Notes under the pieces: model-generated
Seen by the model: the letters and a program-made list of their open reading frames with translations, nothing else
Databases searched by the model: none
What the model was told of the DNA's origin: nothing
Part shown: positions 1 to 64,000 of the stretch, piece after piece
Numbering within the stretch: the stretch's first letter is position 1
How the letters are laid out: every line of letters begins with the position of its first letter
Position numbers and translations under genes: made by a program
Source of the DNA: a bacterium
GTDB taxonomy: Bacteria; Patescibacteriota; Minisyncoccia; Phycocordibacterales; UBA918
Length of the DNA stretch: 64,000 bases
Reading direction: 5' to 3'
Assembly: GCA_027487145.1 (NCBI GenBank)
Contig: JAIYEC010000070.1
Location: forward strand, 4,477 to 68,476

Positions 1-1552
1 TATCGTATCGAATATCGCCAAGAGCAAACCAAACGACATCCTCGTGAAGCACTTTAGTGGTACCTATGTCGCTCCTTCCCTTTCGCTCCTAAATAAAGAA
101 AGTGGCAAGGCAAATATTGGAGACGTAAAAGCGAACGCCAACACTATCAAGCGAACCCTCGCTGACTTCGGTATCTCAGTTGAGATGGACGCGGTGGAGA
201 GTGGACCGACTATCACCCGCTATGCACTTAAGCCAGCGCAAGGTGTCCGTATCGCTCGCATCGCTGGACTCCAACAAGAGCTTCAGTTGGCACTGAAGGC
301 TAGCTCGATTCGAGTCGAAGCACCGATTCCAGGAAAGTCGCTCGTGGGTATTGAAGTGCCAAACCAGACGCGGGCTACCGTTGGGCTTGCCTCCCTTCTC
401 GCCACCCCAGAGTACACCGACTCACCTCACCCACTCATTGCTGCGCTTGGAAAAGATGTAACCGGTAACGTACACTTCACCAACATTGCTCGTATGCCAC
501 ACGGACTGATTGCCGGTACCACCGGTTCGGGAAAGTCGGTTACGATTCAAAACATCATCATCTCGCTGCTCTACCGAAACTCTCCTGAACAGCTGCGACT
601 TATCTTGGTCGACCCAAAGCGAGTAGAACTCACTCTCTATAATAAAATCCCTCACCTTCTTACCCCGGTTATCACTGATGCCAAGAAGGCCATCCGCGCG
701 CTCTCATGGGCGGTAAAGGAAATGGAACGACGGTACGACCTTCTTGAAGCTGAACAGGTGCAGAACATCGCCTCATACCACAAAAACATCTACCAGCCGG
801 CCAAGAAGGAGTGGGAGAAGAAAGGCAAGCCAGAGGAGGAACAAATCAATCTGCCTGAAGCTCTCCCCTACATCGTGATTATTCTCGATGAGCTCAACGA
901 CCTCATGCAGGCCTACCCACGTGAACTTGAAGGTTGTATCGTGCGCTTGGCTCAGATGAGTCGTGCGGTAGGTATTCACCTCATCTTGGCTACCCAGCGT
1001 CCGTCGGTGAACGTTATCACCGGTACGATTAAGGCAAACGTACCAACTCGTATTGCGCTGGCGGTAGCCTCTCAGATTGACTCACGGACGATTATCGACA
1101 CGGTTGGGGCTGAGAAGCTCCTAGGAGCCGGAGACATGCTCTACCTCTCAAGTGACTCCCCTCGTCCGTATCGTCTTCAGTCAGCCTTCATCTCAGAAGA
1201 AGAGATTAAGCGCGTGGTGGAATATCTCCGTAATCAAGCCGCCGATACCCTTGAGACACTCGACCTAGATAGTAAAGAAGACTCGGGAGCTGATAGCTTC
1301 ATGCGCTCACTGACCGGAAGTGAAGAAACTGAGGACGACCTCTACGAAGACGCTAAAGCAGCCGTCCTTGAGGCTGGTAAGGCTTCCACCTCATACCTCC
1401 AGCGAAAACTGCGGGTTGGATACTCTCGGGCGGCTAGACTGATTGATCTCTTGGAAGAAAATGGTGTCATTGGTCCACAAGACGGAGCGCGACCACGAGA
1501 AATCCTTGGTAGCGGTGGTGGTGACAGCTCAGAGAGTCGAGACATGGAATAG
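1..1552 (+). CDS. ftsK: DNA translocase FtsK/SpoIIIE, C-terminal motor and gamma domain; 5' end lies outside the window
   Basis: The reading frame is open to nt 1. Walker A GTTGSGKSV is present, with an ATQRPS motif and a C-terminal winged-helix gamma domain (YLQRKLRVGYSRAARLIDLLEENGVIG). Confidence 0.9.
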   Translation, partial: IVSNIAKSKPNDILVKHFSGTYVAPSLSLLNKESGKANIGDVKANANTIKRTLADFGISVEMDAVESGPTITRYALKPAQGVRIARIAGLQQELQLALKASSIRVEAPIPGKSLVGIEVPNQTRATVGLASLLATPEYTDSPHPLIAALGKDVTGNVHFTNIARMPHGLIAGTTGSGKSVTIQNIIISLLYRNSPEQLRLILVDPKRVELTLYNKIPHLLTPVITDAKKAIRALSWAVKEMERRYDLLEAEQVQNIASYHKNIYQPAKKEWEKKGKPEEEQINLPEALPYIVIILDELNDLMQAYPRELEGCIVRLAQMSRAVGIHLILATQRPSVNVITGTIKANVPTRIALAVASQIDSRTIIDTVGAEKLLGAGDMLYLSSDSPRPYRLQSAFISEEEIKRVVEYLRNQAADTLETLDLDSKEDSGADSFMRSLTGSEETEDDLYEDAKAAVLEAGKASTSYLQRKLRVGYSRAARLIDLLEENGVIGPQDGARPREILGSGGGDSSESRDME

Positions 1553-1554
1553 CT

Positions 1555-1935
1555 ATGTACGGTATCTCAGAAAAAGACACCTACCCACTTCGTACCCTCC
1601 TTAAGTACTGGATTATTGCCATCGTAACTCTCCTCATACTGGGGTTTGTGATATTCCAGGCTCGCTTCCTCATCACTGGACCACGAATCGTGCTCGATGA
1701 CCTACCTGAGGGACCATACAATACGCAACAAATAACCATTTCTGGGGGCGCCTATAATATTTCCAGGCTCTGGCTTAATGATCGGCCAATTTATACTGAC
1801 GCCAAAGGGAGGTTTGAAGAGGCTATCGTGCTTGAAAACGGCTATACAGTAGCTACCCTGCGGGCGGAGGATAGATATGGACGAACGACGAGAGTGAGTA
1901 CTCCTTTAGTATATATTCCAGCCAGCCTCAAGTAG
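1555..1935 (+). CDS. hypothetical small membrane protein (one TM helix)
   Basis: ORF lies 3 nt after the ftsK stop. It has a hydrophobic helix IIAIVTLLILGFVIF and no recognisable motif. Confidence 0.45.
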   Translation: MYGISEKDTYPLRTLLKYWIIAIVTLLILGFVIFQARFLITGPRIVLDDLPEGPYNTQQITISGGAYNISRLWLNDRPIYTDAKGRFEEAIVLENGYTVATLRAEDRYGRTTRVSTPLVYIPASLK

Positions 1936-2040
1936 GGTCTACGCACATGGCACTCTCCATCGGATTGCACTCATTTACATAGACACTATAAAATCTAAAA
2001 TACGGTATACTAGTAGCACTTTAGAATTGTAATTAAACTT

Positions 2041-3177
2041 ATGGCAGCCAAAAAATCTACCACCAAGAAGGCCCCTGTCGTTGCGCGCAAGGCAGGAGAA
2101 AAAAGTGACGTGAACGACATTGCAGAGACCCTACGAAGCATCAAGACTAAGTTCGGCGATGAAGCCATCATGACACTTGATGAAACTAAGAAGGTTGATG
2201 TTGAGTCGGTGTCTTCTGGATCAATCGGTCTTGATGATGCCCTTGGTATCGGCGGATACCCACGCGGACGTATTATCGAAATCTTTGGTCCTGAATCTTC
2301 AGGTAAGACTACCCTTTCCCTTCATGCTGTAGCTGAGGCGCAAAAGGCTGGCGGTATCTGTGCGTTTATCGACGCAGAACACGCCATGGATCCAGAGTAC
2401 GCTCGCAAGCTTGGAGTAAAACTCGATGAGCTGCTTATCTCTCAGCCAGACAATGGTGAGCAAGCACTCGAAATCGTTGAATCACTCGTCCGTACGGGAA
2501 AGATCGATGTGATTGTGATTGACTCAGTGGCTGCCCTTACCCCACGAGATGAGATTGAAGGTGAAATGGGAGCGCACCACGTAGGAAAGCAAGCTCGTCT
2601 TATGAGCCAGGCACTGCGAAAACTCACTGGTATTGTGTCTAAGTCTAAGACCGTGATTATCTTCATCAACCAAATCCGTATGCAGGTTGGCGTAATGTTT
2701 GGTAACCCAGAAACAACTCCCGGCGGAAAGGCACTAAAGTTCTACACCTCAGTCCGTCTTGATATTCGTCGTATTGCCCAAATTAAGAAAGGTGAAGAAG
2801 TGGTTGGTGGTCGCCACCGAGTGAAGGTGGTAAAGAACAAGGTAGCTCCCCCATTTAGGGCGACTGAGTTTGACGTCCTCTACGGTGAAGGTATTTCAAT
2901 TGAAGGTGAACTCCTCGCGCTTGGTGAGAAGTACAAGATGGTTCGAAAAAGCGGCGCATCATACACCTACCTCCCTCCTGGCGGTGATGAATCAACTGAA
3001 GTGAAGCTTGGTCGTGGGTATGATGCTGCACGTACCACCATTCGTGGCGATAAGAAGCTCAAGACTGAACTCCTTAAAAACATTCGTAAATGTCTTAAAG
3101 ATGAAGCAGCGAGCGGTGGCTACACCGCTGCAGTAGCATCGGCGAGCGCTGATGATGAGGTAGAGCCAGCTGAGTAA
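2041..3177 (+). CDS. recA: recombinase RecA
   Basis: Walker [10 protein letters not shown] and the canonical RecA core ([39 protein letters not shown]). The C-terminal tail is acidic. Confidence 0.95.
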
Positions 3178-3189
3178 CCTGTTCAAAAG

Positions 3190-3224
3190 AAAACCGCCGG
3201 GACCATGGTCCCGGCGGTTTTTTA
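3190..3224. terminator. rho-independent terminator between recA and a convergent gene
   Basis: GC hairpin ccgccgggacc..ggtcccggcgg followed by a T6 run, with an A-run on the other side, so it could act in both directions. Confidence 0.7.
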
Positions 3225-3231
3225 GCTTTAT

Positions 3232-3573
3232 TTAGGTAGTTTGCATTTTTCTTAGTGACAGTAGGACAGGTAAAGCCTTGGCAATGAAAGAAATACTGAG
3301 ACCAATCATGAATACTGATACGAGGACGGTGAGTACCTCTCCCCCATTTAGCGCATTTACGAAAGCATGAAAGACAAAATCTGGAGTACTTGAAAGTGGT
3401 ACGGAGCTCACGTTGTGAGAAATGGCGGCGACATGTGTCAGACGCCCGAACAAAGCAATTGAAGCACCGAGCAACACTCCCTGCCAAAGAGCGGCTGAGG
3501 TGGCGATGCTAATGGCGTACGAATAGTACACGCGGCGCATAATTTTATTTTTAACTGTATTTGTTGTGCTCAT
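3232..3573 (-). CDS. hypothetical membrane protein
   Basis: ORF with several hydrophobic segments and no motif. Confidence 0.45.
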   Translation of the reverse strand: MSTTNTVKNKIMRRVYYSYAISIATSAALWQGVLLGASIALFGRLTHVAAISHNVSSVPLSSTPDFVFHAFVNALNGGEVLTVLVSVFMIGLSISFIAKALPVLLSLRKMQTT

Positions 3574-3729
3574 AAGATTTTGTGATGTTTTAATATTTGT
3601 GCGTCCAGCAATTTTTGACAGGAAAGAGTCAAAAATTGGGACGTAAATTCAGAATAATCGCTACGCTCATTTCTTCATTTATGCCATACGGTTATTATTA
3701 CACCGATTGAGATAAAAAGGTTACGAATC

Positions 3730-3856
3730 TATAGCGCCAGGAAATCTGTGAAGTGCAAGGCGTGGGAGGAACTTGGCATGAGTCGTACTTGGTGTACGGT
3801 GAATGACAAGTTACTGAACCACAACGAAGCAATTTGCGATTTCCTGGCGCTATAGC
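3730..3856. repeat. 17-bp perfect inverted repeat (tatagcgccaggaaatc / gatttcctggcgctata) enclosing about 92 bp, overlapping the sigma-factor stop codon
   Basis: Read directly from the sequence. The arms are at 3730-3746 and 3839-3856, and the interior contains an additional cgtac/gtacg hairpin. Confidence 0.6.
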
Positions 3857-4440
3857 AATGCTTCGGCCTCCCCATCCTTACTCTCCTTCTTAAAAGCTGC
3901 CTTGGCTCGGTGAATACGGGCTTTAATGGTACCGACATTCTCCCCTGTCTCAGATGCAATATCTTCTTGGCTCCAGCGCTCGAGGTAATGAAGACGAAGG
4001 ACATAGGCGAGATGTTCTGGTAAACGCTCGAGGATTCTCTCTATACCATCTCGCTTTTCGGCAAAGCCACTGTGTTCTTTCATCTCACCGATAAATTGTT
4101 CAAACTCAGGATCAATAGCGGTAAAGCGCTGCCCTTCTTTAATGAGCTTTTGGTAGCGCGTGAAAGCCGTGTTCATAAGGATACGGTAGGCCCAAGAAGA
4201 GAACTTGGCGCCTGACTGTGGTTCGTACTTGTCAGCGTAGACGTATATTTTGGTAAACGCGTCTTGTACAATCTCCTCGGCATCGCGAGGATCATGAACA
4301 ATCCCTTTGGCCTTACGCAGAAACGGCTCTTGGTACCGATCGACTAACACTGAGAAAAGCCATGGTTGCGCCCGAGACACCATGAGAATCTGTTCATCTT
4401 CCCAATCTTGGATATCTGCTAATGAATTTACGCCAAACAT
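3850..4440 (-). CDS. RNA polymerase sigma factor, ECF (sigma-70 family group 4)
   Basis: Region 2 (FTKIYVYADKYEP..FSSWAYRI) and region 4 HTH (LRLHYLERWSQEDIASETGENVGTIKARIHRAK). Confidence 0.8.
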   Translation of the reverse strand: MFGVNSLADIQDWEDEQILMVSRAQPWLFSVLVDRYQEPFLRKAKGIVHDPRDAEEIVQDAFTKIYVYADKYEPQSGAKFSSWAYRILMNTAFTRYQKLIKEGQRFTAIDPEFEQFIGEMKEHSGFAEKRDGIERILERLPEHLAYVLRLHYLERWSQEDIASETGENVGTIKARIHRAKAAFKKESKDGEAEALL

Positions 4441-4672
4441 ATGTTTTATAGTATCACCCTAATGAATTAATAGTAGTTTTACGTTTCATAGTAAATCTGC
4501 TATAAATAGTCACTTGATTAGTATTTATTTAATTGAGCAGCAAGACAAGGGGTGGTCATTACGACCTCCTTTACAGCTCGCCACCGCTGGATTCTCCCTT
4601 AGGAGGGGTCGGATCCAGCGAGGCGCCTGTATATTTTCGAAATAGTCGAGCTTCGCTCTCCTTTTCTCAAAC

Positions 4673-5248
4673 ATGGCCGTCTTATCTTATAACGAAATAA
4701 CTCTTAAGAAAGTGATCCTTCACGAAGGTGAGCCATATCTTGTAGTAGCATCTCACGTATTCCGCAAACAACAGCGAAAGCCGGTTAATATCACCAAATT
4801 AAAAGGTTTGAAGTCTGGTCGAGTACTTGAAGTCACCTTCCATCAAAACGAAACGGTTGAAGAAGCTGATATGGAAACTCGAACAGTGACTTTTATCTAC
4901 CGTAAGCCGGGCGAATATTGGTTCCATACTGCCGGAAAAGCGGCTGAGCGGTTTGCACTCTCTGAAGAGCTGGTTGGTGACCAAGGACGCTTCCTGAAAG
5001 AACGTACTGACATCGACGCGATTGTTTTTGATGATGAAGTGATTGGCCTTAAGATGCCGATTAAGATGGAACTCAAGGTAAAAGAAGCGATGGACGCGGT
5101 AAAGGGCAATACTTCAAGTGGCGCCTTAAAAGAAGTTACGCTGGAGACTGGCGCAACGATTATGGCTCCGATGTTCATTAATGCCGGTGACATCATTAGT
5201 GTTAATACCGAAACAGGAGATTACTCAGAACGAATTGAGAAAGCATAA
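4673..5248 (+). CDS. efp: translation elongation factor P
   Basis: 191 aa. The N-terminal KOW-like region (KKVILHEGEPYLVV..FRKQQRKP) and the OB domains match the EF-P architecture. Confidence 0.85.
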   Translation: MAVLSYNEITLKKVILHEGEPYLVVASHVFRKQQRKPVNITKLKGLKSGRVLEVTFHQNETVEEADMETRTVTFIYRKPGEYWFHTAGKAAERFALSEELVGDQGRFLKERTDIDAIVFDDEVIGLKMPIKMELKVKEAMDAVKGNTSSGALKEVTLETGATIMAPMFINAGDIISVNTETGDYSERIEKA

Positions 5249-5261
5249 TAACTTATATAGT

Positions 5262-5295
5262 GAAAGGCCGCGCGGTATAGCGCGGCCTTTTTTGC
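5262..5295 (+). terminator. rho-independent terminator after efp
   Basis: Hairpin ggccgcgcggtatagcgcgcggcc followed by TTTTTT. Confidence 0.75.
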
Positions 5296-5515
5296 AGAAA
5301 GGAAAATGAATCTGTTATGGGAACAAATTGATTTTCCCTTCCACTTCAAGAACATAAAGAATGAACGCCTCCACTCCGAAAATAAAGATTGAAATACCTA
5401 TCTGAATAGCCCAAAATTGCCAGTCAGGATTACTCTTACTGAAGATATTTTTAAACTTATTTCTCACAAGAATCTCCTTCCGGCAAGAATTTAAACAAAT
5501 TTTATATTTAAAGTC

Positions 5516-5551
5516 AAAAAGGGCCGGCGCGATAGCGCCGGCTTTTCTTTT
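5516..5551. terminator. bidirectional hairpin terminator
   Basis: aaaaagggccggcgcgatagcgccggcttttctttt. Confidence 0.6.
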
Positions 5552-5568
5552 ACCTCATGTCCTTGTTT

Positions 5569-5778
5569 TCACCACCAGGGCCCACAGCTCTCAAAAATGA
5601 GAATACTCGCTAGGGTGGTAACGACCACAATGAGGATCACCCACCCAAACACGGACATTCTTCGATTATCCCCGTCTCTTTCCCTCTCCTCTATAGCAAG
5701 AATTTCTGGCGGTATCTCTATCTTAGAAAATCGATCTCTTTCGCGAAGATAAAAGACGTTGGTTTCATTATCAGACAC
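5569..5778 (-). CDS. hypothetical small membrane protein
   Basis: 69-aa ORF with a C-terminal TM helix. A second ORF of about 40 aa with a TM helix (about 5790-5912, minus strand) lies just upstream with a GGAGAG RBS. Confidence 0.35.
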   Translation of the reverse strand: MSDNETNVFYLRERDRFSKIEIPPEILAIEERERDGDNRRMSVFGWVILIVVVTTLASILIFESCGPWW

Positions 5779-5956
5779 GACACTCCCCTCCTCAAATGAG
5801 TCGTATGAATAAAATGATAACAGACGCCAAGACGATACCCGGAATCGCGATGACTTCCGGATACAGCTTTGTGGTGCTGGCAGGCTCGAAATCAGGCGGT
5901 TTTTGGAACTCCATGGTCACTCTCCCTTCTCCATAATTAGGGTAGCATGCTGTGAG

Positions 5957-6003
5957 AAAAAGAAAAGAGCGGACACCAAAGGTGTCCGCTCTTTTCTTTT
6001 TTT
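5957..6003 (-). terminator. rho-independent terminator after rpsR
   Basis: Long hairpin gagcggacacc..ggtgtccgctc flanked by A/T runs. Confidence 0.7.
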
Positions 6004-6005
6004 GA

Positions 6006-6206
6006 TTAGTGCTTGATGTATGGCATGAGGGCCATGAAGCGTGCTCGCTTGATAGCGGTTGCGAAGTTTCGCTGTCCCTTGGCTGTCATACGAGTACGAC
6101 GACGGCTCATCATACGAGCGTGTGGGTTCACATGAGCTCCAAGACGAACGATGTCTTTGTAGTCGATGTGATTGTTTAGGGTAGAAGTTTTAGTTGTTTC
6201 TGTCAT
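6006..6206 (-). CDS. rpsR: 30S ribosomal protein S18
   Basis: 66-aa basic protein (RRRTRMTAKGQRNFATAIKRARFMALMP), third gene of an rpsF-ssb-rpsR cluster. Confidence 0.85.
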   Translation of the reverse strand: MTETTKTSTLNNHIDYKDIVRLGAHVNPHARMMSRRRTRMTAKGQRNFATAIKRARFMALMPYIKH

Positions 6207-6359
6207 ATAGGTTTTTAGGTTTCTAGTAAAAATATTTCAGATTTCTAGAGTAAAGATGACCAAGATACGCGGAGCGGAAGCAAAATAATCTGAATGGGAC
6301 CAAAGTCCAGTGAAGGTTATTTTGCGTACTGCGACAAAGTAGATTGGTTATATTTTACT

Positions 6360-6803
6360 CTAGAAAGGGATGTCCTCGGGGTTAATTTCTTCTTCTGGAT
6401 AGTCAGGAAGCGCCGGAGCTCGGTTATCATCCTGTGGGTTGTTCCCAACCGGAGCAGGACTTGGAGCGCCACCGCCACTACTCTTTGGACCAAATTGTAC
6501 TCGATCAGCTACGATTTCAGTGCGGTACTGCTTCTGGCCATCCTTGTCCCAACTACGAGTCTGGAGACGACCTTCTACGTATACACCGCTTCCCTTAGTA
6601 AGCCACTTGGCTGACGTTTCAGCCTGCTTTCCGAATACCACGACATTGTGATAATCAGTGTTCTCCTGTCGCTTGCCATCACGGTCTACATAGACACGAT
6701 TAGTTGCAATTGAAAGTGAACATACTTGCATCCCGCTTGGGAGGGCTTTCATTTCGGGATCACGGGTGAGGTTCCCGTACACCATAGCTTTATTGAGGTA
6801 CAT
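6360..6803 (-). CDS. ssb: single-stranded DNA-binding protein
   Basis: OB-fold (NKAMVYGNLTRDPE..HNVVVFGKQAE), a Gly/Pro-rich linker, and an acidic C-terminal tail ending in DIPF. Confidence 0.9.
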   Translation of the reverse strand: MYLNKAMVYGNLTRDPEMKALPSGMQVCSLSIATNRVYVDRDGKRQENTDYHNVVVFGKQAETSAKWLTKGSGVYVEGRLQTRSWDKDGQKQYRTEIVADRVQFGPKSSGGGAPSPAPVGNNPQDDNRAPALPDYPEEEINPEDIPF

Positions 6804-6832
6804 AAGAAGAGAAATTAGTTAGTATGAAGAGA

Positions 6833-7357
6833 TTATACCGTTTCTTCTTCAGTGTCGCCATCTTGAGCAACCACCTCAGTTTCTTCAGCTTCTCCTTCTT
6901 CTACGGCTACCTCAGCTACTTCTTCAAGGACAATTGTTTCTACCTTTCGATCTGCAATTGCAGGGTGGAAAAGAAACGGATTAGCTTCTTCTACCTTGGT
7001 GAGACGGATGATGAGGTGACGAAGGATTTCCTTTGTTCCCTCAACTGACTCGGTAATTTCAGCAATTTTGTCTGGAGTAACGGTAAAACGGACCCAGCCG
7101 AAGTACGCGCTACTAAACTTTCGGTTACGACCTTCAAGGAATTTTACGATTTCGTACGCAAGATCGAATCGAGCTGGCGCTTCCTCTGAAGTAACCTGGC
7201 CACCAACTGTGGTGATAGCTGCTTTGATACGGCCAAAGACGGCTGACACTTCCCCTTCAGCAACCGTTGGAAGTACGTGGAAGGCTAGTTCGTAGGACAT
7301 GAGATCTTTCTCAACTCCTGCGACAGCCTCGGCTGCTGGCATATTTGTATCTGTCAT
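6833..7357 (-). CDS. rpsF: 30S ribosomal protein S6 with an acidic C-terminal extension
   Basis: An S6-like core (YELAFHVLP..GRIKAAIT..LAYEI) precedes ssb and rpsR. The tail is rich in Glu and Asp. Confidence 0.75.
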   Translation of the reverse strand: MTDTNMPAAEAVAGVEKDLMSYELAFHVLPTVAEGEVSAVFGRIKAAITTVGGQVTSEEAPARFDLAYEIVKFLEGRNRKFSSAYFGWVRFTVTPDKIAEITESVEGTKEILRHLIIRLTKVEEANPFLFHPAIADRKVETIVLEEVAEVAVEEGEAEETEVVAQDGDTEEETV

Positions 7358-7461
7358 TATGTTTTGTTTATGGCGGGCGAACCCTCCAACTTGTAACGGG
7401 CCAAATCTACCACAAATACCAACCTATATCAAGGTTTTTGAACGTGGTACACTTATGGTGT

Positions 7462-8382
7462 ATGAAGCGTGTATCAGTTAGTTCTCGCAATAGCATAATT
7501 GTCCTTTTATCGGCCCTTTTAGCCCTTTTAGCCTTCGTTTTGTGGCGGCAAGACGATCTCCAGCAAGCCAGAATAAACGCACTTGAAGCAGAACGAGATA
7601 CTCTCAAAACTGAGCTAGCTTCAAGTACTGTTGCTGCAAGTAGCACCATTACAGCGCTTCAAGCAGAGCTTTTTACCCTTAAAGAGGAGTATGGTCTCTT
7701 AAGTGAAGACTACTCTGGTGAACTTGATCGAAACAATGACTTCCAAAAGCAAATCAGGACCATCAGTCGGACTGTCGGCGTGCTCGATAAGCTCTCAAAA
7801 ACAGATGAAGAGCTTTTGCAAAAGTACTCAAAAGTATACTTCTTAAATGAACACTACGTGCCTGAGTCTCTCGCACAAATTGAGAACGAATGGAAATACA
7901 CTGAGACAAAAGATTTGAAGCTCCACTCAAAGGTAATCCCCTTTTTCAATGATATGGTAAAAGACGCCAAAGCTGACGGGGTTGATTTGTGGGTAGTGTC
8001 TGCCTACCGATCATTTGGTGATCAGGCGGTGCTTAAGGGTCAATACCTGACTACATATGGTAGTGGAGCCAATGCCTTCTCGGCCGATCAAGGCTTCTCT
8101 GAACATCAACTTGGGACAACTCTCGACTTTACTACAAAAGGTCTCGGGGGTGGACTTGAAGGGTTTGGCGACACCCCAGCCTTTTTGTGGCTGAAAGAAA
8201 ATGCTCATAAGTACGGCTTTGTCATGTCTTACCCGCCAAATAACTCCTTCTACCAATACGAACCTTGGCACTGGCGGTTTGTTGGCCAAAAGCTAGCCAA
8301 AGACATGCATAGTAGTGGTGCCTTCTTCTACGACTGGGACCAGCGAAAGATTGATGGGTATCTGGTGAATATATTCGATTAG
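7462..8382 (+). CDS. D-alanyl-D-alanine carboxypeptidase-like peptidase (M15B/VanY family), membrane anchored
   Basis: Motifs SAYRSF..Q, SEHQLGTTLD and EPWHWRF. An N-terminal TM helix is followed by a coiled coil. I chose the ATG at 7462 because the longer ORF starting at 7345 overlaps the rpsF start. Confidence 0.7.
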   Translation: MKRVSVSSRNSIIVLLSALLALLAFVLWRQDDLQQARINALEAERDTLKTELASSTVAASSTITALQAELFTLKEEYGLLSEDYSGELDRNNDFQKQIRTISRTVGVLDKLSKTDEELLQKYSKVYFLNEHYVPESLAQIENEWKYTETKDLKLHSKVIPFFNDMVKDAKADGVDLWVVSAYRSFGDQAVLKGQYLTTYGSGANAFSADQGFSEHQLGTTLDFTTKGLGGGLEGFGDTPAFLWLKENAHKYGFVMSYPPNNSFYQYEPWHWRFVGQKLAKDMHSSGAFFYDWDQRKIDGYLVNIFD

Positions 8383-8392
8383 CACATATAAA

Positions 8393-8424
8393 TAGCCGGG
8401 ACGCAAAGCGTCCCGGCTTCTTTC
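8393..8424. terminator. hairpin terminator
   Basis: gccgggacgcaaagcgtcccggc followed by ttcttt. Confidence 0.6.
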
Positions 8425-8704
8425 ATCCTGCAAAATCAACCTCATCGCGGTAACGAATGGCGTCATCTGGTTCAGCATAGTCATACCAAAGACAATGATC
8501 AGTTGGATCCTCGCTGTCACAATAAGCACATTCGCCTTCCGGACAGAGATCTTCCCCCCATACCACATACCGTCCATCGAGACGCTGTATCATGTGTGGA
8601 CCATCATGTCCTTCCGGACGCATGCAGGGTAAGGAGAGTTTACTCTCGGGTGAACTGTCGAGAACGTCGGTTCTACATACCAAAATTCCACACGTCTTCG
8701 TCAT
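8423..8704 (-). CDS. hypothetical cysteine-rich small protein
   Basis: The ORF has about 11 Cys residues (CPEGECAYCDSEDPTDHC). It is preceded by a 55-codon ORF (8712-8876, minus strand) that has a GAGGAG RBS between the two. Confidence 0.35.
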   Translation of the reverse strand: MTKTCGILVCRTDVLDSSPESKLSLPCMRPEGHDGPHMIQRLDGRYVVWGEDLCPEGECAYCDSEDPTDHCLWYDYAEPDDAIRYRDEVDFAG

Positions 8705-8925
8705 CACAGTTCTCCTCACAAAGGTTGGCCAAACCTGTCTCGAACAAGTGCGCCTGCTTCATCGACATAGTATCCTCTGTCGTTACAGAAACGTACACCT
8801 TGTTTTTTTGCTGCCTCTTGATTGGTAAAGTATTGCGGCGAAAAGTCTGGATCTAACTCTGTTTTAGGTTCAGACATAAAAACCTTCCTTTCTTATTTTA
8901 CCCTATCAAGAAAGAACGACGCTGG

Positions 8926-9368
8926 CTATAGCCAGCGTCGTAAATGGGCAATCGCATATTTAAGAGCTTTTAAATCTCCCCACGCTATCGCCCGATTGAT
9001 CGGACCGCCGGTATAATCACGAACCAAAACAAAAGCAATGCCGTGTTTTTTACAAAGTTTGCGCTTTTTTCAATACGGTCCGTTGCTCGGGCGCAAAACT
9101 CTTCCAACTGAGCAGCAGAAGGTTTGTGGAATTTTCGATACATTCTAACGCCTCGCTGCGTTACCTGTACTGGAAATATCTGACTATCTCTAGGCATTTT
9201 CACCCAGAAGTCTATTCCACCAGAGTCTTCTCGTCTGGTTGCTGGTATGACATACCCTCGTCTCATTTTGAGATTGTTGCGACTTCGACTCAATCGAAAG
9301 CCGTGGTAAAGCAACGACGAAACAAAAATTGACTCCCGTTGAGGGAGCTTTCGATGAATACTCATCAC
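8926..9368 (-). pseudogene. hypothetical protein gene apparently frameshifted at a homopolymer (T6 at 9045-9050)
   Basis: The 127-aa ORF stops at 8985. The +1 frame continues with a clean 40-aa C-terminus (KHGIAFVLVRDYTGGPINRAIAWGDLKALKYAIAHLRRWL) that ends inside a terminator hairpin at 8917-8940. Confidence 0.45.
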
Positions 9369-9385
9369 TCCCTCCAGAAATCTAA

Positions 9386-10243
9386 CTATCTGTCTATGTT
9401 ATACACCCGTCTAGCGTTTTGTAGAAGCTGGTTACGCACTGTCTCCTCATCCTCATTGCGGATAGCGGCGATGGTTTCGTACACTTCTTCTACCATCCAC
9501 GGTTCGGCTCGTTTGCCACGGTGTGGTATTGGGGCTACGTAGGGACAGTCGGTCTCCCCGTGGATGCGATCTAACGGCAACGCTCGCACGAGCTCTTCAT
9601 ATACCTTCGCGAAGGTAATCACGCCAGTAAATGACACGGTACCACCCAGTTCAAAAAACTTTTCCGCTTCCATCACTGTGCCAGCATAGAAGTGAACATT
9701 AAATGGCACCTTGGCGTATTGCTTGAGTGTCTCATACACGTCGACGTAGACACTACGTCCCGTTGGACTCTCCTCCCCCGGTTTTGGGTTACGGGTATGA
9801 ATCATGAGTGGTAACTCATGTTCATTTGCGAACTGTATCTGAGCGATAAAGTTTTCTTCTTGAGTCGCGAAGCTATCTGGTGTGGTGTGCCAATAATCAA
9901 ATCCACATTCTCCAACTCCTACTACTTTCGGTTGCTTCACAAGCTCTTCATAAAACGCTTTATTAAACGATTCACCCTTGCTAGTAAATGGCTTGGCGCC
10001 TTCACCCGTCTCCTCTTCATCGTGTCGTCCTGGCACTGTCTGGATCGGATGCAGTCCGATAATCGCATACATGTGCTCGTACCGCTGCGCGAGCTCTACC
10101 GCTTTTGCACTCGTTGATTCTTTTGTTCCGACATTAATGACTGCCACACCGCGGTCGGCACAGTCTTTGGCTACTGCTTCAACATCCTCAGCAAAGGCAG
10201 AAAGGTTTAAATGCGCGTGGGTGTCGATGTATTTTGCTTTCAT
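9386..10243 (-). CDS. tatD: TatD-family metal-dependent hydrolase / DNase
   Basis: N-terminal DTHAHL, plus GLHP and GECGFDY motifs. The protein is about 30 aa longer than typical TatD. Confidence 0.8.
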   Translation of the reverse strand: MKAKYIDTHAHLNLSAFAEDVEAVAKDCADRGVAVINVGTKESTSAKAVELAQRYEHMYAIIGLHPIQTVPGRHDEEETGEGAKPFTSKGESFNKAFYEELVKQPKVVGVGECGFDYWHTTPDSFATQEENFIAQIQFANEHELPLMIHTRNPKPGEESPTGRSVYVDVYETLKQYAKVPFNVHFYAGTVMEAEKFFELGGTVSFTGVITFAKVYEELVRALPLDRIHGETDCPYVAPIPHRGKRAEPWMVEEVYETIAAIRNEDEETVRNQLLQNARRVYNIDR

Positions 10244-10305
10244 AAATCACCTAATCCTCTAAACATATCACACTCAACTCTTGTTTTATAGTACGGTTAA
10301 CCGTA

Positions 10306-10855
10306 CTATTTAGGTTTAAGGAAGGAATTGATACGTAGTTCGTAGTCAGAGAATGCAAGGTAATCATGATTGTCCCCTGATAAGGTTTCTAAGCTAATCG
10401 AAGATGCAAACATTGCAGTCTTTTCTCTTACTACATCATAGAGTGCAGTAGGATCATTGTCATTATGAAATGCCAGTGTAGCCACCGTAAAATCTTTAAG
10501 GAGCGACCACCCATCTTTAGACAGGTCATCAGCCACAATACTTAGTGGCATTCCAAAAAAGACACATTTCGTTGGCTGGATAACACCTCCGGTAACAGCT
10601 TTTAAAGCTAAAATCGTACCGATAGATTTTGCAAAAAATAAACCATTCACTTCCCTCGCCGACACCGTCTTCTTCAACAATTTTTTTGATTTTTTCTAAT
10701 TCAGCCTCAAAATTAATATTCTTTTCCTCGGTAGCCCAATGGTCATAGTGAATAAAAAATACGTTATCAAATTGGTTATCAAAATGTTCAACACATGATT
10801 CACCCCACACTTGATTTCTCTTACTCCCTCCGGCTAAGACTAGTAGTTTTTTCAT
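10306..10855 (-). pseudogene. alpha/beta-hydrolase-like gene split by a frameshift at A6 (10633-10638)
   Basis: ORFs 10529-10855 and 10306-10680 overlap in different frames. Removing one base from the homopolymer gives ..GSEWFIFAKSIGTILALKAV.., which restores an A-x-S-x-G nucleophile elbow. Confidence 0.5.
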
Positions 10856-10858
10856 GAC

Positions 10859-11044
10859 TTAAAAATTATGCTTAATCCACCATCTTTTGATAAAAGGAAG
10901 TGAAAGTGTTGAGAGAAGATATCCTCCGGTTGGAACTAAGGCATTAATAAAAGGTTCACTCACACCGATACGATACATAAATAAAACAGCTACAGTATAG
11001 GTTACTCCTGCAACTAATCCTCTTCTTGTCTTACTTACCTCCAT
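10859..11044 (-). CDS. hypothetical small membrane protein
   Basis: 61-aa ORF with two hydrophobic helices. Confidence 0.3.
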   Translation of the reverse strand: MEVSKTRRGLVAGVTYTVAVLFMYRIGVSEPFINALVPTGGYLLSTLSLPFIKRWWIKHNF

Positions 11045-11092
11045 GCCTTATCAAGTTCGACACGCTTATTTCGCTCTTGAATTTGTTTTAGT

Positions 11093-11485
11093 TCAGTTTC
11101 CATACAATTCTTCGTGGCGTTGTTTTAGTTCGACTTTTTGTTTGGTTTTGATAACATCCCACATATGTTCAGAAGTCTCGAGGAACGCTGGTGCACGCTG
11201 CGAGTACTTAGTGAGACCGTGCTCAATTACCGCCTCCGCACTTTCGATATACCCAGCGTGTTCAAGTTGTGCTAATACACACGCGTAGTCCCACACGATA
11301 TCAGAGAGCTCATCTTCAAGATGAACACTATTTTGTTCTTTTATTTCAGCACGCACTTCTTCAACTTCATCTTTGAGACCACCAAGATACTGTAAAGCAA
11401 CTTCATCTGCTGGCCGGCCCTGAAGTGATGGGTTGTTACGAATATTTTCGCGAGCAATATTGAGAATGTCAGAAAAATTTTCCAT
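11093..11485 (-). CDS. MazG-like nucleotide pyrophosphohydrolase domain protein
   Basis: Acidic EEVxE..LxDELSD..W pattern typical of the MazG/HisE fold. It is packed 3 nt from the NUDIX gene. Confidence 0.6.
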   Translation of the reverse strand: MENFSDILNIARENIRNNPSLQGRPADEVALQYLGGLKDEVEEVRAEIKEQNSVHLEDELSDIVWDYACVLAQLEHAGYIESAEAVIEHGLTKYSQRAPAFLETSEHMWDVIKTKQKVELKQRHEELYGN

Positions 11486-11487
11486 AT

Positions 11488-11880
11488 CTAAGTAATTAGA
11501 TTATCGATAAAACCTTTTACTTCCATGAGCTTATCTTGGGGCAAAAGCCTTTTGTCAGCTTCTTCAAAACTCAACCATTCCCCTCCGGCACCTTCAAGTA
11601 CTTTGAATTCTTTGATTTCTGTTCGAAATAAATAAAAATATCTTTCTACTAAGATATCATCGAAATTAGTTACATCTAAAGCTAAAAATTCTATATCTGA
11701 TTCCGCCAGTTTAATATCTAACTCTTCTTTTGTCTCTCTTAATATAGCCTCAAGTGGACTCTCTCCTTCTTCAATACTCCCTCCAAAAAATCCCCATGGT
11801 GGCAATTTGTGACCTGTGCGATCTTGGATGAAAATTTCACCTTCTGAGTTATACGGAACAAGTAGTGATTTTTTCTTCAT
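11488..11880 (-). CDS. NUDIX hydrolase
   Basis: Nudix box GGSIEEGESPLEAILRETKEELDI. Confidence 0.8.
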   Translation of the reverse strand: MKKKSLLVPYNSEGEIFIQDRTGHKLPPWGFFGGSIEEGESPLEAILRETKEELDIKLAESDIEFLALDVTNFDDILVERYFYLFRTEIKEFKVLEGAGGEWLSFEEADKRLLPQDKLMEVKGFIDNLIT

Positions 11881-11882
11881 AC

Positions 11883-13322
11883 TTATGCTTCAAGGCGCGG
11901 GAAGAGGTTGTCGGGTTTTTTGTTTTGCAGAACCGCTTCCTTAATTTTTATATTTGCTTCTGGCATGATTGGGAACAATAGTCGGCTGACGATGTAGACG
12001 TCGTGTACAAGCTCAGCGATAAGCTTCTTCCCTGCTTCTTTATCTTCTTTAACAAACTTGAATGGTTCGGTGGCAGTGATTCTTTCATCAAGGTCGCCGA
12101 CTTTTTTCCAAATGATGTCGCAGGCTCCTTGGAAGTTATATTGGTCAAGCGCGAGCAAGAACGCCAGGTCAAAGTCGGCGACCGTTGGCTTTTCTATTGG
12201 ACCATCGAGGTGTGTCTCAGCCATCTTCATCACGCGGGCGACGAGATTACCGAGGCCATTTACGAGATTCGCTGTATAGTACTCATCCATTTTTTCCCAG
12301 GTGAGATCTGAGTCATCAAACGGGTGGACGTGACGGAGAAGAATGTACCGTGTCGCGTCTGTACCATAGCGAGCAACCATCTCTTGAGGAGAGATAACAT
12401 TCCCCAGACTCTTACTCATCTTCTGCCCCCCACTGTTGATGAAGCCGTGGTAGTAGATGGTATCAGTTGGTTTAATGCCGGCTGAGAATAACATCGCTTG
12501 GAAAATAATCGACTGGAACCGCACCTGGTCTTTTCCGGCCAGCTGCAGTGTCTCACCCTCAACCCAGAACTTCTTGAAGTCACCTGCTTCGTTTGGCCAG
12601 CCTAAGGTTGAGATGTAGTTCGTGAGTGCATCAAACCACACGTACATGACATGGTTATCATCACCAGGAACCGGCACCCCCCAATCCATACGATCTTTTT
12701 GTCGTGAGATAGAAAGATCTTCAAGTCCCCCTTTCACAAACTCTAAAGCCCACTGCCGGTGCCACTCTGGCGTCACCGATGATTCTTTACTCAATAGTTC
12801 AATCAGAGCATCTTGATACTTTGAAAGTCGGAAGAAATAATTTTCTTCTTCGAGTTCAATCGGTTCCATGTTTGGGTGGTTTGGACACCGCCCTTCAACT
12901 AAATCACTCTCACGCAAAAACATCTCATCTCCGACACAGTAGAGACCTTTGAAGGACTTTTTATAGATATCGCCGTTTGCTTCACAACGACGCCAGATCT
13001 CTTGGGCGGCTGCTTTGTGAGAATCATCTGTAGTTCGAATGAAATTGTTGTACGAAAGATTAAGAGCTTCTTTGAGTCGATTAAACTCAGTTGCATAATG
13101 GTCGACATATGCCTGACGGCTCTCGCCTTTCTCATCGGCCTTTTGAGCAATCTTTTGCCCATGTTCGTCGGTACCAGTATTGAAAAAAACCTCATGCCCC
13201 ATGAGACGATAGTAACGAGCGAGGGTGTCCGCTTGAATGACTTCAAGTGCAAACCCGATATGAGGATCGGCGTTCACATATGGCAAAGTAGTGGTGATAT
13301 ATTTAGCTTTTTTCGCTTCCAT
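11883..13322 (-). CDS. metG: methionyl-tRNA synthetase (short form, no C-terminal domain)
   Basis: N-terminal YITTTLPYVNADPHIGF (HIGH region) and KMSKSLGN. Confidence 0.9.
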   Translation of the reverse strand: MEAKKAKYITTTLPYVNADPHIGFALEVIQADTLARYYRLMGHEVFFNTGTDEHGQKIAQKADEKGESRQAYVDHYATEFNRLKEALNLSYNNFIRTTDDSHKAAAQEIWRRCEANGDIYKKSFKGLYCVGDEMFLRESDLVEGRCPNHPNMEPIELEEENYFFRLSKYQDALIELLSKESSVTPEWHRQWALEFVKGGLEDLSISRQKDRMDWGVPVPGDDNHVMYVWFDALTNYISTLGWPNEAGDFKKFWVEGETLQLAGKDQVRFQSIIFQAMLFSAGIKPTDTIYYHGFINSGGQKMSKSLGNVISPQEMVARYGTDATRYILLRHVHPFDDSDLTWEKMDEYYTANLVNGLGNLVARVMKMAETHLDGPIEKPTVADFDLAFLLALDQYNFQGACDIIWKKVGDLDERITATEPFKFVKEDKEAGKKLIAELVHDVYIVSRLLFPIMPEANIKIKEAVLQNKKPDNLFPRLEA

Positions 13323-13447
13323 AAAAGCTACTTTAGCATATTTATTGGATCTGATACACGATTAGGTTTTTTAACAGTGTCAGCCTATTTGATTATTTGC
13401 GGGTGTGCTATAGTCTGTCTTCATTTCTAAAAAAGGGGGATGAAAAA

Positions 13448-13579
13448 ATGCCTACGTTCTTTGAAACCAGCCTGATGGTAGCACTGATTCTTGCTATCTT
13501 CATCATCAGTATTATCGGAATCTCGTATTCCGATCCTGCTCATACGGGCATGATACTTCCAGTAAGTTTTTTGCCCTGA
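13448..13579 (+). CDS. hypothetical small membrane protein
   Basis: An RBS-like ggggga lies upstream of MPTFFETSLMVALILAIFIISIIG. The terminator hairpin at 13601-13640 (gcaatcgcttgtg..cacaagtgattgc + T7) follows. Confidence 0.3.
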   Translation: MPTFFETSLMVALILAIFIISIIGISYSDPAHTGMILPVSFLP

Positions 13580-13689
13580 CGGGCTGTGACTTTGGTCAAA
13601 GCAATCGCTTGTGCACTACACAAGTGATTGCTTTTTTTATATATTGCTGGTATAACTTGCGTCCGTCATTCCGACGGAGGAGACCACTC

Positions 13690-13977
13690 ATGAAGACCAA
13701 TGTGAAGACTACCCTTCTCACTGCCGCTCTCGTCGCCGTCGCCGGCGCTATCGCCACCCAGGTCAAGAAGAGGGGGGTCCGGAACACCGTCGAAGGCATC
13801 AAGGATGGCGGCACCAAAGTGCTCGATGCCGGCAAGAAGTCGATTTTGCAGCTCGTGTCCGACAACACGGACAAGGCGGGCGACGGAGGGTCGATCGAGG
13901 GTGTCGGTGGTCAGCTCACCAGCGATACCAACGAGGGCGACCTCGGCGACCGGGCACTGGAACGCGTCGAAGGCTGA
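13690..13977 (+). CDS. small secreted protein (signal peptide plus Gly/Asp-rich mature part) encoded in a GC-rich islet
   Basis: RBS ggagga, start MKTNVKTTLLTAALVAVAGAIATQ. The local GC content is clearly higher than the flanks. The GC hairpin terminator at 14015-14056 follows. Confidence 0.5.
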   Translation: MKTNVKTTLLTAALVAVAGAIATQVKKRGVRNTVEGIKDGGTKVLDAGKKSILQLVSDNTDKAGDGGSIEGVGGQLTSDTNEGDLGDRALERVEG

Positions 13978-14133
13978 TCCAGCCCTTCAACGCCAGAACT
14001 GCGATCACCTGGTTTCCGCCCCGCTGCGCACATGTTGTGCGGCGGGGCTTTTTCTTTTGTAATCAAAAATTAGGTAAGAGTTGCGTAGCGGTAGCGTCAA
14101 AAAGAAAAGAGGTTCACTTGTAGGGAGGAATAT

Positions 14134-14292
14134 ATGGCTACGCCACCGTCACCTCGTTTCACCTGGCTACAGCAGCTCATTATTTACGTCTTGGTCATTC
14201 TTTTCATTCTTTCTGCCTATGACAAATTTGCAAAGGCAGACTTTTGGGATGACCTAAACAACAAAAAAGTAGTGCCTGAAGCTTCTGAATAA
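14134..14292 (+). CDS. hypothetical 52-aa membrane protein
   Basis: RBS gggagga, MATPPSPRFTWLQQLIIYVLVILFILSAY... It falls below the cutoff of the ORF track. Confidence 0.3.
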   Translation: MATPPSPRFTWLQQLIIYVLVILFILSAYDKFAKADFWDDLNNKKVVPEASE

Positions 14293-14410
14293 TTATAGCC
14301 AACAAAAACTATCTGGGTTATTTCTTTGTTAGCCACCGTCGCCAAACGGTATCTATCAAAGCAATACACTCATGCCACTCACGCTGCGCCTTTCTTGGGC
14401 GCAGTTTTCT

Positions 14411-15802
14411 TTAGGTAAGTTTTGAAATAAGTTCTGAAATATGTACTCGTTCTTGCTCTCCGGTATCTCGATGACGAATAGTGACCGTGTCCTTAAGGTT
14501 TGGATTTTCTTCACCCAAGGTATCGAAGTCAATTACGATACAGTATGGTGTTCCGATTTCATCCTGGCGACGATATCGCTTCCCTACGTTTCCGTTATCG
14601 TCCCACGCAACATTACCAAATTCTTTTTTAAGAGAGACAAATACCTCTCGGGCTTTGGCGACAAGCTCTGGCTTATTTTTAAGCAGTGGTGAGACAGCTA
14701 CTTTGTATGGAGCAAGGTGAATTGGAAGTTTGAGGTATGTACGAATTTCTCCGCCCATTTCATCTTCGGTGTATGCTTCAGCCAAGACTGCGGTAAATGC
14801 GCGACCAACACCAAACGAAGGTTCAAGAACATGTGGAATAAATGGCACACCTTCTGCTGGTGTATAGCGCATCTTTACTCCACTCGCTTCCTCGTGACTC
14901 TTGAGGTCATGGTCAGTACGATACGCAAAGCCAGCCAACTCATCAAAGCCTTTTCCTGGGTAGTTATATTCGAAGTCGATGGTTCGCTTACTGTAGTGAG
15001 CTAGGTCATTTTCAGGCACTTCATACTCACGGATGTTTTCGTCCTTGAGGCCAAGGTGTGCATGCCAGGCTTTGATATCAAGATGTAGTTTCTCAAACTC
15101 TTCTTGCCAATCTTTCTCTTCGACAAAGTACTCGATTTCCATTTGCTCAAATTCGCGGACACGGAAAAGAAATTCGCGCGGTGCAATCTCATTACGAAAT
15201 GCCTTCCCTACCTGCGCGATACCAAACGGCAGCTTTGGTGACATTGAATCAACGACATTTTTGAAATTTACGAAAATACCTTGGGCAGTTTCGGGTCGCA
15301 GATATGATTTCATATCTCCCTCTGCTCCAACTTGGGTTTCAAACATCAAATTAAAATTTTTGACCTCGCCCCAATCACGTTTCTGACATTTCGGACAAAT
15401 TATGTCGGCACCTGATTTAAACTTCATTTGGAACTGTTCCAGGGTTAATCCATCAACACCTGTTTTTCCGTTTTCTTTCAACACATGATCAGCTCGATGT
15501 CTTGTACCGCAGGCATTACAAACTACTACCGGGTCTGAAAAACCCGCACCAGTATGTCCAGATGCTTCCCACACTTTCTCATTCATCAAAATCGCAGCGT
15601 CAAGTCCGTACATATCCTCACGACCATCGACAAACATCTTCCACCACTCTCGCTTAATATTGTTGTTAAGAGCTACACCAAGTGGGCCGAGGTCCCAGGT
15701 TCCTTTCAGCCCACCGTAGATTTCGCTACCCTGAAATACAAAGCCACGTCGTTTGCAAAGACTGACAATTTTATCCATCTTATTATCTTGATTTTCTTTC
15801 AT
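14411..15802 (-). CDS. glyQS: glycyl-tRNA synthetase (alpha2 dimeric type)
   Basis: Class II aaRS motifs, with an N-terminus typical of GlyRS (VSLCKRRGFVFQGSEIYGGLKGTWDLGPLGV). Confidence 0.9.
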   Translation of the reverse strand: MKENQDNKMDKIVSLCKRRGFVFQGSEIYGGLKGTWDLGPLGVALNNNIKREWWKMFVDGREDMYGLDAAILMNEKVWEASGHTGAGFSDPVVVCNACGTRHRADHVLKENGKTGVDGLTLEQFQMKFKSGADIICPKCQKRDWGEVKNFNLMFETQVGAEGDMKSYLRPETAQGIFVNFKNVVDSMSPKLPFGIAQVGKAFRNEIAPREFLFRVREFEQMEIEYFVEEKDWQEEFEKLHLDIKAWHAHLGLKDENIREYEVPENDLAHYSKRTIDFEYNYPGKGFDELAGFAYRTDHDLKSHEEASGVKMRYTPAEGVPFIPHVLEPSFGVGRAFTAVLAEAYTEDEMGGEIRTYLKLPIHLAPYKVAVSPLLKNKPELVAKAREVFVSLKKEFGNVAWDDNGNVGKRYRRQDEIGTPYCIVIDFDTLGEENPNLKDTVTIRHRDTGEQERVHISELISKLT

Positions 15803-15807
15803 AGGTT

Positions 15808-17763
15808 TTACTGCGTAACGAGTCCCCGTTCTTGTGATATTCCTTTAATTTCACTCGTAATTCCCACTACACTAGTCGTAACCAGCGTATTTGTAAAGCG
15901 ATCGACCGCTGAAAGGTTGAGGGTATTTACAAGGGTTGGAGAAGTACCGATCTGTGAGGTGCTCGGTAAGAAGTTAAGGGCGAACGTAAGTTCTTTGGTG
16001 GTGCCGCTCGTAATATCTCCCACACTCCACTCCAGCTGTCTTGAAATTGGATTAAAAGAGACTGTACCTGGTCCAGAGAATTCATTCTGCCATTCAACAA
16101 AGGTTGGAAGCGAGGTCGTAACTACGGTATTACGGAGATTATTGGCTCCACCGCCAGCCACCAGCTTTACTTGATAGCGGGTTGCCTGACCTGGTTTTGG
16201 TGGTAGTGGTCCCGTCACATGCGACAAGCTACCTTCAATACTCGCAGCTGAAGCATACCGAGCTTCGGCGGTCACTGTACCGACTAATTGTTGTACGGCC
16301 GATGGTTCCGAGACTCGCTTGGCATACACATTAACCGCGATATTAAATGAAGCAGTAGTCTGACCAAGCACTGGATCAATCGAGAAGTTAAGATTTCGCA
16401 CCTGGCCCGCCTGCACCTGACTAAACTCGGGTGTGTTGGAGACATCCCACCGCACCAGGTTCTTGTTTGAGTCATAGAATCCCTGGCGACTTTGGATTGA
16501 GTCAGCCTTGAGGGCATTACCAGTTGGCACCACTTCTACGACCATGTCATACACAGGCTCTTTGAGCGTATTTTTAATAGAGACTTGCACCACTGAGCTC
16601 TTATCTTCTTCCAAGACAACGGACTTATCGCGGTCTCCAGCAATATCAATATCGACGGCAATAAATGGTTGTTCCAAGACAAACTCCGCTCTAGCTTCGG
16701 CTAAGAGTGACCCGACAATAAATTCATTATCGTCACGCGAGGCGCCGGCGGTAAAGTCAACTACGAGACCCTCGCTATTGAGTCCAATGATTGATCCGTT
16801 AATGATGATTGTCTCAGTCTCTTCTGGCTTAAGTTCATCAATTTTCCAAACATTTTGATTGTAGAGCGGATCAGGTACGGCTGTTTTGTATGAAAAACCA
16901 CTTGGATATCGACTGGTAATCAAAACATCTTTTAATACTTTATTGGTATTTGATTTGACCTTAAGCGTAATCTGTACTGGCTGACCAGCAGAAACCCTCC
17001 TGACGGAATCCACTTGAAGAATAATTGGCGAAGAGATGATTTGGACATTAAACGGTTCAGCATTTTTATAGAACACTCCGTCAGAACCAACAATCCGATA
17101 CTCCAATGTAGCCTGAATTTGTGACTGTTGGTTTTCTTTTCCGTATACTGCCACTTGGAGTTGAATATTCCGTGCCTCGCCGGGCCCGAGCATCCCCACG
17201 TCTATGCGTTCTTCGTAAAGATTTTTAACTGGCTCAGTGACAGACCGCGTCCCTTCAGGGTATTTCACAATCAGCGAGGCTCCTTCAATTGCCACGGAGT
17301 TTTGATTGGTAACACCAATCTGAAATGAGACTGTTTCCCCACCACTAATATTGTTGTTGCCAGCAATATTAAAGGCGATATTATCGCCGGAAATACGATT
17401 ATTTCCAAAGTAGAAGTATGCCGCTGAACCCGCTGCTACTAAACAAAAAATTATCAGGCTAGCAATCAAAACGAATTTTCGGTACCGGTGTGGTTGCTCG
17501 CTCTGATTAAGAAACGCTGTCTCATCGTCTGCCGGTAAGTCCCAGGTTGCGGAAACCGCCAGCGGATCATCTTCAAGTTGATGACGCTCTATACCATTAT
17601 CAACAGGACCACGGGCATACAATCGCTTTCGAAGCTCATCAAGTTCTCGCTGGTCACGAATATCGGACATGCCAGTAGTATACCACCACTCTTTTCTAGA
17701 GATGACTGAGTGATACTGCCTTTTCAATAATCGGTGCCAGGACCTTCTCGGTAGTAGTATCAA
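15808..17763 (-). CDS. hypothetical membrane-anchored protein with a large beta-rich extracytoplasmic domain
   Basis: Cytoplasmic N-terminus, a single TM helix (FVLIASLIIFCLVAAGSAAYFYF), then about 520 aa rich in V, S, T and N with repetitive beta-strand character. Confidence 0.55.
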   Translation of the reverse strand: MILLPRRSWHRLLKRQYHSVISRKEWWYTTGMSDIRDQRELDELRKRLYARGPVDNGIERHQLEDDPLAVSATWDLPADDETAFLNQSEQPHRYRKFVLIASLIIFCLVAAGSAAYFYFGNNRISGDNIAFNIAGNNNISGGETVSFQIGVTNQNSVAIEGASLIVKYPEGTRSVTEPVKNLYEERIDVGMLGPGEARNIQLQVAVYGKENQQSQIQATLEYRIVGSDGVFYKNAEPFNVQIISSPIILQVDSVRRVSAGQPVQITLKVKSNTNKVLKDVLITSRYPSGFSYKTAVPDPLYNQNVWKIDELKPEETETIIINGSIIGLNSEGLVVDFTAGASRDDNEFIVGSLLAEARAEFVLEQPFIAVDIDIAGDRDKSVVLEEDKSSVVQVSIKNTLKEPVYDMVVEVVPTGNALKADSIQSRQGFYDSNKNLVRWDVSNTPEFSQVQAGQVRNLNFSIDPVLGQTTASFNIAVNVYAKRVSEPSAVQQLVGTVTAEARYASAASIEGSLSHVTGPLPPKPGQATRYQVKLVAGGGANNLRNTVVTTSLPTFVEWQNEFSGPGTVSFNPISRQLEWSVGDITSGTTKELTFALNFLPSTSQIGTSPTLVNTLNLSAVDRFTNTLVTTSVVGITSEIKGISQERGLVTQ

Positions 17764-18274
17764 TAGTTATCTTGGCTAACTCAGTAATGTCTATATCGAC
17801 GATTTCGGGCAATACCCGGGCATCTACATATCCTAATTCTCGCAGTATCCGGACCATAATAATGTGCTCAACCGTACTGCGGGTACCAACGTCTTTGGCC
17901 AAGACACGAAGCGAGACTAAGAAATAATCGAACAATACTGGGAAGGCTTCTTCCCCACCATAAAATCGACGTAAAAATTTTGTAATAGCAACAACACTTC
18001 CGCGCGCTGCTTTATCAGACGCAGACATGAAAAAATTTTCTCGTGACTCAATACTACCAACCTTCCAACTACTCTTACCCTTAACAAGCGAGACTCGAAC
18101 GTAGGAAAAGTCTTGTAGTGCCATCCGTTGGCGAGAACGTTCTTCGCGTACACTCTTAGCTTCCGCATACAACATACCTGCTTCACGGGTGAATAAGAGA
18201 TATGAACGATCTGCGGTGTTTCGATTGAATGTACCACATATAATCGCTTCAGTCGTATATGTCTGATATGCCAT
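17696..18274 (-). CDS. recO: DNA repair protein RecO-like (short)
   Basis: An N-terminal OB-fold pattern (TEAIICGTFNRNTADRSYLLFTREAGMLYAEAKSVRE) resembles RecO. At 192 aa it is shorter than typical RecO. Confidence 0.5.
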   Translation of the reverse strand: MAYQTYTTEAIICGTFNRNTADRSYLLFTREAGMLYAEAKSVREERSRQRMALQDFSYVRVSLVKGKSSWKVGSIESRENFFMSASDKAARGSVVAITKFLRRFYGGEEAFPVLFDYFLVSLRVLAKDVGTRSTVEHIIMVRILRELGYVDARVLPEIVDIDITELAKITIDTTTEKVLAPIIEKAVSLSHL

Positions 18275-18409
18275 ATTACGCGGTTATAAAAAAGCGATTA
18301 ACTTCTTCTCCTTGCACAAAATACCCCTCACCGTACAAGCAAGTACGACTCGAAGTATTTTGTTGGTGTTCATCGTTTCTCATCTTTTTTCTAACCGCTT
18401 TGTCAGTGG

Positions 18410-21400
18410 TTATTTATTTTTTGTTATTGAGAAAATAAATTGTTCAGTATCAGTCGCTACCACTTCCCCATCAGTATCAGCGAAGATAAGTTCACTTGCA
18501 CCAACTGTCTTTACCAGCATGTCGTGATAGGTCTCAATGGCAGTTCGGCCAGGATGTGAAGTACTGATGGTAAGGACAATTGCATCCTGGGGCGCAAGAC
18601 CTTCGGTCTTGCGCCGTCCCTGCACTGCTCGCATCAGTTCACGCACATTTCCTTCGGCAATAAGTTCTGGGGTAAGAACAGTATCAATCGAAACAGCATC
18701 TCCAACGATGTACTTCTTGGCATTCATCTCATCCAAAACAATTATTCTCAGTTTTTCAGAAATATCAGAACCGGTGACACTCATGATAGGTTGTCTTACC
18801 TTAATATTTGCTTTTGTTCGAGCATCAAGCGCTTTCGCTACGATATCTCGCACAATGTTCATGTCTTTAATTACTTCTTGTGGGACCAGGGATGTCTCTG
18901 GCCACTTTTCAAGATGGACGCTCTCTGTATCACTATCCTCTTTTACCTGCTGCCACAGGTACTCGGCGTAGAATGGCATCACTGGAGCCATTACTTTAGC
19001 AAGATCTCTGAGGACATAACGAAGAGTTGCAATTCCATTAGTCCTATCATCTACGTTATCCCCCTTTAGCCTGTCCCGACTTCGTCTGAGGTACCAAGTT
19101 GAGAGATCATCAATGAAATCTGTGATTGGTCGGACGGCTTTATCAAGTTCATAGCCCTTGTAGCCTGCAGTCGATTCGTTTACAAGTTCTTGTAAACGAA
19201 TGAGTATCCATCTATCAAGAATATTCGTAGAAGTAGTATCAGCTTTTGTACCATCCCTTACCATCTGAAACATCTCAAATACATTATGTAGCCGTCCGAT
19301 ATTCTTGCGCTGTAGTTCGAGTACTTCTTTTTCTGAGAAGTTGAGGTCTTCTCCCTTTACAATCGGGGCTGAGAGCAGATAGAAACGCATAGCGTCTACT
19401 CCGGTACGATTGGCCAGCTCCATTGGGTCGGGGTAGTTTTGGAGTGACTTACTCATCTTCTTGCCATCCTCCGCGAGTGTGAGTCCATTTACCACTACAT
19501 TCTCAAACGGACTCTTTCCAAAAAGTGCTACTCCAAGAACAATCAATGAATAGAACCAGCCACGGGTTTGGTCGAGTCCTTCAGCAATAAAGTTGGCTGG
19601 GTAACAGGTTTTGAGAAACGCTTCAGGATTTTCTCCCATGAAGTGATGCTGAGCGTACGGCATCGATCCACTCTCAAACCAACAGTCAAACACATCTGGC
19701 ACACGTTCGAGCTGTACGCCATTTTCAAACAACGTAATGTTATCGATGTACGGACGGTGGAAGTCGAGTTCAAAGTGGTCGTTGTGTGGGAAAGGTGTGA
19801 AATCAATCTCGTGGAGACTACCAGTTTTAATATCACCTTCGGTATCCCAGCCTTTGACAATATCTTTATCAGAGACTCCTTCAGCTCCCCACTTCAAAAG
19901 GCGAAGTGGTAAACCATGTGAGACAAACAAAATATTTTTGCCTTGGTGTTTTGCTTCAACCTCAAATAGTACTTCGAGCATTCGACGCTTAATCTGCTGC
20001 CAACTTTCTCCACCCTCTTGATGAGCTGTCATTTTCTTATCTGGGGGGAGTCCGTCACGATAGGCATACCATTCTTCAACCGGACGACCCTCTAATACTC
20101 CGCCTTCATTTTCACGCAATCTCTCATCGACGATTACTTGCTCAGGAGAAAGACCAAGTGTCTGTGCTACTAACGCGGCCGTATCTTTCGTTCGCTTAAG
20201 TGGCGAGACATACACAAGATCGATTTGTTTATCGGCTAGTTCAGTGATAGTGGCTGCTACCTGCTCCTTCCCTCTTTCAGTCAGGGTATATGGATCTGAT
20301 GGAGATGAACTTAGAATGTGGTTGATGTTATGTTCTGCCTCACCATGACGCATCATGAAAAAGCGGTTGTTGTTTTTTGGTACATATGCCTGAAGTTCAG
20401 CTAGTGATCCGAATACCTTATAAGACTTCGTTTCAGGATTTCGCCAGATCGGAAGCGGTGCACCCCAATAACGCTGACGAGAAACCGCCCAATCGCGAGC
20501 TCCCTCAAGCCACTTCCCAAAGCGATTGCTTCCCACATGGTCTGGGACCCAATTCACGGTATTATTTGCTGCAAGCAAATCATCTTTAATGGCTGGAACA
20601 TTAACGAACCACGATGTAGTCGCGTAATTAAGAAGTGGTGTATCACAGCGCCAACAGTGCGGGTAGCTGTGGGTGATATTTTCTTTTTTTACAACCACTC
20701 CCTTGGCCTGCAAAAATCGCAACACTTCAATGTCGGTATCTTTATGATCGACCTCCGCTTTATCGTCGTCCTTTGGCTTCACCAGACGACCGGCAAAATC
20801 GGTGACGAAGTCTTTAAAGCGCCCTGCCTCATCAACGTGATGGAAGATTGGTACGCCATGGGCTTGAGCCAGCTTCATGTCGTCATCACCATAGGCTGGT
20901 GCAATATGTACCGCACCAGTACCGTCCTCTCCTACTTCGACATAGTCAGCATGACGAATAACCCAACCGTTCTCAGCTCCTTCAAGTTGCTGTTCTTGGA
21001 TATACGTAAATGGTGGCTGGTATCGCTTTCCAACTAAATCACTTCCTTTCATTTCTTCTACCACCTCGTGAGCGATATCACCTAGTTGGGCTAGTCGGCC
21101 TTTGGCTAAGATGTAATATTCACTCTCAACTTTTACCTTTACATAGGTAATGTCGCTATGCACCGCAGCTGCGATATTTCCTGGCAGGGTCCATGGCGTA
21201 GTCGTCCAAACAAGGAGACTCGTGTCAGTTGCATTACCTGAATCATCTAAGAGTGGGAGCTTCACAGTCACGGCAATATCTTTGATGTCTTTGTATCCTT
21301 GGTTTACTTCAAAGTTAGAGAGCGTCGTCCCACAGCGTGGACACAAGTGCATAGTCTTGAACCCTTCAAATACCAATCCCTTATCATGAAGTGACTTAAA

Positions 21401-21931
21401 CACCCACCACACACTTTCGGTATAGGTACTATCCATCGTCTTGTAGTCGTCAGCCATATCAACAAACCGACCCATTCGGGGAATAATCTCTCGCCAATCG
21501 TCAGCGTAGCGCATCACTGCACCGCTCGCTTTTTCGTTAAAATTCTTCACGCCGTACTCTTCGATGTCACGCTTGGTACCAAGTCCAAGTTCTTTTTCTA
21601 TCAGGTTTTCAAGTGGCAAACCGTGACAGTCCCACCCCCACTTTCGTGCGACCTGATAGCCATTCATCGTCCAAAAACGCGGAATAGCATCTTTGATGGT
21701 TCCAGCCAAAATATGCCCATAGTGTGGTAGACCGGTGGCAAAGGGTGGTCCATCATAAAAAACAAATTGTCCTACCGGCGCGGCGCCAGCTGGTGTCTCT
21801 AACGTCTTATTAAAAATATCTCGCTCTCGCCAAAACGTGAGCATAGCTTCTTCACGAAGTGCAACGTCACTTTTTGGGACATCAGACACCACTTCAACTG
21901 TGTCATTTTCACGACCATGTATTTTGTTCAT
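18410..21931 (-). CDS. ileS: isoleucyl-tRNA synthetase (type 2 / eukaryote-like) with an inserted histidine-phosphatase (PGAM-like) domain
   Basis: PFATGLPHYGH (HIGH), KMSKS, CP1 editing region, WAVSRQRYWGAPLPIW and DCWFESGSMPYAQ. An insert of about 190 aa between the last two carries RHGEAEHN, SPLKRTKDTA and FVSHGLP. Confidence 0.9.
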   Translation of the reverse strand: MNKIHGRENDTVEVVSDVPKSDVALREEAMLTFWRERDIFNKTLETPAGAAPVGQFVFYDGPPFATGLPHYGHILAGTIKDAIPRFWTMNGYQVARKWGWDCHGLPLENLIEKELGLGTKRDIEEYGVKNFNEKASGAVMRYADDWREIIPRMGRFVDMADDYKTMDSTYTESVWWVFKSLHDKGLVFEGFKTMHLCPRCGTTLSNFEVNQGYKDIKDIAVTVKLPLLDDSGNATDTSLLVWTTTPWTLPGNIAAAVHSDITYVKVKVESEYYILAKGRLAQLGDIAHEVVEEMKGSDLVGKRYQPPFTYIQEQQLEGAENGWVIRHADYVEVGEDGTGAVHIAPAYGDDDMKLAQAHGVPIFHHVDEAGRFKDFVTDFAGRLVKPKDDDKAEVDHKDTDIEVLRFLQAKGVVVKKENITHSYPHCWRCDTPLLNYATTSWFVNVPAIKDDLLAANNTVNWVPDHVGSNRFGKWLEGARDWAVSRQRYWGAPLPIWRNPETKSYKVFGSLAELQAYVPKNNNRFFMMRHGEAEHNINHILSSSPSDPYTLTERGKEQVAATITELADKQIDLVYVSPLKRTKDTAALVAQTLGLSPEQVIVDERLRENEGGVLEGRPVEEWYAYRDGLPPDKKMTAHQEGGESWQQIKRRMLEVLFEVEAKHQGKNILFVSHGLPLRLLKWGAEGVSDKDIVKGWDTEGDIKTGSLHEIDFTPFPHNDHFELDFHRPYIDNITLFENGVQLERVPDVFDCWFESGSMPYAQHHFMGENPEAFLKTCYPANFIAEGLDQTRGWFYSLIVLGVALFGKSPFENVVVNGLTLAEDGKKMSKSLQNYPDPMELANRTGVDAMRFYLLSAPIVKGEDLNFSEKEVLELQRKNIGRLHNVFEMFQMVRDGTKADTTSTNILDRWILIRLQELVNESTAGYKGYELDKAVRPITDFIDDLSTWYLRRSRDRLKGDNVDDRTNGIATLRYVLRDLAKVMAPVMPFYAEYLWQQVKEDSDTESVHLEKWPETSLVPQEVIKDMNIVRDIVAKALDARTKANIKVRQPIMSVTGSDISEKLRIIVLDEMNAKKYIVGDAVSIDTVLTPELIAEGNVRELMRAVQGRRKTEGLAPQDAIVLTISTSHPGRTAIETYHDMLVKTVGASELIFADTDGEVVATDTEQFIFSITKNK

Positions 21932-22164
21932 ATATAAAACTAATTAATGTATATCAGACATTCCTAAAAGTGCTATGCCGGCGAACTTCGCTCATCACAC
22001 CACTTTTAGAGCTATGGTGTATCAGACCACGTTCAAATAGTACCACCCTTTCTAGATTTGGGAACCTTTTAGATACTTGTGTTTATGAATGCTTGCATTA
22101 CCAAAAAAGAAGAGTATTATCGTCAGTCGCACTACATCACTTGATACTTGCAGGGGGACAAACC

Positions 22165-22632
22165 ATGGCAAATACTCGTAAACGTAAAGATGTTCTTTGT
22201 ATCCGCTGTTCAGACAGTCGTAGTCGACTGCCGAGAAAGCTCCGATTTCTTCAATGGTTTAACTGGCTGCCGTGGCTGCCGTTTGTCTCAGTACATGAGA
22301 TCCGTAAGCCTGGTGGCGTAACAAATACCTACTATCGGGCTCGCAACACCAAACAGGAATTGCCGCTAGAGAAGTTTAAAGCGCTTCTGATCGAAAACAT
22401 CGATGTGATGGTGAAGATTAAGGATGTGAACGAAATTGTGATCATTTCTCACAATCTTTGCGGCGCGGCAGATGCTCTGGGTTTTACCTGTGAGGATACT
22501 CTCCAATCAAATATTGACTTCGTTCAAAAAATCAAAGAACTTTATCCCACAGTTAAGATCACGGTACTGCATGAGACTCATTCGGCGTCTGGACTCTGGC
22601 ATTACGGACATCGTCTAGTCCTTACATTGTAA
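22165..22632 (+). CDS. small beta-class carbonic anhydrase-like protein
   Basis: CIRCSDSRS (C-x-D-x-R) and ISHNLCGAA (H-x-x-C-G), RBS ggggga. The longer ORF from 21859 overlaps ileS and was trimmed. Confidence 0.5.
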   Translation: MANTRKRKDVLCIRCSDSRSRLPRKLRFLQWFNWLPWLPFVSVHEIRKPGGVTNTYYRARNTKQELPLEKFKALLIENIDVMVKIKDVNEIVIISHNLCGAADALGFTCEDTLQSNIDFVQKIKELYPTVKITVLHETHSASGLWHYGHRLVLTL

Positions 22633-22762
22633 GGGTTTCACCATGATGCCAAGGCGGCGCAGCAATGCGCCGCTCTTTTTCTTTTACCTATCCCCCGAAT
22701 CTATCATTACATTGTTGCCATGACTCACTTTGAGGAGTATCATGCGCATCTAAAAATTACAT

Positions 22763-23170
22763 ATGTCAGAAAATAATCAAAATGGTCTTGCTATCACGTG
22801 CGTTGATGCTCGCCTGCACCGTTATTCAATTACTCCGCAAGTTGCAGCGTTACTCGGTGTCGATAATGTGTACGTTCGAACATTAGTCGGCCCAGAATCA
22901 CGCATTTTAGGGGGTGAGCAAAGTGTTCACTTGCAATCACTCCGTTTATCAATGACCGATCTTGTACCACTAAAGAACATTAAAAAAGTAGCTGTTATCG
23001 GTCATTGTGATTGTGCTGGACATCCAGTTTCAGATCAACAACATGAAAAGGACTGTGTGTCTGTTATCACAGTATTACGAGAATTTTTTCCGGAACTTGA
23101 GTTTGTACCAATGATTGCTAGTGAGGCTGAAACTGAAAGACCTTGGAACGTTAGAATAATTGGCTCGTAG
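22763..23170 (+). CDS. small beta-class carbonic anhydrase-like protein (paralog)
   Basis: ITCVDARL (C-x-D-x-R) and IGHCDCAGH (H-x-x-C-x-G), 135 aa. Confidence 0.45.
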   Translation: MSENNQNGLAITCVDARLHRYSITPQVAALLGVDNVYVRTLVGPESRILGGEQSVHLQSLRLSMTDLVPLKNIKKVAVIGHCDCAGHPVSDQQHEKDCVSVITVLREFFPELEFVPMIASEAETERPWNVRIIGS

Positions 23171-23294
23171 TTCACAATGACAGCGTATACCCAAAGGCAC
23201 ACGCTGTTTTTTGTAAAAAGAAAAAGCCGGTTCTCCCCGAAGGGAAAACCGGCCACGCCTAGGCGTATTAGTTTGAAGGGTGCCGAGAGGAGTG

Positions 23295-24737
23295 TTAACC
23301 CTCCTTCGGCTTTGCCAGCTGTAGGTGAAGTGCCTCGCGCGTACTCCAGGGACCACAGAAGCCGAGAGTGACAATCGCCACCCAGGCAGTGACCGGCAGC
23401 ACGAGTTCGAGACCAGGGATGTTCTCCTTGGCAATTACTGCTGCCAAGACGACGCCGATTGCACCAACCTGCCGAACTGAGGCGATGTATCGAGCCATTC
23501 TCATCGTGACCTGCTTGAGCGCCATGGGAATGGCAAGGCCCAAAAAGGCTGATGGGTACCTGACGAAGATCAGCAACACGGCTGACAAAACGCCAAACAT
23601 CCAGAAGTCCCAGAAGGGACCCCACTCGACAAGACTGCCGCCCAACACGAAGATGGGAGGAATGAACAGCCGTTCAATCTTCTCATCGTACGCGTGCTTG
23701 CCATGTTCGAAGTGTTTTTCAGCCACGAGTATGAGCCCGGCCCCAAAACACCCAAGGAAGACGTTGCCACCAAGCCAGCTCGTCAGACAAAACGCCGCGG
23801 CTTGTGCAAGCACAAAAGCCCAGATGTCGTAGAAAACTGCATCGGAAGCCTCGGTGGACTCTTCCTCGTTCGGTTCACTCTTGCTCTTGAGCTTGAGAAT
23901 ATCCCGAATGGTGGCATCGTTACCCTGCACTTCGATTTCGCGGAACACTTGAAGGATGTACAGGGCCAAAGCCCCAGCAAAGCCCCCAACGAGAGCCCAG
24001 CCCACCTTAGCGCCGAGAAAACTTGCTGACTCAGCACTGAACACAGCGCCGAATCCATCTTCATATCCCCAGACCCGAACCAGCGTACCAGTAACGGCCA
24101 TGGGGAGGAATGTTGCAAGCACCAGGAGCGCACCAGTGACATCAGTCAGTCCACTTTCGGTGAGGACAATATCCCGAGCACGAGGCACAAACCAGGTAAG
24201 AGCAACCATGATCGGAATCAGGGCTGCTGGATCTGTCGAAGCCAAGATGGCACCGGTCATAATTGCCGAGACAGCTGACACCTCGATTCCAAGAAGTGGC
24301 CCGAGGATGTAATATTGGCCGACGGCAAACAGGAACGCGGTTGCGAGCAGAGTCACCACACTGAGGAGTGAGGTCACCAGCAGGGTCTTCATGAAGTCGG
24401 AGATCTTGATGCTCAGTCCCGTTTTCAAGAGAACACTAGTGGCAAAATAGACCAGCGCACCCACAACCACTTCACGGAGTGATTCCATGTATGTTGCAAG
24501 GATGATGCCGAAGATGAGGAAAAGCATTTCCCGAGGGAAGATGGTTCTCCTTGCAAGCACGACACCAGCGATGATGCTAAACGCAATTGCGCCAAGAGCT
24601 CCCACGTAAGGAGCAACGTGCCCCTCGGTTCCCTCATGGAGACTGTGCGTGAACGCAGAGCCGAACTGGCGGAGCCAGATCGTAATGCCGACTGCGATCA
24701 CAATCAGCAGATACGGTTTGATTTTTGCAAAGCTCAT
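23295..24737 (-). CDS. monovalent cation:proton antiporter (CPA1/NhaP-like)
   Basis: Polytopic membrane protein with the ILASTDPAA motif. GC content is clearly above the surroundings, and every frame here is an open ORF in the track. Confidence 0.6.
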   Translation of the reverse strand: MSFAKIKPYLLIVIAVGITIWLRQFGSAFTHSLHEGTEGHVAPYVGALGAIAFSIIAGVVLARRTIFPREMLFLIFGIILATYMESLREVVVGALVYFATSVLLKTGLSIKISDFMKTLLVTSLLSVVTLLATAFLFAVGQYYILGPLLGIEVSAVSAIMTGAILASTDPAALIPIMVALTWFVPRARDIVLTESGLTDVTGALLVLATFLPMAVTGTLVRVWGYEDGFGAVFSAESASFLGAKVGWALVGGFAGALALYILQVFREIEVQGNDATIRDILKLKSKSEPNEEESTEASDAVFYDIWAFVLAQAAAFCLTSWLGGNVFLGCFGAGLILVAEKHFEHGKHAYDEKIERLFIPPIFVLGGSLVEWGPFWDFWMFGVLSAVLLIFVRYPSAFLGLAIPMALKQVTMRMARYIASVRQVGAIGVVLAAVIAKENIPGLELVLPVTAWVAIVTLGFCGPWSTREALHLQLAKPKEG

Positions 24738-24852
24738 GGCTTTACCCCTTTTCGATTTTGATGAACTTGAGAACAGTCACCCACAAATGTGGCACCCTCA
24801 TACAGTACACAAAAAACCTTATTTGTCAAACTTTTTTTGAGCTTTTTATAGA

Positions 24853-26550
24853 TTACATCCGCTCTGGAGCTTTGATACCAAGTGTCCACAAACCATTTTT
24901 GAGGGTAGTAGCGACAGCTTTAGCGACAGCCGCTTTGTATGTAGCATATTCATCAGAGGCATCAGCGATTTTCTCATGCGCATAGAAAGAATTGAACTCC
25001 CCTGCTAGTTCAGTGAGATACCCAGTGACTTTGTGCGGAGCGCGATCAGCTAATGCACTTATGATAACGCTCGGAAATTGCGCGAGCAACTTTTCTACCG
25101 CATACGCACTAGGTGGTACAACCTGGATACTTGGAAACACACCAGCTTCTTTGGCTTTATCGAGCACTGACTGAATGCGAGCGTAGGTGTATTGCAAGTA
25201 CGGACCTGAGTCTCCTTCAAATGAGAGGGCGCTATCTTTATCAAAAACTGAGTTTTGGAGAATGTTTCCTCTAAGCGTTGCATACTTGATTGCGGCGATT
25301 GCGATGTCACGCGACAATTCCATATCTTCAAGACCACTACTTATTTTCATCTTCTCAAACGTAGCCCCAGCCACTTCGTCAATAAAATCAATTGCTGCAA
25401 TCACATCCCCTGTTCTCGAAGACATTTTTCCTGATGCAAGCCGCACCGTTCCATGTCCGATATGTTCTGTTTTAGCTGCAAGACCCGGATACACTTCCCC
25501 CATCGCAGAGAGGAGAACCTTGAAGTATTCAGTGATTTCATTTGCAGTTGAAATAACTGAGTGATCATATTGACCAAGACGTTCTTCTTTTAGTTTTGCA
25601 AGCGCAAGTTCTTTTGCTTCATAGGTCGGAAGTCCCTCCTTGTTTAAAAAGACGCGAGTATGAAGCCCTTTTGACTCGCCATCATAAATCCGAGCTCCGT
25701 CACTTTCTAAGAAGATTTCTGGATTATTAAGTACAAGCTCCTTCCCTCTTGGACCAGCTTCACTTTCAAAAAAGTACTCATCAAATTTAGTATCAACGAG
25801 CGCATAAATTGTCTCAAAGTACTCAAGGGAAACCGTTCGTCCAGCATCATAAAGCGTATTAATGGTACTGTCTTCTTTACTATATATTTTTTTATTTATA
25901 TCTCGTATCGCGAGAGCAGCCACTTCGTCTGTTTTATAGATGGTTGCACCAAGGGCATAAGCTCTCCCAAGATCTCTAGCCGAAAAAGTGCTTTCCGGAG
26001 TAAGTCCAAGCTGTTGCATCCCGTAGATGGCATGAGCCACATGAAGTCCAACATCTCCCTGATAGTTCACTCGCTTTGTGTCGGCGCCATTCATCATGAA
26101 AAGTCGGGCGATACTTTCACCCACAGCATTCGTGAAGAGATGCCCAATATGAAATTCCTTAAATGGATTTGGGTCGGTGTATTCAACCACCACCTTCTTT
26201 CCTTTCCATGACTGATTACGACCCCACGCTTCTTCATTTTGAAGAATTGTATTAAGTGTATCGGTGAAAACTTCACGAGATACAATGAAGTTAAGAAAAC
26301 CAGGACCAGCGACTTCAATCGACGCAACGTGCGGGATGGTACCTTCAAGCGCCGCGAGTAATTGCTCGGCAATTACTCGCGGCGCTTGGCCGGCTTGTTT
26401 TGATGCCGCCATAGCTACATTAGAAAAATAATCAGCGTGCGCAGATTTATCAGTTGGATAATCCACCACAAAATCTACCGCTTCAATTCCCAGGCTCTTG
26501 AGCGCGTCTGTGATAGAGTGTCTAATCGTCTCCTTCATGTGTGGGTACAA
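24853..26550 (-). CDS. argS: arginyl-tRNA synthetase
   Basis: N-terminal add-on domain, the HIGH-region variant FHIGHL, and a DALR-type anticodon-binding C-terminus, 565 aa. Confidence 0.9.
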   Translation of the reverse strand: MYPHMKETIRHSITDALKSLGIEAVDFVVDYPTDKSAHADYFSNVAMAASKQAGQAPRVIAEQLLAALEGTIPHVASIEVAGPGFLNFIVSREVFTDTLNTILQNEEAWGRNQSWKGKKVVVEYTDPNPFKEFHIGHLFTNAVGESIARLFMMNGADTKRVNYQGDVGLHVAHAIYGMQQLGLTPESTFSARDLGRAYALGATIYKTDEVAALAIRDINKKIYSKEDSTINTLYDAGRTVSLEYFETIYALVDTKFDEYFFESEAGPRGKELVLNNPEIFLESDGARIYDGESKGLHTRVFLNKEGLPTYEAKELALAKLKEERLGQYDHSVISTANEITEYFKVLLSAMGEVYPGLAAKTEHIGHGTVRLASGKMSSRTGDVIAAIDFIDEVAGATFEKMKISSGLEDMELSRDIAIAAIKYATLRGNILQNSVFDKDSALSFEGDSGPYLQYTYARIQSVLDKAKEAGVFPSIQVVPPSAYAVEKLLAQFPSVIISALADRAPHKVTGYLTELAGEFNSFYAHEKIADASDEYATYKAAVAKAVATTLKNGLWTLGIKAPERM

Positions 26551-26557
26551 TAACGGA

Positions 26558-27649
26558 TTATTTGATCAATGTCACGGGGGAGCCTTTACCGCCGACATCA
26601 ACATAGGCTGTTGAGCGACCCAGCACCTGCCCTCTCCCTGTCTCTACGCTACACCGCCATAAACCATCTCCAACGTTACTAATTGTTGTATACCCGCGGT
26701 ACCCTCCCTTATTGGTACCAGCAATTGGATACTTGATTCTAGCTCTATCCACCCATGTTCCATTTTCATCTTTATACTCCCAGCGATGATAGATATCTGT
26801 ATGGAGCTTAGCCGGAGCATATACCCGAGCAAAACAAGAAAGGGTTGGCGCGGTTGGATGCAGTGATTCTTCCATAAATGGCAGCTGTCGCCACCACGCT
26901 TGTGGCTCAGTCACTACCCGATACACGCCTGACTCTGGCCCGGTAACACTATGAGCCATCGTGAGCTCGGTGAGTGAGAGTGGGATAGGAGGAAGCACGC
27001 CTGTGAAATACAAAATATGAAGCGTTGCATAAATAGAACCGATAACAAGAATGACGCGACGGGTATTAGCCCGCATATAGTTAGGAACAATTCGGTATAA
27101 CATCTGAATGACAATCGTCACCCACACCAAAGCAACTACACCACTCAAGACAAACATAAGATCTCCCATGGCTCCAAACACAATTGGGAGTACTAGCACG
27201 ATGTATGAAAAGAGACCGATGAAGTAGAGTGCCAAGTGATACACCAACCGATCCGACCGTTTATGTACTAACTCGTTACCAAAAATAACCGAGAGAATAA
27301 GGAGAAGAAACGGTGCACTGGTGACCCAGTCTCCACTTCGTCCGTAGAAAATGAGCATACCTGAGAGAAGACCTCCAAATGAATACTGCATCACCCCAGG
27401 CATAAACCGGCGAAGCGTTCGAGAAAATTTCTCTCCCCACCTCTCAGCCACACCGGTATAAAACAGCAAGAGCGAAATAGACGCTAAGGTTGCGTAGCCA
27501 AGAAGAATCAAGTTGTCAGTCAAATTATCAACTTGATTCAACAAAATTAAGTCAGTACAAAAACCTAGTACAAAAGAGAGCGTCAGCCAGTGCTTCTTTA
27601 TTTGTTTCTTTGCTTTTTGCCAAACGGTTGGTTGCATTCCCTTTATCAT
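26558..27649 (-). CDS. hypothetical polytopic membrane protein with a C-terminal soluble domain
   Basis: Eight or more hydrophobic helices and then about 120 aa of soluble sequence. Confidence 0.45.
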   Translation of the reverse strand: MIKGMQPTVWQKAKKQIKKHWLTLSFVLGFCTDLILLNQVDNLTDNLILLGYATLASISLLLFYTGVAERWGEKFSRTLRRFMPGVMQYSFGGLLSGMLIFYGRSGDWVTSAPFLLLILSVIFGNELVHKRSDRLVYHLALYFIGLFSYIVLVLPIVFGAMGDLMFVLSGVVALVWVTIVIQMLYRIVPNYMRANTRRVILVIGSIYATLHILYFTGVLPPIPLSLTELTMAHSVTGPESGVYRVVTEPQAWWRQLPFMEESLHPTAPTLSCFARVYAPAKLHTDIYHRWEYKDENGTWVDRARIKYPIAGTNKGGYRGYTTISNVGDGLWRCSVETGRGQVLGRSTAYVDVGGKGSPVTLIK

Positions 27650-27687
27650 AACAGAAGAAGCGCCAGCGTAGCTGGCGCTTCTTTACA

Positions 27688-30282
27688 CTAACGTTGTTCC
27701 TCTTCTTGTCTCAGAAGGGCCAATTCCTTCATCAGTCGAACAATTTCTCCAAGGAGAACGACCATCGCTTTCTCTCTCGCTAGTGGTGCATCTGGGTTTT
27801 CAAAATATTCTGGGTACTGTTCTTTTAAGACAGCTTCAGCTGTGGGACTCGTGATAGTACGAAGTTCATCAATACGTTTGGTAGTTTCTCTTACTCTTGT
27901 ACTAGTCGTATTACCTGGGGCTTCAACATGCGACAAAGATACCTGTGTCAGGGTGGGAGTTTTTGTATCGTTTGTTGTACCGAGAGTTGCTCGCCAAGTG
28001 AAAGAAGTACCCTCAAGAGCAAGTTCTTCAAATGTCTCAGGTGAAAAAGGAACAAACGTAACACCTCCATCAATACTGTACTCATAGGCAACACTGGTAT
28101 CGGCAGGAATAGTTACGCTTGGAACAAACGTGGTAAAGCGACGCTTCGTATCGAAGGTTCTTGTCTCACTTGTGTATGTGAAGGAAGACTGATATGGACC
28201 GTTATATACAACCTTAGAAACTTTTGGTGAAGTGCTTGTGTCATCAGTCTCAAGCTCAACCCGATACTGAAGCCATGGATTTGAGCCAAGGGCATTTAGC
28301 GTACAGCTAGTGTAGCTGACGCAAGTGGTCCAACTGCTCCACTCGCCCATAATATCTGGTGTGCTAATTTGAATGTAGTCAATTTCAAGAGTGGTAGCAT
28401 CAAGTTCAGTACCTGAATTACTATAGGTATACGCATCAACTAAGATCATAGAGAAGGGTTGTTGCGCATCAAAAGTTATGGTCTGCCACTCATCAGTAGT
28501 TGCCTGTTTGGAAACATAGAACTCGAATTCATCAGTAGCTAGCCCAATATCCATCAAATCAGTTGATCGATTAAGTACCCTGTACCGCATGGTAACGACA
28601 GAACCAGATTGAAAATAATTATCAGCAAAACTGGTATCAATACCGAAATATGAATATTCAGGAGAGCCTAACGGTTCACCACTAAGACGAAGGACACCAT
28701 TAGTTGCAGTAGCAGTTTGCCAATTATACGCTGAACCATAGCCATAAGGATCGGCAGTATAGCTATCAATGGTATTGAGTTCATCCTGCCACACTGCGTT
28801 AGTTGTACCGGTACGGTATGAGAGCATTATTGAATGATCGTCAGTCGTTGAAGCAGTGACAGAAAGGGATGTGGTAGGAGTAGAGGCGATAAGGCGGGGG
28901 CTACCAAGATATGTACCGTCTGAATTATAAACACTTGGAGAAATAACAGAGAGACCATTAGAAGTGCTCACATATAACCAATCGTCTTCAAGAAACGAAT
29001 GGTAGACCGAATTGCTTACCAATGAAGGATTGCTGCTAACTCCATATTGAGCCACTAAAGTGTCATCTGTGGGACTTATAGTTCCTTGGGTATTTATAAC
29101 AGAGACCCCTATCCCACTTACATAGAGATAGTCATCATCGAGAAATACGTGGTTAACGTAATTCTCTAAAAGAGGAGGAGTACTTCCTTTATCGTAGCGA
29201 GTGACTAACGTATCATCTGCAGGATTATCGAAAGTTCCTTGCGTATTAATTACCGTAAGTCCATCACTTGCTACATACAATAGATTCCCATCCAAAAAAG
29301 AAAAATCTATTCTGTTTGTGGGTAAAGATGGAGTACTTCCGGTGTAGTAGCGAGTTACATACGTATCATCTGCAGGTGAAAGGGTTCCTTTAGTATCAAT
29401 CACTTCCACTCCCCCATATGAATTGAGGTAGAGGTAATTACCATCACGAAATGCCTGTGTAACCCGGGAATTAGCGAGGGACGGTGTACTACCTGTGTCG
29501 TACCGGATAACGAGCGTATCATCAGCTGGTGAGAGTGTACCTTGCGAATTTATCACATTAAATCCGTTGGAGGTGCTGATATATACCAGATTACCCTCTT
29601 TAAACGCATGGCTTGTACAGCCTGTACTGATAGAAGGACTACTTGTATTGGAATACTTCACAAGAAGAGTATCATCAGAAGGGTTGGTTGTACCCTTTGT
29701 ATCAACGACATGGAGACCACCGCCTCCGCCGCCACACCATACACTCATATATAGTAAATCACCTTCTTTAAAAGCATTATAGACAAAATTATCACTCAAC
29801 GCAGGTGAACTTCCTGTATGGTATCGAGCTACGAAAGTATCGTCGGAGGGGTCAGATGTGCTCTTCGTATCAAAGACGTATACCCCAGCATTTCGGGTAC
29901 TTATATAAACTAACCCATTTTCAATGAAGGAATGCGTGATGTAGCCGTAATCATCCGGTAATCCTGGATTCGTTGTCTTAGTATACGCATACCCTTTACT
30001 TATTTCTATTCCTCCATCTTGAAGAAAACTAGTCATCGCAAAGTAGTTTGACTTATTATTTCCAACGGAAAAATCTTCAAGAGTATCATCACTTGTGGAG
30101 GCGGTAGATGTAAGCGAGACTGGTGCTTCACTAAAATCCCAGGTGGTTGTCTCGGTCGCAGTCACGGCAGATGAAAGTTGTAAAAAAATTATAGGAGTGA
30201 GAATAAGTACCAAAAATAGCGCGATCTTAGCTCGACGCTCTTTGAGAACAATGGTATAAGGAGTGAAAATAGACCGTGACAT
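27688..30282 (-). CDS. large secreted repeat protein (about 8 tandem repeats of about 47 aa, LVIVD-like beta-propeller repeat) with a C-terminal coiled coil
   Basis: N-terminal signal/anchor, then repeats of the form DDT[LFY]V.RY.TGS.P.L..N.V...F.DGN.LY.S..G..VI.T.GT, Cys-free and Thr/Ser-rich. Confidence 0.55.
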   Translation of the reverse strand: MSRSIFTPYTIVLKERRAKIALFLVLILTPIIFLQLSSAVTATETTTWDFSEAPVSLTSTASTSDDTLEDFSVGNNKSNYFAMTSFLQDGGIEISKGYAYTKTTNPGLPDDYGYITHSFIENGLVYISTRNAGVYVFDTKSTSDPSDDTFVARYHTGSSPALSDNFVYNAFKEGDLLYMSVWCGGGGGGLHVVDTKGTTNPSDDTLLVKYSNTSSPSISTGCTSHAFKEGNLVYISTSNGFNVINSQGTLSPADDTLVIRYDTGSTPSLANSRVTQAFRDGNYLYLNSYGGVEVIDTKGTLSPADDTYVTRYYTGSTPSLPTNRIDFSFLDGNLLYVASDGLTVINTQGTFDNPADDTLVTRYDKGSTPPLLENYVNHVFLDDDYLYVSGIGVSVINTQGTISPTDDTLVAQYGVSSNPSLVSNSVYHSFLEDDWLYVSTSNGLSVISPSVYNSDGTYLGSPRLIASTPTTSLSVTASTTDDHSIMLSYRTGTTNAVWQDELNTIDSYTADPYGYGSAYNWQTATATNGVLRLSGEPLGSPEYSYFGIDTSFADNYFQSGSVVTMRYRVLNRSTDLMDIGLATDEFEFYVSKQATTDEWQTITFDAQQPFSMILVDAYTYSNSGTELDATTLEIDYIQISTPDIMGEWSSWTTCVSYTSCTLNALGSNPWLQYRVELETDDTSTSPKVSKVVYNGPYQSSFTYTSETRTFDTKRRFTTFVPSVTIPADTSVAYEYSIDGGVTFVPFSPETFEELALEGTSFTWRATLGTTNDTKTPTLTQVSLSHVEAPGNTTSTRVRETTKRIDELRTITSPTAEAVLKEQYPEYFENPDAPLAREKAMVVLLGEIVRLMKELALLRQEEEQR

Positions 30283-30291
30283 ACCTGATAA

Positions 30292-30708
30292 TTAAAATCC
30301 TTGATGGAAAAATCGTAAACACATACCAGGATGTCCAAACTTATTTATAGCCTCATCAGTAAAGCAGTCAGTTGGTGAAAGAGGTGTCCACTCTTCAGTT
30401 GCAGCTGGAACACCACTAGTTACCGTTGTTCGCGATGATTCTGGCAACGATTCACTATCATTTGCCTGTTCTACGAGGATGGTAGATGAGGTACTGGTAG
30501 TGGTTGCTATGTTAGCACTACTACTTGCAGTGGTGGTTGAAACAGTGCCGACTGTTTCTCCAGCAGTGTCTACTTGAATTTCTTTGGAAGGAATTTCTGG
30601 TAAAGCTTGCGGTTCAGGATCATTGGAAGCAAAAACTGTCACGATAAAGAGACTAGTCGAAACTAGCATGCCAAGCAATACCGGAAGACGAGTCACATAT
30701 TGCAACAT
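30292..30708 (-). CDS. hypothetical secreted Ser/Thr-rich small protein
   Basis: Signal-anchor, then a low-complexity T/S-rich region. Confidence 0.35.
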   Translation of the reverse strand: MLQYVTRLPVLLGMLVSTSLFIVTVFASNDPEPQALPEIPSKEIQVDTAGETVGTVSTTTASSSANIATTTSTSSTILVEQANDSESLPESSRTTVTSGVPAATEEWTPLSPTDCFTDEAINKFGHPGMCLRFFHQGF

Positions 30709-30748
30709 ATGTGCTTATGGTAACACGTACACTCAGGGTTTTATCAGA

Positions 30749-32017
30749 CTAGACAAATCTTTCTGGAACCGGAAATGCCTCACAGAGAGCTTGTACTTCT
30801 TTTTGAATAGCTATTTTTGCCTCTGCATCATCTTTAGCCCGCATCGTTGCAATCATAAGTTCAGCTAACTTGGTTGCCTCCGCTTCTTTCATTCCGCGCG
30901 TAGTCATGGCTGGTGTACCAAAGCGAATGCCAGATGGATCCATCGCTGTACGCGGTTCATCAGCAATCATATTTTTATTAAGGGTAATCCCTACCTCATC
31001 AAGTACCATCTCGGCTTCTTTACCGGTAATACCAAGTGACCCATACACATCAGCGAGTAGTAAATGATTATCAGTCCCGCCGCAAAGAAGTCGGATTCCT
31101 TCTTTTTTAAAGACCGCTTCCATAGCTTTGGCATTTTTAAGAATCTGGACCGCGTACTCTTTAAAGTTTGGGTGCAATGCTTCTTGAAACGCTACCGCTT
31201 TAGCTGCAATCACATTCATATGTGGTCCACCCTGCATCCCCGGGAAGACTGCCTTATCAATTCGCTTGGCGAGCTCTGCATCTTCCCGCACCACAATCAT
31301 CCCGCCCCGCGGACCTCGTAGTGACTTGTGGGTAGTCATAGTCATCACGTCAAAACCATAATCAAACGGATTCTTCAGTACCCCACCGGCAATGAGTCCG
31401 GTGATATGCGCAATGTCAGCCACGGTATATGCGCCAACTTCTTTAGCAATCTCTACAAATTTGGCGTAATCAAGCTCGCGAGAATAGGCAGAAAAACCAG
31501 CTAAGATAATCTTTGGCTTGTGTTCGAGCGCCATCTGACGTAAGTGATCATAGTCAATTTCTCCGGTATCAACGTCTTTCATCTTATATCGGACAAAGTT
31601 GAACACTTTATTGATAGCCGTTGTCGGGTGGCCATGAGTGAGGTGTCCGCCGTGAGAGAGATCCATTCCAAGTACGGTATCTCCCGGCTCCATCAGGGCA
31701 AAGTACATCGCAACATTTGCTGCTGCTCCACCAAGTGGTTGGACATTGGCGTACTTCGCCTTAAAGAGTTGCTTCGCTCGTTCAATCGCAAGCGTTTCAA
31801 TGACGTCGGTAAACTGCTGACCACCATAGTATCGCTTGCCTGGGTAGCCTTCAGAGTATTTATTAGTAAAGACAGAACCATTCGCTTCACGCACGGCCTT
31901 ACTCGCGTAGTTTTCGCTTGGGATTAATTCGATTCCTCGTTGCTCACGCAACTCTTCACCCATAAGAGCCTGATAGATGGCGTCGTCTTGCTCTTTAATG
32001 TAGGTATATTCGTTCAT
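30749..32017 (-). CDS. glyA: serine hydroxymethyltransferase
   Basis: LIPSENYAS, the PLP-site THKSLRGPRGG, 422 aa. Confidence 0.95.
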   Translation of the reverse strand: MNEYTYIKEQDDAIYQALMGEELREQRGIELIPSENYASKAVREANGSVFTNKYSEGYPGKRYYGGQQFTDVIETLAIERAKQLFKAKYANVQPLGGAAANVAMYFALMEPGDTVLGMDLSHGGHLTHGHPTTAINKVFNFVRYKMKDVDTGEIDYDHLRQMALEHKPKIILAGFSAYSRELDYAKFVEIAKEVGAYTVADIAHITGLIAGGVLKNPFDYGFDVMTMTTHKSLRGPRGGMIVVREDAELAKRIDKAVFPGMQGGPHMNVIAAKAVAFQEALHPNFKEYAVQILKNAKAMEAVFKKEGIRLLCGGTDNHLLLADVYGSLGITGKEAEMVLDEVGITLNKNMIADEPRTAMDPSGIRFGTPAMTTRGMKEAEATKLAELMIATMRAKDDAEAKIAIQKEVQALCEAFPVPERFV

Positions 32018-32105
32018 GATTAAAATAATTAAGGTAAATAAGAAATTCAGAGATGAACGAATAGCGTTAGATCATAGGGATTTTATTATAAAAACAGTAT
32101 ATCAC

Positions 32106-32136
32106 AAAAGGCCGGAGCTTCGCTCCGGCCTTTTAG
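32106..32136 (-). terminator. rho-independent terminator after thyA
   Basis: aaaaggccggagcttcgctccggcctttt. Confidence 0.7.
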
Positions 32137-32144
32137 CCTTATTT

Positions 32145-33122
32145 CTATGAATTAGTACTTCGATTAGCGTGAATATCAGCGTGGAAGCCTCCCACCACTG
32201 CCATTTCAGCCTTGATTGGTGGATGTGCCTCGTAGTCATGGAGTGTCACATGTTCTGGGCGGAATGATTCAAGTGAGGTCACCTCATCACTAATAGTTAC
32301 CTTCGGAAACGCAAATGGCGCTCTAGAGATTTGTTCTTTCGCTTGTTCGATGTGGTTTTCATAAATGTGAACATCGCCGAAGGTGTGAACAAACTCGCCA
32401 GCCTCGTAGCCAGTAATTTTAGCGAGAATCATGGTGAGAAGCGCATAACTTGCAATGTTAAACGGCACCCCAAGGAAAATGTCAGCGGACCGCTGGTAGA
32501 GCTGGAGACAGAGCTTCCCTTGGTTAATATTTACCTGGTACATATTGTGGCAAATTGGAAACCGCGCGGCTTCGCCAGGACGCGCCATCGCATAGAGGTA
32601 TTCGGGGTTCCAACTTGTCACAATTGCGTTGTGACAATTTGGATCAGCTTTAATTTCATCTACCACCCACTGCAATTGGTCAACACCTCCCCCATCTTTT
32701 CGTGGCCACTTACGCCACATTTCACCATAGATGTGTGGTAACTCACCATGTTGCGCAGCATATGCATCATCAGTCAAAATCTTTTCGATGAATTCATCTT
32801 TGGTGAGTTCTGGCCAACCCTGCGCTTCTCGCTTGTCATTATAGATACGGAACGGATAATCGTTCCAGATATTTACCTTATTATCTACCAAGTACTTGAT
32901 ATTGGTCTGCCCAGAGAGAAACCAGTACAACTCATGGAGCACTCCCTTCCAATACACTTTCTTCGTCGTAAGAAGCGGCAACCCTTCGCTCAAGTCATAT
33001 CGCATTTGTTTTCCAAACAAACTGTACGTGACATCTTTTGACTGCGCATCAACCTGCTTACTTCCTTTTTCTAGAATCTCTTGTACCAAATCAAGATATT
33101 GATACTCTGGGTGTTTATTCAT
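32145..33122 (-). CDS. thyA: thymidylate synthase (ThyA, long form with insert)
   Basis: YLDL..IL..G, WFLSG.TN and the active-site region ..PCH..YQ. Confidence 0.9.
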   Translation of the reverse strand: MNKHPEYQYLDLVQEILEKGSKQVDAQSKDVTYSLFGKQMRYDLSEGLPLLTTKKVYWKGVLHELYWFLSGQTNIKYLVDNKVNIWNDYPFRIYNDKREAQGWPELTKDEFIEKILTDDAYAAQHGELPHIYGEMWRKWPRKDGGGVDQLQWVVDEIKADPNCHNAIVTSWNPEYLYAMARPGEAARFPICHNMYQVNINQGKLCLQLYQRSADIFLGVPFNIASYALLTMILAKITGYEAGEFVHTFGDVHIYENHIEQAKEQISRAPFAFPKVTISDEVTSLESFRPEHVTLHDYEAHPPIKAEMAVVGGFHADIHANRSTNS

Positions 33123-33264
33123 AATGCTTTGTAATTTTATCTCTGGTAAGTGTATAAGGTTGGTAGTTACATATTACCAGTTCCAGGAATTTCGCCTAGG
33201 AAAGGGCAAAATTCGGAACTAAATTCGCAATAGTCGCTACGCTCGTTTGCTCATTTAATACGTG

Positions 33265-33807
33265 TTATTTTTTATCGCTAAAATGATCTGAATTTTTACT
33301 ATCGTACCGCCCTACATCTTCGTAACTTTTTGAACAGGGTGAAGACAGTTTAGCAAAAATAAGCTGAGCAACCTCCATCCCTGGACGAAGAATTATCGGA
33401 ATATTGCTACTATTTACGAGTTCAAACGTCGGATAAAATTTGTGTCCTGGATTAAACAACATAGCGGTGTTATGTACCACGAGTCCTATTCGAGCCAAAC
33501 TGCTCTTTCCCGAAAGAAGAATGAGATGCTCAAGATCGACACCGATAAACTCTTTTTGCTTCCCGAGTACATTCTCTCCTGGATGAAGCACAAACTCCTC
33601 TCCGTCTGGAATAATTATTTTGCGAGTCTTAGGAAAAATTTTACGCGCCGGGTCAGAAGCTTCGATTTGGTGTCGGTCAACGATTTCAAACTCATTCCCA
33701 AGCGTTACATCATAACTAGCAAGCTGAAGTTTTCGCTCGTCAAACGGCTCTATTACCACTGCGCCACTGGCAACCGCTGCTTTTATATCTACATCAGAAA
33801 GAAACAT
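33265..33807 (-). CDS. dcd: dCTP deaminase (dUTPase superfamily)
   Basis: MFLSDVDIKAA..VIEPFDERKLQLASYDVTLG, typical Dcd N-terminus. Confidence 0.75.
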   Translation of the reverse strand: MFLSDVDIKAAVASGAVVIEPFDERKLQLASYDVTLGNEFEIVDRHQIEASDPARKIFPKTRKIIIPDGEEFVLHPGENVLGKQKEFIGVDLEHLILLSGKSSLARIGLVVHNTAMLFNPGHKFYPTFELVNSSNIPIILRPGMEVAQLIFAKLSSPCSKSYEDVGRYDSKNSDHFSDKK

Positions 33808-33809
33808 GG

Positions 33810-34412
33810 CTATTGTATTTTATGTTTAAACTCTTGTAACACATCTTCTGAAAGCAATTCATTAAATACCACGTCACTAAATAACTGAGCTTTGATTCCA
33901 ACCTCACGTGCTGACTCAACGTTCTTATCTTCATTGTCTACAAAACCAACTTCAAAGGGTTCCACATTCAATTTTTCCAGTACAGCTCTAAAGTAGTCAG
34001 GATTCCCTTTCTTAACTTTTAAGTCGGCTGAGAAAAAGTATCCGTCCAACATATCGCCAAGGATCGTTTCAATTTTTCGACTTCTATAATGTTCATTGTT
34101 TGAAGCCAAGTAACACTTGATTCCTTTTTCTCGATAGCCTTGGATTTCCTCTAAAAAATCTTGATCTAAAACTACATCTTCGAACCAATAGTCCATGAAG
34201 TCATCGACCGAACCTTGCCAGCCCCATGATTCTAAAAATGGCACGAGTTCTTCTCTGAGGTCTTTTGCTCCTTCTTGGCATGCACCGAACGGACCTTTAA
34301 AGAATTTCAATACATCTTCAATCGGAACATTATGTTCACGAGAAAACTTCTCACTAAAAAATTCCCCTTTCTTAAGAACTACTCCATCAGCATCAAATAA
34401 TAAAACTTTCAT
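33810..34412 (-). CDS. HAD-superfamily hydrolase
   Basis: Motif I LLFDADGVV. Confidence 0.7.
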   Translation of the reverse strand: MKVLLFDADGVVLKKGEFFSEKFSREHNVPIEDVLKFFKGPFGACQEGAKDLREELVPFLESWGWQGSVDDFMDYWFEDVVLDQDFLEEIQGYREKGIKCYLASNNEHYRSRKIETILGDMLDGYFFSADLKVKKGNPDYFRAVLEKLNVEPFEVGFVDNEDKNVESAREVGIKAQLFSDVVFNELLSEDVLQEFKHKIQ

Positions 34413-34414
34413 AC

Positions 34415-35089
34415 TTATTCAATGACAAAAATTCTATCGGTGCCGTAGTAGTCGGGCCAATTGGCATTATAAAAAGAGAACATACGAGCCAAACGATCTT
34501 GATCAAGCTCAATAATTTCTAACTCTGCCATTAACTCGTCAATCTCTGCGCGCACAGTATCCGCTAGTGCTTCATCATGGACGATCTTCTCTACTTCCGC
34601 CACGTAGCCATACCCAGCGTTTTTATCAAGTGATACACTCGCTCCTTTATACGCATACTCTTCTCGCTCCCGCGACCATTTCGCCTGGTAGGTGAAGCCG
34701 GCATTTAAGATACGCTCGTCAAGTTCATCAAGGGTAACGGCTACTGGTTCTTCAAATTCCATCCGCTTTATAGTATTGGCGCTAGTACCTTCATCAATTG
34801 AAGCCTTGACCACGAGCAACACCTCCCCATCACGCTGCCTGCTACGGATTGAAAACTCAGCACCACGATCAATTGTCACTTTTAACTTAGCCTGTGTCTC
34901 TTCATCAAACAAGTCCTTCACGGCTTCGTACAAGTCCTCCATCGCCCCACCCTCAAAGTAGTGATTGAGTTGTTTGTTAGTGCTGATACAGACACACTCC
35001 GGGTCGAGTGCACACATCTTCTCTTTTAACCTGTCGGCCGTTGCCTGGTCTCCGAGTAAGCTTTTTACCTCAATTTCAAAGTGTGACAT
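34415..35089 (-). CDS. CYTH-domain (triphosphate tunnel metalloenzyme) family protein, putative
   Basis: N-terminal ExExK signature (HFEIEVKSLL) and acidic patches. Confidence 0.4.
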   Translation of the reverse strand: MSHFEIEVKSLLGDQATADRLKEKMCALDPECVCISTNKQLNHYFEGGAMEDLYEAVKDLFDEETQAKLKVTIDRGAEFSIRSRQRDGEVLLVVKASIDEGTSANTIKRMEFEEPVAVTLDELDERILNAGFTYQAKWSREREEYAYKGASVSLDKNAGYGYVAEVEKIVHDEALADTVRAEIDELMAELEIIELDQDRLARMFSFYNANWPDYYGTDRIFVIE

Positions 35090-35311
35090 ATAGCAAGAAA
35101 ATTAGTAGTTTTATTATACTGCCCTCACCGTCAGTCCGACAAAAGACAGTTCTACATGTGTATGGCATAATTGCTTGAGCAAACGAGCACGAAGTGCGAC
35201 TATTGCGAAAGTATACAGGCGCTTAGTATATTTCGACCTCCAAGGGAGAAATAGACTGTAGCGAGCTGTAGAAGTACACCTCTCAATAATCTAGGACCGA
35301 CTAACTCCATT

Positions 35312-35860
35312 ATGTTTACCTTCCTCAAAAAAATCATCCCTCCAACTGAGCCACCAATCGTGATAGTGGCTGCTATGTCAAAGGTTGATCGTGGTATCGG
35401 AAAAGAAAACAAACTACTGTGGCATATCCCAGAAGATCTTAAGCGCTTTAAATCACTCACGTATGGACACCCTATTATTATGGGTCGAAAGACTTTTGAG
35501 TCGATTGTGGCCATTCTTGGAAAACCATTACCCGGCCGGACCAATATTGTTATCACGAGAGACACCACCTACGCACCCGAAGGCGTACACGTAGCCTACT
35601 CATTAGAAGAAGCTATTCTTCACGCTAAGCAAGAGTATCCGGAAGAAATACACATTGGTGGCGGAGCTGAAATCTACCGCTTAGCACTCCCCTTTGTAAC
35701 CAGGCTTCATATCACCTGGATTCACGATAAGCCAGAGGCTGATACATTCTTTCCACCGTTTGAGGAAGAGTTTGAAATCACCAAGACTTATCCCGCAGCC
35801 ACTCACAATACTCTCACCTACCAATGGGTAGACTACGAGAGCAAACGAGGGAAGAAATAA
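35312..35860 (+). CDS. folA: dihydrofolate reductase
   Basis: IVAAMSKVDRGIGKENKLLWHIPEDLKRFK, TYGHPIIMGRKTFESI and RTNIVITRD. The exact start is uncertain. Confidence 0.85.
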   Translation: MFTFLKKIIPPTEPPIVIVAAMSKVDRGIGKENKLLWHIPEDLKRFKSLTYGHPIIMGRKTFESIVAILGKPLPGRTNIVITRDTTYAPEGVHVAYSLEEAILHAKQEYPEEIHIGGGAEIYRLALPFVTRLHITWIHDKPEADTFFPPFEEEFEITKTYPAATHNTLTYQWVDYESKRGKK

Positions 35861-35909
35861 AAAAAGGCAGGGCCGCAATGTCCCCCACCACTTTTATTAC
35901 CATCTTGAA

Positions 35910-36437
35910 TTATGAAACGAGAGCTACCTCTCGAGACATTTGCCTCAGAAGGTTTTCTGAACCCCGAAACAAATCGGGATGTTGTTGCAGAAGCAGCTGG
36001 CTCAAAGCCGAGATCATAGTGCGCTTGTTTGCGCTAAAGCCTTGCTCGGCGATTGCCATGATTTGTTGAGGGGTAAACCAGCCTGCGGCGGGAGCTTCAG
36101 GGCTCTGTTGCAAAACCACACCCGTATGACAGTGAACTAAAAAGAATCGATACCGTTTGGTTCTGCCGTCTTCAACCGCTGGACCAGTAAAATCAGAAGG
36201 TCCATGACTGATACTCCGTAATTGGTACTGCCCAGGCAAAAGACTAACTTCTTGCCACAGTTCACGCTTCAGTGCTTCTTCTGTAGATTCACCAGGTTCA
36301 ACGCCACCGCCAACAAAGGTATGTGTGCACTCCCCACAAGCCTGCGCTTTGCCTGACCAGATCAAACCAAACTGCAGTTGCCCCTTTGAACAGACACGGA
36401 CCAAGACTGCGAGTACCGTTTCTCTGTATGGATTCAT
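35910..36437 (-). CDS. NUDIX hydrolase
   Basis: Nudix box GGGVEPGESTEEALKRELWQEV. Confidence 0.75.
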   Translation of the reverse strand: MNPYRETVLAVLVRVCSKGQLQFGLIWSGKAQACGECTHTFVGGGVEPGESTEEALKRELWQEVSLLPGQYQLRSISHGPSDFTGPAVEDGRTKRYRFFLVHCHTGVVLQQSPEAPAAGWFTPQQIMAIAEQGFSANKRTMISALSQLLLQQHPDLFRGSENLLRQMSREVALVS

Positions 36438-36575
36438 GAATAATCCCCTCTATTTCCCCGGACAAAACTATCCTTGTCTATTATAACCAAACTTGGCTTT
36501 GCGAATATGAAATTTGCTCAGATTTCAAACTATAAAACGCTTTGTAGTTTTCGTAAAACAGTTTTAGCAGAGAGT

Positions 36576-37289
36576 CTAAAGTGAGAGAAAGCGTTCGTAG
36601 AGCACACGAAAGGTGTCTTCTTCAAATGGTACGAGAAAATCTTGTTTGGTATCACTGTCAGTAAAGGTAAGGTTTGGCACTCCGCGGGCAATAACAACAG
36701 GCTGACATTCATCAGTCTCTCCCATCACCACTCCAGCTCCAGCCGCGAGTGCATCAACAACATTACCCACCTCAATTTTCATCTCTCGACCAAAAAGATC
36801 TTCCCGTCCCACGTAATTAATAGTAGGGGCAAAGCCAGCGTACCCGATTGAAATACCCAAAGCACCGCGTCGTAGCGGCGCAGAGTGACTGTCGGTAATA
36901 ACCACTCCGACAGTTTCTAGGTTAAATCGTTTTTTTAGATACACCAAAATATCAAGAGCGCTCTTAAACGGATCTTTCGGCAAGAGAATATAATGCCCAT
37001 TTGCGTTACTCTCATCAATCCCTGCGGTGCCAATAAACGCGTTGTGCTTTACTGTCAGTGGTGACGGCCAATATGATCGTGGAATAAGGAGTTCGGCTTC
37101 CTGTCTCACTAACTCACTTTTTTCAACACTCCCGAGTGGAACACAATTGCCTTCACTGATTGATACCACCTTCGACGACACGATGATAATGTCTCCCTCA
37201 AGCACCTCATCAAGCGACTCGTCGAGTACCGAAAAAAGATCGTCGTACGGCGGCTGCATGATACGGGTTTTGATAGGAATATACTGCAT
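36576..37289 (-). CDS. F420-0:gamma-glutamyl ligase (CofE)-like family protein
   Basis: Pattern ..IIVSSKVVSISEGN.. / VVITDSHSAPLRRGALGISIGYAG resembles the CofE/F420-ligase fold. Homologs of this kind without F420 are common in small genomes. Confidence 0.5.
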   Translation of the reverse strand: MQYIPIKTRIMQPPYDDLFSVLDESLDEVLEGDIIIVSSKVVSISEGNCVPLGSVEKSELVRQEAELLIPRSYWPSPLTVKHNAFIGTAGIDESNANGHYILLPKDPFKSALDILVYLKKRFNLETVGVVITDSHSAPLRRGALGISIGYAGFAPTINYVGREDLFGREMKIEVGNVVDALAAGAGVVMGETDECQPVVIARGVPNLTFTDSDTKQDFLVPFEEDTFRVLYERFLSL

Positions 37290-37598
37290 GGAGACACTAT
37301 AGTGATTTTATATAAAAAAAGAAAGGGGCTATTCACCCCCTTCCGACTCTTTTGGTAACTGCTTGTAATATTCAAGCGCCTCAGCGATTGATCTACCTTT
37401 CTTATCTTTTTGTGATTCTCCTTCAGAGGTTTTGTTTGAACGATTACGGCACCTGGATGCATGTGCAACTGATTTACGATTTCTCATAACCACTCACTTT
37501 GCTCTATCCTGCCGCAGTATAGCAAATAATCTCTCTATGAAAAATGACCGCCGTATACCGGCGGTCACACATATGGTTCAGCGCGTGAAAGTTTTCAC

Positions 37599-38009
37599 TT
37601 ATAGCGCTAGGGCTTCTCTGATACGATCTTGAAACGGATGATCTTCCAGCTTCTTGTATCTCCTTTGGGCATCGTTGGTAAGATGGAGAATAAATCGCTG
37701 ACTCAGCATGTACTTATCGAGTCTCAGTACGACTGGGTGCCATTCCGTACCTCCCCGAATAAATTCCGGAAAGGTTTCGATCAAATCGGGATCAAGACGA
37801 CCGATAACACCCTGAAGCTTTTTCGATGTTTCTTCCTTAAAACTTTCAGCCTTGGGAGGTCTTCTCTTCAAGAGTTTCCCAAAGAAGCTGACAGCTTCTT
37901 CTTTATACTGACGCCGTGGCGTATGCTCTTCGGTCGGCTCAAAGATGTAGACCGCCTCATCAGCAAACCTGACAATGATAAGCGCTTTTTTATTACTAGA
38001 ATTCGGCAC
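37599..38009 (-). CDS. hypothetical protein
   Basis: 136-aa ORF with no motif. It sits where rplA would normally follow rplK. Confidence 0.4.
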   Translation of the reverse strand: MPNSSNKKALIIVRFADEAVYIFEPTEEHTPRRQYKEEAVSFFGKLLKRRPPKAESFKEETSKKLQGVIGRLDPDLIETFPEFIRGGTEWHPVVLRLDKYMLSQRFILHLTNDAQRRYKKLEDHPFQDRIREALAL

Positions 38010-38126
38010 TGAAGTTCCCCTTTGTGTTCTGGATCAGGGTCCGTGTTCTTTGACGCACTCAAAGCGAATTTCTTTCATTTCTTGAATTCTTTGAGTATCC
38101 AACCCATACAGGCTCTATTTGTCAAC

Positions 38127-38162
38127 ACAAAAAGCAGTTGGCAAGCCAACTGCTTTTTGTAC
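38127..38162. terminator. bidirectional hairpin terminator after rplK
   Basis: acaaaaagcagttggcaagccaactgctttttgt. Confidence 0.75.
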
Positions 38163-38180
38163 TTATTTAGATACGTAAGC

Positions 38181-38606
38181 CTAGTCAATTACCTTTACAC
38201 CCATAGATCGACAGGTTCCCTCAACGGTCTTCATTGCTGCTTCAATTGAAGCTGCATTGAGGTCAGCCATCTTTTCTTCTGCCACCTCACGGATTTGTGC
38301 TTTGGTGATAGAACCAACTGTCTGGCTCTTATTCTTTGAAGCTCCCTTGTCCTTACCAATCTTCTTCAAGATAAGTCGTGACATTGGTGATACCTTTACG
38401 ATGAAGTCAAAGGTTCGGTCGTCGTACACAGAGATTACTACTGGTACCACCTCCCCCATTCGGTCGCGAGTCTTTTCGTTAAACTGATTAACGAATTCTC
38501 CGATGTTAATACCAGCCTGTCCCAGTACCGGTCCAAGCGGTGGAGCTGGTGTAGCTTTTCCTCCGACTGACTGTACCTTAATAAGTTTTGTTAGTTTTTT
38601 TGCCAT
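38181..38606 (-). CDS. rplK: 50S ribosomal protein L11
   Basis: MAKKLTKLIKVQSVGGKATPAPPLGPVLGQAGINIGEFVNQFN. The longer ORF to 38675 was trimmed to the conserved start. Confidence 0.9.
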   Translation of the reverse strand: MAKKLTKLIKVQSVGGKATPAPPLGPVLGQAGINIGEFVNQFNEKTRDRMGEVVPVVISVYDDRTFDFIVKVSPMSRLILKKIGKDKGASKNKSQTVGSITKAQIREVAEEKMADLNAASIEAAMKTVEGTCRSMGVKVID

Positions 38607-38756
38607 ATAAATTATGAATTGTAGGTTGGTGTTCCATAGCCACCTTCCCGTCGTTGAAGCCCGCGTATCGTACAAGAGAAATCCACTTTTTGCAAGAAGC
38701 TATTGCTATTTTTTAAATTTAATTTATAGTCTCATAAGAATCAAACACGAACAGGA

Positions 38757-39272
38757 GTGTCTCATATGCGTTATGTTGTCCTTTTTGTCGCCACCCTCGC
38801 TTTAATTATTGCAGGAGCGAGCTTCCAGCCCGCATCTTTGCTCCCAGGAAGTAACTTGGGTTTCTTTGAATCGCGGATTGAAGGTCCGATGAACGTTATG
38901 ATGCGGAACTCGCCCGAATTAAAAGAAAATTTCAAAGAATTCGAGCGTTGTAAGCTGTCAGAAGATTGTGACGTTAAGCTTATCTATACTGAGCGTGACA
39001 AGATTGTAAAAGCAGTCTGGCCAAAGGTCTACGATCAACTCGAGGTTGAGAGTGACTGGGGCACGTGCATTCGATGTGAAATCGCGCACAAGGATTTCAA
39101 TGATGCACGAGCAAAAGTTGGTGAACTGAGGCTTCAATATGAATGCACTCCAGCTGCTCGATATACATTCCATGTGGGCAACGATCCTGGAAGAGAAGCC
39201 GGCTATACGTCTGTTGGATATGAATGTGCCGGCAAAAATATCACATATCCCGAAGCAGTCGATCCAGGGTAA
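38757..39272 (+). CDS. hypothetical secreted cysteine-containing protein
   Basis: Signal peptide (VVLFVATLALIIAGASFQPA) and 8 Cys. It is encoded on the opposite strand between nusG and rplK, and a hairpin plus T-run follows at about 39285-39325. Confidence 0.45.
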   Translation: MSHMRYVVLFVATLALIIAGASFQPASLLPGSNLGFFESRIEGPMNVMMRNSPELKENFKEFERCKLSEDCDVKLIYTERDKIVKAVWPKVYDQLEVESDWGTCIRCEIAHKDFNDARAKVGELRLQYECTPAARYTFHVGNDPGREAGYTSVGYECAGKNITYPEAVDPG

Positions 39273-39424
39273 CCCGCCACGTCGCGCTCAAACGAAAAAG
39301 TCGTTGGAGGGCGGCTTTTTCTTTTGGAAATGAATAGTGAGATGAGTAGTTCCATATTTATTTTATATATAAAAAATCCCACAGATGATTATTCTATGAG
39401 ATTTTTTAGTCGAAGCTGAGAAAA

Positions 39425-39970
39425 CTACACTTTCTTGATTTGAAGGAAATCAAGTTCAACCGGTGTCTCCCGTCCAAACATAGAAACAAGCACTTTCACC
39501 TTTCCGCTCTTTTCGTCTACCTCACCCACCTTACCTTCAAGATCCTTGAACGGACCGTCGACAATCGTGACAAAATCACCAGCGGTAAGGTCTACCTTGT
39601 GCTTCACGTCGTCAGTCGACATACGCTTCATGAGCTGATTGTACTCAGCTTCTGTTAGTGGCACCGGCTGGGTTCCACTTCCGACGAAGCCGGTTACGCG
39701 AGGAGTATTGCGCACTACAAACCATGACTCGTCGTCTACAATCATCTCAACGAGTACGTACCCCGGATAGATACGTTCTTCTTCAGTAACTCGCTTTCCA
39801 CCCTTTACACGAATTTTCTTTTCAGTTGGTACTACCACAGCAAAAATCTTGTCATTCATGTTGAGTGAGTCGATACGTTGCTTGAGGTTACGCGCTACTG
39901 CGTTTTCGTACCCTGAGTATGTATGGATAGCGTACCAGTTTCGCTCTCCGGTTCCTTGTTGTTTAGCCAT
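39425..39970 (-). CDS. nusG: transcription termination/antitermination factor NusG
   Basis: NGN domain (WYAIHTYSGYEN) and C-terminal KOW (GDFVTIVDGPFKDLEGKV). Confidence 0.9.
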   Translation of the reverse strand: MAKQQGTGERNWYAIHTYSGYENAVARNLKQRIDSLNMNDKIFAVVVPTEKKIRVKGGKRVTEEERIYPGYVLVEMIVDDESWFVVRNTPRVTGFVGSGTQPVPLTEAEYNQLMKRMSTDDVKHKVDLTAGDFVTIVDGPFKDLEGKVGEVDEKSGKVKVLVSMFGRETPVELDFLQIKKV

Positions 39971-39975
39971 AGAAC

Positions 39976-40164
39976 TTAGAAAGTATGAATGAGGAGGTTG
40001 ATACCTTGTGAAAAGAGGTAGTCAAACACACCGACGTATAAAGCGACAACTGCAGAAACAGCAATTACAAGTACCGTGTAGGTAATTGTCTGCTTCTTGC
40101 TTGGCCAATTAACCTGGCGAAGTTCGGCCATGGTAGCCTTGATGTATTTTACGAGTTGAGTCAT
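39976..40164 (-). CDS. secE: preprotein translocase subunit SecE
   Basis: Short protein with a single TM helix, MTQLVKYIKATMAELRQVNWPSKKQ.., immediately upstream of nusG. Confidence 0.7.
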   Translation of the reverse strand: MTQLVKYIKATMAELRQVNWPSKKQTITYTVLVIAVSAVVALYVGVFDYLFSQGINLLIHTF

Positions 40165-40302
40165 GTGTAATAAATATGTCGGGTAAAATAAAACGCCCGC
40201 AGGCGAATACATGACTATAGTACGCCTATCTAAGAAAATGTCAAAGCCCCGCTGGCTAGAGGCCAGCGGGGCTTTGTTTGAAAGGTTATGTTACTCGTTG
40301 CT

Positions 40303-41079
40303 TCATTTAACTTCAAACGAAACACTCACACTCACGTTAGTAGTGTTTTCTCCCACTGGTGTGTTTGGCGCCACCGAAGCATCCATTGCCTTTTCCATCA
40401 TTGGCTCAGCGCTACCATATCCGTAATACCCTTCGTTTTCGTAGAAGCTGGTAACTCGAACGATTTCCACTCCAAGATCAGCAGCAATTTTTTCAGCCTT
40501 AGTTTTTGCGTCAGCAATCGCTTTTGAGCGAGCTTCTGCCTTAAGAGCGGTCTCGTCATCAATGGTAAAGCTAAGGCCACTAATGTTGGTTGCTCCCTTC
40601 TCACCAACTCCAGCAATAAGTGTCCCAGCCTTTGCTGTATCTCGTACCTTTACCGCTACTGTCTGTGATACTTCAAATCCGTCAGGAATCTCTTCCCCCG
40701 GTGGACACCACGCTCCAAAACAGTCGGTATTTTCGTATCGGTATTTTGGATACATGTTGTAGTTTTCGGTTTTGATATCTTTCTCTTCAACTCCCTGTTC
40801 TTTTAAGTAAGCGATGAGATCATTGATCTTCGTTCCTGACGCTGCTTGAGCAGTGGTAGCGTCAGCCCCTTCAGCAGTCACACTAAAAGAAAATTGCCCC
40901 ACGTCCGGAATCGCACTTGCTTCCCCCTCTCCATTGACTGAGATACTCATTGGCATCGGGTACATCGACTTCGTCATGTAGTAACTGCTGTACGCATATG
41001 AAGCTAGTGCAAGACCAGCTAACGCAATGGTAATTGCGGTAATTACCTGATAGGTTTTGTTACTAAAAAATGATTGCAT
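40303..41079 (-). CDS. SIMPL-domain (DUF541) periplasmic/surface protein
   Basis: N-terminal TM anchor. The pattern ISVNGEGEASAIPDVGQFSFSV...ARSKAIADAKTKAEKIAADLGV matches the SIMPL family architecture. Confidence 0.6.
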   Translation of the reverse strand: MQSFFSNKTYQVITAITIALAGLALASYAYSSYYMTKSMYPMPMSISVNGEGEASAIPDVGQFSFSVTAEGADATTAQAASGTKINDLIAYLKEQGVEEKDIKTENYNMYPKYRYENTDCFGAWCPPGEEIPDGFEVSQTVAVKVRDTAKAGTLIAGVGEKGATNISGLSFTIDDETALKAEARSKAIADAKTKAEKIAADLGVEIVRVTSFYENEGYYGYGSAEPMMEKAMDASVAPNTPVGENTTNVSVSVSFEVK

Positions 41080-41084
41080 AGGTA

Positions 41085-42032
41085 CTAAAGATTATTGTGT
41101 ATAAATTCACGGATAAGACGACGAATGGTGGCTTCTCTTTCATTCCCGGTACCACAGACTGTCGTAAAGGCTTTTAGGTCGGTCTCGTTAAGAACTGGTA
41201 CGGAGCCGTCCTCCTTGAGTAAATAGTACATGACCGCATTCTCATCATCAACGTGATCAATGCCAAGCGCATGACCGAATTCATGAACCAAGACTGAAAC
41301 GAGCTCTTCTGAAGAAGAGAATTTATAAATATGTATCCTTCCGTCTTGGTAATCACCTTGGGTAAACTCTTTGGCAAACCCATGCTCCTTGTTATACGCC
41401 TCAACTTCACGATTGTACGCCTCAACTAACTCATTGCTTTTTTGTCCCAAAGCATTAATGCTCTGCCCCAGCTTATTAAGCGTATCAGCGTCACGATTAA
41501 GCTCAGCCGAGCGCGCATCAAGCGCTTGCCTCTCGCGCTCAATGTCAGCAAAGACATCCGACGGCGCACCGCCCTGATCATTGTATCGATTGACTCGTTC
41601 GTTATGTCGCGAGAGAGAGGCTTCGTATGCAGCGACATTTTTTTCATACGTCTTTGTTTTCTCTTCGTACTCTTTTTGCGACTCTTCGATAGTCTTTTTG
41701 AGTGTTTCTGTTTCCTCAAAAAGACGATCGAGCTCCTGTCTCTGTACGCTCTCCGAATCAGCCTCGGCCTGTCTATCATCAAAAATAAAATCGACAACTA
41801 ATACTCCATTTTCATCATAGGTAAATAACTCTCGGCCAGCTTTTTCTTCCCAGGCTTTTTCTGCTTCACCCAAACGAGCAATTGCTTCATCTCGCGTAAT
41901 TGTGAAGTGGCTATCAACTTGCCCTAGGCGATACGTAAGTGGCACGGGACAAATATGTGCAGTAGATTGATACCAAAACGTTCCCGCCACTGCGAGACTT
42001 GAGATGAGTGCAACCAGAAATGGAAACCGCAT
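41085..42032 (-). CDS. membrane-anchored zinc metalloprotease (metzincin/matrixin-like)
   Basis: HEFGHALGIDH (HExxHxxGxxH) with a downstream Met-turn (AVMYY). It has an N-terminal TM helix and a long coiled-coil linker. Confidence 0.65.
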   Translation of the reverse strand: MRFPFLVALISSLAVAGTFWYQSTAHICPVPLTYRLGQVDSHFTITRDEAIARLGEAEKAWEEKAGRELFTYDENGVLVVDFIFDDRQAEADSESVQRQELDRLFEETETLKKTIEESQKEYEEKTKTYEKNVAAYEASLSRHNERVNRYNDQGGAPSDVFADIERERQALDARSAELNRDADTLNKLGQSINALGQKSNELVEAYNREVEAYNKEHGFAKEFTQGDYQDGRIHIYKFSSSEELVSVLVHEFGHALGIDHVDDENAVMYYLLKEDGSVPVLNETDLKAFTTVCGTGNEREATIRRLIREFIHNNL

Positions 42033-42045
42033 AGATATGCTAATG

Positions 42046-42112
42046 ATAGCAAATAAAAAAACGGTGCAGAGCGGGGACTGCGTGGTCGCGACACGTAGTC
42101 CCTATTCTGCAC
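42046..42112. terminator. long bidirectional hairpin terminator
   Basis: An A7 run, then a two-part stem of about 25 bp (ggtgcagagcggggactgcgtggtc / gacacgtagtccctattctgcacc), then T6. Confidence 0.7.
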
Positions 42113-42695
42113 CATTTTTTAGTAACAAAACATATTCGCAACGGGCGAATGCCCTTTGCTTCCTCTATCATACCCTACCATCCTTCGTGCAAGCAAAAGA
42201 TTTCAACAGGGTGCAGTTATTTTTGACACAAATTTATTTTGTACTGCTTTTAATAAAAAATATAACTTTACTGATTGAGGTGTGTATAGAAATCTGCTAT
42301 TGTGCCTGTCTGGCAGTAAAATATAAGTACGTTTGAAATTTGGGCTATAAATCAAAGTCTTTGATTTATAGCCCACGCTTCAAACGAAACGTGGGTATAA
42401 AAAAGAACTATTGTTCTTTTTTATCCTTCGTATCAACCTCGTCTTTGGTTTCTAGCCCGGGCGAGGTTTTTACGTTTTTTTCTGAAGAAGCTGGAAACGG
42501 TGGAGCCCATGATCCATTTGGATGCTGGCACCAAACCATATTCTCCTCCTCATCTAAATGACAATGAATAAATTTAGACATATGTCATGCGTTCTCGCTC
42601 GCGTAGCGCCCGCAGGGTAACGGAGTTTTCTGCTAAAGTGCCCCTCTCTGGTTCGAACATGAAAACCAGAAAGGAGCGCTCTAGCGCCCTTTCTT

Positions 42696-44381
42696 TTACT
42701 TCTTCCCTTCGTTTTCTTGGAGCTTCTTGCGAACCAATTGCTGGGCTGCGTTCATTGAGTGCTGGTAGTAGAGACTTTTTACTCCCTGCTTCCACGCTTG
42801 GAGGTAGAGCGCGTTGATATCCTTTACCGGCGTATCTGGCGCCACCATGATGTTGAGTGACTGCGCTTGGTCAATAAACTTCTGTCGATCTGCCGCTTGT
42901 TCGATTACCTTTGATTGATCGATTTCGGCAAAGGTTCGGTAGATGGCTTTTTCTTCATCTGAAAGACAATCGAGATGTTGAACCGAACCATCGTTATCGC
43001 GAATTGAATCCCAGGTTACCTTATCGTCGTGACCCTTCTGCGCCAAAAGTGCTTGAAGCGTAGGGTTCTTAATGGTTACCTTCATCTTGGCCACGTCTTT
43101 GACGTAACAGTTAGACCAGATTGGTTCGATACCTTGTGATACTTGTCCGAGAATAAAAGCAGAGGAGGTGGTTGGAGCAATCGCAATTAAGGTGGTGTTA
43201 CGACGACCGTAGCCCTTGAGTACTTCTGGCTCACCGAGCGTAGCTGCGAGTTCTTTGGTAGCAGCGTCAGCTTTATCTTTAATAAGCTTGAAAACTTCTT
43301 TATTGAGAGTAGCGGCTTCTTCGCTTTCAAATGGCAAGCCTTTTGCCTGAAGGAGTGAGTGGTATCCAAGAACACCAAGACCGAGAGCTCTATTTGCTTT
43401 AGCGAAGTTGTACGCTCGCTCCATAAAGGTGAAGGCGCGACGCTTTTCAGCTTCTTCGTGGTCACGCAGTGCTTCTAACTTTACGATAAATTCTTCCATG
43501 ACGGCATCCAAAAATGCTGTCATTGTTTCTACCAAGTCAGTGTCCTTCCAGGCGTCGTAGTGAAGAAGGTTGACTGATGAGAGACAACACACAAATGACC
43601 AGTCTTCCTTACTTGGAAGCATGATTTCACTACACATGTTACTCGCGTGAATGCGGAGCTTCTTGTCTTTATAGACATCAACCGTGTTATTGTTAGCAGT
43701 ATCGCTAAACATAATATATGGGTACCCCATTTCTCCCCGTCGTTGAATGATACGAGCCCAAACTTTTCGCTTGGCTTCATCCCCATCAATCATGGACTGC
43801 ATCCATTCGTCCCCTACTGTCACACCGTGGGTGAGCTTCTGAATTGGATTTCCTTCAGTTCCGATATCGAGGAACTCCATGATGTCATCGTGCTCTGCAG
43901 GGAGGTATGGTGAGAAGTGTCCGCGACGAACTGATCCTTGTGAGACCACCACGACGAGAGTCTCAAAGAGTTGCATAAAGTGGACTGAACCAGATGAGTA
44001 CCCGTTGTCATTTCCAATTGATGCTCCACGTGGACGAAGTGCTCCAAAGAATCCAGAACACCCACCACCAAACTTACTCATCATTCCCACCTCAGCGTTG
44101 GTGTAGAGAATGTCACCCATGTTGTCATCAACGTATGAGCCAAAACAGCTAATTGGAAGCCCTTTTGGATCACCAAAGTTAGCCCACACCGGTGAGGCGA
44201 GTGAAATCCAGCCACGACTCATGTAGTCAACAAACTTATCGGCAAAGCCGTCTTGTTTGAGATATTTTTCTGCAGTTTCCGCGATAACGCGAATGCGTTC
44301 TTCGGCTGTTTGACCCGGGGCGAGGTATCCTCGAGCAAGAAATCCGCGACTATTTTCGTTCAACCAGTACCATGGTTCCAT
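42696..44381 (-). CDS. nrdA: ribonucleotide reductase class I large subunit without an ATP-cone
   Basis: Motifs NMCSEI and PTTSSAFILG are present. The protein starts directly at the region after where an ATP-cone would be, 561 aa. Confidence 0.8.
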   Translation of the reverse strand: MEPWYWLNENSRGFLARGYLAPGQTAEERIRVIAETAEKYLKQDGFADKFVDYMSRGWISLASPVWANFGDPKGLPISCFGSYVDDNMGDILYTNAEVGMMSKFGGGCSGFFGALRPRGASIGNDNGYSSGSVHFMQLFETLVVVVSQGSVRRGHFSPYLPAEHDDIMEFLDIGTEGNPIQKLTHGVTVGDEWMQSMIDGDEAKRKVWARIIQRRGEMGYPYIMFSDTANNNTVDVYKDKKLRIHASNMCSEIMLPSKEDWSFVCCLSSVNLLHYDAWKDTDLVETMTAFLDAVMEEFIVKLEALRDHEEAEKRRAFTFMERAYNFAKANRALGLGVLGYHSLLQAKGLPFESEEAATLNKEVFKLIKDKADAATKELAATLGEPEVLKGYGRRNTTLIAIAPTTSSAFILGQVSQGIEPIWSNCYVKDVAKMKVTIKNPTLQALLAQKGHDDKVTWDSIRDNDGSVQHLDCLSDEEKAIYRTFAEIDQSKVIEQAADRQKFIDQAQSLNIMVAPDTPVKDINALYLQAWKQGVKSLYYQHSMNAAQQLVRKKLQENEGKK

Positions 44382-44421
44382 ATCAGTTATTCAGTTTATT
44401 GTGTTTAATCGCGACAGTTGA

Positions 44422-45735
44422 TTAAAAGAGGTCTTCGCTGGTTACGCTCGCTGAGCGCTTGTTGTAGTTGATTGATCGCTTCTGGAAGAAGTCTACGTGC
44501 TTGGTAGCAATTACTTCAGCATCAAACCAGTCAGTCTCTTCAAGGAGTGCGTCACTGACGTCGAAGATTCGAGGCATACCAATTGAGGCGAGCGAATTAT
44601 TGAAGCGGTGCTTGATGAATTCTTTTACGTTAGCAGCTGGCAAGAAGCTGAGTTCACCGGCTTCGTAAATCCAATCTACAATCTTGCTTTCTGCTTCATA
44701 TGCTTCACGACATGCTTCTACCACCTTCTGTCGGCATTCATCGTCAAACCATTCTGGATGTTCGCTCTTGATGATATTGATGACATCAATCCCAAACATT
44801 CCGTGCAAATTCTCTTCCTTTGAAGTTGCTTCCACAGCATTTGAAATACCCTTAAACAGATTACGATGCTTGTTGAAAGACATCATAATGAGGAACTGTG
44901 AGAAAAGTGAGACGTGCTCCACAAAGAGTGAGAAGAGCATGACTGACTGGAAGTAGTCCTTGTTTTCCTGGGTTCGTGAGAGATCAATTACCTTTTCGAG
45001 GTAATTCATTCGCTCTTGCATGACCGGGATATCCTTAATCTTTCGGAATTCATCATTAAGACCGAGAATTTCAAGCAAGTGTGCATACGCATCAGCGTGA
45101 CGAACTTCTGATTCTGAGAAGGTTGCGCCTACTGCTCCAATTTCTGGCTTTGGCATCTTTTTGTAGATGTCTCCCCAGAAGGTCTTTACTGCTACCTCAA
45201 TTTGAGCAATAGCAAGCATAGCGTTCTTAATAGCGCTTCGCTCTGCTTCGTTTACATTGACATGGAAGTCCTGAACATCAGAGGTGAAGTTAAATTCGGT
45301 GTGTACCCAGTATGAGTGACGGACCGCGGTGGTGTACTCGTAGAGTTCTGGATACTCATACGGTTTGAAGTTTTGCCGACGAGCGAAGATATCTCGTTCG
45401 CGAAGCTTCTTGCGCTCATTACGATAGATGATGTACGCCTTCGCGGTGGTAAAGTACCCCTTCTCCATGAGCGCTTGCTCAACCAAGTCTTGGATTTCTT
45501 CCACTGCTGGACTACCATCAATACACTTGTTAGCAATTTCACTACCGGTCTCTGCTGTTCCTGCCTGCACACACATAGCGATCACCTTCTGGTGAGCTAG
45601 TTCGGCTACTTCAATGGCGGCATCACGATTTCCTTCTCCGGTTTCGACGAGAGCCTTTGCGATAGCACTTTCAATTTTTGAAATATCGAAGGGCTTTAGT
45701 TGCCCGTCGCGCTTTCGAATGGTTTCGATGTTCAT
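44422..45735 (-). CDS. nrdB: ribonucleotide reductase small (radical-generating) subunit with an N-terminal ATP-cone domain
   Basis: ATP-cone (ETIRKRDGQLKPFDISKIESAIAKAL ... VEEIQDLVEQALMEKGYFTTAKAYIIYR) followed by a ferritin-like R2 core (EAERSAIKNAM..E..H..AY). The ATG at 45735 was preferred over the upstream ORF start. Confidence 0.85.
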   Translation of the reverse strand: MNIETIRKRDGQLKPFDISKIESAIAKALVETGEGNRDAAIEVAELAHQKVIAMCVQAGTAETGSEIANKCIDGSPAVEEIQDLVEQALMEKGYFTTAKAYIIYRNERKKLRERDIFARRQNFKPYEYPELYEYTTAVRHSYWVHTEFNFTSDVQDFHVNVNEAERSAIKNAMLAIAQIEVAVKTFWGDIYKKMPKPEIGAVGATFSESEVRHADAYAHLLEILGLNDEFRKIKDIPVMQERMNYLEKVIDLSRTQENKDYFQSVMLFSLFVEHVSLFSQFLIMMSFNKHRNLFKGISNAVEATSKEENLHGMFGIDVINIIKSEHPEWFDDECRQKVVEACREAYEAESKIVDWIYEAGELSFLPAANVKEFIKHRFNNSLASIGMPRIFDVSDALLEETDWFDAEVIATKHVDFFQKRSINYNKRSASVTSEDLF

Positions 45736-46030
45736 ACTAATAAACTTGAATTGGTAAAAAGATGAATTATCGCGCACGAACATAATTGGTGGAAGACCGC
45801 TGCAATGAATTGCGCAGCACAATTAGGTTCACAAGCGATTAGGTCGCGACTAACACGCACGCGTTCTTTAAAAACGCGCTTGAAACTCGATATGAGTTTG
45901 TGTGTCTTACCTCCGACACACGAGACCTCGTGTGGTTTCATTACTATAGCACTGAGGTGAGAAGCTTGGCTATTTTATTGACGCCAAACGGAGGCTATTT
46001 TTCGTTAGCTATCCACAGTATTCTGGGGAC
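45736..46030 (-). promoter_or_regulatory. long structured 5' leader upstream of nrdB-nrdA
   Basis: About 290 nt without a credible ORF. It contains several hairpins, including cacacgag..ctcgtgtg and cgcgtt..aacgcg. Confidence 0.35.
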
Positions 46031-46097
46031 ACTGTAATACAAAATAATTTTGAGTTTTGCCTAGATTTGCAAGATGGTAAAAATGTCACGTGATAGA

Positions 46098-46135
46098 GAA
46101 AAAGCACCGCGACCATTGGTCGCGGTGCTTTTTAC
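46098..46135 (-). terminator. rho-independent terminator after mscL
   Basis: aaaaagcaccgcgaccattggtcgcggtgcttttt. Confidence 0.75.
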
Positions 46136-46139
46136 CGGC

Positions 46140-46532
46140 TTATCGCCTGAGGCTGTCTCGAATTTCCATAAGAAGCTTCACTTCTTCAGATGGTTCTTTT
46201 GGTTTTTCTTCTTTTGCAGCTTCTTCTTTCTTTACTACTTTCTCCTGAGCCTTATTAATACCCTTTACTACCATAAAGATAGCAAACGCGACGATAATAA
46301 AGTCGATTACCGATTGAACAAAAACACCGTAAGTCACAACTGCGTCGCCAAGGGTGTATGACAGTCCTGAAAAATTCACTCCGCCCATGAGCAGTCCAAT
46401 AAGTGGCGTGATGATGTCTGTCACCAAGGACGACACGATTTTTCCAAAAGCGGCTCCAATAACGACAGCAACAGCGAGATCAAGGACGTTCCCCTTCATG
46501 GCAAACGCCTTGAATTCATCAATAATTTTCAT
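46140..46532 (-). CDS. mscL: large-conductance mechanosensitive channel
   Basis: [33 protein letters not shown].. and a charged C-terminal helix. Confidence 0.9.
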
Positions 46533-46578
46533 ATATGTATTACCTACTCTTATAAAAGAATGAGTCTAGTATACCTAA

Positions 46579-47715
46579 TTAATGATGGTGGTGATGGTGG
46601 TGCGACGAATGATCATTCATGTCAACGGTGCGAGACCGGTAGTACCACGCAGCTACTGCAGTGGTGGCTGGAACAGCCATAATCAGTCCGATACTCCCTA
46701 CAATAATCCGGGTAAGTTCTGCTGCTACCACTTCTTGATTGAAGATAGCAGTCAGGTCAGTCCCCGCTTTCGCGTAGAGCAATATAAGCGGCAATGAAAC
46801 TCCGACATATGCGAGTGCGAGTGTATTAACAATCGAACCAATATGATCTCGCCCTACCACCAGCGCCCGATTATAAAGGTCGCTAAAATTAAAGTCTGGA
46901 TTGGCTGACTTAAGCTGCGCTACCACCGAGGTCTGGGTAACCGCGACGTCATCAAGCACTCCAAGAATACCGATAATAATTCCCCCGAGAAGCAGGCTGG
47001 CTAAATCAAGCGAGCCGTTGGTAGCAAAGTTAAGATAGACCGATGCATCATCACTAAAACCAGTCAGGTGCATACTCCGGACACTCACGTATGAGATGAT
47101 ACATGTCACCAAGACTGCGCTCATCGTACCTAGATACGAAATACAAGCCCGAGCATTAAAGCCGTGAGTTCCAAAGAGCGCAAACGCCATAATAACAGCG
47201 GCAATTCCTAACGTTGTAAGAGCAGGGTTGTATCCAGCCAGGAGCGCTGGCACAAGGAGAAATATAATTGCAGCGATACTTACCCCAAGTGAAAAGAGCG
47301 CTCGTACCCCTTGCCAACGAGAGATAAAGAGCAGTAGCCCAACAAAGAGTCCGAAGATAACTATGAGCGTTGGTCGTCGTTCATACGCTGAAAACGTCAC
47401 ATACTCATCCCCATTGATAGTGACCACTCGATTCACAAAAATGTCATCCCCGACCTCCAGATGTATCACTTCGGCCGTCATTGCTACCACCTCTCCTTTT
47501 TTATCTCCTTCTTCAAGAAGGATCCGTAATTCTTGTACTGTTGTAGTAGTATCAGTGCCGGTCACCTCACGAACGTCTTCACTCACCACTTCAAGGACCG
47601 TAGCTTTGACTGTCTCTTTTACATCTTGATGAACCTCTTGTGCAAAAACTGGTGAGGTACAAAAGAACGTCATAACGAGTGAGACAAAAATCCTAGAAAA
47701 TAAGACGCGCAACAT
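46579..47715 (-). CDS. YibE/F-family-like membrane protein with a natural C-terminal poly-His tail (HSSHHHHHHH)
   Basis: Signal peptide plus extracytoplasmic domain, then about 6 TM helices. The last codons are CAC/CAT x7 before the stop. Confidence 0.55.
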   Translation of the reverse strand: MLRVLFSRIFVSLVMTFFCTSPVFAQEVHQDVKETVKATVLEVVSEDVREVTGTDTTTTVQELRILLEEGDKKGEVVAMTAEVIHLEVGDDIFVNRVVTINGDEYVTFSAYERRPTLIVIFGLFVGLLLFISRWQGVRALFSLGVSIAAIIFLLVPALLAGYNPALTTLGIAAVIMAFALFGTHGFNARACISYLGTMSAVLVTCIISYVSVRSMHLTGFSDDASVYLNFATNGSLDLASLLLGGIIIGILGVLDDVAVTQTSVVAQLKSANPDFNFSDLYNRALVVGRDHIGSIVNTLALAYVGVSLPLILLYAKAGTDLTAIFNQEVVAAELTRIIVGSIGLIMAVPATTAVAAWYYRSRTVDMNDHSSHHHHHHH

Positions 47716-47895
47716 AAAAACCTACTCCGGCAGCTATAACAAGGGTGTACAGCACAGTTAAAATAAAAGAGGGTTGATCCATAGCTATAGCTTAGCGGAG
47801 ATTTTAATGATGAGCAACCAAGCATACGGACCATCTCGACAAACGCTTAAAAAACCTTTAGTATGTCCCGCACATGTATCGTTGATACATATATA

Positions 47896-47970
47896 TGGCG
47901 GCTATAGTATAATGGTTAATGCATCGGTTTGTGGTACCGAGAATTCGGGTTCAATTCCCGGTAGCCGCCC
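47896..47970 (+). tRNA. tRNA-His (anticodon GTG), with encoded G-1 pairing to C73
   Basis: Folded manually. A 7-bp acceptor stem (gcggcta/tagccgc) with an extra G-1:C73 pair, D arm gtat/atgc with a GG loop, anticodon stem tcggt/accga with loop ttGTGgt, T arm tcggg-ttcaatt-cccgg, and a trailing CC. Confidence 0.85.
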
Positions 47971-48045
47971 CTTTTAGAGCTAGCACGAGAAGGCTACAAA
48001 AATGAACCTCAATTGGGGTTCATTTTTGTAGCCTCTGGTATGCAA

Positions 48046-48963
48046 TTAAACAAGATTTAGAATCTTCGCAACCAGATATTCTGTATCAGAAAAAAATTCA
48101 GATATTTTATTATTCTGGTCTTTATAACCATTTTGCGGGAAAAAACCAAAGTGAATTAACCTATTGCGAATTTTTTCTATCTTTTCTGCGTTTTCTTCTT
48201 CCTTACCATCAAGAAAGTATTCATTTCTGACAAATCTATATTTTTGCTCCACGCTCATTTTTGATATCTCTTTATTATTCATCAATAAAGAATGGTGTAG
48301 TGAAAAAATATGTTCCCAAATTGACCAAGATAGAATAAAAGCGGATTCTGTACACTGGCGTTTTTGCGCCTGAGCAAAAATTAAAAGAAATGCGCCTTTA
48401 CTATATTTCTTTTGCCATACCTCATCCTTAATAGTGGAACATACTTTATTTACCGCGATTTCTAGCCCCTGATCAAATCTGAGCCATTCAAATGCACTAA
48501 GCCCATTTATCTCGACCTCAGAAATGATTTCTCGTGTTTGATTATTTATAGCTTTTCCTACAGGTAGAACAAATCGACCAAAATTACCCCTATGTTGCCT
48601 TGGATCTTCAATAATCTGTATTCTACTTTCAGCGTCACGCCATGTCTTTGCAATAATATTTCGCCCAGTAAGGAGTGATAGAACTAGTAGTATATCTAAA
48701 AATTCTCTAGGTTTTTGGGAACCTACTTCTATACTATTCCACGGCAAAATTGCAACTTTTTGTCTTGAGGGCAACAACGCCAAGGCAGTCACCCGATGAC
48801 TGCCTTGATTGACCTCAAATGAAGTGCTGTTGTACGAGTGCGACAATTCTTTTAATATTTTTTTGTAATCAGGAGCCTGCTTAAAACAATACTCACCTAC
48901 ATTCAGCTCTAAAACATTATCTGGAAACTCAAGGTTGTATATTTCAATCTGAACCCTATCCAT
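48046..48963 (-). CDS. hypothetical protein (island cargo, 305 aa)
   Basis: AT-rich ORF with no recognisable motif. It is the last gene of a three-gene operon. Confidence 0.5.
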   Translation of the reverse strand: MDRVQIEIYNLEFPDNVLELNVGEYCFKQAPDYKKILKELSHSYNSTSFEVNQGSHRVTALALLPSRQKVAILPWNSIEVGSQKPREFLDILLVLSLLTGRNIIAKTWRDAESRIQIIEDPRQHRGNFGRFVLPVGKAINNQTREIISEVEINGLSAFEWLRFDQGLEIAVNKVCSTIKDEVWQKKYSKGAFLLIFAQAQKRQCTESAFILSWSIWEHIFSLHHSLLMNNKEISKMSVEQKYRFVRNEYFLDGKEEENAEKIEKIRNRLIHFGFFPQNGYKDQNNKISEFFSDTEYLVAKILNLV

Positions 48964-49282
48964 TTCCTAATTTTAAGTTGTGTATTGAGAAAAGTAAAAA
49001 TAACGCAGTAACAAAATCAATTATTATCCAAACATCACGAGTAAGGAATACAGGAATAAAAGGGTTAAACAATACTGCTATCACACCAAAGAGCCATACC
49101 CAACCCTCTTGCTTATCTTTGTACGCAAGGTAGGCAACGTATGTAGTCGAAGCAAATACAACGAAACGAAGAATTGTAAAAAATCCATATTGCCAACCAT
49201 CAATCAAAGCTAATAAAAGAAAAACTGATGCAATAAACAGTGCGGTATTTTTCTTTTTATTTTGACCAAAGACCATGTACAA
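48956..49282 (-). CDS. hypothetical small membrane protein (island cargo, 3 TM)
   Basis: 108 aa. It overlaps the downstream gene by 8 nt. Confidence 0.45.
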   Translation of the reverse strand: MYMVFGQNKKKNTALFIASVFLLLALIDGWQYGFFTILRFVVFASTTYVAYLAYKDKQEGWVWLFGVIAVLFNPFIPVFLTRDVWIIIDFVTALFLLFSIHNLKLGNG

Positions 49283-49288
49283 AATAAG

Positions 49289-50476
49289 TTAATTCTTTGG
49301 TGTCAGAAATCTGAAACTTACTCCAGCGGCTTTATAAACATGATCTAGACCTTCTGGTGTAAAGTCGCCTCCAAACAATCTCATTGAACCATCATTATCC
49401 ATACACACTTGCATAAACATAAAATTGTCTTCAATTTTATACATAAAATGCCAAGTACCGACAAGTTTATTCCTATGTTCTTTTAAGAACACTAATATTT
49501 GCGACTGAGTGAAACAGAGATTGTTTAAATCTTTATCTATAGATTTAAACATCTTGTATATCGTTGAATCATTAATAAGATAATGTACTTGTGCTTCAGC
49601 AATGTTTGTGTTTTTTGAAACAAAGTCTGATTTATTTATATCTTCTTCTTCAAAAAAGATAATTTTAAAACTTTCTTTTGAGTTTGCAATATTTATTTTT
49701 CCGTCTGTAGGTGGTATTTGAAAAACAGTATCTGTTTTTATAAGTACATTATTGGGTATATTTTTGATGTCATTGTCTTTTTCCCAAATGATTTTTGATT
49801 CAGTAGAAATATCAGAACTATTAAGTTCTTTAATTTTATACTCTTCATCTTCTTGTTTGCCATAACTTTTTTGAACCTCCTTTGAAATTTTTTCAAAATC
49901 AACATCTTCCTCAATATCTGGTAGATATCCGAAATCGTATTCAATTTTTTCATCTGAACAATCCTGGGAGCCTGTGCCTGCAAGATAATCTTCTTTTGAA
50001 ATTTCTTTAGAGCCGAATAGCTTCTCAAATTTCTCTCGGATAAGAATACCTCCTGTTGGATCTGATTTTCCTATCGACTCTATTTTGGCAATATACTTTT
50101 CATAGCTTGGATAACCATTAAATAGCCAAAAACCAAGTTCTTGAATATTTTGAACCATGTCTGGTGCATTCTGATTAGCTAAATCAATATATAAGTAATA
50201 TGCAGCCTTAATGTATTTTTTAGGGTATGGCAATAATGACATTGGTACTAATGTCATTAATGGATGTAGGGGTAGATGCTCGTTAAATAATTTCAACTGG
50301 AATGAATTAAAATCTTTAAACACCTTCTCTGCGAGGGCATAGTTTGGTTCTTTATATTCTGGGACTGATTCTTTAATCAGATTATAAGCTTTTATTAAAT
50401 CTGAATTATCATACTGATTCACTACCTCCCTATGTGAAATTTTATTTTTAAATAAGCCAAACATATTTTTTATCAT
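49289..50476 (-). CDS. hypothetical protein (island cargo, 395 aa)
   Basis: Very AT-rich with no recognisable motif. It is the first gene of the operon. Confidence 0.5.
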   Translation of the reverse strand: MIKNMFGLFKNKISHREVVNQYDNSDLIKAYNLIKESVPEYKEPNYALAEKVFKDFNSFQLKLFNEHLPLHPLMTLVPMSLLPYPKKYIKAAYYLYIDLANQNAPDMVQNIQELGFWLFNGYPSYEKYIAKIESIGKSDPTGGILIREKFEKLFGSKEISKEDYLAGTGSQDCSDEKIEYDFGYLPDIEEDVDFEKISKEVQKSYGKQEDEEYKIKELNSSDISTESKIIWEKDNDIKNIPNNVLIKTDTVFQIPPTDGKINIANSKESFKIIFFEEEDINKSDFVSKNTNIAEAQVHYLINDSTIYKMFKSIDKDLNNLCFTQSQILVFLKEHRNKLVGTWHFMYKIEDNFMFMQVCMDNDGSMRLFGGDFTPEGLDHVYKAAGVSFRFLTPKN

Positions 50477-50555
50477 AGTCTATTGTAGCCAACAATATCA
50501 CAAATCGTAATATCTGCCTTAAACTAGGCGTTGCCTTTACCAGGCTACTTCTAGA

Positions 50556-51908
50556 CTATCTTAAACTTACCTTTCTATCAGTCAGAACAATATGACTCTT
50601 TAAACACCTTATAAATTCACGCTTTTCCTCAACGCTTCCCTCTTGGAGAATAAACTTGGCATAGTTTCGAATATCTATATCCTTTACTACCGCTGAGTTC
50701 TTGTTTCCAAGTAACATATGCTCAAACTTCTTCACTCGCTTTAATTCTTCGGTAATCTTTTCTCTAAGAGGAACAATCTGCATATCTAAATCATCGACTA
50801 AGCTTTGCAGTTGTGGTATCAAGTCGTCTTCGTTAATGAGAGCATTGGGACAGAAGTGGTCTTTGATACGTGTACATTTGTAATAGACGTAGCGGTGGGT
50901 ATTGCCGTTTTTTTGGTGTTTAAATTTCTCATCAGCGGTAATACCCGAGCCACAAAGTCCACATGTCATGATTTTGGTAAAAGCGAACTCTTTTTGAGCG
51001 TACTTTGGTTCTAGAACCTGACTCTTAATCTTTTCTTGCACTAAATCAAATAATTCTTTCGTGATAATTGGTTGATGTGAGCCGTTGTACCAAACACCTG
51101 AACCTTTTGGAAATTCAAAACGACCGTAATAAAAATGGGCTTCTAGAATGCGGTAGATGTTACCAAGACTGAGATGCATATTATTTTCAGTCCTGAAGTT
51201 CACTTCTTCTTTTAACCACTAATGTAGCTTTCGACCACTCCAACCATCATACGCAACCTTCTCAAACATCTGTTTAATGATTGGTGCTCGTTCTGGGTCG
51301 ATTACTGATTCACACTTCTGATCCATTCGTTTGAACTTGGTGTAGCCAGTCAGTGGTCGGCACGGCCACAATCCCATCTCCACTCTTGCCCGCAGTCCTC
51401 GCTTCACGTTTTGACTCTTATTATCGTTTTCAAGTTTGGCTTGCGAACACAGAATCATGAGTAGGAACTTTTCGTTCGGAGAATTAGAGAACGTCTGTCC
51501 ATACGTTTGAATATGAACTAACTTCTTCTGGTCCATCAGGTCTACTAGCGAACCGAGGTCACCCGCATTACGACTTAGTCGGTCTGGTGCCCAGGCCATA
51601 ATTCCATCGTATGTACCGTTTCTAATCTCTTCTAGCAATTCTTTAAAGACAGGTCGCTGTCCTGAATCTTTAGCGGAATGAGCTTCACGTTTAATGGTGA
51701 CTATGTTTAGATTTTGCCGTTCAGCAATCGCCATCATTTCTTTGACCTGTGAATCAATCGATAGTGCTTGCATTTCATCAGACTCAGTACTCTTTCTGGC
51801 GTATAAGCAGTAGCGAATTCTCGCTCCACTAATTGATACACCGTCTTGTACTCTGCCCACAACATTAGTTTCCATCCTTAATTGATGACAGAACGAAAAA
51901 ACCTGCAT
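50556..51908 (-). pseudogene. large serine recombinase (resolvase catalytic domain, recombinase domain and zinc ribbon) interrupted by one in-frame TAG at 51219-51221
   Basis: The N-terminal part has YARKSTESDEMQALSIDSQ. The C-terminal part has the recombinase domain and a Cys4 ribbon. The two ORFs are in the same frame, separated only by TAG plus 5 codons (..GWSGRKLH*WLKEEVNFR..). Confidence 0.7.
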
Positions 51909-52153
51909 AGCTATGCAAGCTAGCGGAAACGTTACCTATTCGCTCGGTAAAAGGCTACTACTTTCAAAATAACTAATATTTATAGGCCTATAATGCTGTG
52001 CACGACGTGTGAATAGTCTTTACTTTCGCCTTTTATCGTGTTAACATTATTGTGGCTGGTTGCTCAGCAATGAGCTAGTCCACCTCTCGACGATGTGGAT
52101 ATCCGCGAGGAAACTGGCTTCAAAAACACCTCTCTTCGGAGGGGTCTTTTTGT

Positions 52154-53053
52154 TTATTGGATGGGACAATTTTGGTGAAAATTCCAATTTACCTTATTTA
52201 CGTCAGGAACACAGGTCAGACCACATCCACGGACATTTCCCTGAGCATTGGCATGAAAGTTACATCTGATTTTCTCAAAATAGTCGTAAGTCTCCATTTG
52301 CTTCTTACCATCAGCAGATACCCTGTCACCACACCATTCCCTTCCATACACGGTAAACTGTCTATGAATGTTGTAGGCACAAATATCCGCTATCTGGAGA
52401 AAATTTTCGTCGCATGACTTCTTAAAATCCACATCCACTATATTTTCATAGCTCTCAGAAAATTTAGTCTCCATACCAAGATTGTTGGTAAAGATACCCC
52501 GAATCTTGTTGTGGGCACCTTTTTCAAGAGAGAGTGAAGACTCAAACTGATCAAATGTGACCACGTTGATGTTGCCAGCATAATTTATCCGTTCCAACAT
52601 TATCTGTGTCGTCTTCAAAAAAGGATTTCCATCTCCGGTTGCTCGCTTCGCATCGCCGTAATACCTCTTGTCAAAAACAACACCAATTACCTTCATCTTG
52701 TCAGCATTCTGAGCAATAAGATCATGCAGATCGTCACCAAACTTATTAAGTTGCTCAACGGTAATACCGTAGGGGTCTAAGTAGTGTTTCTTCCTTTTGT
52801 CTGGTATACGCAACCAAGTCGACTTTATTTCCACATCCGCAGTACCGAAGCAAGCAATCTTTAACGTCCTAACTGCCGCGTCAATAATCCCAATATCTGA
52901 TTGTTTTATACGCACACCACAAAGTACGAAATAGTTTTCCCGCCAAAACTGCTCATTACCTTCAAATGCTGGTGGATTGTCTTTAAAATCCCTTGAGTAT
53001 GGGGCATTGTAGTCTTTCATTCCACTATCATCTACGAAGACTTTATAAAGCAT
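52154..53053 (-). CDS. DUF3800-like protein
   Basis: The N-terminal MLYKVFVDDSG resembles the Y-x-F-x-D-E-S-G start of DUF3800 proteins, which are often found on mobile elements. Confidence 0.4.
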   Translation of the reverse strand: MLYKVFVDDSGMKDYNAPYSRDFKDNPPAFEGNEQFWRENYFVLCGVRIKQSDIGIIDAAVRTLKIACFGTADVEIKSTWLRIPDKRKKHYLDPYGITVEQLNKFGDDLHDLIAQNADKMKVIGVVFDKRYYGDAKRATGDGNPFLKTTQIMLERINYAGNINVVTFDQFESSLSLEKGAHNKIRGIFTNNLGMETKFSESYENIVDVDFKKSCDENFLQIADICAYNIHRQFTVYGREWCGDRVSADGKKQMETYDYFEKIRCNFHANAQGNVRGCGLTCVPDVNKVNWNFHQNCPIQ

Positions 53054-53100
53054 TGGACTATTTTATCAGTTTGTGGTCTTAAGTAAAACAAACCCCTTCA

Positions 53101-53470
53101 GCCAACCAATCCAGGTACATCTCTTCAAATTGGTTCGACTGAGGGCATTACTGTACATTTTAGAGCTAGCCTGAGAGTGACATAAACCTTGTACGAGGTG
53201 AATATTATTAAAAGAGTGACAGTTCCTTGTCACTATGTGACACACGTGAATAAGTGTCACTTTTGTCACTTTTTGCCTATGCACGAGAAGGGTTCTTTTG
53301 AATAAAAATCACTAGCTAGAAAAGCCTTACAGGGTAACGAACCAAACAAGTCGTATCTGCTGAAGGCGCCCTGGAGCAAAGTCCCCCTTGGGGGACTTTT
53401 GCGTAAGGGCGGCCAAGCGAGTGAACTGCTTCACTGCGTCCGGGAATCGAAAGCCGCAGTCATGTTGCGG
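53101..53470. repeat. copy 1 of a conserved hairpin-rich non-coding element, split by a 220-nt insertion that carries the GTGACA array
   Basis: 53101-53148 matches 55611-55661, and 53369-53459 matches 55668-55761. The common core is ccctggagcaaagtccccc..gggggacttttgcgtaaggg, a second hairpin, then gtccg(g/a)gaatcgaaagccg. Confidence 0.55.
53174..53269. promoter_or_regulatory. array of five GTGACA/TGTCAC half-sites forming two inverted repeats plus extra half-sites, about 120-215 bp upstream of the DUF3800 gene
   Basis: gtgacagttccttgtcac and gtgacacacgtgaataagtgtcac, plus agagtgacat and ttttgtcac, read directly from the sequence. Confidence 0.4.
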
Positions 53471-53975
53471 AGCAACAGACGAGGCGGGGTCGAGAGTACT
53501 TAGTAAAATCAGAGCGAAGCGAATAATTCTACTTAGTAACTCGTGACCGATTCCTCCCGGTAGCCGCACTAACGAAAATTTATTTAAAGGGTCCCTATAT
53601 ATGTAGGGATTTTTTAGTTCCAGTCTGATATACTTTTTTTGTATGAGTATATATTTAAAGATGCTTCTTTTGATAGCATCCATATATATTTTTATAGGGA
53701 TAGTATTCGCAACAAAATGGGCAATTACTTATGACCCTGCAGTAAACTCATTTCCTAATAATCCAGTCTCATTTCTTTTTAATATAATATTTTGGTTTAA
53801 TGAATTTTAATTTCATCAAAGCTGGGAATATGTATACTCACATCACCTAACCTCTCAAACACAGTTCTAACATCCTTTACGACGTCGCCCATTTTAAGGA
53901 GCTTTATTTAACAACATATTTTAAAGGTATTTTTTAGTACCTACTGTCCCTAGTAGAACCTGCTATAATTTTACT

Positions 53976-54317
53976 ATGCTGATAGTAACATTCTCACATA
54001 TAGTTAATGCACTCGTAGCGGGAGGTATAGGTATATTACTCCTCCTGAATCTTCCTAGTATGACGGCAGTGTATGGAGAAGCAACTCCTGCCCGATCTAT
54101 CCTGACCAGTGTCTATCTTGCAATTGCAGCAGGAAGTTTATTTGCACTTATCTTTCCCTTACACAGTATCGCAATCGCAAAAGTGCTTTTTCCATTACAG
54201 ATACTATATAAATTTTCAACCATACTAACCGTGGGGACAATTACCCATCCCGTTGTATTAAGTAATCTATTTATTAGCGTATTACACGCCGTCTCTTTAT
54301 TTATGATTTTTAAGTAG
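53976..54317 (+). CDS. hypothetical membrane protein
   Basis: 113 aa with 3-4 hydrophobic helices. Confidence 0.4.
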   Translation: MLIVTFSHIVNALVAGGIGILLLLNLPSMTAVYGEATPARSILTSVYLAIAAGSLFALIFPLHSIAIAKVLFPLQILYKFSTILTVGTITHPVVLSNLFISVLHAVSLFMIFK

Positions 54318-54327
54318 AGCTTCGTTT

Positions 54328-54750
54328 CTACTTTAAGACACCTTTTATTCTTAAATTTCTTGCATACCAAAGCAATCCGGCCGCCACCGCCACTACAAAC
54401 GTAAGGATGATAACTTGTGGTGCACCAAGAGCGGCGAACACTCCTTCGGTTATATCACCTATATAAAGAATAATGTACGCTATGAGTGAAATTGCGAAAA
54501 CTGATATAGCAACGCGGGATTTTAAAGCTAACAACACACTCCCAATAATTCCTCCAAAGACACCAACAGCAAATGCAATGGTCATCCATACAGGGTAATT
54601 CAACATTACCATTGCCTGTTCGGCAGTTAGGCCTTGAGTCATTAGCGACGTTTCTGTTGCGTTTAGTGAAGCAAGAAACTGTACCACTCCAAAGATATTC
54701 CACGCCAACCCCAATCCAACGACTGACCAAAATACTGTTTTTGATTGCAT
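54328..54750 (-). CDS. hypothetical membrane protein
   Basis: 140 aa with 4 TM helices, downstream of the SRPBCC gene. Confidence 0.45.
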   Translation of the reverse strand: MQSKTVFWSVVGLGLAWNIFGVVQFLASLNATETSLMTQGLTAEQAMVMLNYPVWMTIAFAVGVFGGIIGSVLLALKSRVAISVFAISLIAYIILYIGDITEGVFAALGAPQVIILTFVVAVAAGLLWYARNLRIKGVLK

Positions 54751-54751
54751 A

Positions 54752-55177
54752 TTATTTATTAATTAATTGTGTAAGCTTAGCAAATGCTGATTCCCACCCC
54801 ATTGCATGCATTTCTCGCAAAAACGGCTGATTGAGATTCTCTTGTATCAAAGTTAATTCTGATCCAGCTTCAATCAGTCTTATAGTGACGATAATCCGAG
54901 ACGAGTCCATTGGCAAATCATGAATACGCCAGGTAAATACCAACGTATGTTCTGGTTCGACTTTCTCAAATACACCGGTTGTTGTATGTATCACTCCACT
55001 TGGCTCTATAACATCAATATCATATTCAGCCCCTTCAACGACTTCGTACTTCTTTAGATGTGCCTCACTCTCTCCTGGTCCAAACCATTTGATAAATTGA
55101 GTCGGGTCGGTCCACGCTTGCCACACTTCGCTTGGTGAGGCACTGAATGTTTTTATAATTGTAATAGTGTTTTCCAT
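54752..55177 (-). CDS. SRPBCC / AHSA1-domain protein
   Basis: The pattern of about 140 aa (..FSASPSEVWQAWTDPTQFIKWFGP..) is typical of the Aha1-like START/Bet v1 fold, which commonly pairs with ArsR regulators. Confidence 0.65.
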   Translation of the reverse strand: MENTITIIKTFSASPSEVWQAWTDPTQFIKWFGPGESEAHLKKYEVVEGAEYDIDVIEPSGVIHTTTGVFEKVEPEHTLVFTWRIHDLPMDSSRIIVTIRLIEAGSELTLIQENLNQPFLREMHAMGWESAFAKLTQLINK

Positions 55178-55186
55178 GATAAAAAT

Positions 55187-55543
55187 TTATTTTTTACTAA
55201 GTAGTTTATCCAGCGCATCAAAATTAGTATTCCAAAACTTGGTGTATTTTTGCACCCACGCCTGAAGTACTTTGAGTGAATGCGGTTCAAGACTCACAAT
55301 TACGTTGCGACTTTCTTTTCTCCGTTTAATTAACTTTGCCTCCTCGAGTACCCGCAAATGTTTAGATAGTGCTGGAGCAGACATCTGATAGTACGGTGAC
55401 AGTACCTCAACTGAAAGCGGACCACTACTTACTCGCTCTATAATCGAACGACGAGTTGGATCAGCTAGGGCTTTAAAAATTGCATCCATTGATGATTGAT
55501 TAACCATACGGTTAAATGTATCATGTAGATACTTAACCGTCAA
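55187..55543 (-). CDS. ArsR/SmtB-family transcriptional regulator
   Basis: Winged HTH LADPTRRSIIERVSSGPLSVEVLSPYYQMSAPALSKHLRVLEEAKLI. Confidence 0.8.
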   Translation of the reverse strand: MTVKYLHDTFNRMVNQSSMDAIFKALADPTRRSIIERVSSGPLSVEVLSPYYQMSAPALSKHLRVLEEAKLIKRRKESRNVIVSLEPHSLKVLQAWVQKYTKFWNTNFDALDKLLSKK

Positions 55544-55610
55544 GTTAAGTATGCTGATGTGACATATCCCTCCTATGTGAACATCTCAAGCAAAACAAAA
55601 CCCTTGCTTC

Positions 55611-55765
55611 ACTCAACCATTCAAGACACAGCTCTTCCAATTGGTTCCACCCGAGGGTTGGCAGCCGCCCTGGAGCAAAGTCCCCCTTTCGGGGGACTTT
55701 TGCGTAAGGGCGCCTAGGGAAGCAGACTGTTTTGCTTCCGTCCGAGAATCGAAAGCCGGAGCGAT
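55611..55765. repeat. copy 2 of the conserved hairpin-rich non-coding element (contiguous form)
   Basis: See copy 1. It lies between the stop of the 747-aa surface protein gene and the start of arsR. Confidence 0.55.
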
Positions 55766-55899
55766 ATTTATGAGCGAGCAGGTGAGAAATGGGATGGGAC
55801 CCGTTTCCCAAACTTTTTTCACTCTACGACCTCGCGTAAACGAAAAAACACCAGGCTATTTGTCCGGTGTTTTTACATTTCTTTATATAAGTATAGTGA

Positions 55900-58143
55900 C
55901 TACCACCACAATCCTGGCAAACCAGCGGCTTTCATCTGAGCCCGGGTAATTGCTCCGAAGTAACCAGAAGCTGGGACAATACCGTATTTTAGTTGGTATT
56001 CAATCAGCGCTTGTTCGGTGTAATTGATGAAATCACCAGTCGCAGTTACTCGAGCGAGTTCTCGGGCTTTTGGTCCAGTGTTATGATTAATCAATAACAC
56101 CTGCAAGGCTTGAACGTCTTCCCCGCTTAGGCCACGGTACAAATCACGAACAATCAGACCAGTCACATCCACCACCGGTTGAACCGCTTGATCAAGAATC
56201 GTAATCACCACAGCCGGTAGCTCGATTCCCGCCATACGCGCTGCTTCAAAGACAGCCCTGTTTTGATTAATAAATTCTCGGAGTGAAGCAGGTACTGTTA
56301 TATTCTGACTTATCTCAGTATCCGCTTTGCTATCTGTTGGATTAGTTGTTCGACGAGTACCTCCTCCGCCACTGCGTCGAGGCTCATCTTCATCGACAGA
56401 GGTAAAGTTCTGCCAACGGAAAAATGGATAGCCTCCATTTTCGCTTGGGTTAATACCCCAGATAGTAGTGAAGTTCCAGCCGGCACCAGTGTAGGTACTA
56501 CTCATTTTCATTCCTGGGGTTGCAATACCACTTCCAGCTCCAGAAGCGGATTGATTACTAGCTACACTATCCCAAAATGACGCAGTGATAGTATTTTCAT
56601 CTGACTCTCCAATCAGACCACCTACAAACGTATTTCCTGTCACTAAACCGCGCGCGTATACATTTATATATTGTGAATTTGATACTTGTCCACTAAAGCC
56701 ACCAACATAATTAGTTCCGGTTACCGTCCCTGCCGCGTAGCCATCAGTAATGGTCATGCCTCCGCTACTGCCAAGGAACCCTCCGACCTGGTCGCTACCT
56801 GTTACATCTCCAGTGGCAAACACTTGACTCATGGTCGAGCCAGGTCCTTCACAGCCATCATTACCAGTAAAACCTCCTGCACTGGCACCTGTTGCAGTCA
56901 CATCACCAGTTGCGTAAGCACGTACGATTTCTGCACCACACCCACTGCTCCCGAACATACCGCCGACAGATTCAGTACCTGTCACATCGCCGGTTGCAAA
57001 GCTATTCAAGACATAACCACTTGAAAACCGTCCAGCAAAGCCTCCAATTGAAAATTCCGTTCCACTCACATCACCAGTAGCTGAACTAGTTGCAACACTA
57101 GCATCACTAGCTGAGCCAATGAGTCCTCCGACTTCATTGAGACCCTCTATCACTCCGGAAGCAGCAGCGTAACTGACACTACTTTCAGTCAGACTCCCTA
57201 CCAACCCTGCGACTCTACGATTTCCGGTTACGTCACTGGTACTGGTAGCATACGAAACAGTGGCATTATTCTCGACGGTACCGGCAATTCCACCAATCCG
57301 ATCTCCACGCTTCCCGTTATCATTTGTGCCATCAATTTCACCGGTTGAAACAACTCGAGTCAAAGAACCCCGCTCCATTCGTCCTACGATACCACCAATA
57401 TCTTCACCTCCATCAATAAATGCTGTCGATGTTGCATAAGTAATGGTTGTATCAAGAGCACTTCCGACGACACCACCAATAATGATTCCGCTTCCTTTAA
57501 CAGCACCACCAACAACAACATTTGAAATTGTAGTTCCGTTAGTATAGCCAGCGACTCCTCCGCCATATTCCCCCCAACGGGTCCAGATACAAGCGGCTGG
57601 CTGACATACATCTGGGGTACTCATGACATCAATTCCAAGATATGTAACACCAACATTTACTTGAACATTTTCAATGATACCTCCTACTGCATATCCAACT
57701 AAACCACCAACATATCGATACCCCTTGATTGCTACATTGGTGAGACGGATATTCTCCAGTGTCGCGTCTTCTGTATACCCAAACAATCCAACATGCTGTT
57801 CGTCATCAACTCCTTCTCCTGGCAAATCGTCTGCTCGTTCAATAAATAAGTCTCGAATTTCAAAGTTCTGCCCATCAAGTGAACCAATAAATTTTGCTGT
57901 GCTGGTACCAACTGGAGTAAAGCCCTTTCCTCCGTTCCACAAAGTGGTAACACCACATTCGATATGATTCTCTAGTCGATAGTGGGCATCAAGATCATCA
58001 GCCATTTCTCGTAATCCATCACAATCTGTAATTTGGTATGGATCATTTATTGTTCCAGCCCCAGCTCCCGTAAACGCTTCAGCGGCAGTTCCATAAGTTG
58101 CAAAAATAAAAACACTGATTGCAACAAGTTTAGGTAAATTCAT
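55900..58143 (-). CDS. large secreted surface protein with Gly-rich (GLUG-like) repeats and a C-terminal putative peptidoglycan-binding domain
   Basis: Signal peptide, then many repeats of ..VGG[LFI][IAV]G.., and a C-terminal segment like PG_binding_1 (LSGEDVQALQVLLINHN..YTEQALIEYQLKYGI). Confidence 0.5.
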   Translation of the reverse strand: MNLPKLVAISVFIFATYGTAAEAFTGAGAGTINDPYQITDCDGLREMADDLDAHYRLENHIECGVTTLWNGGKGFTPVGTSTAKFIGSLDGQNFEIRDLFIERADDLPGEGVDDEQHVGLFGYTEDATLENIRLTNVAIKGYRYVGGLVGYAVGGIIENVQVNVGVTYLGIDVMSTPDVCQPAACIWTRWGEYGGGVAGYTNGTTISNVVVGGAVKGSGIIIGGVVGSALDTTITYATSTAFIDGGEDIGGIVGRMERGSLTRVVSTGEIDGTNDNGKRGDRIGGIAGTVENNATVSYATSTSDVTGNRRVAGLVGSLTESSVSYAAASGVIEGLNEVGGLIGSASDASVATSSATGDVSGTEFSIGGFAGRFSSGYVLNSFATGDVTGTESVGGMFGSSGCGAEIVRAYATGDVTATGASAGGFTGNDGCEGPGSTMSQVFATGDVTGSDQVGGFLGSSGGMTITDGYAAGTVTGTNYVGGFSGQVSNSQYINVYARGLVTGNTFVGGLIGESDENTITASFWDSVASNQSASGAGSGIATPGMKMSSTYTGAGWNFTTIWGINPSENGGYPFFRWQNFTSVDEDEPRRSGGGGTRRTTNPTDSKADTEISQNITVPASLREFINQNRAVFEAARMAGIELPAVVITILDQAVQPVVDVTGLIVRDLYRGLSGEDVQALQVLLINHNTGPKARELARVTATGDFINYTEQALIEYQLKYGIVPASGYFGAITRAQMKAAGLPGLWW

Positions 58144-58279
58144 AAAATGTATTAGTTATATGTAAACCTATTATAACAGTGGGTACCAACAGTATAGACG
58201 TTCCTGGGGACTTAAAACCATTTATTTTCTTTCATGAAAGCGCTATCTTCTACTCTCAGGGAGGAGTATACTCATATAT

Positions 58280-58912
58280 ATGTATTACTATATTTTAGGA
58301 GCGGTAGTGGTAGGAGTATTGTTATGGACCATTGGGAGCTACCTAGTTATCCGAAATATTGAAGAACCAAAATATACAGTATTGGAAAAACGAGATGGGT
58401 ATGAAATCAGACAGTATGATCCATACATCCTGGCCCAAACGACTGTGACTGGAAGTTATGATGAAGCTACTAATAAAGGCTTTCGGATTATTGCTGATTA
58501 CATTTTTGGGAACAACACCAAAAAAGAAAGTATTGCCATGACTACACCAGTCTTAGAAACCAAGCCGGTATCAGAAAAAATTTCTATGACGACACCAGTG
58601 CTTGAGACCTCTCTTGAAAGTAATCAGCGTGTTATCGCATTTGTCTTACCTTCACAGTACACGCTTGAAACACTCCCCACCCCAAACAACCAAGCTGTAA
58701 CCTTCACGGAAGTCCCTGGTGAAAAAGTGGCAGCACTCACCTTTACCTGGTACGCAAGCGAAGAGAGAATGGAGACTAAGAAGGCTCTCTTGCAAGAACA
58801 CCTTACTCGTGACAACTTCACAGCAGCAGGAGAACCAAAAACAGCTCGTTACAATCCCCCACTTTCTATGCCGCTCATGCTTCGAAATGAAGTGTTGATT
58901 CCGATTGAATAA
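58280..58912 (+). CDS. SOUL/HBP heme-binding-family protein with an N-terminal TM anchor
   Basis: EEPKYTVLEKRDGYEIRQY...KGFRIIADYIFGNN...MTTPV...RNEVLIPI. It contains a tandem duplication of 16 aa (IAMTTPVLETK.. / ISMTTPVLETS..). Confidence 0.6.
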   Translation: MYYYILGAVVVGVLLWTIGSYLVIRNIEEPKYTVLEKRDGYEIRQYDPYILAQTTVTGSYDEATNKGFRIIADYIFGNNTKKESIAMTTPVLETKPVSEKISMTTPVLETSLESNQRVIAFVLPSQYTLETLPTPNNQAVTFTEVPGEKVAALTFTWYASEERMETKKALLQEHLTRDNFTAAGEPKTARYNPPLSMPLMLRNEVLIPIE

Positions 58913-58915
58913 TCT

Positions 58916-59395
58916 TTAGCGGATATATCCATTCGCCTTTAAGTAGGTGGTCGTGAGGATGGGTTTGTCATGAAGATTTTTTGCTTTTATAACCTTCCCC
59001 ACAAGTAGACTGTGATCTCCGCTCGTCTCAATCAGCTGCTCGACGTGTAGCGTCATAATTCCTGCGGCTGTCTTTAAATAAGAGAGATTACCTTCTTCAC
59101 CTAGTTCAAACCGTTTTTTAAGACGGCTGATTTTATTAATTTTAGTTCCAGAGAGTTGTCCGCATATGCGTACAACGGGAGCCAAGTCTTCCCCTAAGAG
59201 TTGTAAGAGGACAGTCTCTCCAACCGCAACATTTTTGAGTGTCTGTGTGTCTCTATAGACTGCGACCATCATGAGTTTTGGGTCAAGCGAAACCGCTGTT
59301 ACATACGTACAGATATTCATGTTAGGTACTCCATCTGATGACACTGTCGACAAACTCCATACAGCGTCGTCCGGGCGATTCCATAGCTTTCTCAT
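58916..59395 (-). CDS. flavin reductase-like (FMN-binding split-barrel) domain protein
   Basis: The pattern VWSLSTVSSDGVPNMNICTYVTAVSLDPKLMMVAV resembles the flavin-reductase-like domain. Confidence 0.5.
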   Translation of the reverse strand: MRKLWNRPDDAVWSLSTVSSDGVPNMNICTYVTAVSLDPKLMMVAVYRDTQTLKNVAVGETVLLQLLGEDLAPVVRICGQLSGTKINKISRLKKRFELGEEGNLSYLKTAAGIMTLHVEQLIETSGDHSLLVGKVIKAKNLHDKPILTTTYLKANGYIR

Positions 59396-59431
59396 AGGAC
59401 TATTCTACGCGACAAAATTTTAGGTACAATA

Positions 59432-59680
59432 GTGTCTATGAAAGCACTGACTGAGATTGATATTGAACAGATCATTTTGATGGCCTGGGGAGATACTATT
59501 CCGTTTGAAGCCATCAAGCGTGAATACGGGCTAACCGAGAATCAGGTGCGTGTTCTTATGCGAAAGCATCAATCTGAAAAAACGTATCGCCGTTGGCGCG
59601 AACGGGTTGAAAAGCGCAGTGGCTTCAGTAGTAAGCACGAGCAACTGAGTACAAAAACCTCAACAAGGCAAAAATATTAA
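59432..59680 (+). CDS. DUF2805 (TIGR03643-like) small protein
   Basis: 82 aa with IILMAWGDTIPFEAIKREYGLTENQVRVLMRK..YRRWRERV. Confidence 0.5.
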   Translation: MSMKALTEIDIEQIILMAWGDTIPFEAIKREYGLTENQVRVLMRKHQSEKTYRRWRERVEKRSGFSSKHEQLSTKTSTRQKY

Positions 59681-60759
59681 TCTCCCTGACAAGCCTGCCA
59701 GAATTTGAAGAAGCTTTGATGGTAGCCAGTCACCTGCGGGAATAATTCTGCTACAGGATCTTTGTATCCAGATACATGTTCAGTGGTTGGATGTGCTTTT
59801 GAATAGACCGTGGCATTTTCAATGCCAGGAATCGTCTCAGCATTTCCGACAAATATCTTAGCGGTCGGGACGTGCATTCTAAGCAGAGCTATCATATGCT
59901 CAAGAACGAGCGGCGATACCGGGAAACGGTCAAAAAGTCTTGGCTCGATGATAAAAATTCTCTCTCCAGCTTCATCTTTTCGCCACAATGGATCAATACT
60001 CCACGGGTGGTAGAGAAGTACTGTTTTACCTGACACATCTGCAATGACATCAGCTGTTGGATACGTCATTTCAAAATTAAACGGGCTGTGTGTCAGGAGC
60101 GCCAGAGGAACATCTCCCACTCCAATCAGTTCAATTGGCATATCCAAATAGGTACCCTGCTGATGTACGTCACTACAGTTGTTTATGAGTGACTGATTTG
60201 CAACATACTGTTTTTGAACCGACGTACCAGCCACCCACTGCCACGACAACGTGTTTGAAGCCAGATCTCCGTCAATCAAATGGTAATAGAGAAATCGACT
60301 CATGTTATACCAGTGTGCCTTCCCCACATTACACGCCAGCATAGCAGTCCACATTCGCGCATGGTTGTGCATGTACCCTGTCTCCATTAATTCCTTAAGG
60401 GTATTGTCTATGACAGTGATTCCTGTAGAAGCAGTAGCAATAGCGGTGGTTACTTCTGTATGATGCCAGTCATCCCGGGAAAACCTCAAGTCAGAAAAAA
60501 TCTCCTGCTGTTTTGTTGTGAACACCTTTTGGAAATACTCTCGCCAGGCGAGTTCTTGGATGAACTTTTCAGCATTTGCTTGAGAGTACTTTTGGAGAAT
60601 CCGGTCTCTGACGGCCGGCAAGCTAATCACCCCTCGCGTAATGTATGGCGACAATCTTGAAACCGCACCGGTGAGATGATTACGGGTTTTGGCATACGTT
60701 ACTGGATTTATAGTGTCGATATATTCAAGAATTTCTTGATAAGAAAGGTGTGGGTTCAT
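59677..60759 (-). CDS. cryptochrome/photolyase-family-related protein; FAD-binding domain is N-terminal
   Basis: TRN..GAVSRLSPYITRGVIS, ELAWREYF, and TGITVIDNTLKELMETGYMHNHARMW...HLIDGDLASNTLSWQWVAG all lie in the first 190 aa or so. The C-terminal 170 aa are more weakly alpha/beta-like. Confidence 0.6.
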   Translation of the reverse strand: MNPHLSYQEILEYIDTINPVTYAKTRNHLTGAVSRLSPYITRGVISLPAVRDRILQKYSQANAEKFIQELAWREYFQKVFTTKQQEIFSDLRFSRDDWHHTEVTTAIATASTGITVIDNTLKELMETGYMHNHARMWTAMLACNVGKAHWYNMSRFLYYHLIDGDLASNTLSWQWVAGTSVQKQYVANQSLINNCSDVHQQGTYLDMPIELIGVGDVPLALLTHSPFNFEMTYPTADVIADVSGKTVLLYHPWSIDPLWRKDEAGERIFIIEPRLFDRFPVSPLVLEHMIALLRMHVPTAKIFVGNAETIPGIENATVYSKAHPTTEHVSGYKDPVAELFPQVTGYHQSFFKFWQACQGD

Positions 60760-60760
60760 T

Positions 60761-61198
60761 TTAGAGTAACGGTAAACTTTTTACTTTTTGTAAAACATCT
60801 TTTGAGTTTTGGTGACTTAAGAGTGTCAGAGCATCATCAAATGTACACCAGCGAATCTCTTTAATTTCGTGTGGTTGTGAAATATGAGTATCTGAGGATT
60901 TACACACCCCAACAAAATACTCGACTGTTTTCTCAATCCGTACTCCTTCGTGCGTGAACGAATAAGAGACAGCTATCGGAGTTTTGTCAATCAGTTCAAC
61001 TTCACTCACACCTGTTTCCTCCTGTAATTCACGCAAAGCTGCCTTAATTGGTGTCTCCCCTTTTTCAGCGTGACCTTTGGGAAAAATCCAAAAATCATCG
61101 CCTCGGTATGAGATCTGATGCACGACAAGCACCCGCCATGCGGTGCCATTATTATAAAGCGGAACGATACCATATGAGATATCTTGTTTGGTTTCCAT
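60761..61198 (-). CDS. NUDIX hydrolase
   Basis: Nudix box GHAEKGETPIKAALRELQEETGV. Confidence 0.8.
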   Translation of the reverse strand: METKQDISYGIVPLYNNGTAWRVLVVHQISYRGDDFWIFPKGHAEKGETPIKAALRELQEETGVSEVELIDKTPIAVSYSFTHEGVRIEKTVEYFVGVCKSSDTHISQPHEIKEIRWCTFDDALTLLSHQNSKDVLQKVKSLPLL

Positions 61199-61252
61199 AC
61201 AAGCAGTATACGATTTTAGAGACCAATACTCTATAGGTTGCTATACTATTAC

Positions 61253-62135
61253 TATGCGCAGTGAGCTATCAATAGAACCCCAAACATCGGGATTTGAGAC
61301 CTTGGGTCCCACTATCCTTAAAAATATTGAACGGTTTAGAAAAGCCACCGGCTGGGAACAATTTAAAGAGGAGTTAGAACGAGTAATGCGTGCTTATTAT
61401 GATGTCCTTGATAACTTCTCCGCAAGCAAACCTCCTCGCTCTCACACACTTGAAAAACAAGATTCAGAACCTGAATCCTTTGAACGGGCTCTTCAACAAT
61501 TTAAAGAGTTCTATGCTCCAAAAGAACTGATAAAGAGAATATTCGAACAATTTCCACAGCATGGCATCTACGAAAACCATGATGTAGTTGGTAATCGTGA
61601 AGAAGGGACAGGACATGGACATCGGTACATTTTAGAGCGGTTCATATCAGAAGCAGCCGAAGAAGCTGTTCGAATCTATTTTTTGGATCCTGAACATCAT
61701 GTAGGAGCAAAAAATTTCCTCCGACCAGCTATTTTGAATCTCATGGCAATGGAAGTAAATGAGGAGCTAAGTGAATTTGAATTACGGACATTGCGAGTAC
61801 GGACTGAAACAATCGATGAGTCAGTTCTCAGTAACTTTAGTAAATTAAAACATTTAGCAGAGCTTCTCTTAAAAAACAACGTAACTCCAGATCGGTTAGA
61901 AGCACTTGATATTGACCCAAGAGAAGTAATTTATTTTGCTTCAGCAGCATCAGAGGCGGTGTCAATTATGTCCAGATATGTCGGTGAGAATGGCATTAAG
62001 GCAATTCACAACAATGGATTACTGCCACGTTTTATACTTGGGAAAATTCTCTCTCACCAAGGTCTCTTAAGAAGAATTATTCAAAAAGCGGCGGCAGGTA
62101 AATATCGCTCGAAAGAATCCGGTGCTGATGAATAA
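61253..62135 (+). CDS. hypothetical protein
   Basis: The ORF has no motif. The start was chosen at MRSELSI because the 61188 start overlaps the NUDIX gene. The terminator hairpin at 62137-62172 (aaaaccgcacaatgtgcggttttt) follows. Confidence 0.4.
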
Positions 62136-62173
62136 AAAACAAAAACCGCACAATGTGCGGTTTTTGTTTTTAG

Positions 62174-62192
62174 TGTCCAGGACTGGAGTTGG
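62174..62192. repeat. 19-nt direct copy of the tRNA-Leu 3' end (gtgtccaggactggagttg)
   Basis: Identical to 62372-62390. It lies 180 bp from the tRNA 3' end. Confidence 0.7.
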
Positions 62193-62324
62193 TCACGAAT
62201 CACTAAGTAGATTTTTCGTCTTCGACTCCCAATCTCCTAAGTGTTCTCGACCCCGTCTCGCTAGCTCACAAGCTCACATCGCTCCGACTTTCAACTCCAG
62301 ACGAACGACGCGCAGGCGTCCTTC

Positions 62325-62377
62325 TTCCTGGACACAATTAAAAAAACCGGCATACGCCGGCTTTTTTAATTGTGTCC
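62325..62377. repeat. near-perfect inverted repeat with arms of about 25 bp (cctggacacaattaaaaaaaccggc..gccggcttttttaattgtgtccagg) whose right arm is the tRNA-Leu 3' end; it also works as a bidirectional terminator
   Basis: Read directly from the sequence, with one mismatch in the arms. Confidence 0.65.
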
Positions 62378-62456
62378 AGGACTGGAGTTGAACCAGCATG
62401 CCCGTGAAGGCGCTACCACCTCAAGGTAGTGCGTCTACCAATTTCGCCACCTGGAC
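62373..62456 (-). tRNA. tRNA-Leu (anticodon GAG), type II with a long variable arm
   Basis: Folded manually on the minus strand. Acceptor gtccagg/cctggac, D arm gcg-aaattggtaga-cgc, anticodon stem ctacc/ggtag with loop ttGAGgt, variable hairpin gcc..ggc, and T arm gctgg-ttcaact-ccagt. Confidence 0.75.
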
Positions 62457-62506
62457 AGTATTGGTACCTCTTTTAGAAGTGGCGCTATTATGCATTAAAC
62501 TAGCTA

Positions 62507-63448
62507 TTATTTCAACTCCCTCTCGGTCCACTCCTTTGGGTCACCAATCAACGCCAAGGCCCGTTCATGGATGTCTTCATACGAGACAAATAGTGAAGGT
62601 TTTATTGAAAAATCAGCTCCATATAAATCCTTTACTGGACCGTCATGTTTAACCCAGCGATCACCCGAAAAGACGCTCACCACTCCGCCGCCAGCCAGCA
62701 CTAAATATACTCCCGCGGCTGAATCCCAAGCGTTCATCTCTATCTGCAGTAATCCTTCAAGCTTTCCAGTCGCTACATACGCATGCTCAAGCAGTGAAGA
62801 GTGATAGTGTCCTGATTTGCCGAATTCTCTGTATAGTGCTTTTTGGAGGTTTTGTCGAGCCATCTTTATCCAAGGAGCACTACTATTGGTGCCAGTCACC
62901 GTCACAAAATTTCGTCCGGCAACTGACTGTGTTACTCCTACACGTTCTACTCCATTCTCACACAATTGTATATTTTCAAAAGCAGAGAATATTTGGCGAC
63001 TAGCTGGGTTATAGATAATCGAAAATGTCCCTTCATTATCTTCCCCGAGTCGAGCAACTGTTATCGCAAAAAAGGGGATCTTTCTCACGAAATTATCTGT
63101 GCCGTCGATGGGGTCTATCACCCAAACAAATTTTGAAGTTCCAGAGACAAATCCTTCTTCTTCACCATAAATAGCATCGTCTGGAAAATTATCTTTTATA
63201 AAGAGTTTTAGCTTTTTTTCAATTATTGCATCAACTTCAGTAACCACGGAACCATCGTATTTTTGGGTATTTTCTGAGTGTATACCGAAAAAATAATTCC
63301 GAGCAATATCTCCCAGCTCTCCCTCGACATAATTCACCAGTGTTTGAAACGTAGTTTCAATATCAGACATGAAGGTATAATGGCACAATAATGAAAAAGA
63401 CGCTAAAAAATCCATACGAACAGGGGTGATGATACGCAAGCTCCTCAT
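62507..63448 (-). CDS. inositol monophosphatase family protein (SuhB/CysQ-like)
   Basis: WVIDPIDGTDNFVRKIPFF and a downstream DSAAG-like region (WDSAAG). Confidence 0.8.
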   Translation of the reverse strand: MRSLRIITPVRMDFLASFSLLCHYTFMSDIETTFQTLVNYVEGELGDIARNYFFGIHSENTQKYDGSVVTEVDAIIEKKLKLFIKDNFPDDAIYGEEEGFVSGTSKFVWVIDPIDGTDNFVRKIPFFAITVARLGEDNEGTFSIIYNPASRQIFSAFENIQLCENGVERVGVTQSVAGRNFVTVTGTNSSAPWIKMARQNLQKALYREFGKSGHYHSSLLEHAYVATGKLEGLLQIEMNAWDSAAGVYLVLAGGGVVSVFSGDRWVKHDGPVKDLYGADFSIKPSLFVSYEDIHERALALIGDPKEWTERELK

Positions 63449-63473
63449 CAGTTCAGAGAAAGACGAGAAATAA

Positions 63474-63515
63474 AAAGAGCCTCCCCTGGTGGGGAGGCTC
63501 TTTTTATTTAAAGAT
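63474..63515. terminator. bidirectional hairpin terminator
   Basis: aaaaagagcctcccctggtggggaggctctttttattt. Confidence 0.75.
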
Positions 63516-63516
63516 G

Positions 63517-64000
63517 TTAGTCTTTCTTGTCTTCTTCTGGTGTCTCGGCAGTTTCAGCAACTACGTCTTCGACAATATCTGGAGTAACTTCTTCAGCTGG
63601 AGTTTCTGCAGCTGCGGCCTCTGCAGCCTTGGCTTCTTCAGCAGCTACGCGAGTCGCTTCTGCTTCTTCGGCAGCCTTAGCTGCTTCTTCTGCCTTCTTA
63701 GCGGCTTCAGCTTCTTTTTGTGCCATTTCAATTCCTGACTCGGTTGAGATAGAAACGAGACTCATGCGTCGCATTTGTCGCTTAACCTCCCTCGCTACCT
63801 TCTCACGAATGTAGTAGAGTTTTGCTCGACGAACCTTCGCTCGCTTCACAATTTCAATCTTATCAATCATTGGCGAGTAGAGCGGGTAAATCTTTTCGAT
63901 TCCAATCCCTCCTGATACCTTACGGACAGTGAAGGTGGCTCCTGGTTCATCACCATGCTTGCGAGCAAGCACAATTCCTTCAAAAATCTGGATACGAGTC
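63517..64000 (-). CDS. rplS: 50S ribosomal protein L19 with an Ala/Glu-rich C-terminal extension; N-terminus lies beyond the window end
   Basis: [45 protein letters not shown] matches the L19 core. The ORF is open to nt 64000. Confidence 0.8.

Follow-up and report, generated by a model that had tools for sequence, protein, structure and literature searches.

A predicted HEPN RNase gene overlapping a DUF6804 membrane protein gene: plausible modular defense cargo of a serine-recombinase islet next to tRNA-His

Introduction

Proteins of the HEPN superfamily are characterized by metal-independent endoribonuclease activity, and in the ApeA defense family a single gene protects against phage by cleaving the tRNA anticodon loop. 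Other defense systems have two parts, a membrane protein and a soluble effector, such as KwaA and KwaB of Kiwa. ApeA proteins are ~580 aa long and mostly helical, consist of N, Mid, and split-HEPN domains, and form decamers or dodecamers (10.64898/2026.01.26.701840). An arrangement in which a HEPN gene and RhuM are embedded in a restriction-modification (R-M) operon has been reported for defense HEPNs, and the embedding of ApeA/BMEI1217 in such operons has also been noted (PMC3710099).

Genomes of the CPR/Patescibacteria are tiny, and their mobile cargo seldom matches any described defense system. Here, we analyzed three adjacent genes (A, B, and C) in the window, i.e., the whole stretch of 64,000 nt under study, which had been singled out as the best candidate for an undescribed, possibly anti-phage, system. 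The trio does not amount to an entirely undescribed type of system. It is partly supported as plausible modular conflict or defense cargo, whose mechanism is proposed below in conditional terms.

Results

Architecture of the three-gene cluster

The cluster consists of the following minus-strand genes:

48046-48963, minus strand: gene C, 305 aa, ATG start, predicted HEPN RNase effector
48956-49282, minus strand: gene B, 108 aa from a TTG start or 106 aa from an ATG start, DUF6804 membrane protein
49289-50476, minus strand: gene A, 395 aa, ATG start, two-domain orphan protein

The main architectural claims of the original prediction were reproduced. The reading frames of B and C share 8 nt (ATGGATAG), and a gap of 6 nt separates A from B when counted from the TTG start of B; in the database, B (P0172, 106 aa) begins instead with the ATG at 49276, so that the gap becomes 12 nt. 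The trio is AT-rich, with GC contents of 0.301 (A), 0.333 (B), and 0.352 (C) versus 0.42-0.47 in the adjoining housekeeping genes, and it lies between a tRNA-His gene on one side and a serine recombinase and a DUF3800 gene on the other. All three ORFs are intact under translation table 11. They are genuine genes, not fortuitous ORFs, because each of them has homologs elsewhere with conserved columns. A promoter scan was uninformative (18 found, 17.9 expected from the shuffled background).

When A, B, and C were searched against Pfam, NCBIfam, PHROGs, and PADLOC, only DUF6804 (in B) and a weak Cas13a HEPN match (in C) were returned, and nothing was obtained for A. The PADLOC check suggested for the trio gave no match to any known-system model, and neither A nor B had any match there.

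Gene C encodes a predicted HEPN RNase-type effector

The product of gene C contains an N-terminal alpha/beta domain (~aa 1-165) and a C-terminal HEPN domain (~aa 166-305). In the predicted structure, the latter is all-helical with four core helices, as in the HEPN superfamily, and structures of HEPN toxins from HEPN-MNT pairs (7ae2, 8xdj, and 5yep) rank among those that match it best. It carries the motif R266-N-R-L-I-H271, which conforms to R-x4-H and has a polar residue following the arginine; all 12 homologs compared have R-N-R-x-x-H. Together with the DUF6804 match of B, this motif and fold show that the genes had been wrongly described as having no recognizable motifs.

Relatives of C have profile matches to HEPN_Apea, RiboL-PSP, Swt1, Cas13a, and Csm6, and the single match of C itself in PADLOC-DB v2 is the weak Cas13a HEPN hit (E=0.0012). 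PF18739 (HEPN_Apea) was matched by three of the 12 C-family members, all distant relatives (best E=1.1e-5); the C protein of the window had no match to this profile at E<=1, and none of the 12 members matched the PADLOC ApeA models. Tblastn searches of A and C against GenBank phages gave no match. Based on these sequence features and the modeled fold, C is predicted to be a HEPN RNase-type effector, a class used as toxic effector in abortive-infection phage defense. It would be a compact HEPN-domain endoribonuclease that is distantly ApeA-like. Canonical ApeA was ruled out as an identity for C by size, architecture, and the absence of profile matches.

Gene B is a DUF6804 membrane protein and gene A a mosaic orphan

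Gene B matches the Pfam family DUF6804 (PF20619) with E=2.7e-26 and 92 bits (gathering cut-off 27), covering profile positions 5-90 of 91. No mention of DUF6804 was found in the literature searched. The hydropathy profile shows three to four hydrophobic segments, so that the originally proposed number of three TM segments is uncertain. We infer a topology of four segments with both termini inside the cell, because the N-terminus is K-rich and signal-less A domains follow DUF6804 in a natural fusion. In an alignment of 26 DUF6804 sequences, the mean column identity is 60%, a conservation far above what is usual among defense genes. Tblastn of B against GenBank phages detected one segment, 30% identical, in Acinetobacter phage 4316.

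Gene A encodes a soluble, acidic, two-domain orphan protein of mosaic make-up, with a helical domain N1 (~aa 20-205), a disordered acidic linker (206-228), and an alpha/beta domain C1 (~240-395). The natural fusion, P0027, combines DUF6804 (aa 9-97) with N1 (121-304) and C1 (324-477). For the C1 family, more than 120 cluster representatives were confirmed; 77 of its members were searched against Pfam and PHROGs without revealing a recurrent family, and cluster look-ups yielded 'hypothetical protein' annotations alone. C1 is also encoded on its own, both among housekeeping genes and in phage-like surroundings. No structural relatives were detected for the orphan domains N1, N2, C1, and R, and a locus search of viral contigs with alignment A6 gave no confirmed relative.

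The trio is cargo of a tRNA-associated islet

The trio belongs to the cargo of a serine-recombinase islet of ~5.2 kb, which lies directly 3' of tRNA-His and has the following landmarks:

47898-47971, plus strand: tRNA-His(GTG) (ARAGORN; Rfam tRNA, 60.5 bits), left border and integration landmark
47972-47990: short direct repeat TTTTAGAGCTAGCACGAGA, directly after the tRNA, candidate att core and left islet end
47991-48034: near-perfect palindrome of 44 nt, between the C stop codon and the tRNA
50556-51908, minus strand: large serine recombinase, with Resolvase, Recombinase, and Zn_ribbon_recom domains split over two ORFs
52154-53053, minus strand: DUF3800 protein, 299 aa (Pfam DUF3800, E=2.1e-10), second cargo slot beyond the recombinase
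53158-53176: distal direct repeat copy TTTTAGAGCTAGCCTGAGA, approximate right islet end

As in integrative elements, the islet has defined ends at an integration site, given by tRNA-His and a common flank, along with a short direct repeat, a drop of GC across the islet, and cargo that varies between sister islets. The two repeat copies are 89% identical with a spacing of 5186 nt. In the syntenic locus L006, tRNA-His is found at the same place, and a sister islet in L001 is flanked by the same tRNA-end/TTTTAGAGCTA junction. On the other side, the blastn homology break against L006 and L010 falls at 53202-53211, with the common flank from ~53202. The palindrome has 22-nt arms that are 95% complementary and no spacer; it may serve as a terminator hairpin or as a site for the recombinase.

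A single in-frame TAG, at 51219-51221, breaks the recombinase ORF (translation ...KLH*WLKEE...); this is either a pseudogene mutation or a sequencing error. UGA recoding was discarded as the cause of the split, since the interrupting codon is a TAG and table 11 gives intact translations for the other ORFs. Because of this in-frame stop, the islet is now probably immobile. Intact recombinase homologs of 439-440 aa, 76-82% identical at the nucleotide level, are present in L001-3, L006, L010, and L022, and related islets carry differing cargo on both sides of the recombinase. In the second slot, L006 has an Old-family ATPase and a 136-aa gene, and L001 a retron-like RT; a NOV_C/PDC-S36-like nuclease is a further defense-type cargo of these sister islets. 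Such recognized genes lend support to the description of the trio as mobile island cargo. Judging from the relatives, the bacterium that carries the islet is most likely a member of the CPR/Patescibacteria; the window itself has no taxonomic marker.

The stop codon in the recombinase also fits another explanation, in which the trio is decaying cargo on a dead islet or serves lineage-specific biology other than defense, such as the CPR envelope or episymbiosis. The strong conservation of DUF6804, its frequent pairing with other membrane proteins, and the presence of C1-family proteins among housekeeping genes point the same way. However, the three ORFs are intact, conserved motifs are kept in the homologs, the HEPN catalytic motif of C is complete, and defense-type genes surround the relatives, so that we consider this explanation very improbable.

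Recurrence and re-assortment in other loci

The original prediction had named a failure of the three genes to co-occur in other genomes as grounds for its rejection. B and C homologs do share contigs, and the notion that the trio never co-occurs elsewhere was dropped. The order A-type protein, DUF6804, and C homolog is found again in L022 and L104, and B-C alone in L023; the B/C overlap, 8 nt in the window, is 14 nt in these three loci. Within the closest C clade (n=5; the window C and four homologs of at least 51% identity), DUF6804 lies immediately upstream in four of five cases. On the other hand, C homologs without A or B occur in L001-L005, and A-B without C in L006, L012, and L019; the trio is not an obligatory unit, which counts in part against the original prediction. 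The contexts compared are those of C homologs other than P0007-P0012. In L005, the C homolog P0006 belongs to a type I R-M operon (HsdM, RhuM (PDC-S05), P0006, HsdS ... HsdR), the R-M-embedded HEPN and RhuM arrangement of PMC3710099. In L001, the C homolog is accompanied by the retron-like RT and the NOV_C/PDC-S36-like gene, the latter adjacent to a C homolog.

For DUF6804, tblastn confirmed 233 JGI loci, 80 of which were retrieved, and 68 distinct loci entered the census. The upstream partner is tightly coupled and drawn from more than 12 families. Proteins with N1, C1, or R modules adjoin DUF6804 in the window, L006, L012/13, L017/18, L019, L022, and L104. On the downstream side, AbiEii, SNase, and HEPN genes are among those in tight coupling with DUF6804. 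In 10 of the 13 loci with AbiEii, this gene shares 8 nt with the end of DUF6804, and in two others 17 nt; SNase comes next at a +1 gap in four loci, and a Mrr-like nuclease (identified by eye only) lies 12 nt after DUF6804 in L038. Among the 38 distinct loci having enough downstream sequence, only 17 have a gene within 20 nt downstream. Upstream and downstream families combine freely.

This free combination, and the loci in which C or A-B occurs without the other, may also be read as two independent neighboring modules. C would then be an autonomous HEPN defense protein or toxin like ApeA, which acts as a single protein (10.64898/2026.01.26.701840), and A-B an unrelated membrane module, e.g., for superinfection exclusion or another envelope function, with no signal passing between them. 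Against this stand the upstream DUF6804 in most of the closest C clade, with a stop-start overlap kept at 8 or 14 nt, and the AbiEii genes, whose similar overlap suggests that DUF6804 is co-translated with effectors and does not adjoin them by chance. We regard two independent modules as possible, if rather unlikely.

The overlapping genes could alternatively form a toxin-antitoxin or addiction module that stabilizes the islet, with C as HEPN toxin, B or A as its neutralizer, and defense at most a side effect. The structural matches to HEPN-MNT toxins agree with such a module, as do the placement of DUF6804 in an overlapping upstream slot, like antitoxin AbiEi before AbiEii, and the location of the cluster on a mobile element beside a recombinase. 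Nevertheless, no MNT-type nucleotidyltransferase or DNA-binding antitoxin is encoded nearby, and C homologs are found without such a partner in L001 and L005. Moreover, one conserved membrane protein is unlikely to neutralize HEPN, AbiEii, and SNase specifically. An addiction module is improbable on balance.

Discussion

The reading we prefer, with about an even chance of being right, is a modular three-slot cassette composed of a variable partner, DUF6804 as the membrane hub, and a toxic effector that can be exchanged. A and B would form a complex for membrane-localized sensing or gating, and C would be responsible for killing or arrest. B is envisaged as an inner-membrane protein that physically associates with the upstream-encoded protein, here the soluble mosaic A, and that is translationally coupled to the downstream effector gene. 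The N-terminal alpha/beta domain of C may have a sensory or regulatory role. By analogy with ApeA, PrrC, and other HEPN defense proteins, C would stay inactive until an infection-linked cue; once active, it could cut tRNA or other RNA, by which translation would stop and phage growth be aborted.

Several observations weigh against such a cassette. C homologs exist without DUF6804 or A, so C needs neither; DUF6804 is also found with partners that have no effector downstream; and the free combination of families fits modules lying side by side in a variable region as well. In addition, B is conserved well beyond usual defense genes, C1 also stands alone in housekeeping and phage-like settings, and the islet with its broken recombinase may be decaying. 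As for the anti-phage or abortive-infection role originally proposed, the HEPN effector type of C and the defense-type islet speak for it, but the ideas of an obligatory unit and of motif-less genes had to be given up.

A broader proposal, which we put forward tentatively and rate as rather doubtful, is that DUF6804 is the conserved membrane hub of an unrecognized, largely CPR-specific family of modular conflict systems, with the trio as one member. The effector would be a HEPN RNase, an AbiEii nucleotidyltransferase, a SNase, or a Mrr-like nuclease, DUF6804 would gate or localize it upon membrane events, and A would be a mosaic sensor assembled from the orphan domains N1, N2, C1, and R. If these proposals hold, the coupling of a DUF6804 gene to unrelated toxin-type enzymes over dozens of metagenomic loci offers a testable hypothesis for its function, and small serine-recombinase islets at tRNA genes would swap defense cargo in both slots. 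If they are wrong, the trio would be ordinary island cargo with a HEPN toxin gene.

Comparison with known systems

With Kiwa-type systems the trio shares the layout only, i.e., a small multi-TM protein gene beside soluble partners in a defense-type island; PADLOC revealed no sequence or profile similarity to them. C differs from the toxins of HEPN-MNT (HepT-MntA) by an extra N-terminal domain of 165 aa and by having a membrane protein gene upstream. An MNT nucleotidyltransferase was not found beside C, whose neighbors are DUF6804 and tRNA-His, and A and B contain no NTase domain. As in AbiE-related loci, where an AbiEii-domain gene overlaps the end of DUF6804 in 12 of 13 cases (8 or 17 nt), C overlaps it in the window; however, DUF6804 replaces the AbiEi regulator in the AbiEii loci, and the window has a HEPN gene instead of AbiEii. 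PrrC and RloC are comparable as HEPN effectors serving as a second line of defense, and P0006 is located between hsdM/RhuM and hsdS, whereas C lacks their ABC-ATPase N-terminal domain and the copy in the window is not beside R-M genes.

C resembles ApeA in several ways: its HEPN domain is C-terminal and contains R-x4-H, no homologs are known for its N-terminal region, a dedicated antitoxin is absent, and relatives are embedded in R-M operons. Unlike ApeA, C has only 305 aa, with a beta-rich alpha/beta N-terminal domain and a minimal HEPN domain that do not reproduce the ApeA architecture, and it appears to be translationally coupled to a membrane protein gene. If our prediction is correct, C would represent an ApeA-related HEPN effector in miniature, with half the size of characterized ApeA, and would help to define the minimal sensor-plus-HEPN unit.

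The gene cluster and its carrier islet

The best-supported reading of the cluster formed by genes A, B and C is that of modular conflict or defence cargo, carried on a serine-recombinase mobile element (the islet) beside tRNA-His. The ORF list contains three consecutive minus-strand ORFs at exactly the places originally predicted:

49289-50476, minus strand: gene A, ORF of 395 aa
48956-49282, minus strand: gene B, ORF of 108 aa from a TTG start
48046-48963, minus strand: gene C, ORF of 305 aa
47898-47971: tRNA-His

The database copy of B (P0172) has 106 aa and begins at an ATG at 49276. The predicted 8-nt overlap was read directly at the B/C junction (...AAT GGA TAG), which contains the ATG of C. 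The claimed AT-richness was also borne out: GC content is 0.30-0.35 across A, B and C, about 0.40 in the recombinase and DUF3800 genes, and 0.42-0.47 in the MscL, YibE/F-like and ribonucleotide reductase genes on the opposite side of the tRNA. The stretch separating the C stop codon from tRNA-His contains a near-perfect, loopless palindrome of 44 nt (47991-48034; 22-nt arms, 95% complementary), a candidate terminator hairpin or recombinase binding site. The 378-aa multi-TM protein adjoining the tRNA (46579-47715, minus strand) ends in a natural His run (...HSSHHHHHHH).

A 19-nt direct repeat (TTTTAGAGCTAGC...) occurs directly after the tRNA and again at 53158-53176, and the flank common to other loci begins at about 53202; the islet is therefore about 5.2 kb long. 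Its recombinase gene shares 76-82% nucleotide identity with those of comparison loci L001-3, L006 and L010. The cargo on either side of the recombinase is not constant: the window has DUF3800, L006 an Old-family ATPase (PADLOC Old, 4.8e-59) together with a 136-aa gene, L001 a retron-like RT, and L010 nothing. A single in-frame TAG (51219-51221; KLH*WLKEE) divides the window recombinase into ORFs of 229 and 215 aa, with Resolvase in one and Recombinase plus Zn-ribbon in the other, and its orthologs are intact (439-440 aa). This TAG is either a recent pseudogene mutation, which would leave the islet immobile, or a sequencing error.

The islet is located between tRNA-His and X, a structured element some 230 nt long that recurs beside tRNA genes and at the ends of serine-recombinase islets. 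The window has three copies:

53345-53580, plus strand: X
55662-55777, plus strand: X, weaker copy
62178-62339, minus strand: X, weaker copy

Others were found in L001 (667-893, 7022-7232), L007 (6919-7086), L025 (1644-1770) and L027 (418-603). The MFE z-score of X is -4.4 on the plus and -5.9 on the minus strand, and RNAalifold analysis of eight copies gave 24 pairs, 14 with compensatory double changes. X matched no Rfam family, and its 3' end is similar to that of tRNA-His. Two candidate identities are a tRNA-linked ncRNA not described before and the conserved terminus of an integrative-element family. Between two X copies, at 53600-55800, is a second low-GC stretch (0.39-0.40) with four small ORFs distributed over both strands. 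By eye, two of them resemble membrane proteins, one an SRPBCC/AHSA1-like protein and one an ArsR-type HTH regulator. The stretch may be what is left of a further islet arranged in tandem at the tRNA-His hotspot.

Protein C is a HEPN-domain protein

Only 12 relatives of C were present in an index of 5.8 billion proteins. All 12 keep R266-N-R-x-x-H271, at odds with the original statement that the genes have no recognisable motifs, and likewise keep W213, W216-E217-H218 and several aromatic residues of the N-terminal half. In the AlphaFold model (pLDDT 79, pTM 0.81), a beta-rich N domain (aa 1-165) is followed by a helical C domain (aa 166-301). Profile matches were to HEPN_Apea (3/12 relatives), RiboL-PSP (one) and Swt1 (one), with weak Cas13a, DUF3644 and Csx1 matches among the family. 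On the strength of the kept motif, the helical C-terminal model and the HEPN-type matches, C is a HEPN-domain protein, and its catalytic-type motif is complete. Weighing this motif against the interrupted recombinase, we consider a non-defence or decaying locus very improbable.

Protein B belongs to a membrane family with exchangeable neighbours

B matches Pfam DUF6804 over its full length (E=2.7e-26), so that the supposed lack of motifs does not hold here either. It has three to four hydrophobic segments and a K-rich N-terminus. An alignment of 26 homologs revealed unusually high conservation (mean column identity 60%) and the family motifs GWQYGFFTILRFVVF, LFNPFIP and W..ID. No mention of DUF6804 was found in the literature searched. 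The sole GenBank phage match to DUF6804 (Acinetobacter phage 4316, OM334891.1, 10987-11508; 30% identity across 81% of B) falls in a protein annotated as 'bacterial SH3 domain protein', whose gene is located between those for virion-associated transglycosylases and the tail spike.

A JGI metagenome scan yielded 233 confirmed DUF6804 loci, 80 of which were surveyed; together with earlier loci, 90 B genes (68 distinct) were available. At 65 of the 68 distinct loci, there is an upstream gene on the same strand no more than 250 nt away (median gap 2 nt; ≤20 nt in 55/65). BLAST separates these upstream genes into more than 12 unrelated families, and many of them encode multi-TM proteins themselves. 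Downstream sequence of 600 nt or more was available at 38 distinct loci, and 17 of these have a downstream gene on the same strand no more than 20 nt away. The downstream families include an AbiEii toxin-type nucleotidyltransferase (Pfam 3.7e-24; overlap of 8 nt in 10/13 loci and 17 nt in two more), SNase (gap +1), HEPN C (overlap of 8 or 14 nt), DUF5678, an Mrr-like nuclease identified by motif reading alone and, further off (~230 nt), an SDH ClpP-like protease. Upstream and downstream families combine freely. Of the 17 longer distinct survey loci, 4 (about a quarter) have a large serine recombinase within ~5 kb, and a tRNA gene was found in the retrieved stretch of 13 of 59 distinct survey loci. 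A more novel, unproven possibility is that, in CPR bacteria, DUF6804 acts generally as a membrane hub whose effectors can be exchanged.

Protein A is a mosaic of modules

A had no match in any profile library searched. The homolog alignment and later comparisons define it as a mosaic drawn from four modules:

N1: helical; motifs EPNYxLA and LLPYPKxYIKxAYY, tail DFGxLPxIEED
N2: N-termini of homologs P0019, P0021 and P0031
C1: alpha/beta domain
R: repeats of ~43 aa

The combinations found are N1-C1 (window), N1-R (L006), N2-C1, N2-R (L022), N1 alone and C1 alone. C1 forms a large family (342 profile matches at E≤0.001, more than 120 of the 150 matches listed being confirmed with C1 alone); it is tandemly repeated in some proteins and also occurs amid housekeeping genes and on a phage-like contig. 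On that contig (L021, Logan SRR21686402), a stand-alone C1 member (5001-5561) sits among ~20 tiny same-strand genes, near a PG_binding_1 protein and a collagen-repeat protein; the contig looks like a phage genome, and C1 therefore seems to circulate in phages too. The named genomes with N1 homologs are all Patescibacteria/CPR (Berkelbacteria, Nomurabacteria, Gracilibacteria, Paceibacterota and Kaiserbacteria), and one B homolog is labelled Patescibacteria. These relatives point to a host of that group for the window, within which no rRNA lies.

Linkage among A, B and C

The chances that A, B and C form one functional cassette are about even. Co-occurrence in other genomes, on which the original prediction depended, proved partial. 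Two C homologs lie at loci lacking A and B. One, P0003 (62% identity), comes after a NOV_C gene in an islet with a retron-like RT as further cargo (L001-L004); the other, P0006 (48% identity), is inside a type I R-M operon. This operon (L005, 1415-9348) reads HsdM, RhuM (PADLOC PDC-S05, E=4e-140), C-family HEPN protein, half-size HsdS, two unknown genes and HsdR, and is a textbook R-M-embedded toxin arrangement holding the rare C family. C, in turn, is missing from L006, a locus in synteny with the window through its neighbours MscL, RNR and tRNA-His. L006 carries a recombinase, then an N1-R protein, DUF6804 and a 186-aa gene that is unrelated. This orphan (6127-6687) takes the slot of C, overlaps DUF6804 by 8 nt and has no Pfam, PADLOC or PDB match; it may be a further effector type.

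The reading that the trio does not co-occur elsewhere at all was ruled out by L022 (recombinase, 505-aa N2-R protein, DUF6804, C homolog of 60% identity), L104 (R-module protein incomplete at the contig end, DUF6804, C homolog) and L023 (137-aa multi-TM protein, DUF6804, C homolog). The trio therefore recurs in L022 and L104, with the B-C pair in L023, and B and C overlap by 14 nt in each. DUF6804 is directly upstream of C in 4/5 members of the closest clade (window C plus four homologs at ≥51% identity). A-B adjacency is independent of the C link, being found in the window, L006, L012/13, L017/18 (order reversed), L019, L022 and L104, and in P0027, DUF6804, N1 and C1 are naturally fused into one protein. 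Two independent modules, A-B and C, as the P0003 and P0006 loci would suggest, are possible but less probable than one cassette, to which the recurrent trio points.

The P0027 fusion (L011, 3331-5985) has a ThsB-like TIR protein two genes upstream and a 544-aa serine recombinase 2.9 kb away; L011 is another small defence-type islet. Both termini of B are probably cytoplasmic, since A lacks both a signal peptide and TM segments, yet A domains are fused after DUF6804 in P0027. In a single cassette, the membrane protein B would partner the product of the gene upstream (here A), its translation would be coupled to that of the effector, and A-B might sense a cue or gate C.

Comparison with known systems

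By analogy with ApeA and the R-M-linked PrrC/RloC, C would be the effector, a HEPN endoribonuclease, whose N domain presumably holds the enzyme off until a cue arrives. In ApeA, a ligand in the N-domain/HEPN pocket leads to tRNA anticodon-loop cleavage (10.64898/2026.01.26.701840); PrrC and RloC are R-M-linked nucleases (PMC3710099). Although C may act like such Abi effectors, it falls outside the ApeA family: neither PF18739 nor the PADLOC ApeA profile matched it, ApeA has ~580 aa whereas C has 305 aa, and their N-terminal architectures differ. HEPN-MNT TA systems have an MNT partner, but C is without one, and a TA or addiction role is unlikely, even with AbiEii toxin-type genes among the neighbours of DUF6804. 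In the PADLOC check suggested with the original prediction, no system fitted the A-B-C trio. We rate the locus as a HEPN-based abortive-infection or toxin module on a defence islet. Its effector class and island logic are familiar; with the functional side inferred throughout, the domains of A, the DUF6804 coupling pattern and the CPR setting are new and testable.

Follow-up and report, generated by a model that had tools for sequence, protein, structure and literature searches.

The recombinase gene and the element around it

The window, by which we mean the whole stretch of 64,000 nucleotides that we analyzed, carries on its minus strand a gene for a large serine recombinase. The gene has a size of ~440 codons, and its reading frame is continuous save for one TAG. 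The longest reading of the frame, from 51908 to 50556, comprises 450 codons with a single internal stop, and the translation around this stop is ...GWSGRKLH*WLKEEVNFRTENN... Because intact homologues mostly begin METNV, the true start of the gene is probably the ATG at 51875 rather than position 51908. The gene and its parts are listed here by position.

50556..51908, minus strand: large serine recombinase gene, interrupted, recognized by its Pfam domains and by intact homologues of ~440 aa
51222..51875, minus strand: N-terminal frame, 218 codons from METNV, with the catalytic resolvase domain, the next helix and ~25 residues from the start of the recombinase domain
51219..51221, minus strand: in-frame TAG at codon 230, seen on the plus strand as 'cta'
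50556..51218, minus strand: C-terminal remainder, with the rest of the recombinase domain, the four-Cys zinc ribbon and the C-terminal region, intact and severed from the start codon
50556-50558, minus strand: natural terminator of the recombinase, also TAG, at the C-terminus common to the homologues

Using Pfam, we assigned residues 35-179 to Resolvase (PF00239, E = 3.7e-22), residues 205-296 to Recombinase (PF07508, E = 1.2e-13), and residues 310-363 to Zn_ribbon_recom (PF13408, E = 4.1e-7). The Recombinase match spans the codon-230 stop, which lies ~25 residues into that domain. A protein search returned thousands of intact ~440-aa homologues, the best of them with 95% amino acid identity. 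In an alignment of 20 sequences, R38, S40, and D109-R110-x-x-R113 are invariant, as are the zinc-ribbon residues C316, C319, C345, and C353. An earlier reading of the bare sequence (the first-pass annotation) had held that the catalytic ORF and the recombinase/zinc-ribbon ORF share one frame and are split only by the TAG at 51219-51221, and that the protein alignment runs smoothly over this codon. Retranslation and the Pfam assignments agree with the former statement, and the latter is borne out by the intact homologues, which align without gaps over the position of the stop.

The recombinase appears to belong to a small (~5.3 kb) integrative element beside a tRNA-His gene, in a host that is probably a member of the Patescibacteria (CPR). 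The other features of this element and its surroundings are as follows.

47898..47971, plus strand: tRNA-His (GTG), flanking the element, on the strand opposite to the recombinase
47983..47993, plus strand: left 11-bp direct repeat GCACGAGAAGG, candidate boundary on the tRNA side, with a hairpin (47991-48034) next to it
48046..50476, minus strand: three cargo ORFs (305 aa, a 108-aa DUF6804 protein, and 395 aa) in a low-GC segment
52154..53053, minus strand: DUF3800 gene (Pfam), between the conserved block and the recombinase
53202..53280, minus strand: conserved non-coding block on the inner side of the far boundary; it includes AAAAAGTGACAAAAGTGACAC and more GTGACA/TGTCAC repeats
53281..53291, plus strand: right 11-bp direct repeat GCACGAGAAGG, candidate far boundary, which makes the unit ~5.3 kb long
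53549..53572, plus strand: fragment like the 3' end of tRNA-His (GATTCCTCCCGGTAGCCGCAC), with CCCGGTAGCCGC common to it and the tRNA, followed by a hairpin and a T run (direct reading)
53825..53903, plus strand: second, degenerate tRNA-end-like remnant, then an element-end-like sequence, with 86% identity to positions 266-342 of the related locus L163

The 11-bp repeats are candidate element ends. The left copy lies 12 nt downstream of tRNA-His, not within the tRNA, and the same repeat, which reads CCTTCTCGTGC on the recombinase strand, also brackets the units of the related loci L081 and L163. If the element does end at these repeats, then the empty site would consist of tRNA-His...TTTTAGAGCTA joined straight to GCACGAGAAGGGTTCTTTTG, and the circular form would have the two element ends joined. 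Further att-like or tRNA-end-like repeats are found alongside the exact 11-bp pair, at 53158-53176, 53549-53572, and 53825-53903, and the second of these may be a tRNA end displaced in an integration event. Two sequence blocks on either side of the conserved block (53077-53139 and 53364-53473) recur at 55584-55775 as a diverged second copy. Taken together, the tRNA-end-like fragments and the diverged second block copy suggest serial integrations at tRNA-His. L163 is syntenic with this region and has the same arrangement of tRNA-His and recombinase; its host locus (tRNA-His, YibE_F, and the small subunit of RNR) is likewise occupied, by a related element with different cargo. The GC content of the window is 0.31 to 0.35 at 48-51 kb, compared to about 0.45 for the rest, and the low-GC segment begins at ~48000.

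The best promoter-like match of the region coincides with the conserved block and points to the DUF3800 gene and the recombinase. The 19-mer core of this block occurs once in the window, and 44 of 174 loci have an exact match to it, in each case on the recombinase strand. Considering the wider block, we could place it relative to a full-length gene in 52 loci; it was upstream in 50 of these, at distances of 0.1 to 9.7 kb, and downstream in two. An E-value scan of 52900-54000 with Rfam gave no match, and ARAGORN detected no tRNA or tmRNA in the same interval. By eye, we also considered the conserved far-end blocks as a tmRNA, an RNase P RNA, or an intron-containing tRNA, and dropped all three. 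For the cargo ORFs, we found no homologues among the related loci, and PADLOC and PHROGs returned no match. With PHROGs, we detected no phage genes in the element; the recombinase itself matches an integrase family (phrog_95, E = 7.6e-64).

Judging by record titles, almost all of the 80 genomic loci of homologues that we compared come from Patescibacteria, including Saccharibacteria, Paceibacteria, Nomurabacteria, Kaiserbacteria, and others, and several genomes carry two or three copies. These titles, together with the synteny to L163, are what suggests a member of the Patescibacteria as the host; a comparison of housekeeping genes with the retrieved loci was uninformative. The cargo differs completely from locus to locus. 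Across 159 loci, the flanking tRNA genes show a strong polarity: 101 were downstream of the recombinase on the opposite strand, 19 downstream on the same strand, and 14 upstream. The nearest tRNA was most often Glu, Ser, or Gln. The recombinase is one of a very large, strongly conserved family of compact serine recombinases, belonging to small elements beside tRNA genes, mainly in Patescibacteria, with variable cargo and an invariant 19-21-nt site upstream of the recombinase. The family is apparently undescribed. We found no description of it in the literature searched, and a paper on horizontal transfer in Patescibacteria leaves recombinases unmentioned.

In searches by sequence, the recombinase matched the structures of SprA (9dxh), TP901-1 (3bvp), and A118 (4kis), with a weak alignment to SprA over residues 360-420, and with integrases of GenBank phages it reaches identities of only about 24 to 28%. 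It shares with the serine integrases of this group (SprA/YokA of SPbeta, those of Listeria phage A118/U153, and TP901-1) the order of resolvase-type catalytic domain, recombinase domain, and zinc ribbon. It also shares the motifs YARKST and DRLSRN, which we take to be the sites of the serine recombinase nucleophile Ser and the catalytic Arg residues, and the four zinc-ribbon Cys, all of which are invariant in the alignment of the present family. Unlike the serine integrases of phages, the present protein is compact (~440 aa) and resides in an element of ~5 kb without phage genes, the family adjoins tRNA genes, and the gene studied here is interrupted.

The element also resembles the tRNA-linked islands collected in the Islander database (PMC4383910) in that it adjoins a tRNA gene, is lower in GC than its surroundings, is bracketed by short direct repeats as candidate ends, and has tRNA-end-like fragments on its far side. 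According to that source, such islands are usually integrated by tyrosine integrases (PMC4383910). In contrast, the present enzyme is a serine recombinase, and the repeat lies 12 nt past the tRNA rather than inside it. Given that tyrosine integrases usually move tRNA-linked islands, a tRNA-associated family of serine recombinases seems worth a note. The interrupted gene is itself a finding of little weight, and the surrounding element family is of modest value.

Origin of the stop and condition of the gene

We compared the codons around the stop with those of related loci. The gene under study reads CAT TAG TGG at codons 229 to 231. At the same codons, L165, the nearest intact relative among the loci retrieved (91% nucleotide identity over the gene), reads CAT CAG TGG, and L081 reads CAT CAA TGG. 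Because L165 has CAG at codon 230, a single C-to-T change suffices to make the stop, and such a transition in a Gln codon explains how the internal TAG arose. A comparison with related loci had been proposed as a check in the first-pass annotation, and it favors this origin: at the stop position, a sense codon stands in L165, L081, L082, and a further 161 loci. The alignment column is variable over 159 homologous loci (H in 60, N in 37, S in 12, Q in 10, A in 10, and also L); therefore, the residue at codon 230 appears not to be constrained in the family.

The exact N- and C-terminal products of the interrupted gene are found in only one public contig, and an exact-pattern DNA search around the stop in metagenome and viral collections returned no match. 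This single occurrence, together with the fact that one base separates TAG from CAG, could indicate a consensus or assembly error or a minority variant, such that CAG is the true allele of the population and TAG is an artifact of a metagenome-assembled contig. Single-base consensus errors that create a stop in one given gene are rare. Moreover, alleles with a single stop exist in nature, given that two of them in related genes are reproducible: the L163 allele is the same in a JGI and a Logan assembly (L163 and L164), and the L169 allele recurs without change in six contigs taken from different samples. We regard an artifact as very unlikely.

Aside from the stop, the gene is in good order. 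Measured against L081, with dS near 1, dN/dS is 0.026 before the stop and 0.031 after it, and on neither side does the protein deviate in any column with a conservation of at least 98% among 120 homologues. We used parsimony to assign changes to the terminal branch, taking L165 as the sister and L081, L163, and L082 as outgroups. Upstream of the stop, there were 11 synonymous and no non-synonymous changes; downstream, there were nine synonymous changes and one non-synonymous change. A sequence released from selection is expected to gain roughly three non-synonymous changes for each synonymous one. The ratio of nine to one downstream therefore suggests that the stop is very young relative to the short terminal branch or, less likely, that the downstream part is still selected or the stop tolerated. 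Sequence alone does not separate a very recent stop from a gene still under selection.

The explanation that we favor, with a probability of roughly 0.8, is a very recent and ordinary knockout of the gene by a one-base nonsense mutation. A C-to-T transition changed the Gln codon 230 from CAG to TAG, and translation would now end inside the recombinase domain. The truncated product would keep the catalytic domain, but the zinc ribbon, the C-terminal region, and the greater part of the recombinase domain would be lost. In large serine recombinases, binding to the attachment sites and synapsis depend on these parts; therefore, the truncated recombinase should be inactive. The gene would then be a very young pseudogene, and the element would no longer be mobile by its own enzyme. 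A recent nonsense mutation was among the options raised in the first-pass annotation, and it is the one that gained ground here, from the CAG of L165 and from a remainder of the gene that is free of decay.

Immobilization of the element, as a 'frozen island', is plausible. The element could be served in trans by a paralogous recombinase encoded elsewhere in the genome. We found no second copy of the recombinase within the window, and related genomes often have two or three paralogous recombinases.

Degraded integrase genes in immobilized prophages and islands are a well-known phenomenon. The present case resembles them in that a single inactivating mutation appears to have struck the mobility gene of an integrated element, and many relatives of the recombinase carry other stops, frameshifts, or deletions. 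It differs from them in that the lesion is so recent that the remainder of the gene is indistinguishable from functional copies. The interrupted gene thus looks like a textbook case of a nonsense allele in a mobility gene, and nothing at this locus speaks for a non-standard code or for special tricks in translation. The absence of such evidence has value as a negative result, given that an in-frame TAG is at times read as a mark of recoding.

TAG as a terminator and the question of recoding

Among 71 crude non-overlapping ORFs of the window, 39 end with TAA, 25 with TAG, and 7 with TGA. The gene for FtsK (44-1552) terminates with TAG, 14 residues past the gamma domain, and those for SHMT, ThyA, and TatD have TAG at their normal ends. 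The claim of the first-pass annotation that TAG is a genuine stop elsewhere in the window, as in the FtsK gene, thus holds, and it extends to these further genes. Within the island, both the DUF6804 gene and the recombinase itself terminate with TAG. The terminators of 159 genes of the recombinase family comprise 101 TAA, 45 TAG, and 13 TGA.

In some phages, TAG is reassigned to an amino acid, and the first-pass annotation had raised the possibility that the element evolved in such a context. Reassignment of TAG by the element or its host would give the internal codon a meaning, and the ancestral residue at codon 230 is Gln, the amino acid assigned to TAG in known recoded phages. The likeness to TAG-recoded phages (genetic code 15) consists in this in-frame TAG where Gln stood. 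A recoded element would be expected to have many in-frame TAGs across its genes, and the present window has only one same-frame split in a real gene. The genes of such an element would also not be expected to use TAG as a terminator. Here, TAG terminates the DUF6804 gene and the recombinase, the latter at its conserved C-terminus, and it ends 25 of the 71 ORFs, both housekeeping and island genes included. The element is also without phage genes.

We scanned all six frames of the window for pairs of long ORFs in the same frame. No second gene is split by a lone TAG, and in the other two TAG-separated pairs that the scan returned, the frames overlap with larger ORFs, on their own strand or on the complementary one. 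An excess of in-frame TAGs in other island genes, for which the first-pass annotation had advised a check, is thus absent. Across the family, an in-frame TAG is missing from all 161 full-length homologous loci. The in-frame stops that do occur in these loci are limited to a TGA at the position of S43 in L024 and a TAA in a non-conserved N-terminal extension of L041.

The window contains only two tRNA genes, tRNA-His and tRNA-Leu(GAG). A suppressor tRNA (CUA), the other feature that was to be looked for, is missing from the 64-kb window, and among 136 tRNAs in 2.29 Mb of related loci there is none with a CTA, TCA, or TTA anticodon. Given that TAG is an ordinary terminator here, that no other gene is split, and that the loci scanned hold no suppressor tRNA, we rejected stop-codon recoding, which we consider extremely improbable for this element.

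Lone stops in related genes and their bearing on read-through

The 90%-identity cluster of the recombinase protein holds a second split gene, represented by L163 (JGI) and L164 (Logan), which do not differ from each other and have 86% identity to the gene in the window. Their sequence reads CAC CAA TGA, such that the codon of the invariant Trp-231 has changed from TGG to TGA. A search with the C-terminal fragment yielded L167 (78% amino acid identity), in which W231 has likewise changed from TGG to TGA. A search with the N-terminal fragment yielded the P0305 gene (L169-L174), which reads TAC CAT TAG, with TGG changed to TAG at W231; its sequence is identical in the six contigs that we retrieved of 17 on record. 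With the gene in the window, these make four independent lineages whose only stop is at codon 230 or 231, and in all four the frame can be read across the stop without a second stop or a frameshift. This is more clustering than expected. However, the cases came from fragment classes whose break falls near this position by construction, which argues against a special site. Lone stops are frequent in the family. Each one verified in DNA, the TGA of L024 included, is restricted to one sequence or to copies that do not differ, and Q, H, or W codons stand there in the relatives examined. Two further candidates were set aside, given that the break of L166 at codons 236 to 238 is a run of N in a scaffold gap and the apparent break of L168 is an N-terminal deletion.

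We also examined where truncated members of the family end. For N-terminal fragments that end cleanly, we took the next residue from the closest full-length homologue. These fragment ends precede Y220, W223 (twice), K227, Y229 (three times), W231, K233, W273 (twice), and Y274. The codon after a clean fragment end is stop-prone, the ends are spread over the whole sampled range, and all three Trp codons in this range were struck at least twice. Because the two fragment searches returned only truncated proteins and seem biased to the length of the query, the pile-up of ends near codon 229 is not to be taken at face value. As a second measure, we grouped C-terminal fragments by the internal Met at which gene callers restart. 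The density of breaks was 0.34 per codon in the interval 214 to 246, compared to 0.47 to 0.63 in the four preceding intervals. Both the break density by internal-Met class and the codons after the fragment ends speak against codons 229 to 231 as a family-wide hot spot.

A leaky stop, either tolerated or useful, would account for some of these observations. A few ribosomes would pass the TAG, a near-cognate tRNA-Gln would put back the original Gln, and the resulting low level of full-length recombinase would keep the element mobile at a reduced rate. Under this reading, the downstream half would be expected to look as it does, unrelaxed on the terminal branch and with its conserved columns intact, and the inserted residue should not matter at a variable column. 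In three further lineages, an otherwise intact gene has a lone stop one codon on, at 231, and one of these alleles is unchanged in 17 contigs from several samples. However, no stop is common to diverged relatives, each being an event at a tip of the tree, and the family's fragment ends precede many stop-prone codons (W223, Y229, W273, and others), with fewer C-terminal breaks per codon in 214 to 246 than elsewhere.

The surroundings of the codon speak against a leaky stop as well. The fourth base after the internal stop is T (TAGT), which is also the commonest base after the genuine TAG terminators of the window (10 of 24), and one of these terminators reads TAGTGT. There is no stimulatory structure 3' of the stop; a stretch of 161 nt at and after the stop folds no better than its shuffles (z = -0.15). 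Overall, we find a leaky stop unlikely. The proposal of the first-pass annotation that programmed read-through attenuates the recombinase is not supported by a stop that is confined to one tip lineage, in an ordinary TAG-T context, with no more structure than shuffled sequence.

Alternatively, the enzyme may be made in two pieces, with an N-terminal catalytic fragment and a C-terminal DNA-binding fragment that restarts at the GTG at 51203 or the ATG at 51179, the two cooperating or having separate roles. A start codon does follow soon after the stop in three lineages, as a GTG at 15 nt in the window, a GTG at 12 nt in L163, and an ATG at 12 nt in L169. In contrast, L167 has no nearby ATG or GTG past its stop, and by direct reading there is no Shine-Dalgarno-like sequence ahead of the GTG in the window. 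The break falls ~25 residues inside the Pfam Recombinase domain and at no domain boundary, and the split is conserved in no clade. We judge a two-piece enzyme highly improbable.

The simplest reading of the clustering at codons 230 and 231 is that these are ordinary mutational targets, TGG and CAG being the codons easiest to stop via G:C-to-A:T transitions. With so easy a route to a stop and thousands of copies in the family, the same codon can be struck repeatedly. It is decidedly unlikely, in our view, that leaky or reversible stops instead settle preferentially at codons 230 and 231, and that the recombinases concerned are throttled rather than dead. If that were the case, a near-cognate tRNA-Gln or tRNA-Trp would restore the residue at low frequency, and the host would keep a useful island while the element kept a small chance of moving.

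Family membership and mosaic structure of the recombinase

The large serine recombinase of the window belongs to a family of tRNA-associated serine-recombinase elements. Across the related loci L001 to L162, flanking tRNA genes were strongly polarised relative to the recombinase: those downstream of it numbered 101 on the opposite strand and 19 on its own strand, and those upstream numbered 14. At these loci, the tRNA gene closest to the recombinase was most often that for Glu (29 loci), followed by Ser (20), Gln (13), Arg (7), and Trp (5), plus others.

The window's recombinase (gene 50556-51875) is a mosaic. Compared with the gene of its relative L082, the N-terminal half carries only two non-synonymous changes at a dS of 0.86, whereas the C-terminal half stands well apart from L082 (dN 0.17) and resembles a second relative, L081, closely. 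These data suggest a past exchange between recombinase lineages, at about the domain boundary.

Stops and a false break in related recombinases

In three further lineages, we detected a lone in-frame stop at the codon of the invariant Trp-231, which adjoins the codon-230 stop of the window:

L163, 5235-5237, TGA
L167, about 323-325, TGA
L169, 4667-4669, TAG

The L169 stop allele was identical across the six contigs fetched, and its N-terminal product was the same in 17 contigs on record. In the recombinase of another related locus, L024, an in-frame TGA (about 10112-10114) replaces the conserved Ser-43 codon. We rejected the split recombinase of L166 (about 2280-2290) as a mimic, its codons 236-238 being occupied by a run of N that marks a scaffold gap.

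Sequence features upstream of the recombinase

Upstream of the recombinase lie a conserved 19-mer, a hairpin, and a diverged direct repeat made of two sequence blocks:

53254-53272, minus strand, 19-mer AAAGTGACAAAAGTGACAC, single occurrence in the window
51900-51921, minus strand, hairpin of 9 bp, then a T run
53077-53139 and 53364-53473, first copy of the repeat
55584-55650 and 55663-55775, second copy of the repeat

The exact 19-mer was found in 44 of the 174 related loci, on the recombinase strand every time (positions recorded within L001 to L148). Considering the 52 loci that allowed the wider block around it to be placed against a full-length recombinase gene, this block lay upstream in 50 (0.1 to 9.7 kb) and downstream in two. 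About 20 nt beyond the 19-mer is an inverted repeat of the TTACA-N6-TGTAAC type. The region could be a promoter or operator, or a recombinase-binding site.

The hairpin lies directly upstream of the probable recombinase start at 51875, overlaps the start of the longer reading at 51908, and, with its T run, could be an attenuator or terminator.

The two copies of the repeat are 76 to 90% identical. The blocks of the second copy are contiguous, and those of the first are set about 225 nt apart by the conserved GTGACA block. The hairpin GCAAAGTCCCCC...GGGGGACTTTTGC is present in both copies. The first copy had no Rfam match, and Rfam coverage of the second consists only of a gathering-threshold scan of the whole window.

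Other genes in the window

An 864-aa open reading frame (27688-30282, minus strand) had no Pfam match at E <= 1e-5. The small subunit of ribonucleotide reductase (44422-45822, minus strand) bears an ATP-cone at its N-terminus, and the adjoining 561-aa large subunit (42696-44381, minus strand) had no ATP-cone match. A class I aminoacyl-tRNA synthetase of 1173 aa (18410-21931, minus strand), which we take to be an Ile-tRNA synthetase from its pattern of tRNA-synt_1, Anticodon_1, and DUF5915 domains, contains a His_Phos_1 (histidine-phosphatase) domain at residues 525-690 that splits the catalytic domain into two halves.

Follow-up and report, generated by a model that had tools for sequence, protein, structure and literature searches.

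An apparently undescribed family of ORF-less, structured elements behind tRNA and tmRNA genes in CPR genomes

Cargo islands at the tRNA-His gene

The window (the whole stretch of DNA that was analysed, 64,000 nucleotides) contains two tRNA genes, the only matches to Rfam at gathering threshold over its whole length. The tRNA-His(gtg) gene lies on the plus strand at 47898–47971 and was found by both ARAGORN and the Rfam tRNA model (60.5 bits); the TTC of its T loop is at 47950–47952, and tRNA positions 57–74 are at 47953–47970. The tRNA-Leu(gag) gene lies on the minus strand at 62372–62456, with C56 at 62390 and positions 57–74 at 62389–62372. A gene for an inositol monophosphatase adjoins it; an exact-protein look-up of this enzyme returned no record.

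The tRNA-His gene in this window is an integration hot spot. Cargo island 1 (47972–53371; Pfam and NCBIfam) encodes on its minus strand a 305-aa ORF, a DUF6804 protein, a 395-aa ORF, a large serine recombinase split into two ORFs (50556–51203 and 51219–51908) and a DUF3800 protein, and it ends in a tRNA-His-like octamer, AGGCGCCC (53364–53371). An imperfect repeat, ttttagagctagcNNgaga, is found in it at 47972–47990 and again at 53158–53176. A homologous island at another locus, L150, is 83% identical to 49806–53371, with the match ending exactly at 53371; its large serine recombinase is intact (440 aa). The right part of island 1 includes a block (D2-1, 53077–53157, plus strand) that resembles a decayed tRNA-His 3' half (..aattggttcgactgagggcattactgtaca) and that is also present in L150.

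To the right of this, a displaced tRNA-His-3'-like end, ctctcaaacacagttctaacatcctttacgacgtcgccc (53852–53890, plus strand), forms the right end of an older insertion. It matches L150 (190–239) and L151 (1524–1607), and its motif also precedes elements in L083 and L150. Cargo island 2 (53891–55670; Pfam) has a 113-aa ORF on the plus strand and, on the minus strand, genes for a 140-aa membrane protein, an SRPBCC/AHSA1 protein and ArsR. At its right end is a second block, D2-2 (55584–55670), in which AGCCGCCC corresponds to tRNA-His positions 67–74. Two other loci, L148 and L149, are 86–87% identical to the window over 53974–55657, with a homologue of D2-2 included. In L148 the arsR-SRPBCC-membrane cassette and its D2-2 homologue are directly behind tRNA-His, the D2 block moving along with the cassette, and the hairpin element described below is absent altogether. 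The arsR cassette is ordinary island cargo, and the ends of the cargo islands differ from those of the hairpin elements. Comparison with L148, L150 and L083 suggests that the D2 blocks are decayed tRNA-His 3' halves. They were rejected as additional tRNA or pseudo-tRNA calls – ARAGORN was negative, and no Rfam tRNA model matched them at E ≤ 10.

Three copies of a hairpin-rich element

A first-pass annotation had described two diverged copies of a conserved, hairpin-rich, non-coding element around the arsR cassette. The repeat pair was recovered by blastn where it had been placed: 55663–55761 aligns with 53364–53459 (82% over 99 nt, E = 5e-21), and 55584–55650 aligns with 53077–53139 (76% over 67 nt, E = 5e-8). 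The two matched blocks adjoin in copy 2 and are about 220 nt apart in copy 1. Each annotated "copy" is two unrelated parts, a decayed tRNA-His 3' half and a hairpin-rich element; the first matched segment is D2-1, and the block nearest DUF3800 or arsR is a D2 block, a separate thing at the right end of a cargo island. Copy 1 extends about 100 nt to the right of its annotated end, to 53569. A third related copy is found at 62173–62371 on the minus strand, directly 3' of tRNA-Leu(gag).

Copy 1 begins with a 5' module (53372–53452, plus strand), delimited by sequence, fold, a terminator-like call and comparison with the family. It consists of a trailer and terminator-like hairpin (up to 53410), a segment antisense to the 3' strand of the acceptor stem (gggcggcc, 53407–53414), a small hairpin with a CTGC loop (53415–53439) and a segment antisense to the T stem and T loop (ccgggaatcgaa, 53440–53451). 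The conserved core (53453–53548, plus strand) contains the helices P1 and P2 and a long hairpin, P3, and has GTGACC at its end; covariance model R1 matches it with 90.4 bits (E = 2.5e-19). The core is followed by a direct repeat of tRNA-His positions 57–74 with two mismatches and a 2-nt insertion (gattcctcccggtagccgcac, 53549–53569, plus strand).

The 5' module of copy 2 (55671–55754, plus strand) has the same parts: a hairpin, an antisense acceptor segment (gggcgcct, 55708–55715), a small hairpin with a CTGT loop (55716–55741) and an antisense T arm (ccgagaatcgaa, 55742–55753). Its core (55755–55835, plus strand) is rearranged or truncated. The 5' strand of P1 is retained (gccggagcgat), a terminator-like module, gtgagaaatgggatgggacccgtttcccaaac, is in place of P3 (terminator-like call at 55795–55810), and R1 found no match in this copy, which lacks the conserved core seen at 53453–53548. 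By blastn, the replacing module is also present inside an element at L050, and a related module is found in L150.

Copy 3 is on the minus strand throughout. Its 5' module (62289–62371; fold z = -8.2) includes a perfect palindromic terminator hairpin, an antisense acceptor segment (tgtgtccagg, 62327–62336), a small hairpin with a CTGC loop (62301–62326) and an antisense T arm (ctggagttgaa, 62290–62300). The P1-P2-P3 core (62191–62288), with GTGACC at its end, scores 82 bits with R1 (E = 2.3e-17), and a perfect 18-nt direct repeat of tRNA-Leu positions 57–74 (aactccagtcctggacac, 62173–62190) and then a terminator follow it. The gene arrangement around copies 1 and 2, each 5' of a minus-strand gene, is not found at copy 3.

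Much of the earlier structural description holds. Both copies contain the long imperfect hairpin (53368–53410 and 55667–55712) and the second hairpin, the pairing of which is kept despite its differing sequence (53415–53439 and 55716–55741); the pattern that had been called covariation-like there is found in one among several helices that covary across the family. The stretch gtccg(g/a)gaatcgaaagccg is indeed conserved in both copies. In this stretch, earlier labelled single-stranded, the T stem and T loop of tRNA-His appear in antisense form (ccgggaatcgaa against ttcaattcccgg), and after this antisense T arm comes the 5' strand of a covarying helix.

Extent of the family and its association with tRNA genes

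The hairpin-rich parts of copies 1 and 2, together with copy 3, belong to one widespread ORF-less family behind tRNA and tmRNA genes. The family is apparently undescribed and large, with members of about 130–210 nt when counted from the end of the tRNA up to the final GTGACC; a full-text search of the literature found no description of such an element. It was recovered at more than 125 loci – 5 in a scan of genomes, all of them CPR MAGs, and at least 120 in a scan of metagenomes – so that the element is found far beyond this locus. With Rfam, no known RNA family was matched; a search with Rfam 15 at E ≤ 10 of 52900–56000, which includes the whole of copy 1, gave chance-level matches only, such as KRAS_3UTR and mir-2822. 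A phage origin was rejected, with no matches to either of two patterns in viral contigs.

The collected loci (792 kb) contain 161 copies by nhmmer. A same-strand tRNA ends 74–147 nt upstream of the P3 hairpin in 67 of 130 pattern-matched copies, and 31 anticodons are represented among those linked to a tRNA. Conversely, 93 of the 171 tRNA and tmRNA genes in these loci, including all six tmRNA genes, have an nhmmer copy within 300 nt downstream. L146 and L147 provided no usable tRNA context. The core is conserved over distant CPR lineages (Saccharibacteria, Parcubacteria, Paceibacteria).

No protein is associated with the family in the same way. In an all-vs-all comparison of 517 ORFs, no protein cluster was present in more than 9 loci, and those that recurred were housekeeping genes; the recurring neighbours reflect housekeeping synteny only, such as CCA-adding enzyme, MiaA, SmpB and ParB. 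Pfam analysis of 149 neighbouring proteins showed no enrichment of recombinases and none of integrases.

Architecture and covariation

On the tRNA-sense strand, the layout from the left is the tRNA 3' end, an A-rich trailer, usually a terminator-like hairpin, a segment designated X', usually a small CUGC-loop hairpin, the P1-P2-P3 core, GTGACC and the direct repeat. X' is antisense to the 3' end of the adjacent tRNA itself. There are two types. In type A, the direct repeat is tRNA positions 57–74 and X' spans the 3' strand of the acceptor stem, the T stem and the T loop; in type B, the direct repeat is N73-C74 only and X' spans the acceptor end and the trailer. The sequence of the left end is not conserved and its hairpin is variable. 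P3 is an irregular hairpin at the right end, unlike P1 and P2, and its conservation is partly built in because the family set was gathered with a pattern inside P3.

The helices are supported by covariation. Paired cells made up 97.9%, compared to 84.2% in shuffles and 29–39% with the partners slid, and the covariation score was 0.383 (0.119 in shuffles). Switches of pair type are frequent (GC/AU 38:36, CG/UA 42:32), with up to six pair types in P1. When P1 and P2 were re-tested without pre-selection for pairing, P1 formed in 58 of 70 copies (shuffled mean 21.5, maximum 33), and the R-Y pair of P2 was GC in 40, AT in 17 and GT in 3. One G·U pair is retained in 75 of 76 sequences, and G·U is commoner than A·C, which argues that the tRNA-sense strand carries the structure. 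These covarying helices support the proposal that the element is conserved and non-coding, with a function at the level of the nucleic acid. A small ORF in the core was rejected: the hairpins after a conserved ATG vary in length, not by multiples of three, and early stops occur (ATG TTT TCG AGC TAC TAG in L002). A promoter scan upstream of the core found nothing conserved.

Members of a single core lineage occur at different tRNAs and in both types; between L026 (tRNA-Phe, type A) and L036 (tRNA-Glu, type B), P3 is identical at 62 of 62 positions. Exchange of the conserved core by gene conversion between resident copies could give the same appearance of "retargeting".

Evidence for insertion

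Comparison of filled and empty alleles showed the copies to be insertions, present or absent between close relatives. Compared to L053, L109 has an additional variant element of 125 nt, flanked by a 21-nt repeat (GAATCCTACTGGGCGCACAAA). L151 has an identical tRNA-His gene with nothing inserted, and its similarity to the window stops at C74 (47970). The tRNA remains intact beside the element, and variant cores substitute for the standard core under the same flanking logic.

The order of events can be read from tandem and nested copies, in which the fresher repeat adjoins the tRNA (L015, L027, L109): new insertions were shown to land beside the tRNA, displacing older copies and cargo islands downstream, and this is how the arsR cassette came to be between two copies. 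The repeat begins right after the T-loop TTC (of GGTTC) in 27 of 30 type-A copies, while the left flank in type B is only GNNC-like. At sites where the right-hand repeat no longer agrees with the tRNA, X' mostly follows the tRNA: it pairs with the tRNA base at 17 positions, compared to 2 at which it pairs with the repeat. A tRNA-mimic minihelix of X' and the downstream repeat was rejected on these counts, which do not show compensatory change between the two.

Proposed mechanism and alternative explanations

The elements are probably a non-autonomous, ORF-less family that moves as a folded single strand, with X' as its guide. The mobile form would be either the tRNA-sense DNA strand or a read-through RNA that starts at the promoter of the tRNA. 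Such read-through would be limited by the terminator-like hairpin that separates tRNA and core. X' may act as an internal guide or splint across the left junction, which comprises the tRNA 3' end and the element's own 5' trailer, and the foot of P3 (GGUC/GACC) may pair with the right terminus of the element. With X' pairing on the left and the P3 foot on the right, both junctions would present "helix then C|" to a putative enzyme encoded elsewhere. By analogy, this geometry resembles that of HUH single-strand transposons (IS200/IS605, IS91) and of reverse-splicing introns.

A more far-reaching proposal is offered tentatively, as possible but doubtful: that this is a self-guided, programmable insertion system, made up of a catalytic or enzyme-recruiting fold of about 100 nt and an exchangeable antisense segment, with no element-encoded protein. 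The antisense segment would select the 3' end of any tRNA or tmRNA gene, and entry would be as RNA by reverse splicing or as ssDNA via an unrecognised nuclease or ligase. If true, it would be a mobile class outside insertion sequences, integrase islands, group I and II introns and CRISPR-associated transposons.

An unlikely alternative is a family of non-coding RNA genes, of the host or domesticated, that are transcribed together with tRNAs; the RNA might act, for example, on the 3' ends or trailers of pre-tRNAs. By pairing in cis with the 3' end and trailer of its tRNA, X' would control processing or free the core RNA, and the spread among tRNA loci would be secondary. This would account for the constant co-direction of element and tRNA, for the RNA-like structure (covariation, the conserved G·U pair, conserved non-canonical positions), for the trailer nucleotides in X', which are present only in the precursor transcript or in DNA, for the retention of the core across distant CPR lineages and for the absence of mobility genes nearby. 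It accounts less well for the distribution and decay of the copies. Only about half of tRNA genes have a copy, even in loci chosen for one, and presence or absence varies between close relatives; copies stack in tandem and decay, with P3 lost in copy 2, and the right-hand repeat decays as well. In most copies the core comes after a terminator-like hairpin, and variant cores replace the standard one with the flanking logic unchanged.

It is rather improbable that the copies are miniature integrative elements or att remnants, mobilised in trans as dsDNA by the tyrosine or large serine recombinases of islands, with the repeats as ordinary attL/attR identity blocks and the folded core incidental (arm-type sites, for example). 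Like classical tRNA/tmRNA att sites, the repeats do start in the T loop or at the discriminator and reach the 3' end, and the T-loop and 3'-end positions are reportedly classic integrase sublocations. Accretion beside the tRNA is typical of integrase hot spots, and islands with large serine recombinases are at the same tRNA-His. However, an excised circle of about 150–230 bp would presumably be very small for double-stranded site-specific recombination, and compensatory changes and a strand-specific G·U pair are unexpected in duplex protein-binding sites. One core is found at more than 30 tRNA species and at tmRNA, while an integrase normally has one target, and integrases are not enriched nearby.

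The first-pass suggestions of a cis-regulatory RNA for DUF3800 or arsR, or of terminal repeats of a composite element with the arsR-SRPBCC-membrane cassette, drew on the position of both copies 5' of a minus-strand gene and bracketing the cassette, but they are very improbable, since this position is incidental – the structured strand is plus, the family is tied to same-strand tRNA genes and its neighbours are otherwise unrelated, copy 3 has no such gene arrangement, the gene-proximal D2 segment is part of the cassette itself, L148 has the cassette behind tRNA-His with neither copy, and the entire 10-kb block is missing in L151.

Significance

If insertion as a folded, guided single strand is correct, the tiny genomes of CPR bacteria, which were thought to be repeat-poor, contain a compact structured element in hundreds of copies, and essentially every tRNA or tmRNA gene can have one behind it without being damaged. 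The element combines a conserved fold with an antisense segment matched to the target. Programmable DNA insertion guided by nucleic acids is designed on this principle, which is found here within about 130–210 nt and with no linked protein gene. An enzyme or ribozyme activity, if found, would be of mechanistic and possibly technological interest. The elements also account for "pseudo-tRNA" fragments and breaks in assemblies at the tRNA loci of CPR genomes, mark the order in which islands were acquired and are worth adding to RNA and repeat libraries.

Comparison with known systems

Integron attC sites were rejected by inspection: the junctions are ..TTC|RA.. and ..GACC|, and GTTRRRY is absent. 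Self-splicing introns share some features with the elements. As with the P1/internal guide of group I and the EBS-IBS pairings of group II, an internal segment would pair just upstream of the 5' boundary; like a P1 helix, this pairing would extend into the element, and the location in tRNA genes is also shared. Unlike these introns, the elements have no Rfam intron match (none to RF00028), a core of about 100 nt, no terminal G (they end in C) and no GUGYG...AY. The left junction is preceded by C74, in a pair with G and not a U·G pair, and since the element lies after the mature 3' end, splicing is not needed.

Guide-RNA elements (the IS110 bridge RNA, TnpB omega RNA and the homing crRNA by which V-K CRISPR-associated transposons target tRNA genes) likewise have a structured scaffold beside target-derived sequence, and the target changes while the scaffold is constant. 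In type A, the scaffold is followed on its 3' side by an 18-nt sense copy of the tRNA, and GGTTC before the target copy gives a geometry like the PAM or TAM of type V systems and TnpB. However, no DEDD recombinase, TnpB or Cas12k is nearby: no DEDD/Tnp recombinase cluster was found among the neighbouring proteins, and no large ORF adjoins the element. The sense "guide" decays after insertion. The scaffold lacks the two-loop architecture of the bridge RNA, its consensus being P1/P2 and one long hairpin, and the partner of the antisense segment would be the junction, not a pair of half-sites.

Integrative islands in tRNA and tmRNA genes and their CIME-like derivatives also insert into the gene with its 3' end restored, leave the displaced 3' fragment as a direct repeat and accrete serially at one tRNA; real islands coexist with the elements at tRNA-His in the window. 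The direct repeats of the elements match the part of the tRNA that lies between the T loop, or the discriminator, and the 3' end. The ORF-less elements contain no integrase gene, and no full-length relative sharing their ends was found. They differ from islands in their size (130–210 nt, with no gene encoded), in having one core for essentially all tRNA species, in a conserved part that is a covarying single-strand fold and in carrying an inverted copy of the target.

The remaining comparison is with HUH transposons. A Y1 HUH transposase (PF01797) was matched by tblastn at one locus only, L004, between tRNA-Leu and the element. It was rejected as an autonomous IS200-like parent – 20 loci collected via three homologues define a separate 720-nt insertion sequence with conserved ends of its own, whose insertions lie just 5' of terminator hairpins and lack the scaffold in every case (0 nhmmer matches). 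To our knowledge, no member of the IS200/IS605 or IS91 families has been described as specific for tRNA 3' ends. The elements differ from both in that no Y1 or Y2 transposase is associated here, the left and right hairpins appear dissimilar and the left-end sequence is not conserved, and the "guide" is 10–25 nt, not 4. They also carry or duplicate 2–21 nt of target and are flanked by repeats; if insertion is without target duplication, such repeats must be borne by the element. In other respects the geometry has a precedent in HUH systems (PMC13181058). As in the PATEs of IS200/IS605 and in IS91, activity and structure are assigned to one strand, terminal inverted repeats are absent, and the presumed right-hand cleavage site adjoins an imperfect subterminal hairpin, at the 5' foot of which is a four-base "guide" that can pair with GACC, the last four bases of the element. 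The putative target motif is 5' of the element on the active strand, here GTTC| in the T loop, and IS91 family target motifs are GTTC, CTTG or GTCC (PMC13181058). An internal segment would likewise pair with the left junction or the target, and the copies are small and gene-less.

The repeat and its association with tRNA genes

The two-copy repeat reported in the first-pass annotation is real and far beyond chance: 55663–55761 aligns with 53364–53459 at 82% identity over 99 nt (blastn, E 5e-21), and a second block, 55584–55650, matches 53077–53139 (76% over 67 nt, E 5e-8). Copy 2 is contiguous and copy 1 is interrupted by ca. 220 nt. The long imperfect hairpin was found in both copies, as was the second hairpin, whose sequence has changed and whose pairing has been kept. 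A search of Rfam, proposed with the original observation, was run and placed the repeat region in no known RNA family, with no match at gathering thresholds or at E<=10.

A blastn and nhmmer sweep of the window found a related minus-strand segment at ca. 62185–62345, directly 3' of the tRNA-Leu(gag) gene at 62372–62456. Read on the tRNA strand, this third copy (62173–62371) consists of a perfect palindromic terminator hairpin after tRNA-Leu; tgtgtccagg, the antisense of the acceptor 3' strand; a small hairpin; ctggagttgaa, the antisense of the T stem and T loop; a conserved stretch of ca. 100 nt with GTGACC at its end; and a perfect 18-nt repeat of tRNA-Leu positions 57–74, then a terminator. 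Copy 1 (hairpin part 53372–53569, plus strand) has the same layout but is built on the tRNA-His gene 5.5 kb upstream, at 47898–47971: ccgggaatcgaa in copy 1 reads as the T arm of tRNA-His in reverse complement, and its GTGACC (53543–53548) is followed by gattcctcccggtagccgcac, a slightly decayed version of tRNA-His positions 57–74. Because these segments match tRNA-His, the conserved stretch gtccg(g/a)gaatcgaaagccg, present as described, is a segment antisense to the target tRNA's own 3' end (X'), followed by the start of the core.

Structure of the core

An alignment of 76 cores (A3) gives a fold of three helices: P1, of 3 bp; P2, short and capped by a variable hairpin; and P3, a long irregular hairpin. 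On this structure 97.9% of cells are paired, compared to 84.2% in column shuffles and 29–39% when partners are slid, and the covariation score is 0.383 versus 0.119 in shuffles. Single pairs switch between GC and AU (38:36) or CG and UA (42:32), with up to six pair types in P1. The core start was first chosen by P1 pairing, and the test was repeated with a pairing-blind anchor: P1 formed in 58 of the 70 copies (shuffled mean 21.5, maximum 33), and the closing pair of P2 was GC in 40, AT in 17 and GT in 3. The family was gathered by a P3 pattern, so conservation of P3 sequence is partly built in; the covarying positions lie outside the pattern. One G.U pair is conserved in 75 of the 76 sequences and G.U exceeds A.C elsewhere, which argues that the fold belongs to the tRNA-sense strand. 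Several non-canonical features are conserved too (A.G and U.U mismatches, a bulged A, an AUG bulge and a GSA/GA internal loop), which points to a particular fold in three dimensions or to a surface recognised by protein.

Distribution and types of the element

The conserved-hairpin pattern matched five loci among species-representative genomes, all of them CPR MAGs (Parcubacteria/Paceibacteria and Saccharibacteria), and at least 120 loci in metagenomes; a pattern search of viral contigs gave no match. A same-strand tRNA, with 31 different anticodons represented, ends 74–147 nt upstream of the hairpin in 67 of 130 pattern matches, and many of the rest lie behind the 3' end of tmRNA (..CCATCTCCACCA) or run into the end of a contig. 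A core profile found 161 copies in 792 kb. Measured from the end of the tRNA to GTGACC, copies span 130–208 nt (median 180).

Two types were distinguished. In type A (30 of 67 copies), X' runs in the order acceptor 3' strand, usually a small hairpin (consensus AG-stem-CUGC-stem-CGU), then T stem and whole T loop, and the right flank is a repeat of tRNA positions 57 to C74, beginning right after TTC in 27 of the 30. In type B, the small hairpin comes first, X' covers the trailer and the last 7–9 nt of the tRNA, and the right flank repeats the discriminator and C74 only (AC for A73 tRNAs, GC for tRNA-Trp).

Tandem, 5'-truncated and nested copies also occur, at loci L065, L073, L088, L015 and L027. 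L065 (1350–1573), L073, L088 and L071 have head-to-tail arrays of ca. 100-nt 5'-truncated units, which begin inside X' or the small hairpin, each preceded by an N73-C74 dinucleotide; in L071 and L088, the element's terminal hexamer GTGACC is also found within the small hairpin. At L051 (2700–3260), tandem units of ca. 240 nt, each with either a complete P3 or a 3' fragment of it, lie downstream of a 2-kb block that sits behind tRNA-Glu and includes an XRE-type HTH gene; the motif AAAATAACGGACTTATCCCCATT is repeated there in three direct copies and one inverted.

Evidence for insertion

L053 and L109 are near-identical tRNA-Lys loci, but L109 contains an additional element of 125 nt, which follows the same logic around a variant core and has the 21-nt repeat GAATCCTACTGGGCGCACAAA at its bounds. 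This insertion has pushed away the former 3' end of the tRNA together with a type-B element already resident there. In the relative L151, the tRNA-His is identical, and its own terminator, a methyltransferase and SOUL come immediately after it; the match to the window breaks off at 47970 (C74) and picks up again at 58262. Among stacked copies, the fresher repeat is the one nearest the tRNA (L015). At sites of divergence between the right-hand repeat and the tRNA, X' is complementary to the tRNA version at 17 positions versus 2, so the right-hand repeat is a decaying relic. A tRNA-like minihelix of X' and the right-hand repeat was also considered and, on these same positions, is not maintained.

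The tRNA-His locus

Comparison with relatives showed that each of the two original copies is made of two parts. The left blocks (53077–53157 and 55584–55670) are decayed tRNA-His 3' halves, each situated at a cargo island's right end. In the related locus L148, the arsR-SRPBCC-membrane cassette is directly behind tRNA-His, 86% identical to window 53974–55657, with a homologue of the left block and without either hairpin element. L150 contains a homologue of island 1 (47972–53371), 83% identical over 49806–53371; the match breaks off precisely at AGGCGCCC (53371), and copy 1 follows from there in the window. L083 is arranged in this way too, with a cargo of 1 kb. The large serine recombinase is a single 440-aa gene in L150 (2695–4017) and is split into two ORFs in the window (50556–51908, minus strand; a 229-aa Resolvase and a 215-aa Recombinase with Zn ribbon); as it is intact in the homologous island, the window version is probably a pseudogene.

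The simplest order of insertion would be copy 2 by tRNA-His, then the arsR island (53891–55670), copy 1, and island 1, with each insertion occurring at the functional tRNA and displacing earlier ones downstream. The flanking of the cassette by two copies, seen in the first-pass annotation, does exist but is due only to this stacking. Copy 2 (hairpin part 55671–55835) has kept its 5' module, and its core is rearranged: a terminator-like module stands in place of P3, and L050 has this module as well and L150 a related one. This module, GTGAGA(R)ATGGG.TGGGACCC.TTTC.CAA.AC (window 55782–55813; minus strand of L050 989–1030 and L150 60–100), replaces or interrupts the P3 5' strand in some copies, and is to be read as a variant domain of the core or as a nested insertion.

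Several other sequences were observed at this locus. Of the methyltransferase region behind tRNA-His in the empty-site relative L151, 85 nt from the 3' end survive between copy 1 and the arsR cassette (53808–53892, L151 1524–1607). A motif, TTTTAGAGCTAGC(N)(N)GAGA or TTTTAGAG.., occurs four times after the 3' end of a tRNA, whether genuine or displaced (window 47972–47990 and 53158–53176, the right flank of L017, and L148 ca. 5505–5520); it could represent an ancestral trailer of tRNA-His or else the left terminus of a different type of element. A GTGACA/TGTCAC repeat cluster (..gtgtcacttttgtcac..) upstream of the DUF3800 gene (53177–53300) is also found at L043 2020–2050, L088 5657–5692 and L150 1300–1400. 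It looks like an operator or promoter array, has no match to the Rfam DUF3800-motif, and in L043 an identical 22-nt stretch adjoins a TTGACA box.

Proteins near the elements

No protein is consistently near the elements among neighbouring ORFs of the family loci. Three ORFs of 305–395 aa that adjoin elements or islands (61188–62135, plus; 48046–48963 and 49289–50476, minus) have no match in Pfam, NCBIfam or PHROG. The most frequent neighbour, at nine loci (L007, L030, L061, L068, L069, L081, L084, L089, L091), is a CCA-adding-enzyme-like gene (nucleotidyltransferase and HD), which looks like lineage synteny around tRNA-Arg and tRNA-Gly and not a functional link. The sole HUH transposase beside a copy, in L004, belongs to an independent IS200-like insertion sequence of ca. 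720 nt with conserved ends (L004 3710–4352, L126–L135). This sequence is common in CPR, its TnpA being 73–93% identical across hundreds of short contigs, and is repeatedly inserted just 5' of intrinsic-terminator hairpins, in L131, L134 and L135 directly after tRNA-Ser.

Mechanism and comparison with known systems

We infer the mechanism from the anatomy of the element. X' is complementary to the whole left junction, tRNA 3' end and element trailer alike; the four terminal bases, GACC, form pairs with GGUC in the foot of P3; and a C precedes both junctions, which on the left is C74 or C56 and on the right the last base of GACC. One core lineage is found with different tRNAs and in both types, with P3 identical at 62 of 62 positions between a Phe type-A and a Glu type-B copy. 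Since the fold is strand-specific, the active form would be a single strand. HUH single-strand transposons, whose cleavage sites are read by internal-guide pairing and whose subterminal hairpin abuts the cut, have the same geometry, as does a reverse-splicing intron with an internal guide. The IS91 family uses GTTC as target and moves as an ssDNA circle (PMC13181058). From this likeness, a non-autonomous, single-strand, self-guided insertion element is the favoured reading. That these are a mobile element family of that description is quite probable; the guided single-strand mechanism specifically is a tentative proposal.

A host RNA gene co-transcribed with tRNAs is improbable. A copy lies at most 300 nt downstream of 93 of the 171 tRNA or tmRNA genes of the family loci (six of six for tmRNA); the element is common, yet no obligatory part of a tRNA gene. 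Less probable still are duplex att-site mini-elements moved in trans by integrases. The elements do share their tRNA sublocations with integrase islands. The original suggestions of a cis-regulatory RNA or a composite transposon conflict with L148 and with the association of the whole family with tRNAs, and are very unlikely.

None of the defining features of the systems likened here (transposase, integrase, TnpB, DEDD enzyme, intron core, attC boxes, Rfam family) was found. A full-text literature search returned no description of such an element, though absence there is not proof of novelty, and there is a small but genuine chance of a new class of self-guided insertion system. We class the family as a tRNA-targeting non-autonomous mobile element, closest in its working to IS200/IS605-type PATEs, IS91-type elements and guide-bearing mobile RNAs.

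Follow-up and report, generated by a model that had tools for sequence, protein, structure and literature searches.

Organization of the Locus

A window of 64,000 nucleotides of bacterial DNA was analyzed. Within it, a photolyase-like gene, a gene for a small DUF2805 protein and a small flavin-reductase-like gene form a tightly packed trio at positions 58916-60759, and their open reading frames lie exactly where the original prediction, made from the sequence alone, had put this three-gene cluster. The trio and the two genes next to it are as follows:

58280..58912, plus strand, SOUL haem-binding-family gene (Pfam, E = 1.8e-47)
58916..59395, minus strand, small flavin-reductase-like gene, 159 aa (PF01613, Flavin_Reduct; Pfam, E = 1.8e-15)
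59432..59680, plus strand, DUF2805/TIGR03643 small protein, 82 aa, GTG start (Pfam, E = 7e-20; NCBIfam)
59677..60759, minus strand, photolyase-like gene, 360 aa, complete ORF with ATG at 60759 and stop codon at 59677-59679
60761..61198, minus strand, NUDIX hydrolase gene abutting the photolyase ATG (Pfam)

The photolyase and DUF2805 genes are convergent, with a 4-nt overlap at their 3' ends, a layout that is also present in the CPR (Patescibacteria) relatives L084 and L087. On the other side, the junction sequence places the NUDIX stop codon (60761-60763) 1 nt from the photolyase ATG. Judged by its profile scores, the 59432-59680 product is a bona fide TIGR03643/DUF2805 protein, with 79.3 bits against the TIGR03643 cutoff of 66.55 in NCBIfam and 71.5 bits against a cutoff of 22.5 in Pfam. 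The flavin-reductase-like protein reached 57.8 bits with PF01613 (gathering cutoff 27), its NCBIfam equivalog scores were all far under cutoff, and its nearest relative in the PDB was PheA2 (1rz0), a weak match with E = 5e-4.

The Photolyase Has an Inverted Domain Order

According to the original prediction, the FAD-binding motifs stand early in the protein and the domain order of photolyases is swapped. Both points were borne out by domain mapping. In Pfam, FAD_binding_7 (PF03441) matched residues 66-205 (E = 6e-24; 85 bits, cutoff 27) with profile positions 1-146 of 203, and the antenna domain PF00875 had no match in the 360-aa protein. The DASH and class I models of NCBIfam matched residues 9-204 with their C-terminal halves only (model positions ~219-423), and in photolyases of the PDB it was chain residues ~196-400 that paired with residues 21-205. 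The catalytic domain lacks the canonical last ~60 residues, corresponding to Pfam profile positions 147-203. The protein is thus divided into three parts:

60145..60759, minus strand, catalytic all-α FAD-binding domain, residues 1-205 (matched over ~9-205; HMM and PDB alignments)
60040..60144, minus strand, linker between the two domains, residues ~206-240, chiefly coil (alignment; DSSP on the AF2 model)
59680..60039, minus strand, C-terminal Z-domain, residues ~241-360 (AF2 model)

In the full-length AlphaFold2 (AF2) model, which was built with a 52-sequence alignment, the catalytic domain and the Z-domain are predicted to pack with confidence into a single compact body (pLDDT 94.6, pTM 0.91). 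The model is all-helical up to about residue 195 and continues through the largely coil linker, whose sequence is the least conserved of the whole protein in the homologue alignment, into a C-terminal α/β domain.

Among 5.8 billion proteins searched, more than 120 proved to be homologues with 50-90% identity; nearly all of them are 358-370 aa long, and all have the same MNP... N-terminus. The inverted order, with the FAD domain first and the α/β domain last, is common to these more than 120 orthologues. With 77 bits, the protein stayed far under the cutoffs of the canonical family models (317 for DASH, 506 for PRK10674 and 885 for the 8-HDF type); these scores, the missing PF00875 match and the coverage of only 146 of the 203 PF03441 positions led us to reject a canonical class I/III CPD photolyase or a DASH cryptochrome. 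An absent antenna domain and scores below cutoff might also be expected if the gene were what truncation or a frameshift had left of a canonical photolyase, whether as a pseudogene or through an assembly artefact. However, there is no space upstream of the start codon and the 360-aa ORF is intact, the orthologues are of equal length with invariant catalytic residues, and the AF2 model predicts both domains with high confidence. These observations rule out a remnant or an assembly artefact, an explanation to which we give next to no chance, and the 1-nt junction with the NUDIX gene and the constant length of the orthologues also rule out a missed upstream exon or frameshift, which would have restored the normal domain order.

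Active Site and Tryptophan Chain

Residue equivalences were taken from an HMM alignment to E. coli Phr, and conservation was determined by column in 132 sequences. The equivalences (window protein = E. coli Phr) are:

CPD-binding residues: E69=E274, W72=W277, N132=N341, M136=M345, W175=W384
FAD-binding residues: R135=R344, D163=D372, N169=N378
Further equivalence: D165=D374
Trp chain: W173=W382, W150=W359, W98=W306

By this alignment, none of the residues with which the E. coli enzyme binds FAD or the cyclobutane dimer is missing. Since the mapped active-site residues are invariant or nearly so in the 132 sequences, their conservation speaks for a CPD photolyase and against a protein that only signals.

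The Trp chain differs between the clades. W98 paired with the distal Trp (W306 of E. coli Phr) in three independent alignments and occurs in 56 of the 60 CPR-clade sequences; none of the 72 from the sister clade has it, most of them carrying Val at this position. According to both papers on the class to which we assign the protein below, conservation across the class extends to only two of the three triad Trp (PMC7736829; PMC8476157). The full triad of one clade against the two-Trp chain of the other is a natural contrast that is useful for the question of how many Trp are needed for photoactivation.

Assignment to the NewPHL/SPL Class

Photolyases of this topology have been described twice. 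Emmerich et al. (2020, NAR 48:12845; PMC7736829) reported NewPHL, represented by DsNewPHL (A8LJA9) and MmNewPHL (M7YZC8), which binds FAD as its sole cofactor and repairs CPDs in single-stranded DNA only. The same class was described independently as SPL (short photolyase-like) by Xu et al. (2021, MBE 38:4505; PMC8476157), who distinguished the subgroups A, C, Be, Ba and Ac. A four-Cys FeS cluster is found in C and Ac, and in subgroup Ba (Bacteroidetes; representative CmSPL of Cyclobacterium marinum) the SPL gene is in an operon with an FeS-BCP gene (PMC8476157). All three characterized members, from D. shibae, M. mesophilicum and R. fascians, repair CPDs (PMC7736829; PMC8476157).

The closest genome matches of the window protein were Parcubacteria/Paceibacterota MAGs with 62-70% identity, and those in Saccharibacteria and Nomurabacteria had ~50%. 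After the CPR, the next were Bacteroidota including Cyclobacteriaceae, with 38-45% identity over the full length. In the comparison with subgroup A, for which a Ruegeria TM1040 megaplasmid protein (410 aa, subgroup-A-type) was used as a stand-in, identity was 35% (E = 2e-35) over the catalytic domain only; the best canonical photolyase reached an E-value of ~1e-16. In a neighbor-joining (NJ) tree, the protein fell among CPR sequences, whose clade was the sister of a Bacteroidota-type clade, and Ruegeria branched outside both. No FeS-cluster motif was found in the translation, which has only three Cys (C143, C195 and C357) and no CxxC. On this cysteine content, membership in the FeS-containing subgroups C and Ac was rejected, and the protein fits A, Ba and Be. 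Because of these identities, the NJ tree and the absent FeS motif, we assign the protein to NewPHL/SPL, as part of a CPR clade whose sister is the Bacteroidota subgroup Ba, with a probability of roughly 85%.

The original prediction was in its overall reading essentially right, and the protein it described belongs to a class known since 2020-21. The inverted architecture is already in the literature of those years, and the main claim is therefore not new. What goes beyond both class papers is the occurrence in CPR, the third Trp in the CPR clade and the recurrent neighbor genes.

Fold and Origin of the Z-Domain

To our knowledge, there is no solved structure of the inverted-topology photolyase class. 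In the AF2 model the Z-domain has β-strands at residues 246-250, 266-271, 301-304, 317-321 and 332-334 and helices at 283-296 and, at the terminus, 350-357. Modelled alone, it retained a pLDDT of 92.4, and the models indicate that it is a real folded domain. Its terminal-helix motif, G345-Y346..S349-F350-F351..W354, is conserved; S349-F350-F351 was found in 129-131 of the 132 sequences, and W354 and W259 are conserved as well. In NewPHL, a conserved Trp and a 'GFF' motif have been reported for this domain (PMC7736829). The x-F-F-K end, which reads QSFFKFW here and AGFFKV in Ruegeria, presumably corresponds to 'GFF', an equivalence by position only. An HMM of the Z-domain of this clade did not detect the C-terminus of the Ruegeria subgroup-A-type protein.

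It had been suggested that the C-terminal part weakly resembles the α/β antenna domain of photolyases. The α/β fold was confirmed by the confident AF2 model, and sequence-level tests for a likeness to the antenna domain were negative: Pfam gave no real match for the Z-domain, and hhalign against alignments of class I photolyases, FeS-BCP, SDR and thioesterase proteins yielded noise only, with a probability of at most 0.2% for class I and FeS-BCP. Likewise, Foldseek found nothing in the PDB at E < 0.01. With the Z-domain as query, the Synechocystis DASH cryptochrome (1np7) ranked tenth and a class III photolyase fourteenth. From this rank list, which carries no aligned ranges, we infer that the part aligned to the Z-domain is the antenna domain, because the query is α/β and the catalytic domain of photolyases is all-α.

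An exhaustive profile search with the Z-domain among 1.84 billion representatives returned 261 proteins. In the best 150 of these 261, the match was C-terminal in a protein of ~355-460 aa or lay in a gene fragment, and the N-terminus of a canonical photolyase was never matched. One match, in a protein of 2448 aa, was discarded as a tandem-repeat false positive.

On balance, the analysis leans towards the Z-domain being a degenerate antenna domain that was relocated, which is the circular permutation of the original prediction and the published 'domain swapping' scenario. That a catalytic core, either truncated or ancestrally of one domain, instead acquired an unrelated α/β domain is an explanation to which we give somewhat less than an even chance; it corresponds to the published scenario of an 'ancestral minimal photolyase'. 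The choice has consequences for the history of the family. If the Z-domain is a degenerate antenna, NewPHL/SPL would have arisen by permutation of a two-domain photolyase and would not be the ancestor of the family, the position favored for it by both class papers (PMC7736829; PMC8476157). A high-confidence model of the previously unmodellable Z-domain bears on this question.

Gene Neighborhood and Candidate Helper Proteins

The neighborhood of the photolyase was examined in 80 species-representative loci, within ~6 kb of the gene and with many loci cut by contig ends. The following genes recurred:

FeS-BCP (DPRP): 55/80 loci, mostly upstream on the same strand
DUF2805: 35/80 loci, ~27 of the 35 directly upstream
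DUF2256 (45-aa zinc ribbon): 28/80 loci
Small flavin-reductase-like gene: 17/80 loci, 7 of the 17 directly upstream and overlapping the photolyase start
Class I-type photolyase: 9/80 loci

At least one of them is present in 73 of the 80 loci. By these counts, DUF2805 and the small flavin-reductase-like gene are conserved neighbors of the photolyase. Other recurrent neighbors are an SDR gene, a 4HBT thioesterase gene and a second Flavin_Reduct protein that also carries DUF2452.

In close CPR relatives, the gene order is L19, inositol phosphatase, NUDIX, DPRP (divergent), DUF2256, NewPHL, DUF2805 (convergent) and Flavin_Reduct, followed after further genes by SOUL. In the relatives, the intergenic region between DPRP and NewPHL measures 158 bp. 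Identities between the window and syntenic CPR relatives are 94% for L19, 79% for the flavin-reductase-like protein, 76% for SOUL and 60% for NUDIX, the second and third of these values referring to the copies in L084. The SOUL gene is syntenic only in the close CPR relatives L084 and L085 and had no match in the 80 species loci. The FeS-BCP (DPRP) and DUF2256 genes are missing from the window locus, tblastn found no DPRP remnant, and the junction of NUDIX and photolyase is the very site at which syntenic relatives carry the two; they have been lost from the locus in this genome. Because of this loss, which leaves the NUDIX gene directly abutting, the photolyase is probably co-transcribed with it. 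No second photolyase was found in the 64-kb window, where the search returned only the NewPHL gene itself.

Outside this class, on plasmids, a canonical-length photolyase stands beside a flavin reductase in Vibrio, with a TIGR03643 gene 1.4 kb away, and TIGR03643 is paired with DUF2256 in Acinetobacter. Two other plasmids that were examined have no photolyase nearby, and the flavin-reductase-like protein of the window had no plasmid homologue at E < 1e-8. Literature searches yielded no paper on TIGR03643, nothing on what DUF2805 or DUF2256 do, and no description of a partnership between photolyase and flavin reductase. Three uncharacterized small families (DUF2805, DUF2256 and the small flavin-reductase-like proteins) are tied to photolyases by their genomic position.

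The tight linkage of DUF2805, which overlaps the photolyase by 4 nt in CPR and lies directly upstream in Bacteroidota, and its faint Sigma70_r4- and SarA-like (HTH) similarity in Pfam would suit a cryptochrome-like photoreceptor, in which light-driven reduction of the flavin signals via DUF2805 and controls the transcription of photoprotection genes. Xu et al. raise SPLs as possible bacterial cryptochromes (PMC8476157), and the complete Trp triad of the CPR clade would favor efficient photoreduction. However, this HTH similarity reaches none of the thresholds, and the PDB yielded no solved homologue of DUF2805. Moreover, neither the five CPD-contacting residues nor the N5-proximal Asn vary in the 132 sequences, whereas the 'NewCRY' group, which has been proposed to signal, has lost them (PMC7736829), and the CPD repair by all three characterized class members likewise speaks against a photoreceptor. 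We consider such a role quite improbable and retain the assignment as a CPD photolyase.

A broader proposal is that the short photolyase is the core of a multi-protein photorepair module with the flavin-reductase-like, DUF2805 and DUF2256 proteins and that, separately, the Z-domain is a degenerate antenna; taken together, this appears unlikely to us. Within such a module, one might speculate that the flavin-reductase-like protein keeps or restores the FADH- of the photolyase without light, and dark reduction of this kind would, if true, offset the shortened Trp chain of most members. Equally speculatively, DUF2805 (HTH-like) and DUF2256 (zinc-ribbon) could be DNA-binding or regulatory accessory subunits.

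Proposed Mechanism and Implications

A mechanism for the window photolyase can be proposed from what is known of the characterized class members (D. shibae, M. mesophilicum and R. fascians) and of photolyase chemistry in general. FAD would be the only chromophore bound. The cyclobutane pyrimidine dimer (CPD) would be held by E69, W72, N132, M136 and W175, and blue or near-UV light would excite FADH-, from which an electron would pass to the dimer and split it. The target would be single-stranded or unwound DNA and not the duplex, because the canonical interdomain phosphate-binding loop is missing. Oxidized FAD would be re-reduced by light through W173, W150 and W98, in this order. Based on a published covariation analysis, the Z-domain may close off the flavin pocket in place of the antenna domain. 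For the CPR/Ba members, the CPD substrate, the specificity for single-stranded DNA and the cofactor content are extrapolated from the characterized enzymes.

Ultra-small CPR bacteria from sunlit waters commonly carry this class, which may be among the very few DNA-repair functions that they keep. Our results do not overturn the current understanding of these enzymes, and their novelty is modest; the remaining interest lies in the clade-specific third Trp, the Z-domain model, the accessory genes and the disappearance of the (6-4) photolyase partner from this locus.

Comparison with Known Photolyases

Compared with class I photolyases (E. coli Phr, 1DNP; S. elongatus, 1TEZ; T. thermophilus, 1IQR) and with DASH proteins, the domain order is inverted here, and PF00875, the interdomain phosphate-binding loop and the last ~60 residues of the catalytic domain are all missing.

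With NewPHL and subgroup A, the window photolyase shares the N-terminal catalytic domain, the lack of an antenna domain, a C-terminal Z-domain that is ordered and ~125-150 aa long, the conserved CPD- and FAD-binding residues and, by position, the C-terminal x-F-F-K motif. It differs in its host, since neither class paper lists CPR, and in its length of 360 aa against ~405-410. Furthermore, its Z-domain has diverged past HMM detection and reads SFF in place of the reported GFF, and it has the distal triad Trp (W98), whereas the papers describe two conserved Trp.

With subgroup Ba, the protein has in common the full-length homology, with 40-45% identity, to Bacteroidota proteins including Cyclobacteriaceae and the lack of a four-Cys FeS motif, and its relatives are linked to an FeS-BCP (6-4) photolyase, as is the case in C. 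marinum (PMC8476157). In contrast to Ba, the CPR sequences form a clade of their own, with W98, W137 and W253 where the Bacteroidota have V, Y and Y, and the FeS-BCP partner gene is missing from the window locus.

Neighborhood of the short photolyase gene

Only 1 nt lies between the stop codon of the NUDIX gene and the ATG of the short photolyase gene in the window (60757-60763). This junction was compared with the following regions of three syntenic CPR relatives:

L084, 4373-6001
L085, 4369-6020
L087, 4384-6008

In all three relatives, NUDIX and the short photolyase are separated by two extra genes, the first a divergently oriented gene for an FeS-BCP (DPRP) (6-4) photolyase of ~489 aa and the second a DUF2256 zinc-ribbon ORF of 45 aa. 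Both are missing from the junction in the window, and a tblastn search across the whole 64 kb detected no remnant of either. The JGI contig L084 is syntenic with the window and shares with it the following gene:

63517-63972, minus strand, ribosomal protein L19, whose C-terminal tail is long and rich in Ala and Glu

This protein is 94% identical to the L084 copy, which suggests that the uncultured CPR organism of L084 is a close relative of the window organism, perhaps at the genus level.

The DUF2256 ORF was examined in L084:

L084 5867-6004, DUF2256 ORF (Pfam), directly preceding the short photolyase

This small ORF is absent from the gene list of the contig as called. ORFs located directly 5' of the short photolyase matched DUF2256 with Pfam E-values of 3e-13 to 7e-23, and they were also found in L085, L087, L002-L006 and L008. 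Of the 80 species loci, many of which are cut by contig ends, 28 have such an ORF. In L084 the DUF2256 stop codon and the photolyase ATG share bases (ATGA), an overlap suggesting that the two genes are translationally coupled.

Two plasmids show linkages outside the short-photolyase class. On a Vibrio pelagius plasmid (L089, 346-4249), a canonical-length photolyase adjoins a flavin reductase of 229 aa, and a TIGR03643 gene is found 1.4 kb away. TIGR03643 and DUF2256 are neighbors on an Acinetobacter plasmid (L088, 4004-4380), a pairing that recurs in Acinetobacter plasmids. Judging from these linkages, the association of small DUF proteins seems to extend to photolyases in general.

Other features of the window

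55545-55899, intergenic stretch of 355 nt between an ArsR-like regulator gene and the gene of a 747-aa repeat protein
55900-58143, minus strand, the 747-aa secreted-looking protein

The intergenic stretch contains several long GC-rich hairpins, with an MFE z-score of about -4 on both strands; a search against Rfam gave no match even with the threshold relaxed to E <= 1. The stretch may encode a structured RNA of no classified family, or its hairpins may serve as terminators or regulatory elements. Degenerate G-G-(L/F/I)-(V/A)-G repeats are numerous in the 747-aa protein, and a segment at its C-terminus resembles a peptidoglycan-binding domain. Elsewhere (48001-50000), the GC content falls locally to 0.33, compared with ~0.45 in the rest of the window; this stretch may be horizontally acquired or an AT-rich island.

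Variation within the photolyase family

Some homologues, such as P0168 (445 aa) and P0217 (460 aa), possess an additional N-terminal extension of ~80-90 residues, in which a G-S-R-x-(I/V)-x-H-x-L-(R/T) stretch is conserved. This extension is unrelated to the antenna domain.

60466-60468, codon of W98 of the short photolyase, which corresponds to E. coli W306, the distal member of the photoreduction Trp triad

An equivalent Trp is present in 56 of 60 CPR-clade sequences but in none of the 72 Bacteroidota-type sequences. The two papers that describe the class (PMC7736829, PMC8476157) each report only two conserved Trp residues.
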